Source of the DNA: Dictyostelium discoideum
Taxonomy: Eukaryota
Direction of reading: 5' to 3'
DNA: 64,000 nt
Assembly: GCA_000004695.1 (NCBI GenBank)
Contig: CM000151.3
Coordinates: 4,224,001 to 4,288,000 of the forward strand
A program made the translations under genes and the position numbers. Positions within the stretch are counted from its first letter, which is position 1; the number at the start of each line of letters is the position of its first letter. Positions 1 through 64,000 of the stretch are shown here, in pieces. The notes below the pieces were generated by a model that had not been told where the DNA came from, ran no database searches, and saw only the letters and a list, made by a program, of their open reading frames with translations.

Positions 1-495
1 TTTCATCACCGAATGTTAGAAACTTTTCAGTTCCTACAACAACTACAACCACTTCTATTGGTTCAAATAGTTTTGTTTCACCAAGATTTATTGGAAAGAG
101 AACAACTCCAAGTATTTTTTCACCAAGAAAGCAATCCATTTGTAAACCTAAAAATACCACCTCATCATTGAGTAGTTCTTCATCTAATATTTCAAAATCT
201 ACAAATTCAACTCCAACTCCAACTCCTGCACCAATACTTACTTCAACACTTTCTGTAAATTCTACTTCAAGTAGTAGTAAATTACAAGAGAAAGCATTAC
301 CAACTAAAACTACATTCATTACACAAACTTCATCACCTTTATTATTACCACAGCCATTAACTTCAACATCAACATCAACATCAACATCAACATCAACATC
401 AACATCAACATCAACATCAACATCAACTACAATACCAACACCAACACCAACAACATCCTCATTTAAATCAAATTCATTCTCAACCTCAAATGATA

Positions 496-579
<84 letters not shown>

Positions 580-896
580 TTACTTCTCCAACTATAGTAT
601 CTTCACCATCTTCACCAACATCACCAATATCACCAACATCATCAACATTTATAAAAGGTCATTCTCATTCAAATTCATTATCTCAAACTCCATCCTCATC
701 ATCTTCTTCACTTGGAAATAGATTAACAGCACCAGGAAGACAATTAAATCATACAAATTCTACATCATCTTTAATATCAAAATTTAATCAAATTGATACA
801 CCTTCAGGAATTAATCAAGGTTGGAAAGGTGGTGTTGTAGTTCAAAAGAAACAAGATCCAGTTAAAAAATCTTTGGCTATTTTTGAAAAAGAATAA
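1..896 (+). CDS. 3' end of a gene for a Ser/Thr/Asn-rich low-complexity protein. It is partial because the frame is open from the window edge, and the stop is TAA at 894-896.
   Basis: Frame 3 is open from position 3 to the TAA at 894-896. The ORF-track 'start' at 168 is a TTG, not an ATG. It contains (TCAACA)n coding (ST)n and an (AAT)27 poly-N tract, and codon usage is AT-rich throughout. Confidence 0.5.
489..579 (+). repeat. (AAT)n trinucleotide repeat encoding poly-Asn
   Basis: About 30 direct repeats of aat lie in-frame inside the 1..896 CDS. Confidence 0.9.
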
Positions 897-972
897 TACT
901 ACCTCAACAAATAAATAATTACCATCATAATTGAAAAATAATTATGTTTGGATTGTATAATTAAATTAATTT

Positions 973-1003
<31 letters not shown>

Positions 1004-1428
1004 TAAAAAGATCTTAGTATAGATATTTTTTTTTTTTTTTTTATTGAATAATCAAATCAAATAATATTATTTTATCTTTGTGAACAAAGAATTAATTTTT
1101 TTATTTTATTTTTATTTTTTTTATTTTTCCTTATTTTTTGAGAGTTTCTGTAAATGTAATAAAAATGTTATGTATAAATTAAAAAGTTATTAAATTTATA
1201 TTTGAAACTAAAAAAAAAAAAAAAAAAAATTAACCACAATAATAATAAAATTATATAACCCCAAAACAAATACAAATTTCTTTCTTCTTTAAGAATTTTT
1301 TTATTTTTTTTAAAATCAATTATTTTGATTATATAAAAAAAAATAAAATTATTTAAACAATTTTTTTTTTTTTTTTTATTATTATTTCTAAAAAAACATT
1401 TTTAAAATATTAAAAAAAAAAAAAAAAA

Positions 1429-2889
1429 ATGAAATTAATAATTTTAGTAATAATATTTTTAAAATTAATATCAATTAATGGATTTGAAAATATTGATGGT
1501 AATAATTTTTTAATTGAAACAGTTGAAACAATTTCATTTAATGGTAATTTTAATTTTTCAAATAAATTTGATAAAATCAATGGTGATAGTAGTATTTGTT
1601 TTTCAGGAGTTGGAGGTGGTTTTAATGTTTTGGAATTTTCGTCGGGTTTAGGAAATTCTGAAATTTTCATTGTAAAAAGTGAAGAAGACTATTACTTTGA
1701 AGAATATGATCACTATGAAACTTGTAAACATCAAATTGGAATTACAGATTTACATGTTAAACCAAATCAAAAATTAAGAAATAAAACTTTTTATTTCTTT
1801 GTACAAGAAGAATATTATTATTCAGGTTGTTTTAATATTTATTTAAAAAATTGTGATATTAAAACAGATCAAAAAAATGATTCAATTTCTTATGAAATTC
1901 AAATTTTAAAAATTCATTCACCTTTAAATATTAGTCATTCAACAATTCCATCATTTCATATTTTCTTCACAATTTTCTTTATTTTAGTTTTTGGTATTTC
2001 AATTTTCCATATTTATATTTTAAAACAAAATAAAATTAATGGTGATATAATTACATTGTTTTCATTTATTTTAATAATATCAATTGTTGGTCATTCAATT
2101 TATCTTTCAAATTGGAATTTTCAACTTAAAAATATGGTGAAATTAATGGTAGAATTTTATTAGGTAATAGTAAGTTTTTAATTAAATTAAAAAATTATTT
2201 AAAATTATTTAAAATTGTTTTTAAAATTAATTTTAAATAATTTTTTTTTTACTTTTTATTTTTTTTTAGTTTTTACTTTTACATCAAATTCATTATTTTC
2301 ATTATTAATTATAAATATTAGTCAAGGTTGGGGATTAATATCAGATTTTGGTAAACGTTTTGCAATTATTTTTAATTGTGCAATATTTTTTTCAACTGAA
2401 ATATTAGGTTTAAGTGCTTATTTAGTTGAATCAAATAGTCAATTTTATGGTGGTGAATATAGAAATCCATTTAAATCAAATGTTGGTTATGTTTTAATAG
2501 CAATTCAAGGTTTAACAATTTTTTATTTTATTTTTTCAAACAAAATCTTTTCAAATTTGATTTCAACAGATCAATATCAACAATCATTTTTGGTTAAATT
2601 TAAAATAATTTTTTCAATTTGGATAATTTCAATTCCAATTTCAGAAATAATTAGTATTTTCATTGTTGACAATAATTTTAGATTCAGTTTATTTAGTATT
2701 ATTAATGATTCATTTAATTTAATTTTCTATTTATTAATAATTTATATTTATCATCCATGTAAAAGTAATATTTTAGTAAAAAGATTAAATAGTTATTATG
2801 ATGATGGTGATGAATTATCAATTAATCAAAATCAATCACAACAAAAAAGTATTGACGAAATTAATCTTGAAAATTTATATAACAAGTAA
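1429..2889 (+). CDS. Seven-transmembrane protein with a signal peptide and an N-terminal luminal domain of about 170 aa. The topology resembles GPR107/Lung-7TM. It appears to be two exons, roughly 1429..2163 and 2270..2889, but the junction is unresolved.
   Basis: ATG at 1429 is followed by a hydrophobic signal (MKLIILVIIFLKLISING). Two TM helices end ORF 1. ORF 2 (2215..2889) has five more TM helices and a C-terminal tail but no Met at all. Both ORFs are in the same frame. A GTAATAGTAAGT donor cluster sits at 2164-2175 and a polyT...TAG acceptor at 2267-2269. The in-frame TAG at 2161-2163 lies immediately 5' of the donor, so no canonical GT-AG pair preserves frame. Confidence 0.5.
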
Positions 2890-3110
2890 AAAATCAATAA
2901 TAATAATAATTTCAATTCAATATGATTTTATTTTTATAAAATTTAATTTTTTTTTTTAATTATTATTCAATAAAAAAAAAAAAAATTATCTTTATTTTTA
3001 AGAGATTGTTTTATTTGTTGGTTTTTTTTTTTTTTTTTTTATTTGGTTTTTTTTTTATTTCTTTTTTTTTTTTTTTATTTTTTTTTTTTATTAAATTGAT
3101 TTTGTTTTTA

Positions 3111-6916
<3,806 letters not shown>

Positions 6917-7350
6917 TAATTATTTTATTTGTGTATATGTGTTTGTGTGTGTGTGTGTATGTGTTTTTGTATACACGTTGAATTGCGATGAAAAGTGTAT
7001 TTTATTTATTTTTTTTATTTTTAGGTAATGTGTTTTAGAAATGTGAGTGTTGTTTTTCTGTTTTTGTTGTCGTTTTTTACTTTCTTTTATATTTATATTC
7101 CCTATTGTATCTGTATTGTTTTTTTTTGTTTTTTTTTTTTGTTTTTTTTGTTGAAAAAAAATAAAAAAATAAATCCAAAACTACTAAAACTTCTTTGAAA
7201 AAAATAAAAAAAAAAAAAAAATGAATATTAATGGAAATAAAAAAAACAATAATAAAAAAAAAATATTTAAAAATAAATGTTAGTTTAAAATCCTTATTAT
7301 TTTTATTATTATTATTTTTATTATTATTATTATTATTTTTATTATTATTA

Positions 7351-7449
<99 letters not shown>

Positions 7450-7821
7450 AGGGTGTTTGAATGAATGAGGGTATGAATACCACTATTTATATTTATATGT
7501 TATTAGTGTTGGAGGTTATTGTTTTTTGTTATTATTATAATAGTGTTTTTACAACTTAGGCGTTATATGTAAATTTCATACATTTGTATATAAATAATAA
7601 CAAAAACAAAAAAATAAAAAAAAAAATGAAAATTTTTCAATCAATGTCGAAAAAAAAAAAAAAAAATTTAAAAAAAAAAAAATTAAAAAAAAAAAATAAA
7701 AAAAAATAAAAATAAATGAAAATAGTAAGTTAATGAGAGAAGAAAAAAAAAAATAGTATGTTAATGAAAGAAGAAAAAAAAAATTTGAATAAAATAAAAA
7801 ATAAAATAAAAGTCAAAGGTG

Positions 7822-7858
<37 letters not shown>

Positions 7859-8210
7859 TAAATTTTTTTTTTTTTTTTTTTTTTTTTGATAAATTTATAC
7901 ACAAAAAAATTGATATTTATAGCTATTGAACAATAATGCAAATTAAGATTTTATATATTAAACAACTTGTATTTGAGGCTTGTCTATGTATTTGAGTTGT
8001 TGTGTTGTTGTTGGTTTTTTTTTTTGTTGTTTTTGAAAAAGGATAAAAAGTGAAAGTTGAAATTATATAAAATAAATTTGATATATAATTTTTTTTTTTA
8101 TAAAAAAAAAAAAAAAAGAAAAGAGAAAAAAGATAAATGTTTAATTTGTTTTTATCTTTTTTTTTTTTTGATTTTCTTCTTTTTTTTTTTTTGTTCACAT
8201 TCTTTTTCTT

Positions 8211-8806
8211 TTAAAAACCATGTATCTTGATAGATGGTTTTTGGGAGATCTTCTCTTCAATTAAAAAGAGAGCGATTTCTTTTCTTTTATCTCCTTGGAG
8301 TTTTATAATCATACCAAGGTTTTCTTCTTCTACTATGTTTCCATTACAATTTAATGATTTCTTAAGATGTTTCAAAATTTTTTTCAAGTCAATCTTAGGT
8401 GGTAATCCTTCTACGGTTGTTACTGCTTTACGGCCGCTTCTTTGGAAAATACGAATATGGACGTAACTGATACCTGAGTCTCCACCTAAATTAGAGTCTT
8501 CAGCAAATGGGTCTATTTTTTTTTTAAAAAAAAAAAAAAAACAAGATTATAAAAAAAAAAAAAAAAAATTAGTAAATATAAAGGAAAATATAAAAATAAA
8601 AAGTAACTATTCTAATTATTATATATATGTATATTTGTTTTAATATTCTCTTATTGGTTTTTTTTTTTTTTTTTCTTTCATATTTTTAAACTTTATTTTC
8701 TAAATATAATGCGGAGAAAAAAAAATAAAATAATAATAATAAATAATTAGATATAGGATTTATTTATTTACTTACCAGCTGAGTTAAGATTTTGAATTGA
8801 GCTCAT
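8211..8806 (-). CDS. eif1: Translation initiation factor eIF1 (SUI1), 110 aa, join(8776..8806, 8211..8512) on the minus strand
   Basis: Exon 1 is ATG AGC TCA ATT CAA AAT CTT AAC TCA GCT G, then a GTAAGT donor at 8775. The AATAG acceptor is at 8513. The spliced protein is MSSIQNLNSADPFAEDSNLGGDSGISYVHIRIFQRSGRKAVTTVEGLPPKIDLKKILKHLKKSLNCNGNIVEEEENLGMIIKLQGDKRKEIALFLIEEKISQKPSIKIHGF, which collinearly matches the eIF1 family (NLHSFDPFAD..., IHIRIQQRNGRKTLTTVQGI..., QLQGDQR). Splice phase 1/1 is consistent. Confidence 0.9.
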
Positions 8807-9487
8807 ACGAGTAAAATGTGATATAGTAATACTATGGATCTAATAAAAAGTTTAGAGTTGCTCTTTATAACTTTTTTTTTTTGTGCTGAATAATAAAAAA
8901 AATGAAAAAAAAATTTTTTTTTAAAAATAAAAAAAAGAAAAAGAAAAATAAAAAAAAATTTTAAAAAAAAAAATAAAAAAAAAATAAAATAAAAAAAAAA
9001 AAAAAAAAAAAAAATAAAAAAACATAAATTCAAATTTGGAACGGTTGGGGAACTTATAAACTAAAATAGTTTTTTTTTTTTTTTTTTTCTTATATTTTTC
9101 ATGATTTAATATATAAAATATATTTTTTTAATATTATTATTATTTTTAATTATTTTTAATTATTTTAAATTTTTATTTTATTTTATTTATTTGTTTTTTC
9201 CCAAAAATAAATAAATTAAAAAAAATACAAATAAAAAATAAAAACATAAAAAAAAATAAGAAAATAAATAAATGATTATCTTTTTTTTTTTGAGTTAATT
9301 AAAAAAAAAAAAAAATAATGATAATCAGATAATTCTATATTTTTAATTTTTTTATTTTAATTTTTTTTATTTATTTTTAGAATTCTAAAAATAAATAAAA
9401 AAAAAAAAAAAAAAAAAAATTAGATTTATTTTTTTTTTTTATTTTTTTATTTATTTATTTTTTTATTTTTTTATTTATTTTTTAAAT

Positions 9488-10891
9488 TTATTTTTCAATT
9501 CTAAATTTAATTGAATGATCAGATTGTTGAGATGGAATTAATTTAAATGGATGTGATAATTCTTCAGGACCTAATTTTTTACCTTCTTTATAATCAGAGA
9601 CTTCTATACAAGATGAGGTGATTTTACCAGTAAAGGTAGAGATGGCATCATCATAATTTGAGCCCCATGTGATTGTACCTGTGATATTTTCGCCATCACG
9701 TTTCACTACATCCAATTTAAAGTTTTCAATTGAGGTACTTGTACCCTTCCATTGAGAATCTGGTTGTATATTTGTAACGGGTGGGGATTTTGTTAATTTA
9801 AGTTTAAAAGTTGAATCACCAACTTTTCCTATGATTTGGTCACCATAGATGGTGGATTTATAGTCGTTTGGAACCTCTACATCATCTTCACCACTTATGA
9901 TTTCATATTCTTGGAAATTGAATTCACCATTGGTTGCCACTACTTTACCCTTATATTTTGTTTTTGCATAACCTAAATTAATCCAAGTGATTACACCCGA
10001 AACTTCTTCACCATCACCTACAAAATCATCAACTGTCATAACCAATGGATAATGATCATCATCACTTGAACAAACACCTGCCCATTCACTACCTTTAATT
10101 AAAAATCCTGAATTTATTACTAAATTATTTGTTGTACTTGTTGAATTATTTTTTGATTTTGATTTTGGTGATGTTGCTGTAGCTGTACCTGTATTTGTAG
10201 TAGTAGTAGTAGCTGTAGTAGCTGTAGTAGTATTTGTTGGTATTGCAACAACTGGTGCAGTTTCTATTAAAAATAATAATAATAATAATTAGTAATTTAA
10301 TCTTTAAATTTTATATATATATATTTTTTTTTTATTACATACTTTGACCAACTAAGAAAGCAGTATGATCAACTAATTTTTTAGATTTAATACAAGAATC
10401 AATCCAAGTTGATTCAACACAAATAATTTTTAAACCTTCTGCTTTTGAAATGATATCATTAAATGTTTTATAATCATCTTTTAGATCAGATGGTTTCAAG
10501 ATGAGATAATCAGTTTTCTTTGTCATTGTATCAACTGATTTACCACCACAAATCTTAATTATACCTTTAATTTCATTTGTTTTAGTCTTTTGACTTGTAT
10601 TACTATAAAATGCAAATTGAAGATCATCAAAAAATGATGTTGTTGTATTTGCTTTAGTTCTTTTAACTGCACGACGCTAAATAAATAAAAAAAAAAAAAA
10701 AAAAAAAAACAATCAATATTAAAAAACTAATAATAATAATAATAATAATAAAAATACAAATAATAAAAATACCTTCATAGCATCATCAAATCTTCTTTGA
10801 ATACCAACTAAATCTGGATCATTGATTGAATTTGTAAAATTTGAAAGAATCTATTATTTGAATTTATAATTATTATTATTAGTATGGGAAA

Positions 10892-10954
<63 letters not shown>

Positions 10955-11149
10955 AGTAAATTAAATACATACATCAGCAATTGGCATAATTTCAATATAT
11001 CTTTCATTGTCAACTTTAATTTTTTTATTTCCAATTGTTGCCAATGATGAATTGAATGACTTTTCAAATCCATCTAATAATGATGAATCATAAGGTTTCC
11101 AAGCATCACCATCTAAATAATACCAAATATAAGCATTTGCATGACTCAT
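9488..11149 (-). CDS. WWE-domain plus BRCT-domain protein of about 455 aa with a C-terminal tandem-repeat domain of unknown function. Model is join(10973..11149, 10773..10850, 10343..10676, 9488..10263) on the minus strand.
   Basis: Exon 1 (ATG 11147-11149) encodes a WWE-like motif, AYIWYYLDGDAWKPYDSSLLDGFEKSF...YIEI, with a GTATGT donor at 10972. Exon 2 (ILSNFTNSINDPDLVGIQRRFDDAMK) has a GTATTT donor at 10772. Exon 3 encodes a BRCT-like fold (KIICVESTWIDSCIKSKKLVDHTAFLV) with a GTATGT donor at 10342. Exon 4 follows a TTAATAG acceptor at 10264 and carries a T-rich linker and two repeats (G.ITW...Y..GK). Phases at every junction are consistent. Confidence 0.75.
10880..10960. repeat. (AAAT)n microsatellite inside intron 1 of the WWE/BRCT gene
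   Basis: About 20 tandem aaat units. Confidence 0.9.
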
Positions 11150-11320
11150 TTTCTAATTTTTTTTTATTCTTTATTTTTTATTTAATATACAAATGACTAT
11201 TGTTAAAATTAATAAGAAAAAAAAAAAAACAATTAAAAAAAAAAAAAAAAAAAAGTTTGAAATTAAAAAAAAAAAAAAAAAAAAATTGTTTTGATATTTT
11301 CAAAAAAAAATATTTTTTCT

Positions 11321-11364
<44 letters not shown>

Positions 11365-11383
11365 ATCATATTCCCAAATCACC

Positions 11384-11427
<44 letters not shown>

Positions 11428-11468
11428 AACAACTTTTAGATTGATTTTATTATTTTTTTTATAAAGAT

Positions 11469-11857
11469 TTATTTTCTTGATAATTTTTTAGAGATTTTAC
11501 TTAATTTTGCTTTTGCAAGCATTCCCAAGAAACGAGCTCTTTCACGATAATGCACGATTGACATAATAATAATAGCAATGATAGCACAAGCAATCACTAT
11601 ACCAACTATTGCACCAACAGATAATGAATTAACTTTATTATCATTTGGAAAACAATCATTAACATCAATTAACACTGAAAATGATGTACTTGATACTCTT
11701 GCATCGACACATGGTGGTGATGATGATAACTCCTTTTCATTACCTTTTGAATCATATGTTGCAAATTTAATATTACCAAAACTATTACTACTTTTACTAT
11801 CAAAATTAACTAATTTCAATATTGTTTTTTCATTTGTTGATGATGATGATGATTCTG

Positions 11858-11906
<49 letters not shown>

Positions 11907-13927
11907 TAATAAATTTTCATTTATTTTAATTATTACAATACCATTAATATCAGCTAATTTTGAAATATTTATTGTTGAAAAGGAATAAAGTGAATCAATA
12001 ACAATTATAATTTTTGATGATGAGTCATTTGATTGTATGAAATTACCAATTATATTGAAATTGTTAACAGAGAAACTTGACCCGAATTCACCACTATTTT
12101 GAATGATTGTACTATTAATATTACCATTACCTTTAATTGATCCACCATTTAATTGAATTGAATTATCACTTGATAATGTACCACCATTTAAATTTAATTC
12201 ACTACCATTTTCATTCCTAAATTCGTAAATATAAATAGTATGATTATTAATATTTAATTGAGTTAAACTATCATTACCACCACCACTACCACTACCACTA
12301 CCACTACCATTGCCATTACCATCACCATTATTAATAAATGAAATATTAATCTCAACATTATCATTATCAATATTGAATATACCATCATTTTTTAGTGTAA
12401 TATTATTACTTTTAATATTTGTATCATTTGTGTAATAAATACCACCAGATGATAAATTATATATACCATTTTGATTAATTTCAAAAGTTGAATTATTATT
12501 TAAATATAGATTACCTGATGTTTTAACAATACCATTGTCTAAAATAAATTTTGAATTTTCAAGATTAATGTAAGAATTTGGGTGAATTATTAAATTACCT
12601 TTATTAATTATGAATATAGAATCATTTAAATTAATGTATGATGAATTTTGTAGAATTGAATTACCACCTTCAATATAAACAGTCGTAAAATTAGTTTCAA
12701 ATTCTCCATTAATTATTAAATCATCATAAGAGTATATAATGGAATTTTGAATTCTCAATGACGATTTATTATTAACAGTTAATGAACCATGTGATTTAAA
12801 TACTGAATCAATAATTACTACAACTATATCACTATTAAATATTGTAGATTTATGTGAATTAAAATCACAAGAATTAAATTTAATTTCACCATTAAATTCT
12901 GCACTACCCCATGAATTGAAAATACTCTTTTCTATTGTAAATTCTGAATTTACTGATGAATAAAAGTCATTTCCTATATTAATAATAGATTCCATACCGG
13001 TTATACCAAATTTAGAATTACCATTAATTTTTAAATCACCATAAATTGACAATTCTGATTTATCATTTACAAAAAGTTTAGAAATACCATTTAATAATAA
13101 ATCACCATTAATTGTCATTTCATTATTATCAAATAATAAAAATAGAGAATCATCATTTAAATGTAAACTTCCAGAAATAAATAAATCTAAATTATTCATA
13201 GTATTAAAAATAGATTGATTCATTAACATTGCATCACCATTTATTTCAATATTTGAATTATTTAAATAAATTTGACTTTTATCTTTCATTATTAGCCCCC
13301 CATTTAAATTAATTTTTGAATTATTTTCAACATTAATAGAACCATTATTATTAATTTCCAATTTATTACAATTTAAAAATAAATTTGATTTTTGGTCTTT
13401 TTTTAAAAAAAAAATTAATTAGTTAATTATATTTATATATTTATTTTTTATATATCAATAAAATTTAACATACAAATATTTAAAAAACCTCCAATAATAA
13501 AATTTTTGGTTGAAATTGTTGTGTTTTTAAAAGTTGGGTTAAATATACTATTACTATTAATTTCAAAGTAATATTTTACATATATTGAATTATTAACATT
13601 TAATATTGCACCATTTTCCATAATGAAACTTCCTCTATTTATATCCATTGAATCATATACACTATATTGACCATACAAATAAAATGACCCATTATTAATT
13701 GTAAAATATTCTGAAGAACATATTTCATCATAATCTATTAATAAATTACCACCATTTGATAATAATAATGAGTCATCTTTAGTTGGAACTTTTTCAGGAT
13801 ACCAATTAGTTTTATTTAAAAATGATTGTTTATTATTTCTATCACCAACATATACAAGTCTATCACAATTTGATAATTTAATTATTAATATAATTAAAAA
13901 AATAATAAATAAAAATATTTTTTTCAT
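11469..13927 (-). CDS. Type I membrane protein of about 793 aa with right-handed beta-helix-like N/G/I-rich repeats, a signal peptide and a C-terminal TM helix. Model is join(13474..13927, 11469..13396) on the minus strand.
   Basis: ATG 13925-13927 with signal MKKIFLFIIFLIILIIKLSNC. A GTATGT donor at 13473 in phase 1 pairs with an AAAAAAG acceptor at 13397, giving a 77-nt intron. Exon 2 encodes repeats of the type 'SIYGDLKINGNSKF' and 'NGEIKFNSCDFNS', a (GS)n linker, and then a TM helix (VGAIVGIVIACAIIAIIIMSIV) followed by a basic tail. Confidence 0.7.
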
Positions 13928-14004
13928 TTTTATTATAATTTTTTATTATTATCTAAAATCAAATAAATATTAATTATTTATTATTAATTATTATTATTAT
14001 TATA

Positions 14005-14039
<35 letters not shown>

Positions 14040-14536
14040 ATAATTCGAAAACCATTTAATCTGGATTATAAAAATTGGGTTTTCTTTAAAACTTTTTTTT
14101 TTTTTTATTTTTTATTTTTTATTTTTTTTGTCATATATAATCCAGAACAAGATTTGAATCATTACAAAAAAAAAAAGAAAAATTGCAATAAAAGAATTTC
14201 AAATTAAATTTAGGGAAAAAAAAGTTTTTTTTTGGAACATAACCAATCCAATTTCCTTCCTCCAATTTCTATTTCCAAAAAAAAAAAATTTGGCCTAATT
14301 TTTTTCAAAATAATATAATTCAACAACCCAGCTTTTTTTAAAAAAAAAATAACCAAGTATCTTTTAAAATTTAGAAAATATTAAAAAAATAAACAATTTT
14401 TGATTAAACAATTTGTTTTTTTAATCAAACTTAGAAAAAATGGAAATAATAAAAATAGATTTTTTTTTTTTTTTTTAGATTTTTTTTTTTTTTTTTTGTA
14501 AAAAAAAAAAAAAATTTTAAATAGTTATATGTTTAT

Positions 14537-15106
14537 TTAAATGTGTTGCAAACCCAAAAGTAGGCTAGCGGCATTTGTATCAGGTTGATTATGATTTTTA
14601 TGGTTTGGTTCATTTTTTGTACAGGTGTTATTTTTTTCTTTAGATTCTTCAACTTGGTGGTGGTGGTTGTGATGGTCATCATCTTCATCATTATTTGAAC
14701 TAACTAAAAATGATAAATTACCCTTTGAAGTGGTTGATGATGTTGATAAAGGTGATGATTGCATTGAGGAATATATTGATGGAAGTACGGATTTATTTGT
14801 TGAAGAAGTTGTTGGTGTTTTTAAATTATTTATATTATTACTACTATTTATTGGTGAGGAATTTGGTGTTGAAAGTTCAGAATCTACAGTTTTTTGTTGG
14901 TGTTGTTGTTGTTTTTTAAAGGTCTCGTTATTATTATTTTTATTATCATCATTTTGTTGTTGTTGTTGCTCTTCTTGTTCTTCATTTCTTTCGAATTGAC
15001 GTTTAGAGAAAGAAAAATTCTTTAAACGATTATTGTGTTCATTTTCTAAATCTTCTTCATCAGATTCAGATTTTCCATTTGAAAAGTAATTAAAGTTTGG
15101 AAGACG

Positions 15107-15180
<74 letters not shown>

Positions 15181-15721
15181 TATTTAATCTTTGTTGTGAT
15201 GATTGTTGTTGTTGTTGTTGTTGTTGTTGAAAACCTTCTTGTTTTAATTTTACTTGATCAATTTGTTTTTTGATAAAATTACTCAATTCTTCAATATCGT
15301 ATTTGAGAATATCTTGAGCAATACCAGGATTACCAGCAATTAATTGATTAAGTTGTTGTTGGAAACTTTGGAAAAAACTTGGATGTAAATTTGATGGGAA
15401 AAAATTGGTCATATTGGTTGCACTAATAATTTTATTAATGGTTGAATAATGATCATTATTATTATTATTACTATTATTACTATTATTACTCTTTTCCTTT
15501 GCAAGGAATGATTGTAAATGATTTCTTAACTCAGTTGTTGGTACTTGTGAATTATTATGATTATTAAATAATTTTGGTAAACCATTACCTCCATTGTATT
15601 GTTGTTGTTGTTGATATTGTTGTGAATATTGTTGTTGTTGTGGTATTTGTTGTTGTTGTTGTTGTTGTTGTTCGGAATAATATTTCATTGATGGAATACC
15701 ACCACTTGTACGATGGTGAAG

Positions 15722-15775
<54 letters not shown>

Positions 15776-15812
15776 TTGTTGTTGATATTGTTGTTGTTGA
15801 ATTTGTTGTTGA

Positions 15813-15846
<34 letters not shown>

Positions 15847-16858
15847 GGAATAATAATGAAGTTGGTACTCTATTATTCATTTGTTGTTGCTGTTGTTGTT
15901 GTTGGTATTGTTGTTGTACTTGAACTTGATATTGTTGATATTGTTGATTATAATTATTTGCATTATTATTATTATTATTATTATTACCATTATTACCATT
16001 ATTATAATTTAAAAGTTTATTATTTACAATAATTGGCGGTGAAGTTTTATTTGATAATGGAATTTGTTGTTGCATAATTAAGTATTGATATTCAGGATGT
16101 TTTAATTTGATATGCATTTTAAGGGCATTCTCAGAACCATAGATTTTTTGACAATTTGCCATTGAACATTTGAAAGATCTATCGATTTCAACTGCCTTTC
16201 TTCTCTTTCTTTTTTTACGTGGGTCATCTTCATCATCCTCTTCTTCAATACCTAAATCACCACTTGATAATCTTTTTTGTGAACCAGATAAATCTTCACT
16301 AACATCATCATTTTCAGAGAGTAAAGCAGATTTCAATGGTTCTGGTGATGATGAAGTTGATGATGATTTAATTGGTAATTTATCACCAACCATCGTTGAA
16401 CCACCACCACCAATACTTGTATTCAAGTTACCATTTGATGATGATAAATCGACTTGTTGTTCGTTTAATGGCGATGATGGAGTTTCAGTGATTTCGGCAT
16501 TTGATTGGCTATCAAATGATTTTCCTAACAATTGTTTTGATGAAGTGGTACCATTACTATTACTAACAAATAAACAAAAAGTTTCACCAGCTGGTAAGGT
16601 AGGAGCAATTGCGACGACATCTCCATCGAGGTCTTTCAAGAACAGTCTGGAATTACTTGGTAATTGGAATACAGTTTTGATTGCCTCCTCAATGGTTTGT
16701 GATGGTGTTGAACCATACCAACTTACAAACTCTTCTTTACCATTATAAACGATTGATACTCTTGTTTTTGAAAAACTTGATCTTTTTGGTTGTTCTGGTG
16801 AAAGTGGTGATTGTTTGTGTTGAAAATTGTTTTTGAAATATTGAATTTTCGGTTGAAC
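14537..16858 (-). CDS. PB1-domain plus single C2H2 zinc-finger Q/N-rich protein, a putative transcription factor. Only the 3' exon(s) are resolved; the initiator exon was not found.
   Basis: The frame is open from 16858 to the stop at 14537 with no Met before STMVGDK. It encodes a PB1-like fold (SIVYNGKEEFVSWYGSTPSQTIEEAIKTVFQLPSNSRLFLKDLDGDVVAIAPTLPAGETFCLFV), a KRKRRK NLS, a C2H2 finger (FKCSMANCQKIYGSENALKMHIKLKHP), and very long polyQ/polyN tracts. The upstream in-frame ATG at 16876 terminates after 5 codons (MNQTI*), so at least one 5' exon must lie upstream of 16858. A candidate ATG at 17099 lacks a convincing donor. Confidence 0.55.
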
Positions 16859-16900
16859 TTAAAATGGTTTGATTCATTGTTTATTTTTTTTTTTTTTTAG

Positions 16901-16941
<41 letters not shown>

Positions 16942-17216
16942 TTATTAATTATTAATTATTATTATTACTATTTAACAAAAGGTGATAAAGAAATATATAT
17001 TTAATATATTATTCTAATAAGTTGATGGTGATCGCTTTGGTTAACTGGAAGATATTTTAAAAATGTATGATTATTTTCTTCAAAAAAGACCTTTCCCATT
17101 AATTCGTCTAAAATATTTATAATTATTAAATGTTAGTATTTTTTTTTTATAAAACTATTTTAAAAAAAATAAAAAAAAAATAATAATAAAATATATACGC
17201 ATATAATTTTTATTAT

Positions 17217-17263
<47 letters not shown>

Positions 17264-18811
17264 TAAAACAAAACAAAGTATGATAAAATAAATTTAAGTG
17301 TTCAAAATTTAAATAAATTTAAAAATTCTCTTTTTTTTTTTTTTTTTTTTTTTCCTCCTCCTTTATTTTTATTTTTATTACATCATTCGTTATTAAAAAT
17401 TTTATTATTTATTTGTTTGTTGGTTTGTTTTTTTTATTTAATTTTTTTTTTTTTTTTTTATTATTTGTTTAAATTTGTTAATTTATTTTTTTATTTTTTA
17501 TTTATTTTTTATTTTTATAATTTTTATATTTTTAAACATATTAAAATAAAATAAAATAATAAAATGAAAAATTGGAAAATACCAATTATAGTTAAAAAAT
17601 ATATTTATATAAATTACTTTTTTTTTTTTATACCAGTATTTTTAAAACTTTTTAAAACTTTTTATTTTTTATTTTTTTGGTATAAAAAAAAAAAAAAAAT
17701 AATAAAAAAAATATATTTTTATAGTATTACAATGATTAAAAAAATAAATTATTTATAAAAACGATTTCATAAAATTAAATGCACATATAAATTTTATTTT
17801 TTTATTTTATTTTTTTATTTTTTTATTTTTTTTTAGTAGTAGGAATAAGAAAAATAAAAAAAAAAAAAAATTTTAAAAAAAAAATCAAAAAACTATAAAA
17901 TTTTTATAAAAAAAAAAAATAAAATTAAATAAAAAATAAAGAAAAGTTTTTTTTTTTTTTTACGAGCGAGATAGATATGATTATGAGTAATATATTAGCT
18001 CTGAAATTAAATTAAAAAAAACAAAAAACAAAAAAAAACAAGCCAAACACATGTGCGATGGGGGTATTTTTTAAAAATTTCAAAATTTTGATTGTTAGTA
18101 AAACCGTTGTGTTGTGTCTTTTCACAAATTGGAAAATATATTTTTATTTTTTTTTTAATTTTTTTTTTTTTTTTTTTTTTGATATTTTATTTTTTTTTTT
18201 TTGTTTTTTTTTTGTTTTGTTTTTTTTTATTTTTTTATTTATTTTTTTTTTTAAAAAAATAAAAACGGTTTAAAATAGGGATCCCTTTTAGGTGTTTTTG
18301 GTGGAATGAAAATAAATAAAAAAAAAAAAAAAAAAAAAAAAAAATAAAAAAAATGAAGATGAGATGTTGGGACATAAATAAATAAAAAAAAAAATAAAAA
18401 AAATAAAAATAATAGATTGATAACGAAAAAAAAAAAAAAAATGGGTTTTAAAAAAAATTTTAAAAGGACCTCCAAAAAAAAAATATACATCTTGATTAAT
18501 TAAAAATAAAATTTATTTATTTTATAAATGGAAAATGGAGTTGAATCGAATTTATTTACTATAATTTGAAATAGTAACCGTTGTTTATAAAAAAAAAATA
18601 AAAATAAAATAAAATAAAAAAATAAAAAATAAAATATTTTAAAAAAAAATAAAATAAAATGATTAAAAACCAAAAACCAAAAACCAAACCAAAAAAAAAA
18701 CAAGTACGTGTTGTTATAGAAAGAGATATTTTTTTTTTTAAAAATTCTCTGAAATTTTTTAAATTTTGGAAAGTTTTGAGTCTATAATTAAATATTACAT
18801 ACACCTTTTTC

Positions 18812-18842
<31 letters not shown>

Positions 18843-19437
18843 CTGGAACAATCTTTTTTTCTTCTTTTTTATTGAATTTTAAAGTTTTTTAAAAAAATAA
18901 ATAAAAAAAGTTTTTTTAATTAAAAAAAAATAAAAAAATAAAAAAATAATATCTTATTTTATTTTTTTAAAAAAAATAAAAAATAAAAATTAAAAATAAG
19001 AAAAGATAAAATAAAAAATGTTGAAAAAAAAAATAAAATAAAACAAAAACAAAAATAAAAGAAATATATCAATTTTTTAATTTTTAAAAAAAATATTGTT
19101 TTTTTTTATTTTGTTATTTATTTTTTAATAAATATGTAAACAAATTAAATGAATTTTTATTTTCCATACACACTAAAAAAAAAAAGAATTAAAACACAAT
19201 TTAACCAACACTTTACCCACATACATATGAATGATTTGATTTTATTTTATTATATTAATATATTAGTTTTTAATATCATAATATATTTTTTTCTATATTT
19301 TTTTTTTTTTATTATCATTTATTATTTTTAAAAATAGGAACACACACTACCTTTTTATTTTTCCCAATCCTGATGGTGAGTGAGAGGAAAAAAAAAAAAA
19401 TAAAAAAAAAAAAAATAAATAAAAAATATGAAAAAAA

Positions 19438-19469
<32 letters not shown>

Positions 19470-19639
19470 CCTATATTTAGAAAAATTGAAAGTAACCAAT
19501 CAATTTTCATTTTAAAAATTGAGTTTTATTTATTTATTCAATTTATTATTAAAATTTATGAGATAATGTGAGATTTTTGTGAGTAGTTATTGTTATTAAG
19601 TGTGTGTGGGTGAACACATAGATCTTTTAATTTAAACAA

Positions 19640-19672
<33 letters not shown>

Positions 19673-20094
19673 TTTTTTTTTGATTGGGTTTTTTTTTTTT
19701 TTTTTTGATTTCTAAATTTGTAAAAAATAATTTATATGAATTATACAAGTAAAAAAATAAAAAAAATGAAAAAAAAAATAACACTCTGCTCATATGAGCT
19801 TTTTTTTTTATCACAAAAATATCATTGATTTTTTAATTTTTTATTTTTTTAATTTATTTTAATTTATTTTAATTTTTATTTTATTTTATTTTATTTTTTT
19901 AATTTTATACAACGAAGAGAGAAAGAAAAAGAGAAAAAAGGAGAGAAAAAAAAAAAAAAGATTTGGTAAATAAAAAAAAAAATAAATAAAAAAAAAAAAA
20001 AAAAATAAATAATAGTAAAAAAAAAAAACCGTAGCTGTGAACAATCAACCAAAAAAAAAAATATATTACAATAAAAAAAATATATATAAACAAA

Positions 20095-20125
<31 letters not shown>

Positions 20126-21075
20126 AAAACTCACATATATGTGATAAAGTTTTTAAGATATTTTTTTTAAAAAAAAAGTTTAAACCAACCTTTTTATTTT
20201 TATATTTTATTAAAAATTTTTTAAAACAAAAAATGTTGATTTTTATTTTTTTTTTTCTAAAAATTTTAAAAAAAAAAATAAAAGGTAAAAAAAAAAAAAA
20301 AAAATAAATTAAAAAATTATTAAAATTTTAATTTTTTAGTCAATCAGAATTTTAATCACAATCAGCTCGAAAAAAAAAAATAAAAAAATAAAAAAATTTC
20401 AATTTTTGGAAGAATAGGTGGGAAATCAGTAGTGTGACGTATTTAAAAAAATTCGACCGCTACCAATGGCCCAATTTTTTAATGATATTCTATTGTGTGC
20501 GTTTCAAATTTTTTAAGCAAACGGTTTTTTGAACACAACCAAAAATATTTAGCTCAGAAATTATCTGATAATTTTTAAAAAATTACAATTTTATCAATTT
20601 AAATTAAAATAATTCCCACCTCATATAAAATTTTATTTTAATAAAAAAAAAAAATAAAAAAAAAAACAAAAAAAAAAAAAAAAAACCGGAAAATAAAAGA
20701 AATAAATAAATAAATAAAAAAAAAAAAAAAAATATTCAGTCTTATTATTTATTTATTTTTTTTTTTTTATTTTTTTTTATTTTTTTATTTTTTTTTTTTT
20801 TTATTTTTGTGTATATATGACGTCAAATTTTTTTTAGATATTTTTTTTATTCTGATTTGATTTTCGATAAACTTTTTTTTTTTTTTTTTTTTTTCCAAGG
20901 GGATATTTCTTTCATTTTTTATTTTTTAAAAAAAATCTAAAAGATATAATAATTTTTTTTTTCTTTTTTCTTTCTTTTTTTTTCCAAGATATTTGGTTAT
21001 TAAATTTTATTTATTTTTTTTTACTTATTTTATTTTATTTATTTTATTTTTTTATTTTTTAAAATTTAATTTTAA

Positions 21076-21899
21076 TTAATTATTTTTTTCACCAAAATAA
21101 AATATTGATATTCCTTTTGATTGATCAAGTTCTAATAAATTTGCATTGAATTTTTGAGCAATCCAATCAATAGTTTTTGGTCTAAAAAAACAAATATGAG
21201 TGAAATCTCTTGGATAGTGCCAATTTTCAAACATTTCATCATTTAATAATAATTGAGTCATAATTAATAAATATCCACCATCTTTTGAAATTAAACCACC
21301 ATTAATAATTTTATTTAAATCTTTAATTGGATATTTAAAATGTTCAATTGCTTCAGTACATGTTATAAATTTAAATGATTTAATTTCTTCTTCTTTTTGT
21401 TGTTGTTCTTCTTCTTTTTCTTTTTCTTCTTGTTGTTTTTGATTTGTTTTTATTTTTAAATTATTTTCAACTTTTTCAACCATTTCATGTTTCATAAAAT
21501 ATGGATCATAATTTTCAACATTAAGATTTGCAATTTCTTTAAACATTAATGATAATGTTGGACCTGGACCACAACCATAATCTAATCCAATAAATTCTTT
21601 TTTTTTTTCTTCTTTTTTATCATTATTATTATTATTATTATCATCATTTCCAAATTGATTCAACTCTTTTTCTAATAATAGATTTAATTTTTCAACACAT
21701 GGTTTTAAAAACGATTTATATTTTTCATCAGTTGGTGAATTCTTATGTAATTCATAACGATCTTTTTCTTTATTATTTTCAACATGAAAATGTGGATGCA
21801 TATAAACTAATCCACATTCACCACACCCATAATATAATTTATTTAATCTTTTTGAAAATATTTTAATTATTTTTTCATTTTCATTATTTTCATTAATGT

Positions 21900-21933
<34 letters not shown>

Positions 21934-22194
21934 GGTGGCGGTATTATCTTCATTAATTGGGGTTGTGATCGCTGCTGTTGTTGTTGTAGTGTTGGTGGTA
22001 TTATCTGTAGTATTTTTATCTTTTTGTTCATTTATAGTATTATTGGTTTTATCATATAAACTATTTTCACATAATGGGCATGGAACCATTTCTAAATTTA
22101 AATCATCAACATTTAATGTTTTGTTTTTTTTCTTTGTATTAAAACCACTACCATCTTTGTTTTTTTTGAAATAAAATTTTCTTTTTTCTGACAT
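21076..22194 (-). CDS. Class I SAM-dependent methyltransferase with an N-terminal Cys4 zinc-ribbon, 372 aa, single exon
   Basis: ATG at 22192-22194. It has two CxxC pairs, CPLC...CGEC, and SAM motif I, LDYGCGPGP. It is a complete ORF with no splice signals needed. Confidence 0.7.
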
Positions 22195-22507
22195 ATTTTA
22201 TTTATTTTTTTCTTTTCTATAAATAGTAGTGTTACTATTGTAAAAATAAAAATAAAAATTAAAAAATTTCACACGAACGAAAAACAAAAATTATTTTGTT
22301 TTTTTTTATATTTTTTTTTTTTTTTAATTTTGAAAAAAAAAAAAAAAAAAAAAAAATTAAAAAAAAAAAAAGATTTTAAAAATATTTTTTTTTTCATTGT
22401 CCCATATCTATCTTATTTTTCATATAGTATAAATTAATTTTACACACTTTTTTTTTATTATCTTCCAAATAAATAATAAATAATAAATAAATAAATAATA
22501 AACAATA

Positions 22508-25696
<3,189 letters not shown>

Positions 25697-25770
25697 AAAA
25701 AAATAAAAATAAAAAAAAATAAAAAAATAATTACAAAAATTATAAAATAAAATAAAATAAAATATTTATT

Positions 25771-26396
25771 TTATTTTTTTAATTTTTTAATTAAATAATT
25801 TAATTCATTATAAAAATTATTTTTACCAATTAAATTAATTTGTTTTTCAAATAATTGAATTGCAATATTATAAACTTCTAAATCTATTGAATTTAAAGAT
25901 TTAATTCTTTCATATAATGAATTTTCAAGGTTATACAAATTTGATGATGATGATGATGATACATTATTAATATTTGAAATATTTCTATTTTTACCAATAT
26001 TTTTTGAAATAAAACTTAATTTATTAAAACCAGTTTTATATGATAAAATTAATAATGATTCATCAAATCTTTCAGTTAAACCAATAAATTTAAAAGTATA
26101 TTTTAATCTAAATATACATTGTTCTTTAAAATCAAATGGTAATTGTTTAGTTGATCTTGAAATTCCAACAATTCTTCTACATTGTTCATTTCTTGCCAAT
26201 TGTGAAAATTCAATCCAATCTTGTAATGAAATCGAAGCAACCTCACCATACAATGGATGGTCAGGACTATTCTTTAAGAAATAATAATGTGAAACAACTC
26301 TATCAATTGGATTTCTCATCATTGTCATATAACTATATGGATTTTGGTGATAAAGATAATCATCATTATTGAAATTATTTATATCAAAATTAATAC

Positions 26397-26427
<31 letters not shown>

Positions 26428-27255
26428 TATTGTATAATTTTTATTATTTTGAAAATAGTAATGTAAACCAAACACAAAATGACCAAACATTGCATCAATA
26501 TTTTTTGAAGCACATTCTTCAGCTTGTTTAATTGTTGGTGATGCATGTTTTTTAAATAATTGAGATTTCTTTGGTAAATTAATTTCAAAAGTATTTTCAA
26601 GTGATGTTCCTCCAGTTTTAGGTATATGAATGAAAATAAATGGTTTTGATAATAATAATGGATTTAAAGTTTTATTATTTTTCCATTCAAAATCATAATC
26701 ATAATTATTATTTTTATTATTAATAATTTTTTGAATTGATGGTGATGATGCAAATTCTATTTTACGATTTGTTTTATTTAAAATTAATTCTTTTTCAAAT
26801 TGGTATTCTTTATATATTATTTTATAAAATTCATTATCATTAATATTTCCACCTTCATCTTTATTATTATTATTTTTAATCCATGAATCAAAATCATCTT
26901 CACTTGTATATGTATCCCTTCTTTTATAGGATCGGTTTTTATTTTTATTATTATTATTATTTAATAAACTATTATTAATTCTTCCATTTAATTTATTATT
27001 ATTATTTTTTTCAATATCTTTTACGACAAATTTATTTAAAGATTGAGATTTATTGTTGTCATTATTATTATTATTATTAAAAATATTATTATTTTTATTA
27101 TTTATTATAGATTGATTATGATTTTTATTTTTATTTACATTTTTGTTTTTATTAAAATTTTTATTTTTATTTTTTTTATTTTCTATTGTATATTGAAAAA
27201 ACAGTACAATTATTACAAATATTAAACAAACATATAACTTTTTTTTTAGCCTCAT
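25771..27255 (-). CDS. Golgi-type sulfotransferase of Sulfotransfer_2 type, similar to heparan-sulfate O-sulfotransferases, a type II membrane protein of 494 aa
   Basis: ATG at 27253-27255. An N-terminal TM helix (LYVCLIFVIIVLFFQY) is followed by the 5'-PSB motif IFIHIPKTGGTS and the 3'-PB motif RNPIDRVVSHYYF. It is a single ORF and is convergent with SNAPC3, the two stop codons being 74 bp apart. Confidence 0.75.
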
Positions 27256-27457
27256 TAAATTATAATTTTTAATGCTTTATATAAAAAATAAAAAATAAAA
27301 AAATAAAAAAAAATGCACACAAAAGTAACGCAAAAATTAAACATCCACAAAACTCTTTTTTAAAAAATTTTTTTTTTATTTTTGTACATGTCAGAATAAT
27401 CGTTTGAAAAAAGATATTTTTTTTTTTTTTGCTTTGCACCAATCAAAAATAGATTTT

Positions 27458-27502
<45 letters not shown>

Positions 27503-27820
27503 TATATTTTTTTTAATTTCGATTCTTGATCAAAAAAAAAAAAAAAAAAAAAAAACAAAAGCTAAAAATAAAAATAATATAAATTAATATTAATAATTAA
27601 TTTGGAATGCAATGGGGAAAAAACAACCAAACATTTAATATTAAATAAAATTGTATAGTTTTTATTTTTACTTTTATTTTATTTTTTTATTTATTTTGGT
27701 ATAAAATTTTATCACCTGGTATTCTGTTGATATATGGTTGTAACAAGTAAATAATTCCTTAAAAGATCATAAATTTAAAGAGTGTGAATTCCACTTTTTT
27801 TTAAAGATTATCTAAAATCC

Positions 27821-27855
<35 letters not shown>

Positions 27856-28413
27856 AAAAAAAAAAAAAAAAAAAAATTACTTGTGATTTGGAAATTAATA
27901 TAAATAAAACAATACCATAATTTTATGAATGAATATAAAACAAACTGTTAATATAATATCATAATATATAATTAAAATAAAAACAATATTATTTATTTTT
28001 TTATTTTTATTTTTGTTTTGTTTTATTAATTTATTTTATTTTATTTTATTTTTTTTTTTCAAATTAATATATATTTAAGGAGTGCGTGTGTATCATCAAT
28101 TATCTAATCTGTTAAATTTATACATGCTTTATTGTAAATAAAATCAATTATTATTTTTTTTTATTTTTTTTATTTTTTTAAAAAATTAAACAACAAATAC
28201 CAGTGGTGAAAAAGATAAAAGATTAAAAAAAAAAAAAAAAAAAAATATTGCTTGGAGTGTGGTTTTAATTTTTTTTTTTTTTTTTTTTAATTGATTATGA
28301 CCATCTACAAACACCCTTATTTATTTTAATTTTTTACCTTTCCAGTAAATAGCAAATCAAATAAAAACACTCATAGAGTTTACTTTTTTTTTATTATAAC
28401 AATATAATGGATA

Positions 28414-28460
<47 letters not shown>

Positions 28461-28776
28461 ATAAAAATAATAAAAATGTTAATTGAGTGTTTAGAAAAAA
28501 AAAAAAAAAAAAAAAAAACCACTTTATGTAATTAAATTTTTAGAATTTATTATTATAATTTTTAAAATTATTGTTATTTGTTATTAAGTTAAACAATATA
28601 TATATATTATTTATTTATTTATTTATTTTTTATTTTTTTTAAAAAAAAAAAAAAAGTTTAATAATAAAATAATTTTATCAACTTTTTTATTTATTTATTT
28701 TTAAATAATAAAAAAATAAAATTCTCCCACTTTTTTAAAAAATATAATATATATATATATATATATAAAAATAATA

Positions 28777-29466
28777 ATGAAAAAAATAAATTGTTTTATT
28801 TTTATATTTTTAATAATAAATTTTAAATTTATATATGTTTTATCAGAAGAACAGCCACTACAAGCTCCAATATTAAAAGCTGATCCAACAAAATCACCAG
28901 AGAAGAAATCTGATGAAGGTAGTAGTAATAGTTATTTAGAGAGTATTTTAAAACTTGATGAAAAAGAAAATAAAATTGAAGAACAAGAAACAACAACAAT
29001 ATCACCATCATTAGTAAATTTAAAAACCGAAGATATTTATTTTAATATTGATTGGAAATGTAATACTCAAGACATTTTCATAAATGATATGGGTTATTAT
29101 GATATTGCTTCAATTTTAAATCCAAAACGTAATTGTCATGCTTTTAAAACTCCATGTGATGAGATTGTCTCATTGAATATAACAGATTGTAATGGAAGTC
29201 AACCATTCAATAGTTCATGTAGATTCGTTTTAAATTATTATAGAGATACAATCAGTTGTGATAATATTCCAGTTTTAGTGACTGATTTCAATTGTGAATC
29301 ATTTGGTAAACATCATGATCTTGGTGCAATTGATGTAATTTGTAAAAGATTCGAACGGGAAACTGCTGATCCAATAAAATCATCTTCAACTTTTTTTCTC
29401 AAAGTAAATTTCTATTTTCAAATATTTATTTTAATTTCAATTTTATTAATATTAATTATTTTATAA
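28777..29466 (+). CDS. Secreted or GPI-anchored Cys-rich protein of 229 aa, function unknown
   Basis: ATG at 28777 with signal peptide MKKINCFIFIFLIINFKFIYVLS. It has about 12 Cys, N-glycosylation sites and a C-terminal hydrophobic tail (FQIFILISILLILIIL) typical of a GPI signal. Confidence 0.6.
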   Translation: MKKINCFIFIFLIINFKFIYVLSEEQPLQAPILKADPTKSPEKKSDEGSSNSYLESILKLDEKENKIEEQETTTISPSLVNLKTEDIYFNIDWKCNTQDIFINDMGYYDIASILNPKRNCHAFKTPCDEIVSLNITDCNGSQPFNSSCRFVLNYYRDTISCDNIPVLVTDFNCESFGKHHDLGAIDVICKRFERETADPIKSSSTFFLKVNFYFQIFILISILLILIIL

Positions 29467-30269
29467 AAAAAAATAAAAAAAATAAAAAAAAAAAAAGTAA
29501 TAAAAAAAAATAAAAAAAATAAAAAAAAAAATAAATAAAATTAAATGATATTTTTTTAATTATTAAAAAAATAAAAAAAAGTAAATAAAAGGGAATTGAA
29601 TTTTTATTGAACATTTGTTTTTAAAAAATTACATATTTGGTTAATTTTATAATTTATTATTTAAAGTTGCAAGGCAGTTTGTCGGAATTTTTTAAATTAT
29701 TATATTTTTATATAAATGGTAAACCTTTTATTTCATTATTTTAATTTAAATATTGCCTGTTCTGCATTGGGTGTTATCTTTTTTTTTTTTTTAATTTCAA
29801 ATTTGAAATATTAGTTAGTTTTATTTTTATATATTTTTTTTTTTATAGGAATATGTTGTTAAAAAATGACCAAAATAAAAATAAATGTTGTCATTGTACA
29901 AAAATATCGTGTGGTGATTAAAGGAATTAAATAAAAATATTTTTCCCAAAATTTTAACACCCTATACCCACATTATATCTCAAATTTATTCTAGTATTTT
30001 ACTGTGTTTTTTCAGTAATATTTTTTACTATTATGGGGTTATTTTAAAAAAGTAATTATTTGTGATTTTCATACTTTAATTATTTATTTTATTTTATATT
30101 ATTTTTTAGTTTAGTTTTATTTAATTTTTTTTTTTTTTTTTTTTTTTCAATATTTAAAGGAAATTAACTATTATTTTTTTTTCATTAAATTAAACAACTA
30201 TAAATATCTATTTAAAAACAAAAAAAACAATTATAAAAATAGTGAATATCTTTTAAAAAAAAAAAAACA

Positions 30270-31028
30270 ATGAAATTATTATATGCATTAGTTTTATTAT
30301 TCTGTTTAATTGCAGTTGGTTATTCTGAACAAATCAAAAATACAAATCAAGTTAATAACATTAACAATGATATCCCAATGCATTCAAAAGCACCATGGTT
30401 CTTTAAACAACATAATCCAGAAGATTTCGTTAAATTCCTTGAAGAAGTTTTAATAAGTGTTGAAGTAAGTGAATATATATATTTTTTTTGATTTATTATT
30501 TAAAATCATTTTTCATAATTTTAACTCTTAACATTAATTTTATAAATTTTCAGAATCAAATTAATCCAGGAAATGTTACAGAGTGTGTAAAAACAATTAC
30601 CAATGGAACACTTACATTGGTTAATTTAAAACCAAATGAACCAAGAAATTTCGGTATTGCTTTTTCAACTATTATTCAAATAACTGAAAAATGTGGATTC
30701 CAAAAACTCATTGTTAAATTTGCAAATGATATTAACTATATTATTATTAATGGGTAAGTTTTTTTTTTGAAAAAAAAAAAAAAAAAAAAATAAAAAAAAA
30801 AAAACAAAAAAAAAAAAAATTTCATTTTATTAATAATTAAATTTTATTAAATTTTTATACAGACCTTCTGCATTTGCTGAAAGACAACTTGAAGCATTTA
30901 AAAATCAATCAACAAATCTTATTGATTGTTTCCAAAAAGTCTTGGCCTTAAGTAATTCAAGGGAATTACAAAGTGATCAATTAGGAAAATGTCTTTCAAT
31001 TGTAATCATGGACCCAATTCTTGGTTAA
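30270..31028 (+). CDS. Small secreted protein of about 187 aa, three exons, join(30270..30464, 30554..30753, 30863..31028)
   Basis: Signal peptide MKLLYALVLLFCLIAVGYS. A GTAAGT donor at 30465 pairs with a TTTTCAG acceptor at 30553. A GTAAGT donor at 30754 (phase 2) pairs with a TTATACAG acceptor at 30862. Phases are consistent. Confidence 0.65.
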
Positions 31029-31192
31029 ATTAATTTTTTGAAAAATTGAAATTCAAATTAAATTGTTCAAATATATTTTAAAATTTAAAAAATTATAAAT
31101 AAAAAAAATTCTCTTTTTAAAATTCCAAAAAATAATTATATTTTTTATTTTTTTTTTTATTAATTTTATTTTATTTTATTTTTTGAAAAAAT

Positions 31193-31239
<47 letters not shown>

Positions 31240-31514
31240 TAATAAAAATTATAAATATAATAATGGAAGGTATTCAATTTTTCAAAAAAAATTCCTTATC
31301 AAAATCATAGTAATATAAAATTATTATTTTTTTTTTTGAAAAAAATTAATAAAGTAATTAATTTTAATATTTTCGATATCTTTCTTAGATCTAAATATAG
31401 TAATACTCAACGAATTTAATCTCCATATTATAATTTATATAAATGGGGTTAAAGTTTATTTTATTTTATTCTTTATTTATTATTTATATAACCACACAAC
31501 ATGTTGAGTGGTGC

Positions 31515-31545
<31 letters not shown>

Positions 31546-32256
31546 ACAGATAATTTTATTATAATCAATGTATGAATGTACCCCCAATGAAAGGAGTAAA
31601 AAAAAAATTTATTTCAAATAAACAAATAATTTAAAAATACACCCTCTCACCTATTAACATATTTGTTTTTTAAGAAAAAAAACTATTTTTATTTATAAAA
31701 ATTAATGTAAAATTGATAATATTTTTTAAAGTGTTTGTAAAAAAAAAAGGTAAAATAATTGTTTATTAAAATAATTATTTTTTTCATCACTGCACCAACA
31801 GCAGTAATTCCTATTAGTATTGACACACAATTTTGAACACAAAAACATATATGTACACCCCTTTTCCTTTTATATAATAATTTTGTATAAAAAAAATAAA
31901 AAATGGTAATTAATTAATTTAAACTGGTGAACATTTCCAAAAATAATATTAAAGGTATTAATATCTTTTTTCTTTTAAAAAATAAAAAAAATAAAAAAAA
32001 AAATAACAATAATTTTATTAATATGATATTAAAAAAAAAAAATTAGTATTTAATCTAACCAAAAATTTTAATTTTTGATAAACTTTTTAAAAATAAAAAA
32101 AAATAATAATAAAAAAATAAAAAATTAATAATAACAATAATTATTTTTAAAAAAACTATTTGTGTATCTTAAAAAAATTAATAATTTATTAATTTGTAAT
32201 ATCATAAATTAATATTTTAATCAATTATAACAATACTAATATTCAATACAAAAAAA

Positions 32257-33030
32257 ATGAACTTAATAAAACAAATTTTAATTTTATCATTAATGATATT
32301 GTTTTTATTAAATAATCCAACATTAATTTATGGTCAAAATGATAATGATAATAATAATCAACAAGTTAAAGATGCAAATTATTCACCATATGGAGGCAAT
32401 GAATTATATAACAATAATAACCTTAATAATATTGATCAAATTAGACAATCTTCATATTATGATTACTTACAAAATTTAAGACCACAAGATTATATTCAAA
32501 TTTTTAAAGGTGTTGTTAAAGGTTTACAAGTAAGTTTTTTATTTATTTTTAACTTTTTCATTATTATTATTTTTAATTTATTTAAAATTATTAATATTGT
32601 ATAAATAAAATTCAGAATTCTATTAATCCACAAAATTCAAATATTTGTTCACAAATTATAATTTACAATGTTGAAAGTTCAATGTATTTATCAAATGAAT
32701 TACCTTTAATGCTTTTTCAATATAATTCAACTCAAATTAAATCTGTTGTTTCAAATATTAAATTGGTTTTACAAAATTTTTCAAATTTAAATCAAAATAA
32801 TATTTGTAAATTTGATTTGATTAAAGAACGTTTTGATTTTTATTCTGCTTTTATTGATCAATTTGGTGTTGATCAATTAATCCTTAGAGAACAATCATTT
32901 TTAAATAATAATATGCAATACTTTTCAAAATATATAAGAGCAATTGTATTTGATATGTATTTTGGTACATATGAAGATGTAGGTTATAATATTGGTTCTG
33001 GTTTAGGTTTATTTTTAAATACACCATATG

Positions 33031-33035
<5 letters not shown>
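32257..33035 (+). CDS. Small secreted protein of about 231 aa, a paralog of the 30270..31028 gene, join(32257..32529, 32616..33035)
   Basis: Signal peptide MNLIKQILILSLMILFLLNNPTLIYG. GTAAGT donor at 32530 and TTCAG acceptor at 32615. Exon 2 begins NSINPQNSNICSQ..., parallel to NQINPGNVTECVK... in the upstream gene. Confidence 0.65.
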
Positions 33036-33088
<53 letters not shown>

Positions 33089-33362
33089 AAAAATGATAAA
33101 GGATGTAATTATTTCTCTTCTCTTTAGGAAAAAAAAAAAATATACACAAAAAAATAAAAATAAATATCTAAATTATTTAAATATAAATACATATTATGTT
33201 TTATTTAATTTTTTTTTTTTTTTTTATTTTATCTTTAGTTTTTAAGAATAACTTTTTTTTTTTCTTTTTTTTTTTTACTATTATGTATGATTGTATCTTT
33301 ATCTGGGTAAATATTGGTATTACAGTTATTATAATTATTATTATTATTATTTTTTTTTTTTT

Positions 33363-33895
33363 TCAAGACATTGAATAATCAAAACTTTGACTTCTCATTT
33401 TATCATCTTTTTCATTATTTTTTATATTATTATTATTTGTAATAATACTATTTGGTGGTAAAGTGTTGGAACCAATTGAAGATTTTTGCATTGAAGGTGA
33501 ATGATGATAATAAACATTTGGTGATCCACTAATATTTACACTTGTAATATTATTTTTGGAAGATTTTAATTTACTTGATTGAACAGTTGGTGATTTAGAA
33601 TAAAAACCTAATTTTAAGCCATTATAAGCTGCGCTAACAATACTTGAATTCTTTCTCTTAAAATCTTGTTCAACTAAAAAAGTTGGACCAAATGATAATT
33701 GATTAATATTTGAGTATCCCATTAAACTAACAAAACAATCACGAATTGATTCTGAAATTTCTCTACCTAAATCTTTACCAAATTCAATTGATTCACCTTC
33801 TGGTATTGGTATTATATATTGATTAAATGTACAATCAGCAATTATACTATCATCAATTGTTGTAGAATTTGATGTTGTTGATGATGATGATGAAG

Positions 33896-33953
<58 letters not shown>

Positions 33954-35675
33954 AAAATTTGAATCATTTGGTGAAGTTGATAAATCTAAAGAATCACCTA
34001 ATGAACTATTTGAAGATGATGATGATTTAATTGGTCTTGAATTAATAGCACTACTATTTGATCTACTATTTGGACTTATACTACCACTACCACTATTACT
34101 GCTGCCACTACCACTACCACTACTACTACTACCACTTGATTTATGAAAAATTTTAATTGCATAAGAATTCATTTTCTTACCATTATTATCAATTACACCC
34201 ATTTGAATTCTTTTTATTGATGTAAGATTAAACTGTTTAAAATGAACGATTTTATTCTCATTAAAATTATATTTACATCTAACTAAATGAGAAGGTGTTA
34301 AGAGTAAGATACGTTCTTGTTCTTGATTACGTTTATTGATTGAAATAACGATCCAAGCATTAATGAAACCTTCACCAAGTGTTGATGACTCTTTTGAACG
34401 TAAGAAATGATCTACACAATTGTTTATGGCATCCATACGAGATTCACCCCAATCATATTCATTTTGAATGGAACGAAAGTTTTGAGCACTTTTATAGGTG
34501 TCAACAGTGGTCAAACCCAAGAAAAGGTCAATTGAAACTTGTCTAATTTTATCCAAGAAATTGTTGATGTAATAACGAGTCAACGAGTTTACACCATCTC
34601 GGAAAACACCTTTTGTATTTCTTTTACCAGTACGAGTGTAATCACCCTTCAAAGCTTGAGTACCAGCATATTGGAATGAAATTGCATCACCATTATTTGC
34701 CCATGCCAATTTAATCGATCGAGTTCCAGGCAATGATTGATCTTTAATTCTCCACTCGAAACCCAATCGTTTCAATTGTCTCTCCAATACTGATACACCA
34801 ATCATTGATTGTACCAAATTGGTACGATCTAAACAATCCAAACAATTGGTACGAGTTAAACCATGTTGATGTTGAGTGTAGCCTTGTTCTGAATTTCTCT
34901 CTGTATATCCAATATGTTGATGAATATTCTCCTCCAATTGATCGATCAAAATATCAACACGATCAAATCTATTACCTTGACAAAAATGGTGGAAATCGAA
35001 TGGAACGAAATCAATCTCTCGATAACCGCTTGTAACTGCCATCATTCTATACGCTTCACCCAATTCTGCTTCTGATCCTTTTTGATCTAATAATGTCACT
35101 AGCACTTGTGGTCCTGGTCCATACAATTTAATTTGTTCATCGAAATGAGCACGAAATGAATTTGAATTCAATTGATTATCTTGGGTAATCTTTATCTCTG
35201 GTTTAATCTTTCTACCAGTTTGTTCCCATATCAATGGTATACTACCTCTAGTTTGTACAAATGAAAATGTTGTCTTCTTTCCACTAGTTGGATCTTGATG
35301 TGATATAATTTGTTCTGTCTCTACATAATTTGCAACATTTCCATTATGATCTGATCCTCTTGTATTATATCTTGTACCCGCTCTAAATTTACTCCTTCTT
35401 GATATTAATAAAAATTCAATATCATTTCTTTCAATAAAAAAGTTTATAATTTCAACATCTTTTTAAAAAAATAATAATTAGTATTTACTATTAATCTATA
35501 ATAAATAAATTAATTCATAATAAAAATAATAATAATACATACAACCTCTAATCAATGGTAATACCCAATTATAAAAACCACCTTGAATTAAATTAGTTTG
35601 TAAATGTTTATTCCAATAAAATCTACTATTGAATACTTCAAAAAGATGATAAATTGTTTCTTGTGATTCTGTTAA

Positions 35676-35708
<33 letters not shown>

Positions 35709-36491
35709 CGTTGTTGTTGTGTTTTCTTCATTTACATTTGTGTTGTTGTTTGTTTGTTTATTATGATGATTTTTAAAATGATTTTCAATATTATCAGAAA
35801 TATTATAATCAAAACAATAATAAAAGTTTGATTTTAATAAATTCTTTAAAGATTTTTTATAGGTTGATTCCATTTTACGATCATGTTCAGATAAATCGGT
35901 TGGATTATTACTAATGAGGATTAAATTACAATTTTCAATACGATAAATATATTTTCCACCAAAACTACCAATTAATTGTTTGCCAGTTATAACTATTAAA
36001 TATGGTCCTGATAATAAATTAATAATACCAACTATACCATACGCTAAAATAGATTGTTGATGTAAACTACTACTACTACTACCACTACCACTACCACTAC
36101 CACTACCACTACCACTACCACTACCACTACCACTACCACTACCACTACCACTACCACTACCACTACCTTCTTTACTATTATTTAAACCATTATTCAATTC
36201 TTTATGATTAAAACTATTAATATTGCTACTACTATTACTTCTTATACTAAAATCTACACTACTATTTAATGATACTTCACCATTACTACTATGATGATGA
36301 TGATGATGACCACTACTCTTCTTTTTAAAATCACTACTATTATTTATTAAATATTCGGTTGAATAATATTGTGATGTTATTTTAAATGTTGATCTATCAA
36401 TTACCAATGATTCAATATTTGAGTTTGTAGATGTATTAACTGAATTTGCTGGTTTAACTACGATTTTATCTTTTAATTGATAAATTGACAT
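33363..36491 (-). CDS. SAC-domain phosphoinositide phosphatase of about 1015 aa, Sac2/INPP5F-like with an hSac2-type region after the SAC domain, join(35543..36491, 33363..35458) on the minus strand
   Basis: ATG at 36489-36491. The SAC N-lobe has AYGIVGIINLLSGPYLIVITGKQLIGSFGGKYIYRIENCNLILIS and FYWNKHLQTNLIQGGFYNWVLPLIRG. A GTATGT donor at 35542 (phase 1) pairs with an AAAAAG acceptor at 35459, giving an 84-nt intron. The splice yields LPLIRGYVEIINFFIERNDIEFLLISRRSKFRAGTRYNTRGSDHNGNVANYVETEQII, which is collinear with Sac1. The catalytic CX5R(T/S) motif RTNCLDCLDRTN and IKLAWANNGDAISFQYAGT are present. A Ser/Thr/Asn-rich C-terminal extension follows. Confidence 0.85.
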
Positions 36492-36530
36492 AACCCTATA
36501 TAATTCTAAATAATATATGTATGAATTTTA

Positions 36531-36651
<121 letters not shown>

Positions 36652-36664
36652 GAAATAAATAATT

Positions 36665-36899
36665 TTAAAAATATAAATTTATTTTTATGTTTAACATACC
36701 ATGATATTTAACTTTAAAATCGAATTTTTGAGAAGATTTTAGACCACCACTACCACTCATACTTGCTCTAGTATTTCCATCCATTGAAAAACTACCTCCA
36801 AAATTAATATTACCACTACTACCATTGCTAAAGTGTAAATCGCTCATATCTTCAAATGTTGAAAATTCATTACTTACTTCATCTCCACCATTATTTATA

Positions 36900-36965
<66 letters not shown>

Positions 36966-36978
36966 CCATTTAAAAATA

Positions 36979-37060
<82 letters not shown>

Positions 37061-37272
37061 CATTTCAAATTCAAATAAATTTGAGCCACCATTATTACTA
37101 CTATTACTATCAGTTTGTAAATCTGATGTTAAACGATCAGTACTTCCCATTTTATTATTAAAAACTTTTAATAAATTTGAACTATCAGATGGTGGATATG
37201 ATGACATAACTTTACTTGATCCAAAAATTGAAACTGTTGGTTTAATACCCTCATCTTCATATGTTGTATATA

Positions 37273-37312
<40 letters not shown>

Positions 37313-37957
37313 ATTATTATTACTATTATTATTATCTATTTTTTTATTTGTTTCATTTTCATTTTCACTTTCACTATCCGAATAAATTGTTTGGGATGGT
37401 GAGAGTGGTGGTGAATTTAAGTGTAATTTATTGGATATATCACTATCTACATCGTTATTTTTATCCTTATTTTCATTATCGTCTTCATCAATATCTTCAC
37501 CTTCTTCATCATTATCATCATCATCATCTTCTTCTTCTTCTTCTTCTTCTTCATAATCATCATTTAATTGTGAATTTAAGGTTGAAGGAGGTGGTGGATG
37601 TTGAATATATACAATATTTTCTTTTGCGATTGTCAATGTTGACCTATTATTAATTTTATTTCTAATTTTAATATCATTATTGATTTGTTCTTCTTCGTTA
37701 ATATCATCATCTTCCTCCTCTTCTTCTTCTTCTTCCTCTTCCTCCTCTTCCTCTTCTTCCTCCTCATCTTCTTCATCTTCATCTTCATCTTCTTGTTTAT
37801 ATGTTTTTGGAGGGAGTGGAGGAGGAGGTGATGAAGGAGGAAAATCATTTATTGTTGGTGGTGATGTTGATTCTGTAATCCTTCTATTACCAATTGTAAT
37901 AGATGGTCTTGGATTTCCTCCAAAATTTGCACTAGATGAAAGTTTGAATGAACTCAT
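36665..37957 (-). CDS. Acidic low-complexity protein of 430 aa with poly-E/D, poly-N and a Pro-rich N-terminus, function unknown
   Basis: ATG at 37955-37957. A continuous ORF ends at TAA 36665. It consists almost entirely of (GAA)n, (GAT)n and (AAT)n coding repeats. The stop is followed by a GTATGT that could splice in-frame into the SAC gene ATG (see findings). Confidence 0.5.
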
Positions 37958-38905
37958 CTTTTATTATAGTTTCTTGCTCTATAAATAGTGTTTAAATATT
38001 TTTATTTTTATTTTTTTTTTTTTTTTTTTCTATTTTTAAATTTTATATTTTTCCAAAGTACGTGTGAGTGTTTAAATTGATTGATTCAAAAATTGTGTAA
38101 CACCACTTTTTTTTTTTTTTTTTTATCGAGATTTATGCTTTATTATTACTATTATTTTTTTATTATTATTATTATAATTATTATAATTTTTTATATTGTT
38201 GTACGTAAACAAAAAAACAAAAAAAAAAAAAAAAAAAAAGACTTGTTTTTTTAGCTCATCCAAAAATAATATTGGGTCTTTTTAAAGAATCTAGTGTGCA
38301 ATAAACAAAAAAAACGTGCAAAAATTTTTTTATTTTGAATTTTCAACCATTTAAAAAAATATAAAAAAAAAATAAAAAATAAAAAAAAAAAATTCATATC
38401 CAGTGGTTTTCATTCTTCATAATTTAAAAAAAATCTTCTTTTTTGTCTTTTTTTTTTTTTTTTAGTAAAAGAAATAAAAATAATAAATATATAAAACTAA
38501 ACACATAAATAAAAAATAAATGTAAAAAATAATTATTAATAATGTATAAATAAGATTGGAAAAAATATAAATATATTTATATTTTTAACTTAAAACCTTC
38601 ATCAATATATTTTTCTCTCGAACTCGCTCTCTCACAAAAAGAAGATACATCTTAAATCTATTTTAATAAAAAGAAAAAAAAAAATTTAAACTTTTTTTAT
38701 TCCATTTTTTCAAGCCAAAAAAAAATAAAAAAAAATAAAAAAAAATAAAAAAAAAAACAAATTTAAAAAAAGATTTTTTAAAAACTAAAAATAGTTTATC
38801 TAATAGAAAAAAAAAAAAAAAAAAAAAAAACAGAATTAATGAATTACTTTTGTTAAGAAAAGTAAAGATAAAAAAATTTCCTTAATTAACATGTAATTTG
38901 TCTTC

Positions 38906-38938
<33 letters not shown>

Positions 38939-39102
38939 TTTTTTTAGATTTTTTTTAAATTTAATTTTTTTTATTTTTATTTTTAATTTTTTTTTTTTTA
39001 TTTTTAATTTTTTTTAAATTTAATTTTTTTTATTTTTATTTTTAATTTTTTAGTTTTTTTTTTTCATTTTTTTTTTTTAGGGGTCGACACCAACACAAAT
39101 TG

Positions 39103-40506
<1,404 letters not shown>

Positions 40507-40541
40507 AATAATAATAATAATAAAAAAAATAATAATTAGTA

Positions 40542-40603
<62 letters not shown>

Positions 40604-40715
40604 GATATACCTATTTATATTTACATGTCACATTATAGTCTATAATAAAAAAATAATAATAAAAAATAATAATAAAAAGTAATAATATTAATAATAATTT
40701 AATATAAGGTGGTGG

Positions 40716-40755
<40 letters not shown>

Positions 40756-40801
40756 TTTATTTATTTGTTTTATTTATTTTCATTTTAAAAAATTATTATT
40801 A

Positions 40802-42628
40802 TTAATTCGTGCAATGATGAAGATCATCAGCATATGACTCATCATTTATTTCAGTAATATTATTAATTTCATCACTTTCAATGATATCTTGTGTATCAAT
40901 TTCTACTACATTTTCACCATTACTATTATTAATATTATTACTATTATTGTCATTTGTATTATTATTATTATTATTATTAATAATTGAATTAATATTGTCA
41001 ATTAAATGATGATCATTATTATTATTATTATTTTGATGATTTTGATTATTATTTTGATGACTTATAAAACTTTCATTACTATTTACATTTGAGGTATTTG
41101 CGCTACTTATACCACTACCACCACCATCAGAACTTGCACCATCACCACCACCATTATTATTATTATGATTTAAGGTTGAAATTTTATTACAATTATTATT
41201 GTTTTTTTCAAAATTTTTATAATAATTATTATTATTAATAATATCAATGTCCGTACTTGCACCACCAACACCACCATTATTAGTAATATTTTGAAATGTA
41301 TTATTATTATTATTATTAACAATATTTAAATCATTTTCTAGAGTTGTTTCATTCTCTAAATATTCACTTTCAATTGTATCCATATCGATTGAATCCAATG
41401 TTTTTGAAGGTGTATTAAATGAATTTGTTTTTTTATTTGTTTTTGATTGTTTTTCAGCATCACCATTCTTTACAAATGAACCTTCTTTTGGTTTCATAAT
41501 AAATAATAATTCAATTACTAAAAACATTTCCATTGAATGCACAACTGCTAATAATGCAAGATTACCTTCTGGTTTTTTTGATAATCCTAAAAAAAAGAAT
41601 AATGAAGGCGGTATAATTGATGTAAATAAACTAACTGAAACTGCAACTGTAATAAAACATAACTATTTAGAAAAAAAAAAAATAATAATTATTAATATTA
41701 TTATATTTATTATTATTATTATTATAATAAATATATTATTTACTTTTCTTAAAGTTGATTTCTTTTTTCTTTTATCTTCAGGGATTAATTTAATTTTTTT
41801 AATTAATAATGAACCATAAGTTGCAAAACCAACTAAACATAAAACAATAGAAATTATAACATAAAGATTGTATGCTGTATAGAAACCTGTATTATTTTTA
41901 GTTGAATCAATATTTCCCAATATTACTCGAAATATTTCAAATAATAACCAAATTGAATTTGCAATAATAAAAATTGGTTTAGTTTTATCAATTGCTTTTC
42001 TACTTGCATGGGGTGATAATTTAATTGCTATTGAATGATATGTATGAGCCCAATATAATAATAATATTTCATATGATGTAAATAAAACATAAATTGGTAA
42101 ATTATACATAACTTCTTCACCTAATGGTGATATTAAATTACTTCTTCCAAATGGATCAAATGCAAAATATAATACTCTTACTATTATTATAAAAAAAAAA
42201 AAATTAATATGTTTATTTATATAATTATTATTATTGTTATTGTTATTTAAAAACTTACAAATTAAAAATATTAATACAACAATATGATTTATTGCTTTAA
42301 GTTTGTGTACAAGTTTATCAGTTTTCCAAAATTTAAATGATCTGTAACTTTGAATTAATGTAATTATAAAAAGTAGTGACATTACGGCAAAGAAAACATC
42401 AATGAATGCGAAATAACTACTACCTAATACATCTTCATAATGAAGTTCACATTGATTACCAACATAATAACGATTACATTTACAAATATTATTAATACAA
42501 ATACCATTACTACTACAATCAAATATTGATGTTCCATTACAATAGCCCACTGATAATTCATTAATATTATCAAAACTACCACCACCAACACCAACATCAC
42601 CAGTATTAAATGTTGTGTTTGTAGTCAT
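40802..42628 (-). CDS. EGF-like-domain seven-transmembrane protein of about 581 aa with a long N-rich cytoplasmic tail, join(41744..42628, 40802..41662) on the minus strand
   Basis: The true ATG is at 42626-42628; the ORF-track start at 42634 is TTG. The N-terminal EGF-like Cys pattern is CNGTSIFDCSSNGICINNICKCNRYYVGNQCE. Six TM helices lie in exon 1. A GTAAAT donor at 41743 (phase 0) pairs with a CTAAATAG acceptor at 41663, giving an 81-nt intron. Exon 2 opens with the seventh TM (LCFITVAVSVSLFTSIIPPSLFFFLGL) and continues into a low-complexity tail. Confidence 0.7.
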
Positions 42629-43603
42629 TTTCAAATTTTATTTATTTATTTATTGAAAAATAATGTTTTAAAAAATAAATAATTATAATGATTTTATTTT
42701 TTTATTTATTTTATTTTTTTTTTTAATTAATTTTTTTTTTTAAACATATATTTAATTATATTTTAATATTTTTTTTAAATATTTTAATTTTTTCTCTCTT
42801 TTTCTTATTAATCAGTATGTTAAGTTTTATTTTTTTTTAATTGATATTTTAGATATTGAATTGCTTTTTCGTTTTTATATATATATGTATAAAAATAAAA
42901 AAAATATAATTTTATCTTTGTTGGTTTTAATGAATCATTTATTATTATTATTTTTAATATTTTTTACTTTTTTTTGTTTTTTTATAATTTTTATATATTT
43001 ATTAATTATTAATATTATTATTATTATTATTAATTATTTATTATTTATAATTTTTATTTTTATTTTTATTTTTATTTTTATTTTTTTTTTAATGTTATTA
43101 TTATTTTTTTTTTTTTTTTTTTCCTCAACTGTAAGTAGTTTTTTGTTTTTTTTTTGTTGTTGTTGTTGCAACACTATTCAACTAGTTGTGTTGTATATAA
43201 TATTATTATAAAATTAATTAAATAAAATATATTAGTGGTTAAAAATAAATCTTTCCTATTCAAGCCAACAAAAAAGAATAATTAATAACAACATAACCAA
43301 AATCTAATATTATATCATAATTTAAATTTTGATAATCACTCAGCTTAAAAGCCAACGGACACATACTGTCACTCACACACTCACACTAAATTTATTTTTT
43401 ATTTTCTCACCAACCACACATTTCTCTCACACACTCTATTTAACACACTGGCACAACATATGCACCCCCTCTCGCTCAATATATCATATTAACCACACTT
43501 AATAATTTTTTTTTTTTGTTATTATATATATATATATAAAGTGGGTGTTAGTGGGTGTTATTTTTATATTTACCCAAATAAAATTTATTTATTTCATTTT
43601 CAT

Positions 43604-43648
<45 letters not shown>

Positions 43649-43927
43649 AAACAAAAACAAATATAAAAAATGAGTGAGATTTTCTCATTTTTATTCTTTT
43701 ATTCTTTTATTCTTTTTTTTTTTTTTTTTTTTTAATTTTATTTCTAAATTCAATTTTATCATTTCATTTCTATTTTTATCTTTTTTTAAAAATGATTAAA
43801 AATTAAAAACAACAATATTTGAAGATTATCCAATTAAAAATAATAATAATAAAAATTTCATTTGAAATGATGATTAATTGATTATTTTAAATTTAAATAA
43901 CAGCCAAGATTTTAATATATTTTTTTT

Positions 43928-43973
<46 letters not shown>

Positions 43974-44032
43974 ATTATTTAAAAAATAAAATAAGATAAT
44001 CCAATTAATAATAAAAAAATGATTTCACATTT

Positions 44033-45330
44033 TTAAAAAAGTTTTTGAACAATTAGTAAAAATACCAATAAACATACTGGAGCTGATAAAGTTGATGATA
44101 TTGATAGGTCATTATTTGGAGATTCAGTTGGAGATGAGAGTGGTGATGCACTTGGTGATGCACTTGGTGAGGAACTTGGTGATTCACTTGGCGAAGAACT
44201 TGGTGAGGAACTTGGTGAGGAACTTGGAGAAGGTGAAACATATTGAATATATGAGACTTTTGAAGTGGTAGTGGATCCACCAATATTTAATGTTAAGATA
44301 TAATCATTACCAATTTTATTTGGTGGATATGTAATTGTGAATTTTGAATCTGCGATTGAAGAAACTGAACATAAAATATCATTTATACTAACTGATACTA
44401 ATGAAACATTATTTGTGATGAATGAGCCTTCAATATCAATTGAACCAACAATTGAATATAAAATTAAAGTCTTTTGATTAATTTTAATATATGAGAAATA
44501 ATAAAATTTCATTTCATTTGAATTTTGGTTACCAACAATAACATCAAAATCAAAATTCGAACCAGTAAGAGAGAAAAAGTAATTACCATTATCATTCAAA
44601 AAGGAATAAGATACTTTCCAATTTGGAATGATTTTGTAATTTGTGCATTTTTACCAACACCTTGAGGAGTAAAGAATGAAAATTCTGAATTAGGAATAGA
44701 CATATCTAAATCATTAACTGACCAACCTAGGTTTCTACCTGTTAAAATAAGGACTCTTCCCTCAGTTGGGAACAATTTTGTATAATTTTCAACACTTGAT
44801 TCAAACCAAACTAAAAGATATTGTATAAATATATACATTTTTTAAACTTGCTGGTAAAACAGTCGTATTTGGAACATTATTACTAAGTTGTTGTAAATTC
44901 CTATAATAATTTAGATTTTTTATTAAAAAATTAATATTAACATATAAAAAATAACCAAATTGTTGTTGTTGTTGTTGTTATTGTTATTTATGTAATTTAT
45001 AAAAAAATATTTACAAATTTTGTAATTTTTCAAATTTATACATTGATTAATAAAATGGTAAATTAAAACCAATATTTTTGCCTAAATTTATATTTGTTAA
45101 ATTTGGTAATTTGTATGAATTTGGTTCGGAATATAAATTTAATGAGGTAATAACTTGATAATTTGTTTTACGATCCACAATACATATAACGTAAGAAGAG
45201 TCACATGGATTGGAATCCTTACTAATACCATAATGAATATAACAAATCTGAAGCTAAAGATTTTTGAGTTGGTTCAACTTCACATAAATAAAAAAAATGG
45301 AAAAAATAATACTAAATATTTTCATTTTAT
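44033..45330 (-). pseudogene. Degenerate paralog (copy A) of the downstream GPI-anchored surface-protein gene. It has multiple frameshifts and an internal deletion of about 1.26 kb relative to copy B.
   Basis: The signal-peptide exon MKIFSIIL... at 45330 is frameshifted relative to copy B at 48446. Its ORFs 44596..44838 and 44033..44599 sit in different frames but align to copy B (VENYTKLF..GRNLGWSV..MSIPNSEFSF..QGVGKNAQITKSFQ and FITNN.S..SVSINDILCSV..KFTITYPPNKIG.DYILTLNIGGSTTT..S/P-rich..GPI tail). DNA at 44700-44920 aligns to B 46540-46625 joined directly to B 47885-48010. Confidence 0.6.
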
Positions 45331-45652
45331 TATTATTATAAGTATTATTTTTTATTTAAAAATAAAATAAAAAATAATTTTTTTTTTTAAAGAATTTTTC
45401 TTTTTTTTTTTTTTTATTTTTTTTAATTTATTTATTTATTTAATTTTTAAATTATTTAATTATTTATTTGTTTTTTGTATGTTTATTTGTTGCTTGTTTG
45501 TTTGTTTGTTTTTTTTTTTAAAAATTATTATTTTTGTTTGTGAAGGATAAAAATTTAATAATTTCATTTATATTTTAAATTTAATAAATAATTATTTAAA
45601 AAATAAAATTTAGATAATCCAATAAAAAAAAAAAAAAGATTTAATATTTTAT

Positions 45653-47166
45653 TTAAAAAGTTTGAAAAATAAGTAAAAATACCAATAAACATACTGGAAC
45701 TGATAAAGTTGATGATATTGATAGGTGATTATTTGGAGATTCAGTTGCAGATTCAGTGGGAGATGAGCTTGGTGATTCACTTGGTGGTTCACTTGGTGAT
45801 GCACTTGGTGATGCACTTGGTGAAGAGCTTGGTGAAGAGCTTGATGAAGAACTTGGAGAAGGTGTAACATATTGAATATATGAGACTTGGGTAGTGGTAG
45901 TGGATCCACCAATATTTAATGTTAAGATATAATCTTCACCAATTTTATTTGGTGGATATGTAATTGTGAATTTTGAATCAGGGAATGTTGAACTGAACAT
46001 AAAATATCATTTATACTAACTGAAATAAATGAAAAATTATTTGTGATGAATGAGCCTTCAATATCAATTGAACCACCAATTGAATTTAAAATTAAAGTCT
46101 TTTGATTAATTTTAATATATGAGAAATAATAAAATTTCATTTCATTTGAATTTTGGTTACCAACAATAACTGAAACAGTAAATTCACCATTAGTTGCTAT
46201 TGTTGGAAAGTCAATCATAGGATATTTAATAATATGATTATTATCACCACTAATCTCTGCCTTTCCAAATTTATAAGGTGAACCATTGATAATCACAGTA
46301 TTGTTTGAATTAACATCGAAATCAAAATTTGAACCAATGAGAGAGAAAAAGCTATTTCCCTTATCATTCAAAAAGGAATACGATTTAATTGTTGGTGGAA
46401 GATAGCCATATTGGAATTGGTATGTTTTACCATTTTGGAATGATTTAGTAATTTGTGCATTTTTACCAACACCTTGAGGAATGTAGAATGAAAATTCTGA
46501 ATTTGGAATAGACATGTCCAAACCATCTACTGACCAACCTAGGTTTTTGCCTGTAAAAATAAGGACTCCACTACCATCAGTTGTGAATAATTTTGTATAA
46601 TCTTCATTAACTTCAAAATCTGAACAATTTGGCTTACTTGAGGAATCGAAATTTGAGAATGGATTTGGATGCAAATTTTGAGCATTACCATAACCAATGC
46701 AAAGAACACATTATGGTACTGTTCCATCTAATTTATTATTACTCAAGTGCAATTTTAATTTACAATATGACTCTGGAATATCACCAATAACCTAATAATA
46801 ATAATAATAATTAAAATTAAAAGAATTTAATTTTATAAAAAAAAAAAGTGAACCAACAAAATTTACTTACTAATGAACTATCTATGGAAAGATAGGTTAG
46901 ATAAGGAGCATCGTCAATATTTGGTAATGTTTGCTCGAAACGATTATTAGTAATTTGTAATGATGATAAATTTCCTAAACTAATCTTTTCAAATGGATGT
47001 GAAGAATTAGCTGTAAGATATTCTGTTTTAAAGGGAAAAAAAAACATGGTCCATTACATTGTTCAAACGATAAACCATAATCATAACGCATGGTACTTGT
47101 ATAAAATAAATGTGATATAAAAATAAATATAAATAAATAATTTTGTTGTAAATTTTGTACAACAAC

Positions 47167-47263
<97 letters not shown>

Positions 47264-48446
47264 CTACAATAATAATAGCAACTTACAATTTTAAAGGGTT
47301 AAAAACATTAATATGATAAATCTGTAAAGCCAATAGATGGATCATGGATAAAACCTTGTCCTTCAATTGTTAATATTTCAAGCATTGGTGTGTTTAATAA
47401 TATTTGTTTTAAAACATTTCAATTTCCAATACAGGTATTTTCCAAAAAATAATGACTGTTTATCTTACGTTGATTGTGTTTAATAATATTTTACTAAATG
47501 AAATACCTTGTGGTTTAGTGGTAGGAATAAAAGTAAGATAAAAAGCTATTATTTTTTGGAAAATACCTGTATTGGAAATTGAAATGTTTTGGTAACCGAC
47601 TTCCATGCCATTATATATATCCAAGCTCAAGTATTCTAAATTTGGGCACATTTCACTAATGTTTAATGGAATATTTGAATTATCTAATTTAAAACAAATA
47701 TTATTAAACACACCAATGCTTGAAATATTAACAATTGAAGGACAAGGTTTTATCCATGATCCATCTATTGGCTTTACAGATTTATCTAATTGGAAGTCCA
47801 AGTTCTCTCAAAAAAAATTCTTTTTAGTAAATTGTTGTGGTAGACTAAAACCAACAGATGGAAAAATCACTTTAAAAATTACAATACTTGATTCAAACCA
47901 AACTTTACCTAGTGGTACAGATATTGCACTGATAAACACATATTTCAAACTTGTTGGTAAAACCATATTATATGGAACGCTATTATTAAGTTGTAGTAAA
48001 AACCTGTAATAATTTGGATTTTATATTAAAATTAATTTAAAGAATAAAAAAATTGTTGTTATTTTTGTAATTTATAATATAATATTTACAAATTTTCTAA
48101 TTTTTCAAATTTATACATCGATTCATAAAATGGTATGGTAAAACCAATATTTTTGGCTATACTTAAATCTGTTAAAAAATGGTAATTTGTATAAATCTTG
48201 ATGTATTTCATAATATGAATTTGGTGGAATAATAAAATCCAATTCTGTAACAACTTCATAATTTTTTGAAGGTTCATAAACCCATTCAATGTAATAAGTG
48301 TTGCATGGATTAGAATCCTTGCTAATACCATATAATGAATATAACACATCTGAAACTATAGATTTTTGAATTGGATCAACTTCACATTGAACTAAATTTA
48401 AAATATAAATTAAAAAAATAGATAAAATGATACTAAATATTTTCAT
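45653..48446 (-). CDS. GPI-anchored cell-surface glycoprotein gene (copy B). It has a signal peptide, LRR-like segments, an Ig/IPT-like region and a Ser/Pro-rich stalk. It is multi-exon, with at least one apparent frameshift, so it may itself be a pseudogene.
   Basis: ATG at 48444-48446 with signal MKIFSIILSIFLIYILNLVQC. LRR-like ORFs lie at 47460..47801 and 46817..47047. A GTAAGT donor near 47285 is followed by an intronic (CAA)n tract at 47161-47270. ORF 45922..46674 is Ig/IPT-like, and 45653..46000 contains TITYPPNKIG, the S/P stalk (SPSASPSASPSEPPSESPSSSP) and the hydrophobic GPI tail LSVPVCLLVFLLIFQTF. At about 45985 there is a 1-nt deficit relative to copy A (tcagggaatgttgaactgaac versus tctgcgattgaagaaactgaac), which shifts the frame between the last two ORFs. 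Confidence 0.45.
47311..47790. repeat. Inverted repeat inside the copy-B gene. Arm 1 (47311..47456) is the reverse complement of arm 2 (47561..47790) except for a ~100-nt segment present only in arm 2. The spacer is about 100 nt.
   Basis: Direct comparison shows that the reverse complement of 47311-47456 equals 47561-47603 joined to 47703-47790. For example, caaaacatttcaatttccaatacaggtattttccaaaaaata pairs with tattttttggaaaatacctgtattggaaattgaaatgtttt, and aatctgtaaagccaatagatggatcatggataaaaccttgtcc pairs with ggacaaggttttatccatgatccatctattggctttacagatt. Confidence 0.85.
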
Positions 48447-48481
48447 TTTATTATTATTATTATTTTTATTATTATTATTAA

Positions 48482-48548
<67 letters not shown>

Positions 48549-48704
48549 TATAATTTAAAATAAATTTTTTTTTTTTTTATATAAATAAAAGTAAAAAAAA
48601 AAGGAAAAGAAAAAAAAAAAAAAGGAAAAGAAAAACAAAAAAAATCATTTCACAATTAAATCAAAAAAAAAAACACCTCAAAGAACAATTTTTCTTTTTT
48701 TTCC

Positions 48705-48735
<31 letters not shown>

Positions 48736-49672
48736 ATTATTTATTAATTTGTTTATTTATTTTTTTATTTATTTGTTTATTTGTTTTTTTTTATTTATTT
48801 ATTTGTTTTTTTATTTATTTATTTATATTTATTTATTTATTTATTTATTTATTTGAAAAAGTTTTTAAAAATTTCTGTTTGATTAATTGTGTATGATAAA
48901 AATTTAATATAATTTATAATAAAATATTATCTTTTAACCAGTTAAAATTATTTTCATTTGATTATTTTCATAAAGTTATAAAGATATTTATCAAATTAAA
49001 AAAAATAAATAAAAAAATAAAAAAAAAGTATAATTCTATTTGTGATTTAAAAAATAATTTATTTTTTAGTCATTGAAAATAATTAAAAAAATTAAAAATG
49101 AAAGAAAATAATAGTTATTTTTTTTTTATTATTTAAGATTTCAAAAATATTCTCTTAATTTTAAAAAAAAAAGAAAAAAACAATGAAACAGTAATTTTAA
49201 AATAAAAAAAAAAAAAGTTAAAATAATAATAGTGGTTGTAAAAATAATAAAATTCTCAAAGATATCTTTTAAAAAATTTAATTATAATAATTATATATAA
49301 CAAAACGATTTTATTTTTGTTTATTTTTTTTTTTTTTTTTTTTTTTACTTTTCACAATGAATGACTTTGTGTTGATGGTTTTAATTAATTAAAATAATAT
49401 TATTTTTTTTTTTTTTAATAATTTTGGCCAAAATTAAAATTTTTTTTTTTTTTTTTTTTTTAATTTAAATTAATTTTTGTTTTTTTTTTTTTTATTTTTC
49501 AAAATTGATTATTTTTACAAAAACATACACACAAAAAATAAAAAAATAAAAACACATACACACATACATTCACTCATATATATACTTTACTTTTTTTTTT
49601 TTTTTTTTTTTATTATTATTAAACCTCACACTTTTTTTAATATTGCACCATTTAATAATATAATAATAAATA

Positions 49673-51158
49673 ATGAAAAAAACAAAAGATATTGGAATTT
49701 GTGCAATTGACATTTATTTCCCACAAACCTATGTAAATCAAAGTGAATTAAAGAAATATGATAAAGTGTCAAATGGTAAATATACAATTGGATTAGGACA
49801 AACCAATATGTCATTCGTTGGAGATAGAGAAGATATAGTATCGATGGCAATGACATCAGTTAAAATGATGATGTCAAAATATAGCATTGACTATCAATCA
49901 ATTGGTAGACTAGAAGTTGGTACAGAAACAATCATTGATAAATCGAAATCAGTGAAATCATCAATAATGTCATTATTTCAAGAATATGGTAACACATCAT
50001 TAGAAGGCGTCGATACATTGAATGCATGTTATGGTGGTACCAATGCATTATTTAACAGTTTACAATGGATTGAATCAAGTTATTGGGATGGTAGATATGC
50101 GTTAGTGGTAACTGGCGATATCGCAGTCTATAGCAAAGGTGCAGCTCGTCCCACTGGTGGTGCTGGTGTCGTCACAATGCTAATTGGTCCAAATGCAACA
50201 TTAATATTCGACCAATCATTACGTGGCACTCATATGGAGAATGTGAACGATTTCTATAAACCTGACCTATCAAGTGAATACCCCTATGTTGATGGTAAAT
50301 TATCAATTGAATGTTATTTAAGAGCATTAGACAAATGTTATTTAGAATATAAAAAAAAATTTGAATCAATCAATGATGATAATAAATTTTCAATGGATTC
50401 TTTTGATTATGTTTGTTTTCATTCACCTTATAATAGATTAGTTCAAAAATCATACGCTAGATTAATATATAATGACTTTTTACAAAATCCAAATAACCCA
50501 AAATATCAAGACCTTTTACCTTTTAAAGATTTATCAACTGGTAAAGACAGTTATATAAATTCAAAACTCGATCAAATCACTCTAAAATTATCATTGGATG
50601 ATTTTAAAACTAAAGTTAATCCTTCAACTTTACTCTCAAAAGAATGTGGTAATAGTTATTGTGGTTCAGTTTATAGTGGTATTTTATCATTATTATCAAA
50701 TGTTAATGATTTAGTAAGTGTATACACTAAATAAATAATTATTTTTAATTTTTTTAATTTTTTTCAATTTTATTAATTTGTTAATTTTATAGAATAATAA
50801 AAAAGTATTAGTTTTCTCTTATGGATCAGGTTTAGCGGCATCTTTGTTTTCATTTAGAATTAATAATAATAAAAATAGAAATAATAATAATAATAATAAT
50901 AATTGCTTTTTTAAAACAACAAATGATATTGGAAAGATTTCAAATATAAAAGAACGTTTATCAAATAGGGTTAAAGTTTCACCTGAAGAGTTTACAAGAA
51001 TTTTAGATATTAGAGAAAAGAGTCATCAAATGGTTGGTGCTCGTACACCAATTGATACTCTTGATTATATTTCAGCTGGTACTTTTTATCTTGAAAAAAT
51101 TGATGAAAAGTTAATAAGACATTATAAGTCTAAGCCAATTATATCTTCAAAATTGTAA
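49673..51158 (+). CDS. Hydroxymethylglutaryl-CoA synthase (HMGCS), 468 aa, join(49673..50713, 50793..51158)
   Basis: The sequence IGICAIDIYFPQTYVNQSELKKYD...GRLEVGTETIIDKSKSVKS...NACYGGTNALFNSLQWIESSYWDGRYALVVTGDIAVY...ARPTGGAGVVTMLIGPNA is a near-identical collinear match to HMG-CoA synthases, including the catalytic Cys in NACYGG. A GTAAGT donor at 50714 pairs with a TTTTATAG acceptor at 50792 (79 nt, phase 0). The C-terminal exon encodes GSGLAASLFSF...VSPEEFTRILDIRE... with an Asn-rich insert. Confidence 0.9.
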
Positions 51159-51807
51159 TAATAATAATAATAATAATAAATAATAATAAAATAATTAATA
51201 TTTTCATATATATATATAAATAGAATTAGGATCCTCCCTTTTTTTTTTTTGGATTTTTTTTTTTTAGTTTTTCCCAAAAAAAATTTTTTTTTTTTTTTTT
51301 TTTTTCATTTTCATTTTCATTTTTCATTTTCAATGAAGACAACAAGATTTCATTAGGTATTTATCATAAATCTATTCATTAAATAATATTGAACAATAGG
51401 GAGTAATAAAAAAAAAAAGAAAAGGAGCTTCAAGTAATGATGATTAAATAATTTATTATTGTATGTTGTGTGTGTGTAATTAAAAAATTTAGAAAAGTGT
51501 TAAAAAAAAAAAAAAATATTAAGAGAAAGGTCGTTACATTTTTTTTAAAAATGTATTGTTACAGTCCTTAATGCAGGATACCTATTATTTTTTTTTTTTT
51601 TTTTTTTTTATCAAATAACTTTTTTTTTTTTTTTATACATTAACACAACAAATCAAAAATGATTAAAAAAGGCGAATCTGAACATGTTAATTTTTTATTT
51701 TAATAAATAAATAAATTAAAATTTAATAAAAAGTAAACTAATTTTTTTTTTTTTAATATATGTAAATTATTGTTTATTTTTTCATTTTTTTTATTTTATT
51801 TTTTATT

Positions 51808-53314
51808 TTATTTTTTGAATTTACTACCATCAACCTTCATTTCAATTTCATCTTTATATTCTCCTTCTTCTTCTTCTTCTTCTAATTCTTCTTCTTCTAA
51901 TTCTTCATCTAATTGAATTGGATCAATCCAAGTTCTCCAAATATCTTTGCCTAATAGTAATTCAGCATCAGTTAATAGACAATTATTTAATTCAGATTCA
52001 ATTAATGATTGATTCATAGTATTACCACCAATGAAAACCAATTCTTGTCTTCTATCACCAAATGGTTCTGACCAATTCTTTTTGATTTCTTTTTGAAGAT
52101 CAAGGTTTGGATATTCATGTGGTTTTAAATCTGCTAACCAATAACCATAGTTTAAGATTGTCATTTGAACACCAGCTAAATTCCACATACCAATTAATTC
52201 AGGTGTTGATGCTATCCATGAGAAACCTTTTGAACGTAAAACACCGCCAAATACAGCCGACCCTTTTTCAATGACATTACTTAATCTTTCAGAATTGAAT
52301 GGTCTTCTTGCTTTGTAAATGAAACTTTTGATACCGTATTCAATGGTTTCAGGTACATGTGTACCTCTCAACTCTTTTAACCAACCTGGATGCTCTGATG
52401 CTTTCTTGAAGTCGAATAAACCCGTATTCAATATCTCCTTCAATGGCACCACGCTATTTGTAGATCTGAGTAGTCTGGCTTCTGGATTAATGTGTTTAAT
52501 CAGTCCTTCAATTGTTTTCACTCTCTCTTCTGATACTAAATCACATTTATTCAATAGAATCACATTTGAGAATTCAACTTGGTCTAATAATAAATCAACT
52601 AATGAACGTTCATCTTGATCAGTGGCTTGCATATCCTTGTCTTTTAAACTCTCACCAGATTGATATTGTTCTAACCATGTTGAACAGTCAACTACAGTCA
52701 CCATTGTATCCAATTTAGTATAATCTTTTAAATTCTCAATACTACCATCAATTTCAAATGTAAAAGTCTCTGCTATTGGTAACGGTTCTGAAATACCACT
52801 GGATTCAATAATTAAATAATCAAATCTTTTCTCTTTAGCTAATTTCGTCACTTCAACCAATAAATCCTCTCTCATTGTACAACAAATGCAACCATTTGAC
52901 ATTTCAACAACTGCTTCAACTTGTTTTTCCGTTGCTTTAGTTCTTGTAATTTTAAATTCATTTTCTAAAATTAATTTTGAATCAATATTAACTTTTTTTT
53001 TTAATAATAAATTAGTATTAAATTAGTATTAAAATTAAATTAAATTAAATAAATAAAAATTATAATTTACCTTCACTCATATCATTTACAATAACTGCAA
53101 TTTTTAAACCATGATTTGAATTTAAAATATAATTTAATAAAGTAGTTTTACCACTTCCTAAAAATCCACTAAGTACTGAAACTGGTAATTTCTCAAATCC
53201 TCTAACTTTAATTTTATGTAAAGTTTTTTTTAAATTTGAAGCATTTGATTTTAAATAATGTTTTTTCATTCTTCTTGGTTCTTTATTATTATTTGTTGAA
53301 GTTTTATTTACCAT
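51808..53314 (-). CDS. CobW/COG0523-family GTPase (ZNG1/CBWD-like zinc metallochaperone) of about 466 aa, join(53071..53314, 51808..52964) on the minus strand
   Basis: ATG at 53312-53314. The P-loop is [22 protein letters not shown] donor at 53070 (phase 1) pairs with an AATTTTAG acceptor at 52965, giving a 106-nt intron. Exon 2 contains the metal-binding GCICC motif ([16 protein letters not shown]) and the CobW C-terminal domain. The C-terminal tail is acidic. Confidence 0.85.
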
Positions 53315-53487
53315 TTTTCAATTATTTATTTATTTTTTAAATTATTTATTATTTATTATTTTTTTTTAATTTTAACTTTATTATTTATTTATTTACTTTT
53401 TTAAAAAAATTTAAAGAATAAATAAATTTAAAATCACAACCCATTATTTTTATAGTTTTTTTTTTTTTACAGGATTTAGTAATTCTT

Positions 53488-53519
<32 letters not shown>

Positions 53520-53520
<1 letters not shown>

Positions 53521-53880
53521 AGTGAAATAGTTGGAAAAACACTCCGCTGGGTTGAGAATTTTGTGAAGTGGAATTTTTTAATTTGGTATAAAAAGTCCAA
53601 GTGAATTTAAAGAAATCAAGATGTTACTAAAAACCCTTCATTTTAACTGAGTGTTTTTTAATTTTTTAGTTTCTTTAATGTTTGTTAATGTGCATTTGTT
53701 GGTGTGCTTTTTTTTTGAAAAAAAAAAAAAAAAAAAAAAAAAAAAACACTTCGTTTCTTAAATTTTCCATTCTAATATATTTTTTTTTTTTTTTTTTTTT
53801 TAACAGGACAATCAAAAAAAAAAAAAAAAAATTATAATTATTTAATCACAATTAGTGAAAATTTGAAACGGAGTGTTTTC
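53520..53880. promoter_or_regulatory. Cluster of four copies of an 11-15-nt motif, AAAACACTCCG(TTTC), in both orientations, in the divergent promoter between the CobW-GTPase gene and rad9
   Basis: Copies are at 53527-53537 (AAAACACTCCG, plus strand), 53649-53659 (reverse complement AAAACACTCAG), 53744-53758 (AAAACACTTCGTTTC, plus strand) and 53866-53880 (reverse complement AAAACACTCCGTTTC). They sit on an otherwise homopolymer-A/T background. Confidence 0.5.
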
Positions 53881-54258
53881 TTTCTAATTTTTTTTTAAAA
53901 AATTAAAAAACTTTGGTTTTTATTTATTTATACAATTTTTTTTTTTAATTTCAACAAAAAACCATGAGGCTATTGTTGCAATCTGCATTATAACTATAAG
54001 AATAAATTTTAAAAAACTTTATTATTTTTGAATATCTTGTTTAGATTTTTTTTTTCTTTTTTTTTATCTTTTTTTCAAATTACCAAAAAATAAGATTTTA
54101 AAAAGGTATTTATAATCATATTTTAATGTTTACTCGTAATTTGAAAAAAATAAAAATAAATAAAAAAAGTGGTAATTAAAAAATTAAAAAATTCTTTCAA
54201 AAAATGAAAATAATTTTAATTACCATTTGATTAAGAAAAATTTATTTTCTGGGAATTG

Positions 54259-54289
<31 letters not shown>

Positions 54290-54391
54290 CGCAAATTATT
54301 TTTTTTTTTTTAAAAAAAATTATAATTTAATTAAATATCCAAACAAACTTGTACATAAATATATTATAAAAATAAATAAATAAAAAAGACA

Positions 54392-55653
54392 ATGCAATTC
54401 GTTGTGGCAAATAGACATATAAAGGTATATTTTTTTTCCCAAAATAAAAAATAAAATAAAAAAAATAAAAAAATAAAATAAAAAAAATAAAAAATAAAAA
54501 ATTTACTTATTCTTTTAAAAAAAAAAAATAAAAAAAAAAAAAATAAAAAAGCAATTTTCAAAAAGTTTGCAATGTATTTCAAGGATAGGTGATGATTTAT
54601 ATATTGAAGGTAGACAAGAATATATTAAATTTACAACAGTTAATAACTCGAAATCAGCATTTGTAGTATTTCAATTCTCAAACTCATTCTTTCATTCCTA
54701 TAGTTTAGAAGGAGATGAAGGTATACAGTATAAGGCAAAGTCTAAACTTTGTTTTCAAATGTTTCATTCATTAAGTAACATTGATAAATGTGCAATGAAA
54801 ATCGATTTAGAGGGAAAGATATCATTCTACCTTTTATGTAAAAATGGTATTCAAAAGACATACTCTATAAACTATGAATTATCACAATTACAAAGTGCTG
54901 TTTACAATAAGAATAGTCCTTATAAAATCTCTGTTAAACCAAAACAAATCTCTGACTGTTTAAATTATTTCGCTTCAAATACTGAAGAAATCTCAATTAA
55001 TCTTCAAAGAGATCGTTTATTAATTAAAAGTTCAACTGATGATAAAAGTAAGTTTTTATATTTTTTATATATATATTTATATATTTAATACTAACAGTTT
55101 TTTTTTTTTTTTTTTTTTTTAGGAGGATTAAAGAATTTATTCACAGAACTAGTATTAGATCGTAGTGATTTTGATGAATATGATTTTAATGGTGATGGAG
55201 AGGAGATTTCATTCAACTTTAAAGATTTAAAAACTATTATGGCATATGTTGATGTTATAAATAATCCTTGTACTTGGTTTATAGAAAGGGCTGGTTTACC
55301 ATTTCATATTAATTTAAAATATAGTTCAACTTATGAAGTTGATTTTGTATTAGCTACATTACAAGATAGTTCACAACCAAATGATGATCGTCAACAATAT
55401 CAACAACAATATCAACAACAATATCAACAGCAGCAACAACAACAACAATACCAACAACAGCAACAGCAACAACAATATCAACAACAGCAGCAACAACAAC
55501 AACAACAATATAGAAATAGTAATACAGTAGGATCATCCCCATTATCAATGAATACAAGAAATACACCACAACAATATAGAAATAGTAATACGGTGGGATC
55601 ACCAAGTGTAGGACAATCAAATCAACAATATCAACAACAACAGCAACAATATC

Positions 55654-55686
<33 letters not shown>

Positions 55687-56036
55687 ACTCACCAAACCAA
55701 AACAACATGTATGATGATGATGATGGAATGGATATGGGACCAATTGATCATGATTTAAGTCCTGCTATTAACTATGGTGATTCAAGAACTTCTCAACAAC
55801 CACAACAAATACAACAACAACAACAACAACAAATGCAACCACATTACAATAATCAATCAATGCCACCATCATCATTAGGTTCAACTTCAAGTTATTTAAC
55901 AACAAATAGTAAAAAACCTGTTATCAGTTATCGTGGTATAAACTTGGAGGCTGATGACGATGATGATGATGAAGAAAATGGTTTTAATCAAAATGAAAAT
56001 GAAGAACAAAATATTCAAAATAGTCAAAATCAATAA
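54392..56036 (+). CDS. rad9: Cell-cycle checkpoint protein Rad9 (9-1-1 clamp subunit) of about 480 aa, join(54392..54424, 54552..55047, 55123..56036)
   Basis: The spliced N-terminus MQFVVANRHIK|QFSKSLQCISRIGDDLYIEGRQEYIKFTTVNNSKSAFVVFQFSNSFFHSY matches the start of human RAD9A ([53 protein letters not shown]). Intron 1 is a GTATAT donor at 54425 paired with an AAAAAAG acceptor at 54551 (127 nt). Intron 2 is a GTAAGT donor at 55048 (phase 1) paired with a T20-AG acceptor at 55122. The third exon has ...DFVLATLQDSS followed by a Q-rich, low-complexity C-terminal tail. Confidence 0.8.
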
Positions 56037-56120
56037 ACATGTATAATAATAATAATAATAAAATTATTTTAAAATTAATTAAATAAAATTTTTTATTTTT
56101 CCATATTATTTGTATTACTT

Positions 56121-59100
56121 TTAAGTTGTTTTAAAAAAATAAGAACTTCTGTATTGAGAGTTATAATCTTGATTTTGGATTGTTAAACCAACTGCAACCA
56201 TTAAAAAGAATAAGATAACTAAAATTATTAAAAAGAATAAAATATTCTATAATTTTTAAAAAAAAAATAAAATAAAAAAATAATGGGATTAGTATAACAT
56301 TTTTTTTTTTTTTTTTTTTTTAATTTAAAAATTAATTTACTTACTATACAAATACTACTTCCTATATTACTACTACTACTACTACTACTACCAACTTTCT
56401 TTGATTTTAATTTATTATTATTATTATTATTTTTAATATTATTATTATTATTAATATTATTTTTATTTTTTAATTGAGTTTCAATAAATTGTTTAATTTC
56501 TTCTTGTTGTTTTAAAAAGTTTGACTGAGCATCTTCTAAAGTATTTTTAAGATTTTCAGCTCTTTCTCTTTCTCTATCTTTTTCTTTTCTTATAAATTCT
56601 TCATTTTCATCGATTTCAACCAATTTACCCATGATTGATTCAACATTTGTACTAATGATTGTATTGGTTTGTTCTTGATTTTTACAGATTTTTTCGAATA
56701 AAACTTCAATTGTATTCATTGATATAATTAAATTACTTTCAATTGAAGATGATGATGATGATTGTGTTGATTGTTGTTGTTGTTGATTATTATTTACAAT
56801 TGTTGGGAATTGAATTTCCAATTTATTTGTTAGTGTATCTATTTGAGTTTTTAAATTTTTTAAAATTAAAGTTTGTTCAGTATGTTTTGATCTCGCTAAA
56901 TCAATTTCTTTTTGAAGGGATTTCTCACGTTCTATATGTTGATTTGTAAGTGATGAAATATTTAATTTTAATTTTTTAATCTCTTCTAATGATTCATTAT
57001 TATTATTATTTAATGATGAATTTGATAAAGAATCAACTGAATTTGAATAAGTACTTTGTAAAATATTTAAACGATCTTGTAATTCTTTTGATTGACGTAC
57101 GACCTCATTACATTTTGATTTCCATTTTTGTTTATTTGATTCTAATGTATTTATTCTTTGATCTTTATCAGTTGATTCTTCTAAAGCTTTTGTTAATTTT
57201 AAACGAATTTCATCAGATTCTGATTTTGAATTCAATAAAGCATCTTTTAATTTTAATTCCAATTGTTTGGATTTTTCATTTGAATCATGAAGATCATTTA
57301 CTAATTGTTGACGATGATTAAATGATTTTTGAATTTCTTCATTTGTTGCTTGATATTTTTGAGAGTATTGTTCAATCTTTAAGAGTTGCTCTTGATTTAT
57401 TTGTTTTGAAAGCTCCAATTCTTGTGTTAGGATTTCAATTTGTGATACATTATTTTTATTTAAAACATTAAATTTTTTTGGTAGATCTGAATTCTCTTCC
57501 TCTAAATTAATGATATCCTCTTGAAGACGGTCATTCTTTTTTTTTAATTCTTCACAGGCATTTTGTAGTTGTGTAATGTAGGTTGCAACCGATGATGGTG
57601 GTATTACACCACTATTAATTGAAATTTTCTCTATGAATTTCTTGTAGGTTTCAATATCTTTATTTAGTTCACGTAATTTTGCTTTCAATTCTGAATGAGA
57701 TTCTTCAACGTTTTGTAATGGTTTATTCTTAACAGATTGAGCACGTTGACCGAAATTTAAAGATTGAATGGTTTCTCTTATGACTGATTCATGATTTGAA
57801 CTTGAACAATTTACAATTAAACATGTCTTTGAATTACCACCAAAACATTGTTGTAGTAATTGAGTTAGCTTACTATCTCTATATCTAACATGTTTGGAAT
57901 TCTTTGACATATCTTCAATCACACCACCCAAGGCATACAATGATTTATTGATTGATTTTGTCTCTTCAATCTTTGATGTTGTGCCATCGATTTTTGATGC
58001 ACTTTCAGAGCCTGCCAAATCTACTAAATACAACAATGATGTAACGGTCATTTTATTCTCTAAATCTTCCTTTAACAATGATACTATGAATATTGCATGA
58101 CTTCTACTACTTGCCATATTCTTTTTGGTTTCTGCTATCTTTCTATTCTTTTCAATATGTTGTAAATGTGTTAGAAAATCTGTAAATGTTTGAATTGATG
58201 ATTGAACTGCATCTGGTACTATAAATCCACCATCTGCCATTCTAATCTCAATATCATTCACTCCACCCTCTGATAGCAAATCATAAACTTTCTCTTTGTA
58301 AACCTCTAAATATGATATTTTAGTTGTAAATTTAATACGTTGTGGTGTATTCATTGATTGTTGTTCATCTTGTTTAATAAATAAATCTTTAATAATTCTT
58401 GGCATAATACCCCATGATGATGGTAATAGTTGTTGTTGTTGTTGTTGCTGTTGGCTTCCATATAAATAATGACTATTATTATAAAATTCAGATCTATTAC
58501 AATATGAATTATAAGAATCATTACCCTCACCACCAGAGAAACCTAATGAAAATGTTTTACCTGCACCAGTTTGACCATAGGCTATAATACCAACATTATA
58601 ACCATTAACAATATTATCAATCAATGGTTTACCAACTTCATTATAAAATGATTCTTGAGTAGTATTTGGTTGATAAACTTTTGAGAATCTAAATGCTTGT
58701 GCCATTGAACTTGATGATGATGATGTTGGTGTAATATGAATAGTTGTTTGATCAGTTCCAATTGTTAATTGTTTCTCTGATGGTCCTAATGTTTGTTCAG
58801 CTGCTGTCTCTGGTCTAAATCTACATACTGCTTGAATACTTTCTTCTCTATCACTAAATAATGGTTGAGTTTTTGATGTAATATTAACACCACCAACTGA
58901 ATTAAAATTTTGAATTGGTGTTCTTCTACCACTAATTGATGATGATGATGGTGTTGGTGATGGTGATGATGATCTATTATTTAAATTTAAATGATTATTA
59001 TTATTATTATTATTACTACCATTGTTTAAATGTGAACTTGGTGATAAACTATTACTATTAATACCATTACTTGTATTTAAAGTATTATTAGTTGTAGTCG

Positions 59101-59887
59101 TAGTTGTTGTAGTTGTAGTTGTGAGATTATGTTGATTAAATCCTTCCATTAATGATAATTCTGGTGGTGGTGAAGTTGTAGAAATAAACATTGTTGGTGA
59201 AGGTGTAGATGTTGATGAATTTGAATTTACTAAATGATGATTACCATTTCCACCACCACTATTACTAAGTGGATTATTGCCATTATTTGTCGATGAAGGT
59301 AAACTACTAAATGCTGTATTGCTTGATGTTGAAAGTGTAACTTTTTGATTTTGACTTAAAATTTCAGAATTATTACTCTCTAACATTGATGAAATATTTG
59401 TTGATGTTACATTATTACCATTACTACCATTATTATTATTATTATTATTATTAGTGGTATGATTTGGTTGAGGTGTTGATGGTCTTGAACCTAGTGATGT
59501 AGTTGTAGTTGTTGATATGAATGATGAATGACGTTTTGAAGGATCTTTTTTTGCACTTAATTGTTGTGATGGAGGTAGGGGAATTGATGATGGCGGTAGT
59601 AGTGATGAATTCATCGATAGCCTTTTCTTTGAAGATTGTGACATTGGTGTCGATAATGAATCCATATTTAAGGTTTTCTTTGCATTCTCCATCGTTGAGA
59701 ATACCAATGATCCTTTACCAATACTATTAGTTATCGATGATGTAGTAGCAGTGGTACTACCATTTCTTGGTGTTGATATTGATGATGTTGATGGTGATGA
59801 ATTTGATCTTGACCTTAATTGACCGCCAGTAGTTGAATTTATCGTTGGTTGTTTAGGTGTTGAAAAATTATTATTATTATTATCCAT
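56121..59887 (-). CDS. kif9: Kinesin with an internal motor domain and a C-terminal transmembrane anchor, 1222 aa, consistent with Dictyostelium Kif9. Model is join(56345..59887, 56121..56246) on the minus strand.
   Basis: The first ATG is at 59885-59887; the ORF-track start at 59902 is GTG. An S/T/N-rich N-terminus of about 350 aa precedes the motor, which has the P-loop GQTGAGKT, switch II DLAGSE, and VCRFRPE... A long coiled-coil stalk follows. A GTAAGT donor at 56344 (phase 0) pairs with an ATTATAG acceptor at 56247, giving a 98-nt intron. The final 41-aa exon encodes NILFFLIILVILFFLMVAVGLTIQNQDYNSQYRSSYFFKTT*, a single TM helix. Confidence 0.85.
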
Positions 59888-60243
59888 ATTTACTATTCTC
59901 ACCCCACACTATATATATATATATATATATGTATATATTTGTATTTTAATTGAAAATGATATTCTATCCTTCCTAAATTATAATGACATGAATTTTGATG
60001 TTTATTTATCCAAAAAAAAAAAAAAAACAATAAAAAAAAAAAAGATATTTATTCTTTGTGTGTGTGTTAGTTTTTTTTTTATTTGTTGTTAGAATCTGAA
60101 AAATGAAAAATTTTAAAAAATTAAAAAATTTGAAAAAAAAAAAAATTTGGAAAAAAAAAAAAATAATAAAAAAATTATCTAAATCTAAAATGTGTAAACC
60201 GATGGTTTCTTATTATTATTACAAATGACTCTAAACGAAACTG

Positions 60244-60290
<47 letters not shown>

Positions 60291-61021
60291 TTTTTTTTCA
60301 AATTTTTTATTATAAAAAATAACAGTAATCCAAAGATTTTTAAGATTTTTATTTTTTTTTTTATTTTTTTTTTATTTTTTTTTTAATCAACTTAATTTTT
60401 GTGTTATATTAAACATAAACTAATAAATAAACAAATAAATAAATAAATAAATATTTCCATTTTTATTTTTATTTTTTTTTATTTTATTTTAATTTTTTTT
60501 TTTTTTATTTTTGAAAAAAAAAAAAAAAAATAAAAAAAAAAAAGCGGGTTTGAAGGTTCTATTTTTAGAATATCTAACTGAATTTGATTTATAATATTTG
60601 TTCAATTAAAATCATTACCAATTTACTCAAAAATAAAAAATAAAATAAAATAATTTAAATAAAAAAAATTTTTTTTTTTTTTTTTTTTAATTTTTTTAAG
60701 TCCAAAATGACCTAAAAATAGTTGAAAGTATTTTTAAATGGGAAAGTTTTTTAATAAAATAATAACAGATAAAAAAAAAAATAAAAAAATAATAATAAGA
60801 AGAAAAAAAAAAAAAAAAAAAAAAAAAAAATTAAATTTACATTGAAACTTAAAATATTATTGATTATTTCATTCTATTTTAGTAAAATAATTTGATATTC
60901 TCATAAATGATTTTAAAGGAGTTTATTTTTAATTTTTATTTTATTTTATTTTTTTTTTTTTTTTTCATTTTTTTTTTTTTTTTCATTTTTTTTTTTTTTT
61001 TTAAAATTTTTTTTTTTTTTA

Positions 61022-61054
<33 letters not shown>

Positions 61055-61181
61055 CAAACGCAACTTTGTACACATAAAATCACACGCTCAAAACCCATAT
61101 AAATTTTTTAATTTAAACCATAATTTTTAATAATTTTTTTTTTTTCTCTATTAATTAAATAATTTTAACAATACACACATA

Positions 61182-61301
61182 ATGTCCGAATCACAATTAA
61201 AAAAAGTTTTAAAAGAAAATGAAACCTTAAAAGCTCAATTAGAAAAATCAACTACCATCTTAAAAGTTTCTGAAGCATGTGAAAGGTATTTAAACAAATA
61301 A

Positions 61302-61338
<37 letters not shown>

Positions 61339-61557
61339 ATAATTTAAAATCAAAATCAAAATCAAAATCAAAATACTAATCTAATATCTTTCTTTATTAT
61401 TATAAAAATTTTAAACCTTTTTATTTTTTTATTTTTTTATATTTAAAATAGTTTACAAGATTATTGTACCAAAACAAGTGATCCATTTATCCCAGGTTGG
61501 TCAGGTGAAAATGAATGGACTAAACCACTCAAAGGAAATGGATGTTCTGTGTTATAA
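61182..61557 (+). CDS. gpgA: Heterotrimeric G-protein gamma subunit of 69 aa with a C-terminal CaaX box, join(61182..61285, 61452..61557)
   Basis: Exon 1 is MSESQLKKVLKENETLKAQLEKSTTILKVSEACE. A GTATTT donor at 61286 (phase 2) pairs with a TAAAATAG acceptor at 61451 (166-nt intron). Exon 2 is SLQDYCTKTSDPFIPGWSGENEWTKPLKGNGCSVL*, with a typical Ggamma coiled-coil and a CSVL prenylation motif. Confidence 0.85.
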
Positions 61558-62027
61558 ATATTATCAACTTATACATTGTACATTATATAGAATTTAAACA
61601 AACAAATAAAGTAATAGTAATAATAATAAAACAAACAAATAAAAAAATAAAATAAAAAAAACAAAAAAAAAAAATAAAAAAAAAAAAAAAAAATAAAAAA
61701 GGTTAAAATTAATTAGCTCATATTAGTCTTAATCATGTGTTTTTTTTATTTATATGTTTTTTGAGAAAAAAATTAATTAGTTCATTTAAGTCTTATTCAT
61801 TTTTTTTTTTTTTTAGTACCAAAGTTCTGTTGAGAAAAAAAAAATAAAATTTGCTCGCAAACCACTTGATTACCGATAATTTTGTGTGGGCAAAAAAAAA
61901 AAAAAAAAAAAAAAAAAAATTAAAATTAAAAAAAAAAATTCAAATAATAATTTTTTTTTTTGGTCAAGATTTTTTTTTTTGATCAAGATTTTTTTTTTCT
62001 TTTTTATTTCATTTCCTTGGTTCAAGT

Positions 62028-63997
<1,970 letters not shown>

Positions 63998-64000
63998 TTT

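Follow-up and report, generated by a model that had tools for sequence, protein, structure and literature searches.

Two protein models, DDB_G0274529 (597 aa) and DDB_G0274531 (80 aa), occupy the minus strand of Dictyostelium discoideum AX4 chromosome 2 between hgsB and a THH1/TOM1-like gene. Does this locus hold functional genes or the remains of genes? A first-pass annotation of the 64-kb window (the whole stretch of DNA analysed here) had described it as a tandem pair of decaying paralogs, copies A and B, for a surface glycoprotein. We compared the two copies with each other and with the corresponding region in related lineages, using hgsB as the synteny anchor and its synonymous divergence (dS) as a neutral yardstick.

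Paralogy and intron structure of copies A and B

The pairwise comparison by blastn confirmed that A and B are paralogs, with E-values of 0 to 1e-65, far above chance. Three segments were matched: A 44542-43970 with B 46170-45587 (89.6% identity, E = 0), A 45449-44781 with B 48579-47873 (70.9% identity, E = 7e-108) and A 44791-44539 with B 46606-46311 (75.7% identity, E = 5e-65). No third copy was found within the 64-kb window. The layout of the locus is as follows.

49673-51158, plus strand: hgsB, HMG-CoA synthase, flanking gene (exons 49673-50713 and 50793-51158; splice reconstruction, 100% identity to P0046)
45653-48446, minus strand: copy B, read as an unprocessed pseudogene with the ancestral four-exon layout (alignment to the intact ACTFIR gene)
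48446-48090, 48003-47287, 47095-46871 and 46791-45653, minus strand: exon remnants of copy B
44033-45325, minus strand: copy A, read as a truncated unprocessed pseudogene (lesions relative to the intact ACTFIR gene)
45325-45015, 45014-44901 and 44900-44033, minus strand: exon 1 remnant, intron 1 and fused exon 2/4 of copy A

An intact gene was found at the position of B in ACTFIR (GCA_054859385.1, JBTAPF010000017.1, L001 5124-7768). It encodes 785 aa in four GT..AG exons, and this structure is equal to that of an independent gene call. The intact gene resembles B in its hgsB and THH1/TOM1-like flanks, its four exons, its domain order and its exon sequence (85.6% identity). It differs from B in being open throughout, in lacking two inverted insertions and in having a longer (SETP)n stalk. 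The introns of this gene have aligned equivalents in B (introns 1-3) and, for intron 1, in A, all still bounded by GT..AG. Because intron positions and flanking regulatory DNA are retained, A and B are not retrocopies. We conclude with high confidence that both are pseudogenes of the unprocessed (intron-retaining) type, left over from an old tandem array for a Dictyostelium-specific cell-surface protein.

Lesions of the two copies and the history of the locus

Relative to the intact ACTFIR gene, B carries 7 frame-breaking indels and 1 nonsense codon. The first-pass annotation had noticed only a 1-nt deficit near 45985; this is real and lies at ~45992, but B is far more decayed than that. The lesions it had overlooked and the surviving features of B, all on the minus strand, are listed below.

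48179: 1-nt insertion
47815: 1-nt deletion
~47787-47688: 100-nt insertion
47492-47407: 86-nt insertion
47311: 2-nt deletion
47040: 1-nt deletion
~46711: TAA nonsense codon (aa 402)
47165-47270: (GTT)n microsatellite in intron 2, expanded by ~101 nt relative to ACTFIR (insertion of 101 nt at 47264)
45988-46674: longest surviving open frame, 229 aa, covering two IPT/Ig-like beta-sandwich domains (the first and second) and the beginning of the third
45692-45870: S/P-rich stalk and hydrophobic C-terminal tail, ending …SPSSSPTESATESPNNHLSISSTLSVPVCLLVFLLIFQTF and stop (translations)

Divergence between B and the intact gene is that of neutral evolution (dN 0.161, dS 0.157, dN/dS 1.03), and the dS compares with 0.128 for hgsB between AX4 and ACTFIR. 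The ratio was 1.23 for the LRR part and 0.66 for the Ig part. The latter value, together with the 229-aa open frame, could reflect recent loss or weak residual constraint; half of the Ig-part divergence falls on the branch of the intact partner.

Against the same gene, copy A shows 4 deletions that shift the frame, 1 nonsense codon and a further, in-frame loss of ~1 kb. The frameshifts claimed for its signal-peptide exon are present (19 and 2 nt), as is the in-frame gap in its Ig-like region, a 147-nt deletion at ~44539. Three further lesions had gone unseen: the 40-nt frameshift at 44614, the 11-nt deletion at 44815 and the TAA at ~45047. All features below are on the minus strand.

Exon 1: deletions of 19 nt at 45285, 2 nt at 45232 and 24 nt at 45113; TAA at ~45047 (aa 108)
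Fused exon: deletions of 11 nt at 44815, 40 nt at 44614, 147 nt at 44539 and 96 nt in the stalk; large junction at ~44786
44781-44791: the large deletion junction (overlapping blastn segments, ORF 44596-44838, alignments)
44033-44250: stalk and tail region equivalent to that of B

At the large junction, exon 2 (aa ~161) is joined in frame to exon 4 (aa ~438; VWFESSVE/NYTKLF) with loss of introns 2 and 3, and ORF 44596-44838 reads VWFESSVENYTKLF across it. Its two ends have a TGAA microhomology in common, read directly from the aligned sequences. A had been said to lack about 1.26 kb, and in B coordinates this is correct: B ~47873 abuts B ~46606, an interval of 1267 nt. However, 287 of these nucleotides are B-specific additions (the 100- and 86-nt inverted insertions and the 101-nt (GTT)n expansion), and the ancestral deletion in A was therefore about 1.0 kb, from aa 161 to aa 438 of the intact protein.

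Two historical claims of the first-pass annotation were overturned by the ACTFIR comparison. A is not a deletion derivative of B, since its ACTFIR counterpart (P0001, itself 5'-truncated and with lesions of its own) retains the 40-nt and 147-nt segments missing from A, whose lesions are private. A is a separate old paralog, and its deletions arose in its own lineage. Nor is the duplication recent. Identity between the 5' halves of A and B reaches only about 71-79%, and by diagnostic 3' substitutions and position each has its own counterpart in ACTFIR, which places the duplication before AX4 and ACTFIR separated (neutral dS about 0.13). ACTFIR is labelled D. discoideum, yet its hgsB stands at the dS of 0.128 from AX4. 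It also carries an additional fragment copy that lacks its 5' part, and the counterpart of B may be either the intact copy or this fragment: the promoter motif of B is closer to the sequence upstream of the fragment than to that upstream of the intact copy. Among closely related lineages the copy number at the locus ranges from 0 to 3, integrity varies as well, and each copy carries private lesions. D. firmibasis has two gene calls in which no disruption was detected, while in one D. citrinum assembly the gene is absent at the locus.

The isolate ACTFIT bears on whether the lesions are real. Its locus is 99.6% identical to that of AX4 (19 mismatches over 21.5 kb), and within 43800-48750 the only differences are 7 SNPs and the lengths of 2 homopolymers, with all indels in common. 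Since every lesion of A and B, including the indel at the 45985 site, recurs in this independent assembly, they are not sequencing errors, and the frame disruption at that site stays. Taken to mean a sequencing error or something peculiar to AX4, the suggestion of a strain-specific structural variant likewise fails: ACTFIT has every indel and both insertions.

These observations leave next to no chance that the disruptions are errors of AX4 sequencing or assembly and that at least B is a functional gene. Several lesions do fall in homopolymer runs (48179, 47815), and 5 clustered differences between AX4 and ACTFIT lie within a hairpin-forming insertion, where AX4 errors are possible. However, ACTFIT, with a different contig structure, reproduces every indel, both inverted insertions, the nonsense codon and all deletions of A; dN/dS in B is about 1; and 8 separate disablements in B plus 6 in A cannot all be errors. 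It is also extremely unlikely that the reference annotation is right, with DDB_G0274529 a real, unusually spliced 597-aa gene and DDB_G0274531 a real small one. Both models are deposited as AX4 proteins (XP_644075.1 and XP_644074.1), and long stretches of B are still open. Yet DDB_G0274529 (P0004) needs 9 ad hoc pieces to map onto 48389-45050, against 4 exons in the intact ortholog and in paralogs, and has neither signal peptide nor GPI-type tail. Each lesion is skipped, although indels of 1 and 2 nt are too short to be introns; the 100-nt inverted duplicate is translated in the wrong sense; and the model leaps from the stalk of B into exon 1 of A, where it ends. DDB_G0274531 (P0012) is ORF 44596-44838, with an exact match to 44838-44599. 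For each model only a UniParc-type identifier (UPI...) is listed, which suggests that neither is still a UniProtKB entry, and neither gene id was mentioned in the literature searched. Both models thus appear to be gene-prediction artefacts stitched across lesions. Returning to A and B as pseudogenes, we infer that neither can make the ancestral protein; residual expression, as a truncated product or non-coding RNA, may occur. The finding is one of ordinary gene-family decay and does not overturn current understanding.

The surface-protein family

The intact protein very probably begins with a signal peptide and a plant-type LRR solenoid of ~350-400 aa, followed by three IPT/Ig-like beta-sandwich domains, a stalk rich in S/P, which is presumably O-glycosylated, and a GPI-type signal. 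At this locus the N-terminus reads MKIFSIILSIFLIYILNLVQC/EV and the C-terminus ...NNHLSISSTLSVPVCLLVFLLIFQTF, with a hydrophobic C-terminal segment and no cytoplasmic tail; this pattern of stalk and hydrophobic tail suggests GPI anchoring. The protein type proposed in the first-pass annotation (signal peptide, LRR, IPT/Ig-like region, S/P stalk, GPI-type tail) agrees with Pfam TIG matches in the family, AlphaFold models and fold searches. HMM searches were positive for TIG in the paralogs P0039, P0009 and P0006 (31.4, 23.3 and 21.4 bits, above threshold), whereas the copies at the locus itself scored 13.3 bits, below the cut-off of 20.9. LRR matches at the locus were also sub-threshold (LRR_14, E = 0.015; PRK6 LRR, E = 0.14), accompanied by visible LxxLxLxxNxL motifs. 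Paralogs and predicted structures are therefore the basis of the domain assignment.

The AlphaFold2 model of the 229-aa open frame of B (pLDDT 85.2) is all-beta, with tandem beta-sandwiches, and its Foldseek matches in the PDB are tandem Ig-like domains that include the IPT domains of MET. The model of paralog P0006 (pLDDT 84) has terminal helices at both ends, the C-terminal one preceded by a disordered stalk, and gave clear matches to LRR ectodomains. Across models the fold matches comprised plexin and MET IPT domains, the LRR ectodomains of PGIP, MIK2, PSKR and BRI1, and the LRR+Ig proteins LINGO-1 and InlA.

A phmmer search (HMMER) with the Ig region of B against 1.84 billion representatives returned 35 relatives, 22 of them at E <= 1e-10. 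About 20 of the 35 are 740-770 aa long, with the Ig region at residues ~410-660. They include the uncharacterised Dictyostelium LRR-IPT/TIG family, in which we place the gene at this locus (E 1e-55 to 1e-10), exemplified by DDB_G0269740/Q55D91 ('IPT/TIG domain-containing protein'), DDB_G0284073/Q54Q70 and D. firmibasis RB653_002085. The predicted layout of this family is signal peptide, LRR, three IPT-like domains, S/T/P stalk and hydrophobic tail. Its members are only 25-49% identical to the Ig-like region of B, lie mostly at other loci and, unlike A and B, are intact. Literature and database look-up found no described function for any member. Judged by this layout, the intact protein most likely serves as a GPI-anchored receptor in recognition or adhesion, with the LRR part as its ligand-binding portion.

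Known surface proteins offer partial likenesses. At the level of fold, the paralog model resembles the animal protein LINGO-1 (PDB 2id5) and the bacterial internalin A (2omv), in which an LRR solenoid is followed by Ig-like domains, and its LRR resembles plant ectodomains (PGIP, 1ogq; MIK2, PSKR, BRI1); the LRR motif is itself of the plant type LxxLxLxxNxLxGxIP, for example 'LHLSNNKLDGTVP'. Only 10-19% of residues are identical to those of these structures, and the different orientation of the domains keeps TM-scores low. These matches are structural analogies and not family membership. These known proteins are transmembrane, secreted or wall-anchored, whereas a GPI-type tail is predicted here.

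Within Dictyostelium, the Tgr allorecognition proteins have IPT/TIG-type extracellular domains and are encoded by tandem, fast-evolving genes of variable copy number. They possess a transmembrane helix and are not known to have an LRR region, which would set them apart from the A/B family; no Tgr protein was found among the 20 relatives whose names were looked up. The glycoproteins PsA and gp80 combine an S/P-rich, O-glycosylated spacer with a GPI anchor, as in the predicted stalk and tail here.

The palindrome in copy B and the proposed course of decay

The two inverted insertions have turned part of exon 2 of B into a quasi-palindrome.

47310-47791, either strand: quasi-palindrome in exon 2 of B (repeat search, self-blastn and exact-repeat mapping)
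47688-47787, minus strand: insertion 1, 100 nt, exact inverted copy of 47413-47315 (four-genome alignment)
47407-47492, minus strand: insertion 2, 86 nt (four-genome alignment)

The outer arms (47315-47413 and 47688-47786) are 99 nt long and 100% complementary; the inner arms lie at 47411-47474 and 47527-47590. Insertion 2 is made up of 18 nt directly duplicated from the exon sequence that follows, 64 nt copied in inverted orientation from 47590-47527, and AAAA; insertion 1 copies the junction that insertion 2 created. Both insertions are present in AX4 and ACTFIT and were missing from the three other lineages in the four-genome alignment. Over its 64 positions the inverted copy in insertion 2 has diverged from its source by 1 nt in ACTFIT and by 5 nt in AX4. 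Folded as RNA, the palindrome has a predicted MFE of -245.7 kcal/mol against -83.4 +/- 5.4 for shuffled sequences (z = -30), with a perfect stem of ~100 bp.

Dictyostelium has active RNAi and DrnB-dependent miRNAs (PMC6161686). If the palindrome were transcribed, its dsRNA might be cut to small RNAs by Dicer-like enzymes, and B would then have been co-opted as a non-coding hairpin-RNA locus. The predicted stability of the fold, the presence of the palindrome in two isolates and the survival of the upstream region and start codon of B speak for this reading, which we nonetheless consider very unlikely. An Rfam search of the palindrome gave no match at E <= 1, and the locus ids do not appear in the text of the DrnB miRNA survey or in one of its supplements. 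The arms come from B's own exon and have no close AX4 paralog as an obvious target, since family members are at most about 50% identical. Moreover, a recent template-switch mutation would be expected to leave a long perfect hairpin behind, with no function needed to explain it. It would be a long shot that B's surviving promoter drives transcription of the palindrome, an inverted duplication of the gene's own LRR-coding sequence, and that the product is diced into small RNAs, as a nascent hairpin-RNA locus born from a pseudogene. Were it true, the inverted-duplication route to new hairpin-RNA genes, a proposed origin of new plant MIRNA genes, would be operating in an amoebozoan.

For A and B as decaying pseudogenes, we propose a tandem array evolving by birth and death, in which selection would have been lost in the AX4 lineage and the copies would then have decayed. 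Replication slippage may account for the 1-2 nt indels in homopolymer runs and for the microsatellite expansion. Deletions may have formed at short microhomologies, which where examined were TGAA (large junction) and GTT (147-nt deletion). In B, two fold-back or template-switch events would have inserted inverted copies of neighbouring exon sequence and so produced a young 480-nt palindrome.

The palindrome is a well-resolved natural case of probable template-switch mutagenesis, available in a pristine (ACTFIT) and a slightly diverged (AX4) form. In the annotation, DDB_G0274529 and DDB_G0274531 should either be withdrawn or carry a pseudogene label, as a chimeric 597-aa protein now stands in databases. 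For the family, the locus provides a clean, dated case of birth-and-death evolution among uncharacterised, fast-evolving LRR-IPT surface proteins. The gene is intact in ACTFIR (one gene) and, by its gene calls, in D. firmibasis, but dead in AX4 and absent in one D. citrinum assembly; this supplies natural knock-outs for family function, which could be used to probe, for example, adhesion, self-recognition or bacterial sensing.

Tandem copies and an intact counterpart

Two homologous segments lie on the minus strand of an AT-rich region (GC ~22-27%), between a THH1/TOM1-like gene and hgsB.

41663-42634, minus strand: ORF of the THH1/TOM1-like flanking gene
44033-45325, minus strand: copy A
45653-48446, minus strand: copy B
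49673-50713 and 50793-51158, plus strand: hgsB (HMG-CoA synthase), flanking gene

Comparison of 43900-45450 against 45500-48600 by blastn gave three collinear blocks, with both segments on the minus strand. Identity was 70.9% between A 45449-44781 and B 48579-47873 (E = 7e-108), 75.7% between A 44791-44539 and B 46606-46311 (E = 5e-65), and 89.6% between A 44542-43970 and B 46170-45587 (E = 0). The tandem pair described in the first-pass annotation is therefore real. Its observation that A skips about 1.26 kb of B also held, as the first two blocks adjoin in A and are 1267 nt apart in B. No third copy was found in the 64-kb window by tblastn with pieces of A and B.

The homolog P0001 led to locus L001 of assembly GCA_054859385.1 (locus-tag prefix ACTFIR), which is syntenic with window 34165-52351. 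A 785-aa gene call in this locus occupies the position of B. Its four exons (L001 5124-5479, 5590-6132, 6225-6450 and 6536-7768) have canonical GT..AG boundaries and, when rebuilt, gave an uninterrupted 785-aa translation. The protein starts with MKILSIILSIFLILILNLVQC followed by EV, continues with ~400 residues carrying LxxLxLxxNxLxGxIP-type motifs and ~260 beta-rich residues, and ends with a (SETP)n/SP stalk and the C-terminus ...SISSTLSVPVCLLAFLLIVQTF, a terminal sequence pattern that suggests a GPI anchor. Between the intact gene and a truncated copy, ACTFIR carries a 2.2-kb insert (L001 7850-10100) in which a 340-aa gene is called on the opposite strand; the insert gave zero Pfam hits and matched neither the window nor any of the other fetched loci.

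Lesions in B were called by base-by-base alignment to the intact ACTFIR gene and projection into its reading frame, and those in A were scored against the same gene.

Lesions in copies A and B relative to the intact ACTFIR gene
B, 48179: +1, exon 1, poly-T run, frame-breaking
B, 47815: -1, exon 2, poly-T run, frame-breaking
B, 47787-47688: +100 (insertion 1), exon 2, frame-breaking
B, 47492-47407: +86 (insertion 2), exon 2, frame-breaking
B, 47311: -2, exon 2, frame-breaking
B, 47040: -1, exon 3, frame-breaking
B, ~46711: TAA nonsense, codon 402
B, 45992: -1, exon 4, frame-breaking
A, 45285: -19, frameshift in the signal peptide
A, 45232: -2, frameshift
A, 45113: -24, in frame
A, ~45047: TAA nonsense, codon 108
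A, 44815: -11, frameshift
A, ~44786: large deletion, in frame, fusing codon ~161 to codon ~438
A, 44614: -40, frameshift
A, 44539: -147, in frame
A, stalk: -96, in frame

The 1-nt deficit that had been placed near 45985 in B is present as the exon 4 lesion at 45992. It was the only defect assigned to this copy, and decay proved much more extensive, since the further indels, the TAA codon and a palindrome had been overlooked. B also has in-frame changes of -3, -6, -6 and -3, plus -84 in the stalk, and its intron 2 holds a (GTT)n microsatellite (47165-47270, roughly 35 units) that is ~101 nt longer than in ACTFIR. In A, the frameshifts claimed for the signal-peptide exon were recovered as the -19 and -2 lesions, and the additional gap in the Ig-like region as the -147 deletion. 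The large deletion removed ~1.0 kb of ancestral sequence; the 1267-nt figure overstates it because of later insertions in B. A TGAA microhomology, read from the alignments, is common to both of its ends.

The first-pass annotation had also considered a strain-specific structural variant, or frame disruptions that resequencing would remove. P0046, the HgsB of isolate ACTFIT (GCA_054883475.1), matches the HgsB protein encoded in the window at 100% identity. Over window 39673-61158 the ACTFIT locus (L004) aligns collinearly, with 19 mismatches and an identity of 99.6%. Across 43800-48750, seven SNPs and two homopolymer lengths are the sole differences between AX4 and ACTFIT. All of the listed indels, deletions, nonsense codons and insertions occur in both, and none is removed in the independent ACTFIT assembly. 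This excludes both sequencing error and a variant peculiar to AX4.

The palindrome in exon 2 of copy B

Exon 2 of B contains a quasi-palindrome with 99-nt perfect outer arms, and a search for inverted repeats resolved it into two nested pairs.

47310-47791: quasi-palindrome
47310-47413 with 47688-47791: outer inverted repeat, 104 nt
47411-47475 with 47526-47590: inner inverted repeat

A four-genome alignment showed that both repeats stem from insertions confined to the AX4/ACTFIT lineage, insertions 1 and 2 being missing from the ACTFIR, ACTFIZ and ACTFIY loci (L001, L002 and L003). Insertion 2 is made up of 18 nt duplicated directly from the exon sequence coming after it, 64 nt copied from 47590-47527 in inverted orientation, and AAAA. 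Insertion 1 reproduces 47413-47315 exactly, in inverted orientation. Because insertion 1 contains the junction made by insertion 2, it is later than insertion 2 or arose in the same event. The quasi-palindrome is young, and its pattern is the product expected of fold-back or template-switch replication errors, which would be the mechanism here.

As RNA, the 501-nt palindrome region has a predicted folding energy of -245.7 kcal/mol, versus -83.4 +/- 5.4 in shuffles (z = -30), and it has no match in Rfam. Antisense to B, a plus-strand ORF of 134 aa spans 47605-48009. Part of it is true LRR-coding sequence from the inverted insertion (LKQILLNTPMLEILTIEGQGFIHDPSIGFTDLS), read in the original coding sense, so the ORF is explained by the rearrangement; the remainder is antisense sequence that is open by chance.

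Of the seven SNPs that separate AX4 from ACTFIT across the 4.9-kb span 43800-48750, five fall within the 86 nt of insertion 2 (47454, 47458, 47469, 47472 and 47492). At all five ACTFIT has the base of the source sequence; the AX4 plus strand has G at four and T at the fifth. These SNPs could be AX4 reference errors in the hairpin, local AX4 mutation or arm-to-arm conversion in ACTFIT.

Reference gene models and the protein family

The longest open frame of B (45988-46674, 229 aa) was searched exhaustively with HMMER, and P0004, a 99% identical protein, was found together with P0012. Cluster look-up identified both as products of D. discoideum AX4, encoded on chromosome 2: P0004 as DDB_G0274529 (XP_644075.1, 597 aa) and P0012 as DDB_G0274531 (XP_644074.1, 80 aa). 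P0012 is exactly the ORF 44596-44838 of copy A. P0004 was placed on the window in ~9 pieces from 48389 to 45050; its model lacks the signal peptide and the tail, bypasses each lesion with an ad hoc 'intron', reads the inverted insertion of B as protein and, having passed the stalk of B, ends within exon 1 of copy A. Both models are gene-prediction artefacts. A word-indexed homolog search was misleading, returning only P0001-P0003; P0004 and the paralog family surfaced in the exhaustive HMMER search. Looking up the exact products of three other window ORFs (3111-5171, 25771-27255 and 39139-40506) gave no match.

At a cut-off of E <= 1e-3, that search gave 35 relatives of the 229-aa ORF. Some 20 are 740-770 aa long, with the matching region at residues ~410-660, and the relatives are annotated as 'hypothetical' or 'IPT/TIG domain-containing'. 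They include DDB_G0269740/Q55D91 and DDB_G0284073/Q54Q70 in D. discoideum, proteins of D. firmibasis, D. citrinum, D. dimigraforme and D. purpureum, and IPT-repeat giants of other Amoebozoa. A literature search found no mention of these gene ids, of the family or of the new assemblies.

With Pfam, the sequences of the locus itself stayed below threshold: the intact ACTFIR ortholog reached E = 0.015 for LRR_14 and E = 0.085 for TIG, and the fragments of B gave no hit. The TIG threshold was passed by three paralogs. The 229-aa ORF, modelled with a family alignment, is predicted to fold as tandem beta-sandwiches (mean pLDDT 85.2), and its top PDB matches are tandem Ig-like domains, MET IPT domains among them. 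For the full length, the intact paralog P0006 was modelled in place of the ACTFIR protein (pLDDT 84).

Predicted features of the P0006 model
Start: signal helix
About residues 50-400: regularly spaced short strands
Residues 447-675: three beta-sandwich domains
Residues 679-731: disordered stalk
End: terminal helix

Structures that match the P0006 model are of two kinds: tandem IPT and Ig domains (plexin, MET, titin), and LRR ectodomains (PGIP, MIK2, PSKR, BRI1, LINGO-1, InlA). The family TIG hits, predicted structures and fold matches thus support the earlier description of the protein, with a putative signal peptide and LRR region, an Ig/IPT-like region and a stalk.

History of the locus

Copy content differed in every lineage compared. 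Flank identities were taken from the alignment columns shared by all four genomes, and dS of hgsB exon 1 (49673-50713) served as the synonymous yardstick.

Divergence from AX4 and copy content by lineage
AX4 and ACTFIT: two dead copies
ACTFIR (L001): flanks 97.5% downstream, 95.6% upstream; hgsB dS 0.128; 5'-deleted fragment, intact gene and 5'-truncated copy (P0001)
ACTFIY (L003): flanks 96.5% downstream, 94.7% upstream; hgsB dS 0.111; one copy, exon-1 region duplicated, split into three gene calls
ACTFIZ (L002): flanks 94.8% downstream, 91.7% upstream; hgsB dS 0.223; single copy, heavily deleted
D. firmibasis: hgsB dS 0.47; two gene calls (690 and 744 aa) at the syntenic position, no disruption detected
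D. citrinum (ACTFIU): hgsB dS 0.40; nothing detectable at the syntenic position
Entries for the D. firmibasis and D. citrinum loci: L005 2787-5405 and 6015-8692; L006 7418-10001

GCA_054859385.1 is labelled D. discoideum despite its hgsB dS of 0.128; the ACTFIT HgsB protein is that of AX4. On these distances the lineages compared with AX4 would each be distinct at the species level; for ACTFIR, the alternative is an unusually deep haplotype in this region. In ACTFIY, the exon-1 region is partially duplicated in tandem (L003 9832-10810), the units being parted by an (AAT)n run. In a multiple alignment the second unit is nearest the intact ACTFIR gene (85%) and the first is about equidistant from all copies (74-78%; 80% to B by pairwise blastn). 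This duplication may mark the fusion of two former copies.

B and the intact ACTFIR gene are 85.6% identical in exons and 81% in introns, with dN 0.161 and dS 0.157 (Nei-Gojobori ratio 1.03; 1.23 in the LRR part, 0.66 in the Ig part). Set against flanks of 95.6-97.5%, the exon identity raised the possibility that the two are not orthologous. We dropped this reading since, by the hgsB yardstick of 0.128, their divergence is roughly neutral; the LRR part is still somewhat high (dS 0.19, dN 0.23).

The pair had been taken for a recent duplication, with A a deletion derivative of B. By diagnostic substitutions at the 3' end, A groups with the truncated ACTFIR copy (95% in the tail and 3' UTR), and B with the intact ACTFIR copy (93-94%) and the ACTFIR fragment. 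The duplication is therefore older than the AX4/ACTFIR split and not recent. Nor does A derive from B, as the lesions of each copy are private to it and A has its own ACTFIR partner. A and B share 71-79% identity in their 5' halves and 95% in the last Ig domain, which suggests that their 3' ends were homogenised. The two apparently intact D. firmibasis copies raised a still older date for the pair, at the D. firmibasis split. In the Ig region these copies group together and not with A or B, with 59-64% aa identity to the ACTFIY tandem pair P0006/P0007 from another locus and 46-48% to B. This region thus clusters by species, for which either independent duplication or concerted evolution may account; the older date was therefore set aside and the age claim is limited to before the AX4/ACTFIR split.

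Thus A and B are tandem unprocessed pseudogenes. They belong to an uncharacterised LRR-IPT family of Dictyostelium surface proteins, and their locus is one where copies come and go. The finding is an ordinary one. Its value lies in an annotation correction for DDB_G0274529 and DDB_G0274531, in a well-resolved palindrome of putative template-switch origin and in a natural loss series for an LRR-IPT family of unknown function.

Follow-up and report, generated by a model that had tools for sequence, protein, structure and literature searches.

A young palindrome in a Dictyostelium discoideum surface-protein pseudogene, probably built by two linked, locally templated inverted insertions

FoSTeS/MMBIR complex rearrangements, of the duplication - inverted insertion kind, proceed by serial template switches, with microhomology at the junctions and small fillers, on a scale of kilobases to megabases. 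End joining with snap-back synthesis leaves templated inverted insertions, microhomologies, fillers and short duplications. Hairpin-RNA or young miRNA genes of plants and animals arise when a target gene is duplicated in inverted form at a separate locus, from which they act in trans. According to the four-point template-switch model, reverse-complement copies and perfect hairpins can form in a single event (Loytynoja & Goldman 2017, PMC5453318; Monttinen & Loytynoja 2022, PMC8794818). Human-chimp data yielded no event type with the return point (4) lying before the departure point (1) (PMC5453318). In D. discoideum, ddi-mir-1184 is a DrnB-dependent miRNA whose hairpin lies in an exon of the pseudogene DDB_G0283997, with a precursor of about 105 nt and mature small RNAs that have been sequenced (PMC6161686, Table S1).

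Here we describe an inverted repeat of about 480 bp (47315-47786), capable of forming a very stable hairpin, inside the decayed surface-protein gene DDB_G0274529 on the minus strand of D. discoideum AX4 chromosome 2; positions are those of the window, the whole stretch of 64,000 nucleotides that was analysed. We conclude with good confidence that it is a young, lineage-specific palindrome in a pseudogene, which arose when the gene's own sequence was inserted twice, locally, in templated and inverted form, the two events being linked. As in four-point template-switch mutations and the Ripley quasi-palindrome model, a nearby fragment appears to have been re-copied as its reverse complement, giving a perfect stem in one step; the case is likewise polarised by a close outgroup and short-range, with templates 51 nt and ~370 nt away, and shows clustered differences at the repeat. 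It differs from the four-point cases in that two nested, linked events produced one 161-bp stem, that the fragments (65 and 99 nt) are longer than the examples in the available text of PMC5453318 and PMC8794818, that a 100-nt original block is left as a bulge, and that both events carry direct duplications, with the return point upstream of the departure point (compare PMC5453318). With these duplications, the filler and a copy that would end at the foot of a stem already present, the case extends a little past the published four-point model. Serial switches, microhomology and fillers are shared with FoSTeS/MMBIR, as possibly is error-prone synthesis, a five-site substitution cluster adjoining the switch point at 47475, but the scale here is ~100 nt and copy number is unchanged beyond the inserted fragments. 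The palindrome is best described as a clear instance of a known mutation process rather than a new biological device, and by itself it opens no new biological question; its value lies in being fully polarised, as the outgroup keeps the exact ancestral junctions, so that assembly of the 161-bp stem can be read base by base.

The host gene and the parts of the palindrome are as follows, left and right referring to the forward strand.

45653..48446, minus strand: DDB_G0274529, copy B in a tandem pair of genes for LRR-like/TIG cell-surface glycoproteins; a pseudogene that hosts the palindrome
47315-47413 paired with 47688-47786: outer blocks, 99/99 identical in an explicit alignment
47414-47475 paired with 47526-47587: inner blocks, 57/62 identical in AX4 and 61/62 in ACTFIT
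47315..47413, minus strand: left outer arm, block R (LKQILLNTPMLEILTIEGQGFIHDPSIGFTDLSY), original coding segment and template of the right outer arm
47389..47406, minus strand: direct repeat copy 2 (CAAATATTATTAAACACA), start of block R
47407..47475: left inner arm, inserted inverted copy of 47526-47590, then a 4-nt AAAA filler
47475..47492, minus strand: direct repeat copy 1 (AAAATATTATTAAACACA in AX4), the original start of block R left in the loop, reading 'KILLNT'
47476-47525, minus strand: loop of the palindrome, 50 nt of original coding sequence (...FIPTTKPQGISFS plus repeat copy 1)
47526..47587, minus strand: right inner arm, block P2q (NISISNTGIFQKIIAFYLT), original coding sequence and template of the left inner arm
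47588..47687, minus strand: block P1 (DNSNIPLNISEMCPNLEYLSLDIYNGMEVGYQ), original coding sequence in the right arm only, forming the 100-nt hairpin bulge
47688..47789: 102-nt in-frame insertion, comprising the right outer arm (47688-47786) and part of the flanking direct repeat AATTAGATAA

A repeat finder returned the same structure as two arm pairs, 47310-47413 with 47688-47791 (104 nt, 98%) and 47411-47475 with 47526-47590 (65 nt, 92%), and a dust-filtered self-BLAST of the whole 64-kb window found no other complex-sequence inverted repeat. The initial annotation had placed an intragenic inverted repeat here with arms at 47311-47456 and 47561-47790, and alignments and self-BLAST bear out the repeat, with arms matching far beyond chance; at 99/99 and 57/62, they are well above the identity of about 80% that had been named as the lower limit for a genuine repeat. 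The proposed arm limits were roughly right, if slightly short on the inner side, where the palindrome extends to 25 nt from its own centre, and the ~100 nt said to be unique to the second arm correspond to 47588-47687, exactly 100 nt. Folding agreed with the suggested hairpin capability, with z about -30: the RNA has a minimum free energy of -245.7 kcal/mol (z = -30) and the DNA one of -165.9 kcal/mol (z = -28).

The origin of each block can be read from two relatives, the D. firmibasis protein P0003 (742 aa) and the genome L003, a sister genome 87-92% identical (~88%) in which the orthologous gene is intact. Block R occupies its correct collinear position against P0003 252-286, at 57% identity (tblastn), and is also found in L003; P2q and P1 are collinear with P0003 'NITISSKGVYKKL' and 'SNSSIPTNIPQSLPNLQQLVLNIYNDMDQDDYQ', respectively, and both are present in L003. 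Repeat copy 1 aligns to P0003 'QILSNT', and L003 has a single copy. As judged from these alignments, each arm is composed of one original gene block and one inverted copy. The 102-nt insertion is an inverted copy of the downstream block "LKQILLNTPMLEIL...DLSY" (block R), the 7-mer TTTAAAA included, and a 33-residue gap of P0003 sits exactly over DKSVKPIDG...ICFKL, which it encodes. The other insertion, of 86 nt, consists of an inverted copy of the upstream block "NISISNTGIFQKI", the filler and one copy of an 18-nt repeat; its inverted copy measures 65 nt, counting a 3-nt TTT overlap and 1 nt in common with the repeat, and matches its partner at 60/65 positions in AX4. L003 lacks both insertions, with a gap of exactly 86 nt and one of 100 nt at just these places, and at the 86-nt site it reads the predicted ancestral junction ...TCATTTAGT|CAAATATTATTAAACACACCAATGCT. 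The inversion-duplication that had been suggested as an origin is therefore supported, and in fact there were two such insertions, both missing from L003.

In silico removal of the insertions is in line with this polarity. Deletion of the 86 nt restores the reading frame, deletion of the 102 nt raises the alignment score against P0003, and deletion of both leaves a single frame that runs collinear with P0003 for ~122 aa, interrupted by two gaps of 1 aa, the score rising from 136 to 240. In addition, the hairpin z-score goes from -0.4 in the reconstructed ancestor to -9 or -22 when one insertion is present and to -30 when both are, so the hairpin was created de novo by the two insertions. The L003 orthologue contains no palindrome, its fold (z = -3.1) having only short AT-rich stems, and no palindrome was found in D. 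firmibasis. A crude test with 12 shuffles had hinted at structure in the L003 orthologue (z = -9.9), a hint that the proper test (z = -3.1) ruled out.

On the minus strand the ancestral order was N - P1 - P2 - Q - R - S, and the present order is N - [inverted R] - P1 - P2 - Q - (start of R) - [inverted P2] - R - S. We propose replication template switching, of the four-point or FoSTeS/MMBIR type, in which the nascent strand would leave its own template, copy 65 nt (or 99 nt) nearby from the complementary or the nascent strand, and return slightly upstream of its departure, which would yield the 18-nt and 10-nt direct duplications. The 18-nt repeat is exact in the independent ACTFIT assembly and 17 nt long in AX4, with a spacing of 86 nt, and the 10-nt repeat flanking the right insertion lies at 47782-47791 and 47680-47689, with a spacing of 102. 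At both insertions the return point (4) thus appears to precede the departure point (1), with flanking duplications of 18 nt and 10 nt, or else the event was compound, and neither insertion is explained by a single switch-and-return in which point 4 does not precede point 1. Both novel fragments are nonetheless reverse complements of nearby sequence, as the model describes, and the close outgroups keep the ancestral state (the L003 gaps and the 33-aa gap of D. firmibasis). The junctions carry microhomologies of 1-5 nt (A, TTT, GATAA and AA), which in a genome of 79% A+T are weak evidence, and no template was found for the AAAA filler (4 nt, or 7 nt in the other order). Both arms have the novel junction 7-mer TTTAAAA where their two blocks meet, and therefore the insertions were not independent, one being copied from the product of the other. 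If the left insertion came first, the second copy would have stopped exactly at the base of the first hairpin (47413|47414); if the right came first, the second copy would have slipped across P1 through the TTT/AAA microhomology.

Replication template switching and repair synthesis would leave very similar scars in the sequence, and it is a replicative origin that we infer. Repair of two double-strand breaks, by end joining with templated snap-back (fold-back) synthesis like that of polymerase theta and not by replication, would also be expected to leave templated inverted insertions, short microhomologies, small fillers and short duplications; we consider it rather unlikely given that the insertions are long (65 and 99 nt), that the two events are linked via the common TTTAAAA junction, and that nothing is deleted at either site, the chromosome being perfectly collinear apart from the insertions. 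The picture nearest to the initial annotation is a single symmetric inverted duplication followed by a 100-nt deletion of P1 from the left arm. Such a route would account for a left arm that lacks just 47588-47687 of the right arm, and for the TTT microhomology on either side of the deletion, and would be formally equivalent to the right-first order if the slip occurred during copying, but it still needs a separate step to put inverted R upstream of P1, an allele with inverted P1 is absent from both assemblies, and the original blocks alternate between the arms, which a single duplication could not produce. We therefore regard it as improbable, and to describe the first arm as the second minus 100 nt is one of two possible descriptions, P1 being original and perhaps never copied into the left arm. 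Two further candidates were rejected. A MITE or DNA transposon does not fit, as all blocks are the gene's own coding sequence with no other copies in the window, and an inversion with staggered breaks predicts interleaved pairs and an inverted middle, whereas here one pair lies inside the other, around a middle that is collinear with the orthologues.

The two linked insertions are found alike in two D. discoideum assemblies. The independent de novo assembly of ACTFIT (GCA_054883475.1) has the same palindrome with identical junctions, and the collapsed or inverted segment against which the initial annotation had cautioned is not supported, every junction being common to AX4 and ACTFIT. That the palindrome was produced by assembly or cloning, for instance through a chimeric clone, a fold-back read or a collapsed repeat, is very improbable: the Sanger-era AX4 chromosome 2 and a 4.9-Mb de novo contig, which differ in substitutions and homopolymer lengths, have the same junctions; the duplications are orderly, with microhomologies at the junctions; and a third genome (L003) is cleanly without both insertions, as expected of a real evolutionary event. 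What might still hint at local base-calling trouble is a cluster of differences between AX4 and ACTFIT at the hairpin tip.

47454..47492: AX4/ACTFIT substitution cluster at the hairpin tip (47454, 47458, 47469, 47472, 47492), reading G, G, G, G, T in the AX4 reference and A, T, T, T, G in ACTFIT

Of the nine AX4/ACTFIT substitutions over 9.4 kb, the cluster holds five (corrected P ~1e-7). A search of the window for a donor that would explain the five variants as one templated event found none. It may represent either five base errors in the AX4 reference at 47454-47492 or a genuine cluster of mutations. A metagenome scan for the novel junction gave 0 matches. Another assembly labelled D. discoideum (GCA_054859385.1) is ~10% diverged and probably not of the same species.

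The palindrome is young. Its arms are 99-100% identical, whereas copies A and B of the tandem pair are 72-90% identical, and it must thus be much younger than the A/B duplication; the arms, at 99/99 and 61/62 (ACTFIT), likewise contrast with the ~12% divergence from L003. The hairpin had also been suspected of mediating a deletion in copy A, but this deletion corresponds to 47872->46607 of copy B, with breakpoints 82 nt and ~700 nt outside the arms, and that suggestion is not supported.

Copy B is collinear with P0003 and with the intact L003 orthologue, relative to which, and to the intact orthologue in D. firmibasis, it carries at least five disabling lesions.

~48170: lesion 1, a 1-nt frameshift in a T-run
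47808-47810: lesion 2, a TGA stop
86-nt insertion: lesion 3, frameshifting, carrying a TAA at 47460-47462
~47045: lesion 4, a frameshift in a T9 run
~46713: lesion 5, a TAA in 'DGTVP*CVLC'

None of these sites shows a substitution or indel in ACTFIT. Judged by multiple independent lesions against intact orthologues, DDB_G0274529 is a pseudogene, and the host, which the initial annotation had taken for an LRR gene, is not a working one. Both DDB_G0274529 and ACTFIT_003488 should be annotated as pseudogenes; at present their models avoid the lesions by splicing and join two gene copies into one. A literature search found no paper on DDB_G0274529. Elsewhere, the window encodes HMG-CoA synthase B, an exact match to AX4 XP_644076.1. 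As the 86-nt insertion shifts the frame and at least four other lesions disable the gene, the palindrome most likely has no function, a view drawn from the pseudogene status of its host. Its likely consequences are structural: the site would be prone to cruciforms or hairpins and may be fragile, and whatever transcript remains would contain a long hairpin.

Such a transcript might suggest a proto-hairpin-RNA or miRNA locus, in which the pseudogene would still be transcribed, the ~160-bp stem would be diced by DrnA or DrnB, and the small RNAs would act in cis or on related transcripts. The transcript-sense strand folds at -0.49 kcal/mol/nt, beyond the -0.2 criterion of PMC6161686 (Table S1), D. 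discoideum mir-1184 comes from a near-perfect hairpin in a pseudogene exon (PMC6161686), and de novo hairpins and miRNAs have been suggested to originate through template switching (PMC8794818; 10.1101/2023.04.19.537475). The likeness to ddi-mir-1184 goes as far as a near-perfect hairpin within a D. discoideum pseudogene exon; the hairpin here is ~480 nt long with a bulge. With plant and animal hairpin-RNA genes it shares the inverted duplication of coding sequence into a long perfect stem, but the copy lies within the same dead gene and has no visible target in trans. We find a small-RNA locus doubtful, as none of the 12 DrnB-dependent miRNA loci of PMC6161686 Table S1 maps to the window, no Rfam family matches 46500-48600 (E <= 1), no other sequence of the window is similar enough to serve as a trans target, a protein search found no further D. 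discoideum paralogue, and the stem carries the 100-nt bulge. Here we speculate, with little confidence, that the locus might be a hairpin-RNA gene caught at birth in a freshly dead, still transcribed gene, with the tip differences recording quasi-palindrome correction or mutagenesis that is still going on where the hairpin extrudes. If so, the five-site tip footprint would make correction or mutagenesis visible within a species.

A last question concerns the two reading directions of the palindrome, as leucine-rich-repeat-like peptides had been seen on both strands. Both readings are present and open, but that both strands read LRR-like has no biological meaning. The reading ...LKQILLNTPMLEILTIEGQGFIHDPSIGFTDLS... 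is the true coding one, 57% identical to D. firmibasis residues 252-286, with its original copy in the left arm on the minus strand, and ...DKSVKPIDGSWIKPCPSIVNISSIGVFNNICFKL... is its antisense, inserted in frame within the 33-residue gap of the orthologue; the dual readings are thus trivial. On the minus strand, an ORF of 113 aa (47460-47801) is open, and on the plus strand there is a longer one.

47605..48009, plus strand: ORF of 134 aa, in which the inverted block R is read in its native frame and the reading continues into exon 2 antisense; not a gene

That two real LRR peptides are encoded on opposite strands by overlapping genes, or that the 99-nt repeats flank an invertible switch, is hardly credible. 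Frames of 113 aa and 134 aa do stand open on the two strands, but the one on the plus strand matches no Pfam family and is not conserved: in the intact relative L003 each frame contains 10-11 stops. Open antisense stretches are common here, the window holding 14 pairs of comparable kind, and the host gene is dead. The 274-nt segment flanked by the perfect inverted repeats could in principle be inverted with their help, but it has the same orientation in both assemblies and is collinear with the orthologues. Neither arm reading nor the concatenated gene gave a Pfam LRR match. For P0003, LRR_14 scored 20.4 bits (E 2e-4) against a cutoff of 40, and for the homologue P0001, LRR_4 scored 16 bits against a cutoff of 27. 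A PDB sequence search returned no LRR and only a marginal IPT match, and the TIG domain of P0003 does pass its Pfam cutoff (25.2 versus 20.9). An LxxLxL-type periodicity is visible by eye only, and the 113-aa ORF is contained in P0001 and P0002.

The inverted repeat inside the surface-protein gene is a young, lineage-specific palindrome that arose from two linked, templated inverted insertions within a pseudogene. The initial annotation had described two inverted arms with a segment of about 100 nt unique to the second, and this observation is borne out, while its interpretation was right only in part. The arms are built as follows:

47315-47413 and 47688-47786: outer blocks, 99/99 complementary (102/104 with a 5-nt extension)
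47414-47475 and 47526-47587: inner blocks, 57/62 complementary
47588-47687: right-arm segment of 100 nt, missing from the left arm
47476-47525: loop, 50 nt

For a 501-nt stretch with the palindrome, the folding energy is -245.7 kcal/mol in an RNA model (z = -30) and -165.9 kcal/mol in a DNA model (z = -28), and the window, which is very AT-rich (21% G+C), holds no second inverted repeat of complex sequence. An assembly artefact, which the initial annotation had named as a ground for refutation, is very unlikely, because an independent contig of strain ACTFIT (L001, 4.9 Mb), which differs from the window over 9.4 kb by 9 substitutions and several homopolymer lengths, carries every palindrome junction in identical form.

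The host gene, DDB_G0274529 (copy B), has a shorter tandem paralogue (copy A):

48446->45653, minus strand: copy B, palindrome host
45352->43970, minus strand: copy A

Database homologues of the locus comprise two D. discoideum models of it, DDB_G0274529 and ACTFIT_003488, and P0003, an intact 742-aa 'cell surface glycoprotein' of D. firmibasis (35% identity) with a Pfam TIG domain above threshold and LRR matches below threshold only. Judged from its sequence, copy B is a pseudogene, with lesions called by comparison with copy A, P0003 and L003, the orthologous locus of assembly GCA_054859385.1:

~48170, T-run: 1-nt frameshift that puts the conserved repeat LTDLSIAKNIGFTIPFYESMYKFEKLENL out of frame
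47808-47810: TGA, in a short stretch that a pair of mutually compensating indels displaces
left palindrome arm: 86-nt insertion
~47045: frameshift in a T9 run
~46713: TAA in DGTVP*CVLC

The TGA originates at 47787-47815, where indels of -1 and -2 nt against L003, which compensate each other, leave about 25 nt outside the ancestral frame, AX4 reading *ENLDFQL against KELGLPITYY in L003. AX4 and ACTFIT do not differ at any lesion site, and both copies look non-functional in AX4. The DDB_G0274529 (597 aa) and ACTFIT_003488 (708 aa) models bypass the frameshifts and stops of copy B by splicing and continue into the N-terminal exon of copy A (43970-48446, minus strand). The intron that immediately follows the left outer block holds an (AAC)32 microsatellite at 47169-47264, which reads (GTT)n in the sense of the gene; in alignment with the L003 orthologue, AX4 has 99 nt more here.

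The polarity of the blocks was read from a tblastn alignment of P0003 with the window. Residues 1-260 are collinear with minus-strand 48446-47475 apart from one 33-residue gap, which falls exactly on DKSVKPIDGSWIKPCPSIVNISSIGVFNNICFKL, the right outer block, and residues 252-286 (LLDQILSNTPVLEYLNIDGLGYAINPLVGFLDLSY) match the left outer block on the minus strand at 57% identity and in the correct downstream position. This collinearity and gap therefore show that each arm is part original and part inverted copy, the inner block and 100-nt segment of the right arm and the outer block of the left arm being original, and the right outer and left inner blocks copied. The second leucine-rich-repeat-like reading proposed in the initial annotation is merely the antisense of true coding sequence that chances to remain open, and a Pfam search with both arm readings matched no family. 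Dual coding on both strands was rejected: the 134-aa plus-strand ORF lacks conservation, each frame in L003 being interrupted by 10-11 stops, and the window contains 14 pairs of comparable open stretches on opposite strands.

Two insertions account for the copied blocks:

right insertion: 102 nt, in frame, flanked by two copies of AATTAGATAA
left insertion: 86 nt, frame-shifting, flanked by two copies of CAAATATTATTAAACACA

The left one joins a 64-nt inverted copy to an AAAA filler of 4 nt and a single copy of its repeat (18/18 in ACTFIT, 17/18 in AX4), and puts a TAA (47460-47462) in frame. With both deleted in silico, one frame is restored; its alignment to P0003 spans ~122 residues, is broken by two 1-residue gaps, and scores 240 rather than 136. 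The excess folding energy vanishes entirely without them (z = -0.4; a single insertion gives -9 or -22, both together -30). In L003, where the copy B orthologue is intact (four collinear exons, no stops), an exact 86-nt gap stands at the left insertion with the predicted junction, ...TCATTTAGT/CAAATATTATTAAACACACCAATGCT..., and a 100-nt gap at the right outer block. Neither this orthologue nor that of D. firmibasis contains a palindrome; the palindrome therefore formed in the AX4/ACTFIT lineage once that had diverged from L003. It is also young, because its arms are nearly identical while L003 is ~12% diverged from AX4 and identity between copies A and B is 72-90%. Although labelled D. discoideum, L003 (JBTAPF010000017.1) shares only 87-92% identity with AX4, both here and across a 13-kb region (L003 1-13503, including hgsB). 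This divergence exceeds normal within-species diversity by far, so GCA_054859385.1 probably represents a cryptic sister species, or else a strain that was mislabelled. L003 carries one intact surface-protein gene and a C-terminal fragment (4167-4428) where AX4 has copies B and A.

Each insertion was copied as the reverse complement of a template 51 nt or ~370 nt away, is bordered by microhomologies of 1-5 nt and is accompanied by a short direct duplication where it entered. From this footprint we infer that DNA synthesis switched templates over a short range. Break repair with snap-back synthesis, the rival to replication template switching, would be expected to produce much the same scars. 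The two events are linked, as both arms share the 7-mer TTTAAAA at their block boundary; L003 and the loop copy have TTTAGT in its place, so the 7-mer is not ancestral. Two orders are conceivable. The left insertion might have come first, the second copy of the left outer block then halting exactly where the new stem of 62 bp begins (47413/47414), as expected of a polymerase blocked by a folded template. Alternatively, the right insertion might have come first, a second switch copying the right arm backwards and slipping across the 100-nt block through TTT/AAA microhomology, which would also account for the 18-nt duplication. A published four-point model formalises template switching and makes perfect hairpins in one event (PMC5453318; PMC8794818); here, in contrast, the return point would lie upstream of the departure point, which accounts for the direct duplications, and a few filler nucleotides have no template. 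An older, weak quasi-palindrome in the original coding sequence, GAATACTTGAGCTTGGATAT (47600-47640, in the 100-nt segment) against ATTTCCAATACAGGTATTTTC (47555-47580, in the right inner block), is also present in L003 (2545-2860, fold z = -3.1) and might have made the strands prone to misalign here.

Of the nine substitutions between AX4 and ACTFIT, five crowd into 39 nt at the tip of the hairpin (47454, 47458, 47469, 47472 and 47492; L001 3955-3993; corrected P ~1e-7), AX4 reading G, G, G, G, T and ACTFIT A, T, T, T, G. The AX4 state looks derived, since ACTFIT matches the partner arm at four sites and the outgroup and second repeat copy at 47492. Three explanations compete, namely a genuine cluster of mutations where a hairpin extrudes, original switch errors kept in AX4 and corrected in ACTFIT against the other arm (classical quasi-palindrome correction), or Sanger-era base-calling errors in AX4 just past the loop. 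No donor for the AX4 variants was found in the window, and searches for further independent assemblies of the site returned none.

The suggestion that the hairpin mediated the deletion in copy A found no support, as the breakpoints (copy B 47872->46607) fall outside the arms, at distances of 82 nt and ~700 nt, and the A/B duplication predates the palindrome by far. From copy A, ~1.27 kb of the LRR-like region and another 141 nt are missing.

Any residual host transcript would bear a very stable hairpin. In D. discoideum, mir-1184 is a DrnB-dependent miRNA from a hairpin in an exon of pseudogene DDB_G0283997 (PMC6161686 Table S1). As reverse complements, the 5p and 3p species of mir-1184 match almost perfectly, so this hairpin may likewise stem from an inverted self-copy. 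A small-RNA role for the present palindrome is nevertheless quite improbable; none of the 12 miRNA loci of that table maps to the window, an Rfam search at the locus gave no match, and no trans target was seen in the window sequence or the protein homologue search. The palindrome is a new, unusually clear case of a known mutational process rather than a novel kind of genetic element.

HMG-CoA synthase B (DDB_G0274871) lies nearby at 49673-51158 on the plus strand, with one 79-nt intron (50714-50792) and a product identical to AX4 XP_644076.1, which assigns the window to AX4 chromosome 2 (8.48 Mb); ACTFIT differs from AX4 by T4A and K27E, both in the first 80 nt of the CDS.

What the first reader, a model, noticed from the sequence alone, without database searches (positions are those of the whole stretch)
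56121..56345. Kinesin C-terminal transmembrane anchor encoded by a separate 126-nt terminal exon
The ORF track runs through the intron and gives a spurious poly-K/F tail. Splicing GTAAGT at 56344 to AG at 56247 instead appends a 41-aa exon containing one clean TM helix, NILFFLIILVILFFLMVAVGLTI. That makes this a tail-anchored kinesin of 1222 aa with an internal motor. This architecture is rare among kinesins and matches what is known for Dictyostelium Kif9, a nuclear-envelope-anchored protein that links the centrosome to the nucleus.
Basis: partly seen in the sequence, partly recalled or inferred. Interest (0 to 1): 0.6.

Follow-up and report, generated by a model that had tools for sequence, protein, structure and literature searches.

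The report
Known Dictyostelium Kif9 membrane-anchor exon
The small terminal exon is real, but it is the already curated and experimentally studied membrane anchor of the Dictyostelium discoideum kinesin Kif9, which ties the centrosome to the nuclear envelope, so the finding is correct but not new.

Summary
Every coordinate in the finding checks out. On the minus strand there is an ATG at 59887. Exon 1 runs to 56345. A 98-nt GTAAGT...ATAG intron spans 56344-56247 (92% A+T, phase 0). A 126-nt terminal exon spans 56246-56121 and encodes 41 residues with one strong transmembrane (TM) helix.

The spliced 1222-aa product is identical, residue for residue, to UniProt Q555I8 / XP_644079.1, D. discoideum "kinesin family member 9". 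The window therefore contains kif9 itself, not a look-alike.

Hydrophobicity alone proves nothing in this genome: 16% of short stop-free segments in the window look equally TM-like. The real support is comparative and published:
- Five dictyostelid species, plus two further D. discoideum-group genomes, have a phase-0 intron directly before an invariant Asn. That Asn opens a 33-41-aa TM exon carrying a conserved [LM]MVxVG motif.
- Reviews describe the ~23-residue TM domain, its nuclear-envelope targeting and the centrosome-detachment knockout.

Side results:
- The motor is kinesin-1-like with a kinesin-1-type neck linker. It is not a sequence-level kinesin-13, although reviews label it so.
- The annotated Heterostelium album Kif9 model misses this exon.

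Verdict: already known; low interest.

The parts
56345..59887 (-). kif9 exon 1 (codons 1-1181; first ATG at 59887)
   Evidence: Uninterrupted ORF. Joined to exon 2 it gives a protein identical to XP_644079.1/Q555I8.
59579..59590 (-). SxIP motif (SSIP, aa 100-103) in the low-complexity N-terminal extension (aa 1-~345)
   Evidence: Regex on the orthologue alignment: SSIP in D. discoideum, SGIP at the aligned place in D. purpureum. The N-terminal SxIP is mentioned in PMC11816917.
57731..58822 (-). Kinesin motor domain (aa 356-719)
   Evidence: Pfam PF00225, E=7e-84, full-length profile match 1-327/327. Best solved relatives are kinesin-1 heavy chains, 196-202 bits.
57704..57733 (-). Kinesin-1-type neck-linker-like segment VKNKPLQNVE (aa 719-728), followed by a long helical stalk
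   Evidence: phmmer alignments run through it: Kif9 RAQSVKNKPLQNVEESHSELK vs N. crassa kinesin RAKSIKNKAKVNAELSPAELK and human kinesin-1 RAKTIKNTVSVNVELTAEQWK. Conserved in D. purpureum as SVKNKPQVNVE. The stalk helices come only from a low-confidence model.
56396..56413 (-). Basic cluster KLKSKK (aa 1159-1164) on the cytosolic side of the TM segment
   Evidence: Sequence and alignment. Consistent with an N-terminus-in-cytosol orientation (inference from the positive-inside rule).
56247..56344 (-). Intron: 98 nt, GTAAGT...TTATAG, phase 0, 8% G+C
   Evidence: An intron sits at the identical position in five species plus two more D. discoideum-group genomes, 62-98 nt long, all GT..AG.
56300..56321 (-). 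A22 tract inside the intron
   Evidence: Runs of 21-23 A in the three D. discoideum-group genomes, 8 A in D. purpureum. It could cause oligo-dT internal priming on unspliced RNA.
56288..56292 (-). Branch-point-like CTAAT, 42 nt upstream of the 3' splice site
   Evidence: CTAAT, CTAAC or CTGAC is found at 21-45 nt from the 3' splice site in 6 of 8 introns compared.
56178..56246 (-). Transmembrane segment NILFFLIILVILFFLMVAVGLTI (aa 1182-1204), the first 23 codons of the terminal exon
   Evidence: Kyte-Doolittle peak 3.37; the only hydrophobic segment in the protein. The [LM]MVxVG motif is conserved across Dictyostelia.
56124..56177 (-). Short C-terminal (luminal) tail QNQDYNSQYRSSYFFKTT (aa 1205-1222)
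   Evidence: The tail is 13-18 aa in all orthologues, Tyr-rich in most, and always ends in Ser or Thr. It has no PPPX.
56121..56123 (-). Stop codon TAA

Best explanation
The region is the 3' end of the Dictyostelium discoideum kif9 gene. A 98-nt spliceosomal intron separates the long first exon from a 126-nt terminal exon. The first exon encodes a low-complexity N-terminal extension with an SxIP motif, the motor domain, the neck linker and a helical stalk. The terminal exon encodes a single transmembrane helix plus an 18-residue tail.

The product is a tail-anchored kinesin. The motor and stalk face the cytosol, the helix spans the outer nuclear membrane, and the short tail lies in the perinuclear lumen.

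According to published experiments, this anchor places Kif9 in the nuclear envelope, where it concentrates next to the centrosome. Its motor engages centrosomal microtubules and keeps the centrosome pressed against the nucleus, probably together with Sun1.

Shown here: the gene structure, the identity to Kif9, the single C-terminal TM segment, and conservation of the exon and intron across Dictyostelia.

Taken from the literature: nuclear-envelope localisation, the knockout phenotype and the Sun1 dependence.

Inferred: post-translational insertion as a tail-anchored protein, the orientation in the membrane, and a specific role for the conserved [LM]MVxVG-TIQ end of the helix and the tail.
For: Identity and gene structure:
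- The spliced product is identical to XP_644079.1/Q555I8.
- BAC56911.1 matches at 1221/1222 residues with the same tail.
- Splice signals, phase and composition: intron 8% G+C against exon 2 at 20%.

Conservation:
- Exon 2 is 100% identical at the nucleotide level in three D. discoideum-group genomes, while the intron varies between 78 and 98 nt.
- D. purpureum keeps the exon with 16 identical, 6 synonymous and 14 non-synonymous codons, and has the intron at the same phase-0 site.
- C. fasciculata, A. subglobosum (two paralogues) and H. album all have a GT..AG intron immediately before an invariant Asn that opens a 33-41-aa TM exon.

Protein features:
- Motor domain at residues 356-719.
- Only one hydrophobic segment in the protein.

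Published function: PMC11816917, PMC8534566, PMC7140473 and PMC3507195.
Against: No transcript data could be examined here, so splicing in D. discoideum rests on the curated model, the independent DdKin2 deposit and conservation. I could not verify whether the DdKin2 record is an mRNA. The primary papers (Tikhonenko et al. 2009 and 2013) are not held in the library, so the functional statements come from reviews. A direct Kif9-Sun1 interaction is stated to be unproven (PMC8534566). The structure model is poor, with mean pLDDT 39.9, and adds little.
Confidence: 0.93

Rival explanations
1. The intron is not removed (or the transcript ends within it). The main product would then be a soluble kinesin ending in the Lys/Phe-rich read-through tail, and the downstream 'TM exon' would be a chance hydrophobic ORF in A+T-rich DNA.
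For: Hydrophobic, TM-like stretches are very common by chance in this window: 106 of 657 short stop-free segments reach a Kyte-Doolittle value of at least 3.0. No RNA evidence was available.
Against: The read-through tails are not conserved and differ in length: 39, 12, 17 and 39 residues in the four genomes checked. The TM exon is conserved in five species plus two further D. discoideum-group genomes, with synonymous changes, an invariant first Asn and a shared MVxVG motif. The spliced product equals the curated protein and an independent deposit. Published GFP fusions of the TM domain go to the nuclear envelope (PMC11816917).
Confidence: 0.02
2. The anchor is as described, but the motor does not work as a kinesin-13-type depolymerase. 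It would be an N-type, kinesin-1-like motor with a conventional neck linker. It would act as a nuclear-envelope-bound microtubule tether or slow walker, and centrosome-nucleus cohesion would come from lateral or end-on holding of microtubules, possibly together with dynein.
For: Against human KIF2C the motor scores only 83.5 bits, the lowest of 118 kinesins compared; the best non-orthologous kinesins score about 155-196 bits. The kinesin-13 signature motifs KVD (loop 2) and KEC (helix alpha-4) are absent; Kif9 has LGGVI where kinesin-1 has LGNVI. No kinesin-13 chain appears among the top 60 PDB matches. A kinesin-1-type neck linker followed by a helical stalk is conserved.
Against: Table 1 of PMC7140473 lists 'MT depolymerize' as the measured activity of Kif9. 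A plus-end walker fixed on the nucleus would be expected to push the nucleus away from the centrosome, the opposite of what the knockout phenotype implies. Sequence class does not by itself decide the activity.
Confidence: 0.25
3. The terminal exon is a generic ER or tail-anchor signal with no specific partner. Nuclear-envelope enrichment would come only from microtubule and centrosome capture by the motor.
For: In a Kif9-null background, or in HeLa cells, the TM domain alone spreads evenly over the nuclear envelope rather than concentrating at the centrosome (PMC11816917). The tail lacks the KASH PPPX motif.
Against: The luminal end of the helix ([LM]MVxVGx[TI][IL][QE]) is conserved far more than a generic anchor requires; the terminal Ser/Thr is kept in all six orthologues and tail tyrosines in most. 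Sun1 loses its pericentrosomal concentration in the knockout (PMC11816917, PMC3507195).
Confidence: 0.3

Closest known systems
Dictyostelium discoideum Kif9 (kif9, UniProt Q555I8, XP_644079.1; also deposited as DdKin2, BAC56911.1)
   Same: Identical sequence over all 1222 residues once the proposed intron is removed. Same internal motor, C-terminal TM domain and SxIP motif as described in PMC11816917.
   Different: Nothing; this is the gene itself.
Kinesin-13 / Kin-I (MCAK/KIF2C, KIF2A, Klp10A)
   Same: The motor lies in the middle of the polypeptide. Microtubule depolymerising activity is reported (PMC7140473 Table 1). Reviews place Kif9 in this family (PMC11816917, PMC8534566).
   Different: The motor sequence is the most distant of 118 kinesins compared, at 83.5 bits. 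KVD and KEC are absent. A kinesin-1-type neck linker follows the motor. The true D. discoideum kinesin-13 is listed as Kif6 (PMC7140473).
Kinesin-1 heavy chain motor (N. crassa 1goj, Drosophila 2y5w, human KIF5B)
   Same: Best-scoring solved relatives, 196-202 bits. P-loop, switch I and switch II are shared. The neck linker aligns, VKNKPLQNVE against IKNKAKVNAE / IKNTVSVNVE.
   Different: Kif9 has a ~345-aa low-complexity N-terminal extension, a D. discoideum-specific insertion after the P-loop, no light-chain or cargo-binding tail, and a transmembrane anchor.
KASH-domain proteins of LINC complexes (nesprins, UNC-83, Klarsicht; plant WIPs)
   Same: C-terminal TM helix in the outer nuclear membrane with a short luminal peptide. 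Functional coupling to a SUN protein (Sun1) and to the microtubule cytoskeleton. Ends in Thr or Ser, as animal PPPT and plant VPT tails do (the animal and plant tail motifs are from my own knowledge).
   Different: No PPPX or VPT motif; the tail is only 13-18 residues. The motor is covalently part of the anchor, rather than being recruited through a light chain. A direct Sun1 interaction is unproven (PMC8534566).
Tail-anchored membrane proteins in general (e.g. Sec61-beta, cytochrome b5)
   Same: Single TM segment within the last ~40 residues, no signal peptide, and the bulk of the protein in the cytosol.
   Different: Very large (about 1180-residue) cytosolic motor and stalk. The insertion pathway has not been studied here.

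Membership tests
D. discoideum Kif9 (Q555I8) | Sequence identity to the curated protein | tested here: met
   Exact look-up: the 1222-aa spliced product is the cluster representative carrying XP_644079.1, EAL70194.1 and UniRef100_Q555I8.
Kinesin superfamily | Kinesin motor domain with P-loop GQTGAGKT, switch I SSRSH and switch II DLAGSE | tested here: met
   PF00225, E=7e-84, covering the whole profile. The motifs are visible in the alignments.
Spliceosomal intron | GT..AG borders, composition distinct from the exons, position conserved in orthologues | tested here: met
   GTAAGT...ATAG; 8% G+C against 20% in exon 2. Same phase-0 position in five species plus two further D. discoideum-group genomes. 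Branch-like CTAAT present.
Spliceosomal intron | Removal from the mature mRNA | not testable with these tools
   No transcript data available. Supported indirectly by BAC56911.1, whose molecule type I could not check.
Tail-anchored membrane protein | Single TM segment close to the C-terminus, no other hydrophobic segment and no signal peptide | tested here: met
   All Kyte-Doolittle windows above 1.6 start at residues 1171-1190; 18 residues follow the helix; the N-terminus is polar.
Tail-anchored membrane protein | Post-translational insertion (GET/TRC40-type pathway) | not testable with these tools
   Inference only.
Kinesin-13 / Kin-I | Motor located internally in the polypeptide | tested here: met
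   Motor at residues 356-719 of 1222.
Kinesin-13 / Kin-I | Class-specific KVD finger in loop 2 and KEC in helix alpha-4 (motif definitions from my own knowledge of the family; both located in the KIF2C sequence that verified against PDB 2heh) | tested here: not met
   Neither tripeptide occurs in the motor. The aligned positions read TIHIT and LGGVI.
Kinesin-13 / Kin-I | Motor sequence closest to kinesin-13 motors | tested here: not met
   83.5 bits to KIF2C, rank 118 of 118. No kinesin-13 chain among the top 60 PDB matches, which are kinesin-1, -2, -4, -5, -7, -10, -12 and -14.
Kinesin-13 / Kin-I | ATP-dependent microtubule depolymerisation | not testable with these tools
   Listed as the activity of Kif9 in Table 1 of PMC7140473; the primary paper is not held.
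KASH domain | TM helix followed by a ~30-residue luminal peptide ending in PPPX (feature from my own knowledge) | tested here: not met
   The tail is 18 residues and ends in FFKTT. No PPPX in any of the six orthologous tails. [quoted passage not shown]
KASH domain | Binding to a SUN domain in the perinuclear space | not testable with these tools
   Only indirect published evidence: Sun1 redistributes in the kif9 knockout (PMC11816917, PMC3507195).

The most novel reading that the evidence does not exclude
The terminal exon is an ancient, Dictyostelia-wide module: an invariant Asn, a TM helix ending in [LM]MVxVGx[TI][IL][QE], and a 13-18-residue, mostly Tyr-rich tail ending in Ser or Thr. It would act as a non-canonical, minimal KASH peptide that binds Sun1 directly. 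That would make Kif9 a one-polypeptide LINC-complex motor. Its motor is kinesin-1-like rather than kinesin-13, so the accepted 'depolymerase pulling' mechanism and family label would need revision.
Probability: 0.2. Interest if true: 0.45.

Novelty: already known. Interest (0 to 1): 0.1.

Why it matters
For a genome scan this is a successful re-derivation of a curated gene model, not a discovery. The Kif9 TM anchor, its nuclear-envelope localisation and its role in centrosome-nucleus coupling have been in the literature since 2009-2013 and are covered in recent reviews.

Three modest by-products of the check may be useful:
- The TM exon and its intron position are conserved through all dictyostelid lineages sampled, together with a specific sequence motif at the luminal end of the helix. 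This argues that the anchor is more than a generic hydrophobic tail.
- The 'kinesin-13' label used in reviews is not supported by the motor sequence.
- The public Heterostelium album Kif9 model lacks the TM exon and should be corrected.

Tried and rejected
- Hydrophobicity as evidence. The control shows that TM-like stretches are common by chance in this A+T-rich DNA, so I did not use this as support.
- Poly(A) signal search. AATAAA occurs 838 times in the window, so it says nothing about the 3' end.
- Bacterial-type promoter/terminator scan of 55900-56400. Irrelevant for a eukaryote and at background level.
- tRNA scan of the window: none found.
- Reading the primary Kif9 papers (PMC3594137, PMC2681614): not held.
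- Searching for 'DdKin2' to establish whether BAC56911.1 is cDNA-derived: only one unrelated paper.
I used the D. purpureum protein alone instead.
- AlphaFold model of the D. purpureum orthologue from a four-sequence alignment. Mean pLDDT was 39.9 and pTM 0.26, too poor for fold searches. Only the helical prediction for the stalk and for residues 1125-1149 (the TM segment) is mentioned, as weak support.
- Kinesin-13 membership: considered because reviews state it, and rejected at the sequence level.
- Canonical KASH membership: rejected because there is no PPPX.

Full report
**1. The observation**

Reading the minus strand and rebuilding the gene in a script confirms every coordinate in the finding.
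- The mechanical ORF 59902-56228 begins at a GTG. The first ATG is at 59887.
- The donor GTAAGT starts at 56344, directly after the codon for Ile1181, so the intron is phase 0.
- The acceptor TTATAG ends at 56247.
- The intron is 98 nt, 91.8% A+T and not a multiple of three.
- The terminal exon 56246-56121 is 126 nt. It encodes NILFFLIILVILFFLMVAVGLTIQNQDYNSQYRSSYFFKTT followed by a stop.
- The spliced protein is 1222 aa.
- The hydrophobic peak (Kyte-Doolittle 3.37 over 19 residues) is the only one in the protein.

**2. Is it more than chance?**

Not on hydrophobicity alone. In the six-frame translation of this window, 106 of 657 stop-free segments of 35-120 codons contain a 19-residue window of at least 3.0, and 199 reach 2.5. 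This is because T-rich DNA encodes Phe, Leu and Ile. A sequence-only argument from 'one clean TM helix' would therefore often be wrong in this genome. Three other kinds of evidence settle the matter.

**3. Identity**

The spliced product is present, letter for letter, in the protein collection as XP_644079.1 / EAL70194.1 / UniRef100_Q555I8, 'kinesin family member 9 [Dictyostelium discoideum AX4]'. A separately deposited sequence, BAC56911.1 'kinesin-related protein DdKin2', is 1221/1222 identical. Its single difference (E935V) shows independent sequencing, and its tail is the same. I could not verify whether that record is an mRNA. The window therefore carries kif9 itself.

**4. Conservation**

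Two further D. discoideum-group genomes have exon 2 identical at all 126 nucleotides. The intron, by contrast, differs by indels, being 78 and 98 nt long.

D. purpureum (P0005, 1167 aa, 45% identical) keeps the exon as NILIVIVGIIVLFFLMVGVGLTIQQHDGVPYNSNFYKAT. Compared with D. discoideum it has 16 identical, 6 synonymous and 14 non-synonymous codons. It also has a 62-nt GTATGT...CTATAG intron at the same phase-0 site.

An exhaustive search with the D. purpureum protein found more distant orthologues, which were named:
- Cavenderia fasciculata 'kinesin family member 9' (P0139);
- two Acytostelium subglobosum proteins (P0124, P0128);
- Heterostelium album 'kinesin family member 9' (P0130).

In every genome a GT..AG intron of 62-98 nt lies directly before an invariant Asn codon. 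That Asn opens a 33-41-residue terminal exon consisting of a TM helix plus a 13-18-residue tail.

The luminal end of the helix carries a shared motif, [LM]MVxVGx[TI][IL][QE]; the second A. subglobosum paralogue is more divergent. The tails are mostly Tyr-rich, and all end in Ser or Thr.

Among the roughly 265 kinesins retrieved in the two searches, only these orthologues have a clean C-terminal TM segment. The two exceptions look like model artefacts or fragments. This is consistent with the reviews' statement that the feature is unique (PMC8534566).

**5. Literature**

  - GFP-Kif9 concentrates near the centrosome.
  - The TM domain alone targets the nuclear envelope.
  - Knockout detaches the centrosome and disperses Sun1.
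- PMC8534566, PMC7140473 and PMC3507195 say the same.
- The primary papers (Tikhonenko et al. 2009, 2013) are not held.

**6. Anatomy of the protein, as checked here**

- Residues 1-~345 are low-complexity Ser/Thr/Asn-rich sequence. The SxIP motif is SSIP at 100-103, with SGIP at the aligned place in D. purpureum.
- The motor is PF00225 at 356-719.
- The motor is followed by VKNKPLQNVE, which aligns with the kinesin-1 neck linker.
- A long helical region follows. The helix prediction comes only from a low-confidence model, with mean pLDDT 39.9.
- A basic cluster KLKSKK (1159-1164) precedes the TM helix (1182-1204), and 18 tail residues follow it.
- This is the topology of a tail-anchored protein with the motor in the cytosol. 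The insertion pathway and the orientation are inferences.

**7. Family questions**

Reviews call Kif9 a kinesin-13, or a 'novel Kin-I'. I tested this.
- It scores only 83.5 bits against the Kif9 motor, the lowest of 118 kinesins compared. The best non-orthologous kinesins score about 155-196 bits.
- The kinesin-13 signatures KVD and KEC are absent.
- The top 60 PDB matches contain no kinesin-13 chain and are led by kinesin-1.

At the sequence level, Kif9 is therefore an N-type, kinesin-1-like motor behind a long N-terminal extension. 'Internal motor' is true only positionally. This does not contradict the reported depolymerase activity, which I cannot test. It does lower the claim 'is a kinesin-13' and keeps a tether or walker mechanism open as a rival.

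The tail is not a canonical KASH domain, since there is no PPPX. The conserved helix end and the terminal Ser/Thr still leave room for a minimal KASH-like function.

**8. Verdict**

Novelty: already known. Interest: low.

Two by-products are worth recording. First, the exon and intron are conserved across Dictyostelia, with a specific motif. I do not know whether the primary papers already show this. Second, the H. album gene model is mis-annotated and lacks the exon.

Noticed in passing
L004 5579-5791 (Heterostelium album GL290984.1; kif9 orthologue): The annotated H. album Kif9 (XP_020437644.1, 960 aa) ends ...SLVLLFCK + LIHINNNIDVRLERETNIKYLSICF, taken from an exon about 800 nt downstream. 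Directly after LLFCK lies GTAAGT, then an 81-nt intron ending in AATAG. After it comes an exon encoding NFIILLFVMLLVFILMVCVGKTLEHKDRYKYTFRS*, homologous to the TM exon of all other species. The public model therefore misses the membrane anchor.
   Followed up: yes
window 57731-58822 (-), Kif9 motor: Reviews group Kif9 in kinesin-13. However, the motor scores lowest against KIF2C (83.5 bits, rank 118 of 118), lacks KVD and KEC, is closest to kinesin-1, and is followed by a kinesin-1-type neck linker.
   Followed up: yes
window 54567-56036 (+): The convergent downstream neighbour is a Rad9 checkpoint-clamp homologue. PF04139 hits at 2.7e-58 on ORF 54567-55088 and 3.2e-08 on ORF 55239-56036, so there is an intron between the two pieces. 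It has a long poly-Gln-rich C-terminal region. Its stop codon (56034-56036) lies only 84 nt from the kif9 stop (56121-56123), so the two 3' UTRs must be very short or overlap. The kif9-rad9 convergent pairing is conserved in D. purpureum.
   Followed up: partly
window 56300-56321 (-), inside the kif9 intron: An uninterrupted A22 tract on the transcribed strand. It is 21-23 A in the three D. discoideum-group genomes but 8 A in D. purpureum.
   Followed up: partly
L006 and L007 (Acytostelium subglobosum DF837617.1 and DF837574.1): A. subglobosum has two Kif9-like genes (P0124, 862 aa; P0128, 907 aa). Both have the terminal TM exon behind the same phase-0 intron. The second is divergent and has lost the MVCVG motif (LLVNFN instead).
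   Followed up: partly
window approx. 58420-58545 (-), Kif9 aa ~448-490: A D. discoideum-specific insertion immediately after the P-loop ([38 protein letters not shown]...) is largely absent from D. purpureum and from KIF2C/kinesin-1 in the alignments. It is a low-complexity expansion inside a motor loop.
   Followed up: no
P0122 (D. purpureum XP_003293024.1, 416 aa, 30.6-kb contig): A second D. purpureum protein 93% identical to the motor region of the Kif9 orthologue, sitting on a separate small contig. It is probably an assembly haplotig or a partial duplicate.
   Followed up: no
window, whole: Short stop-free segments with TM-like hydrophobicity are very frequent: 106 of 657 have a Kyte-Doolittle 19-residue window of at least 3.0, many of them poly-Ile, poly-Leu or poly-Val from simple repeats. 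This is a general warning for sequence-only TM calls in this genome.
   Followed up: yes
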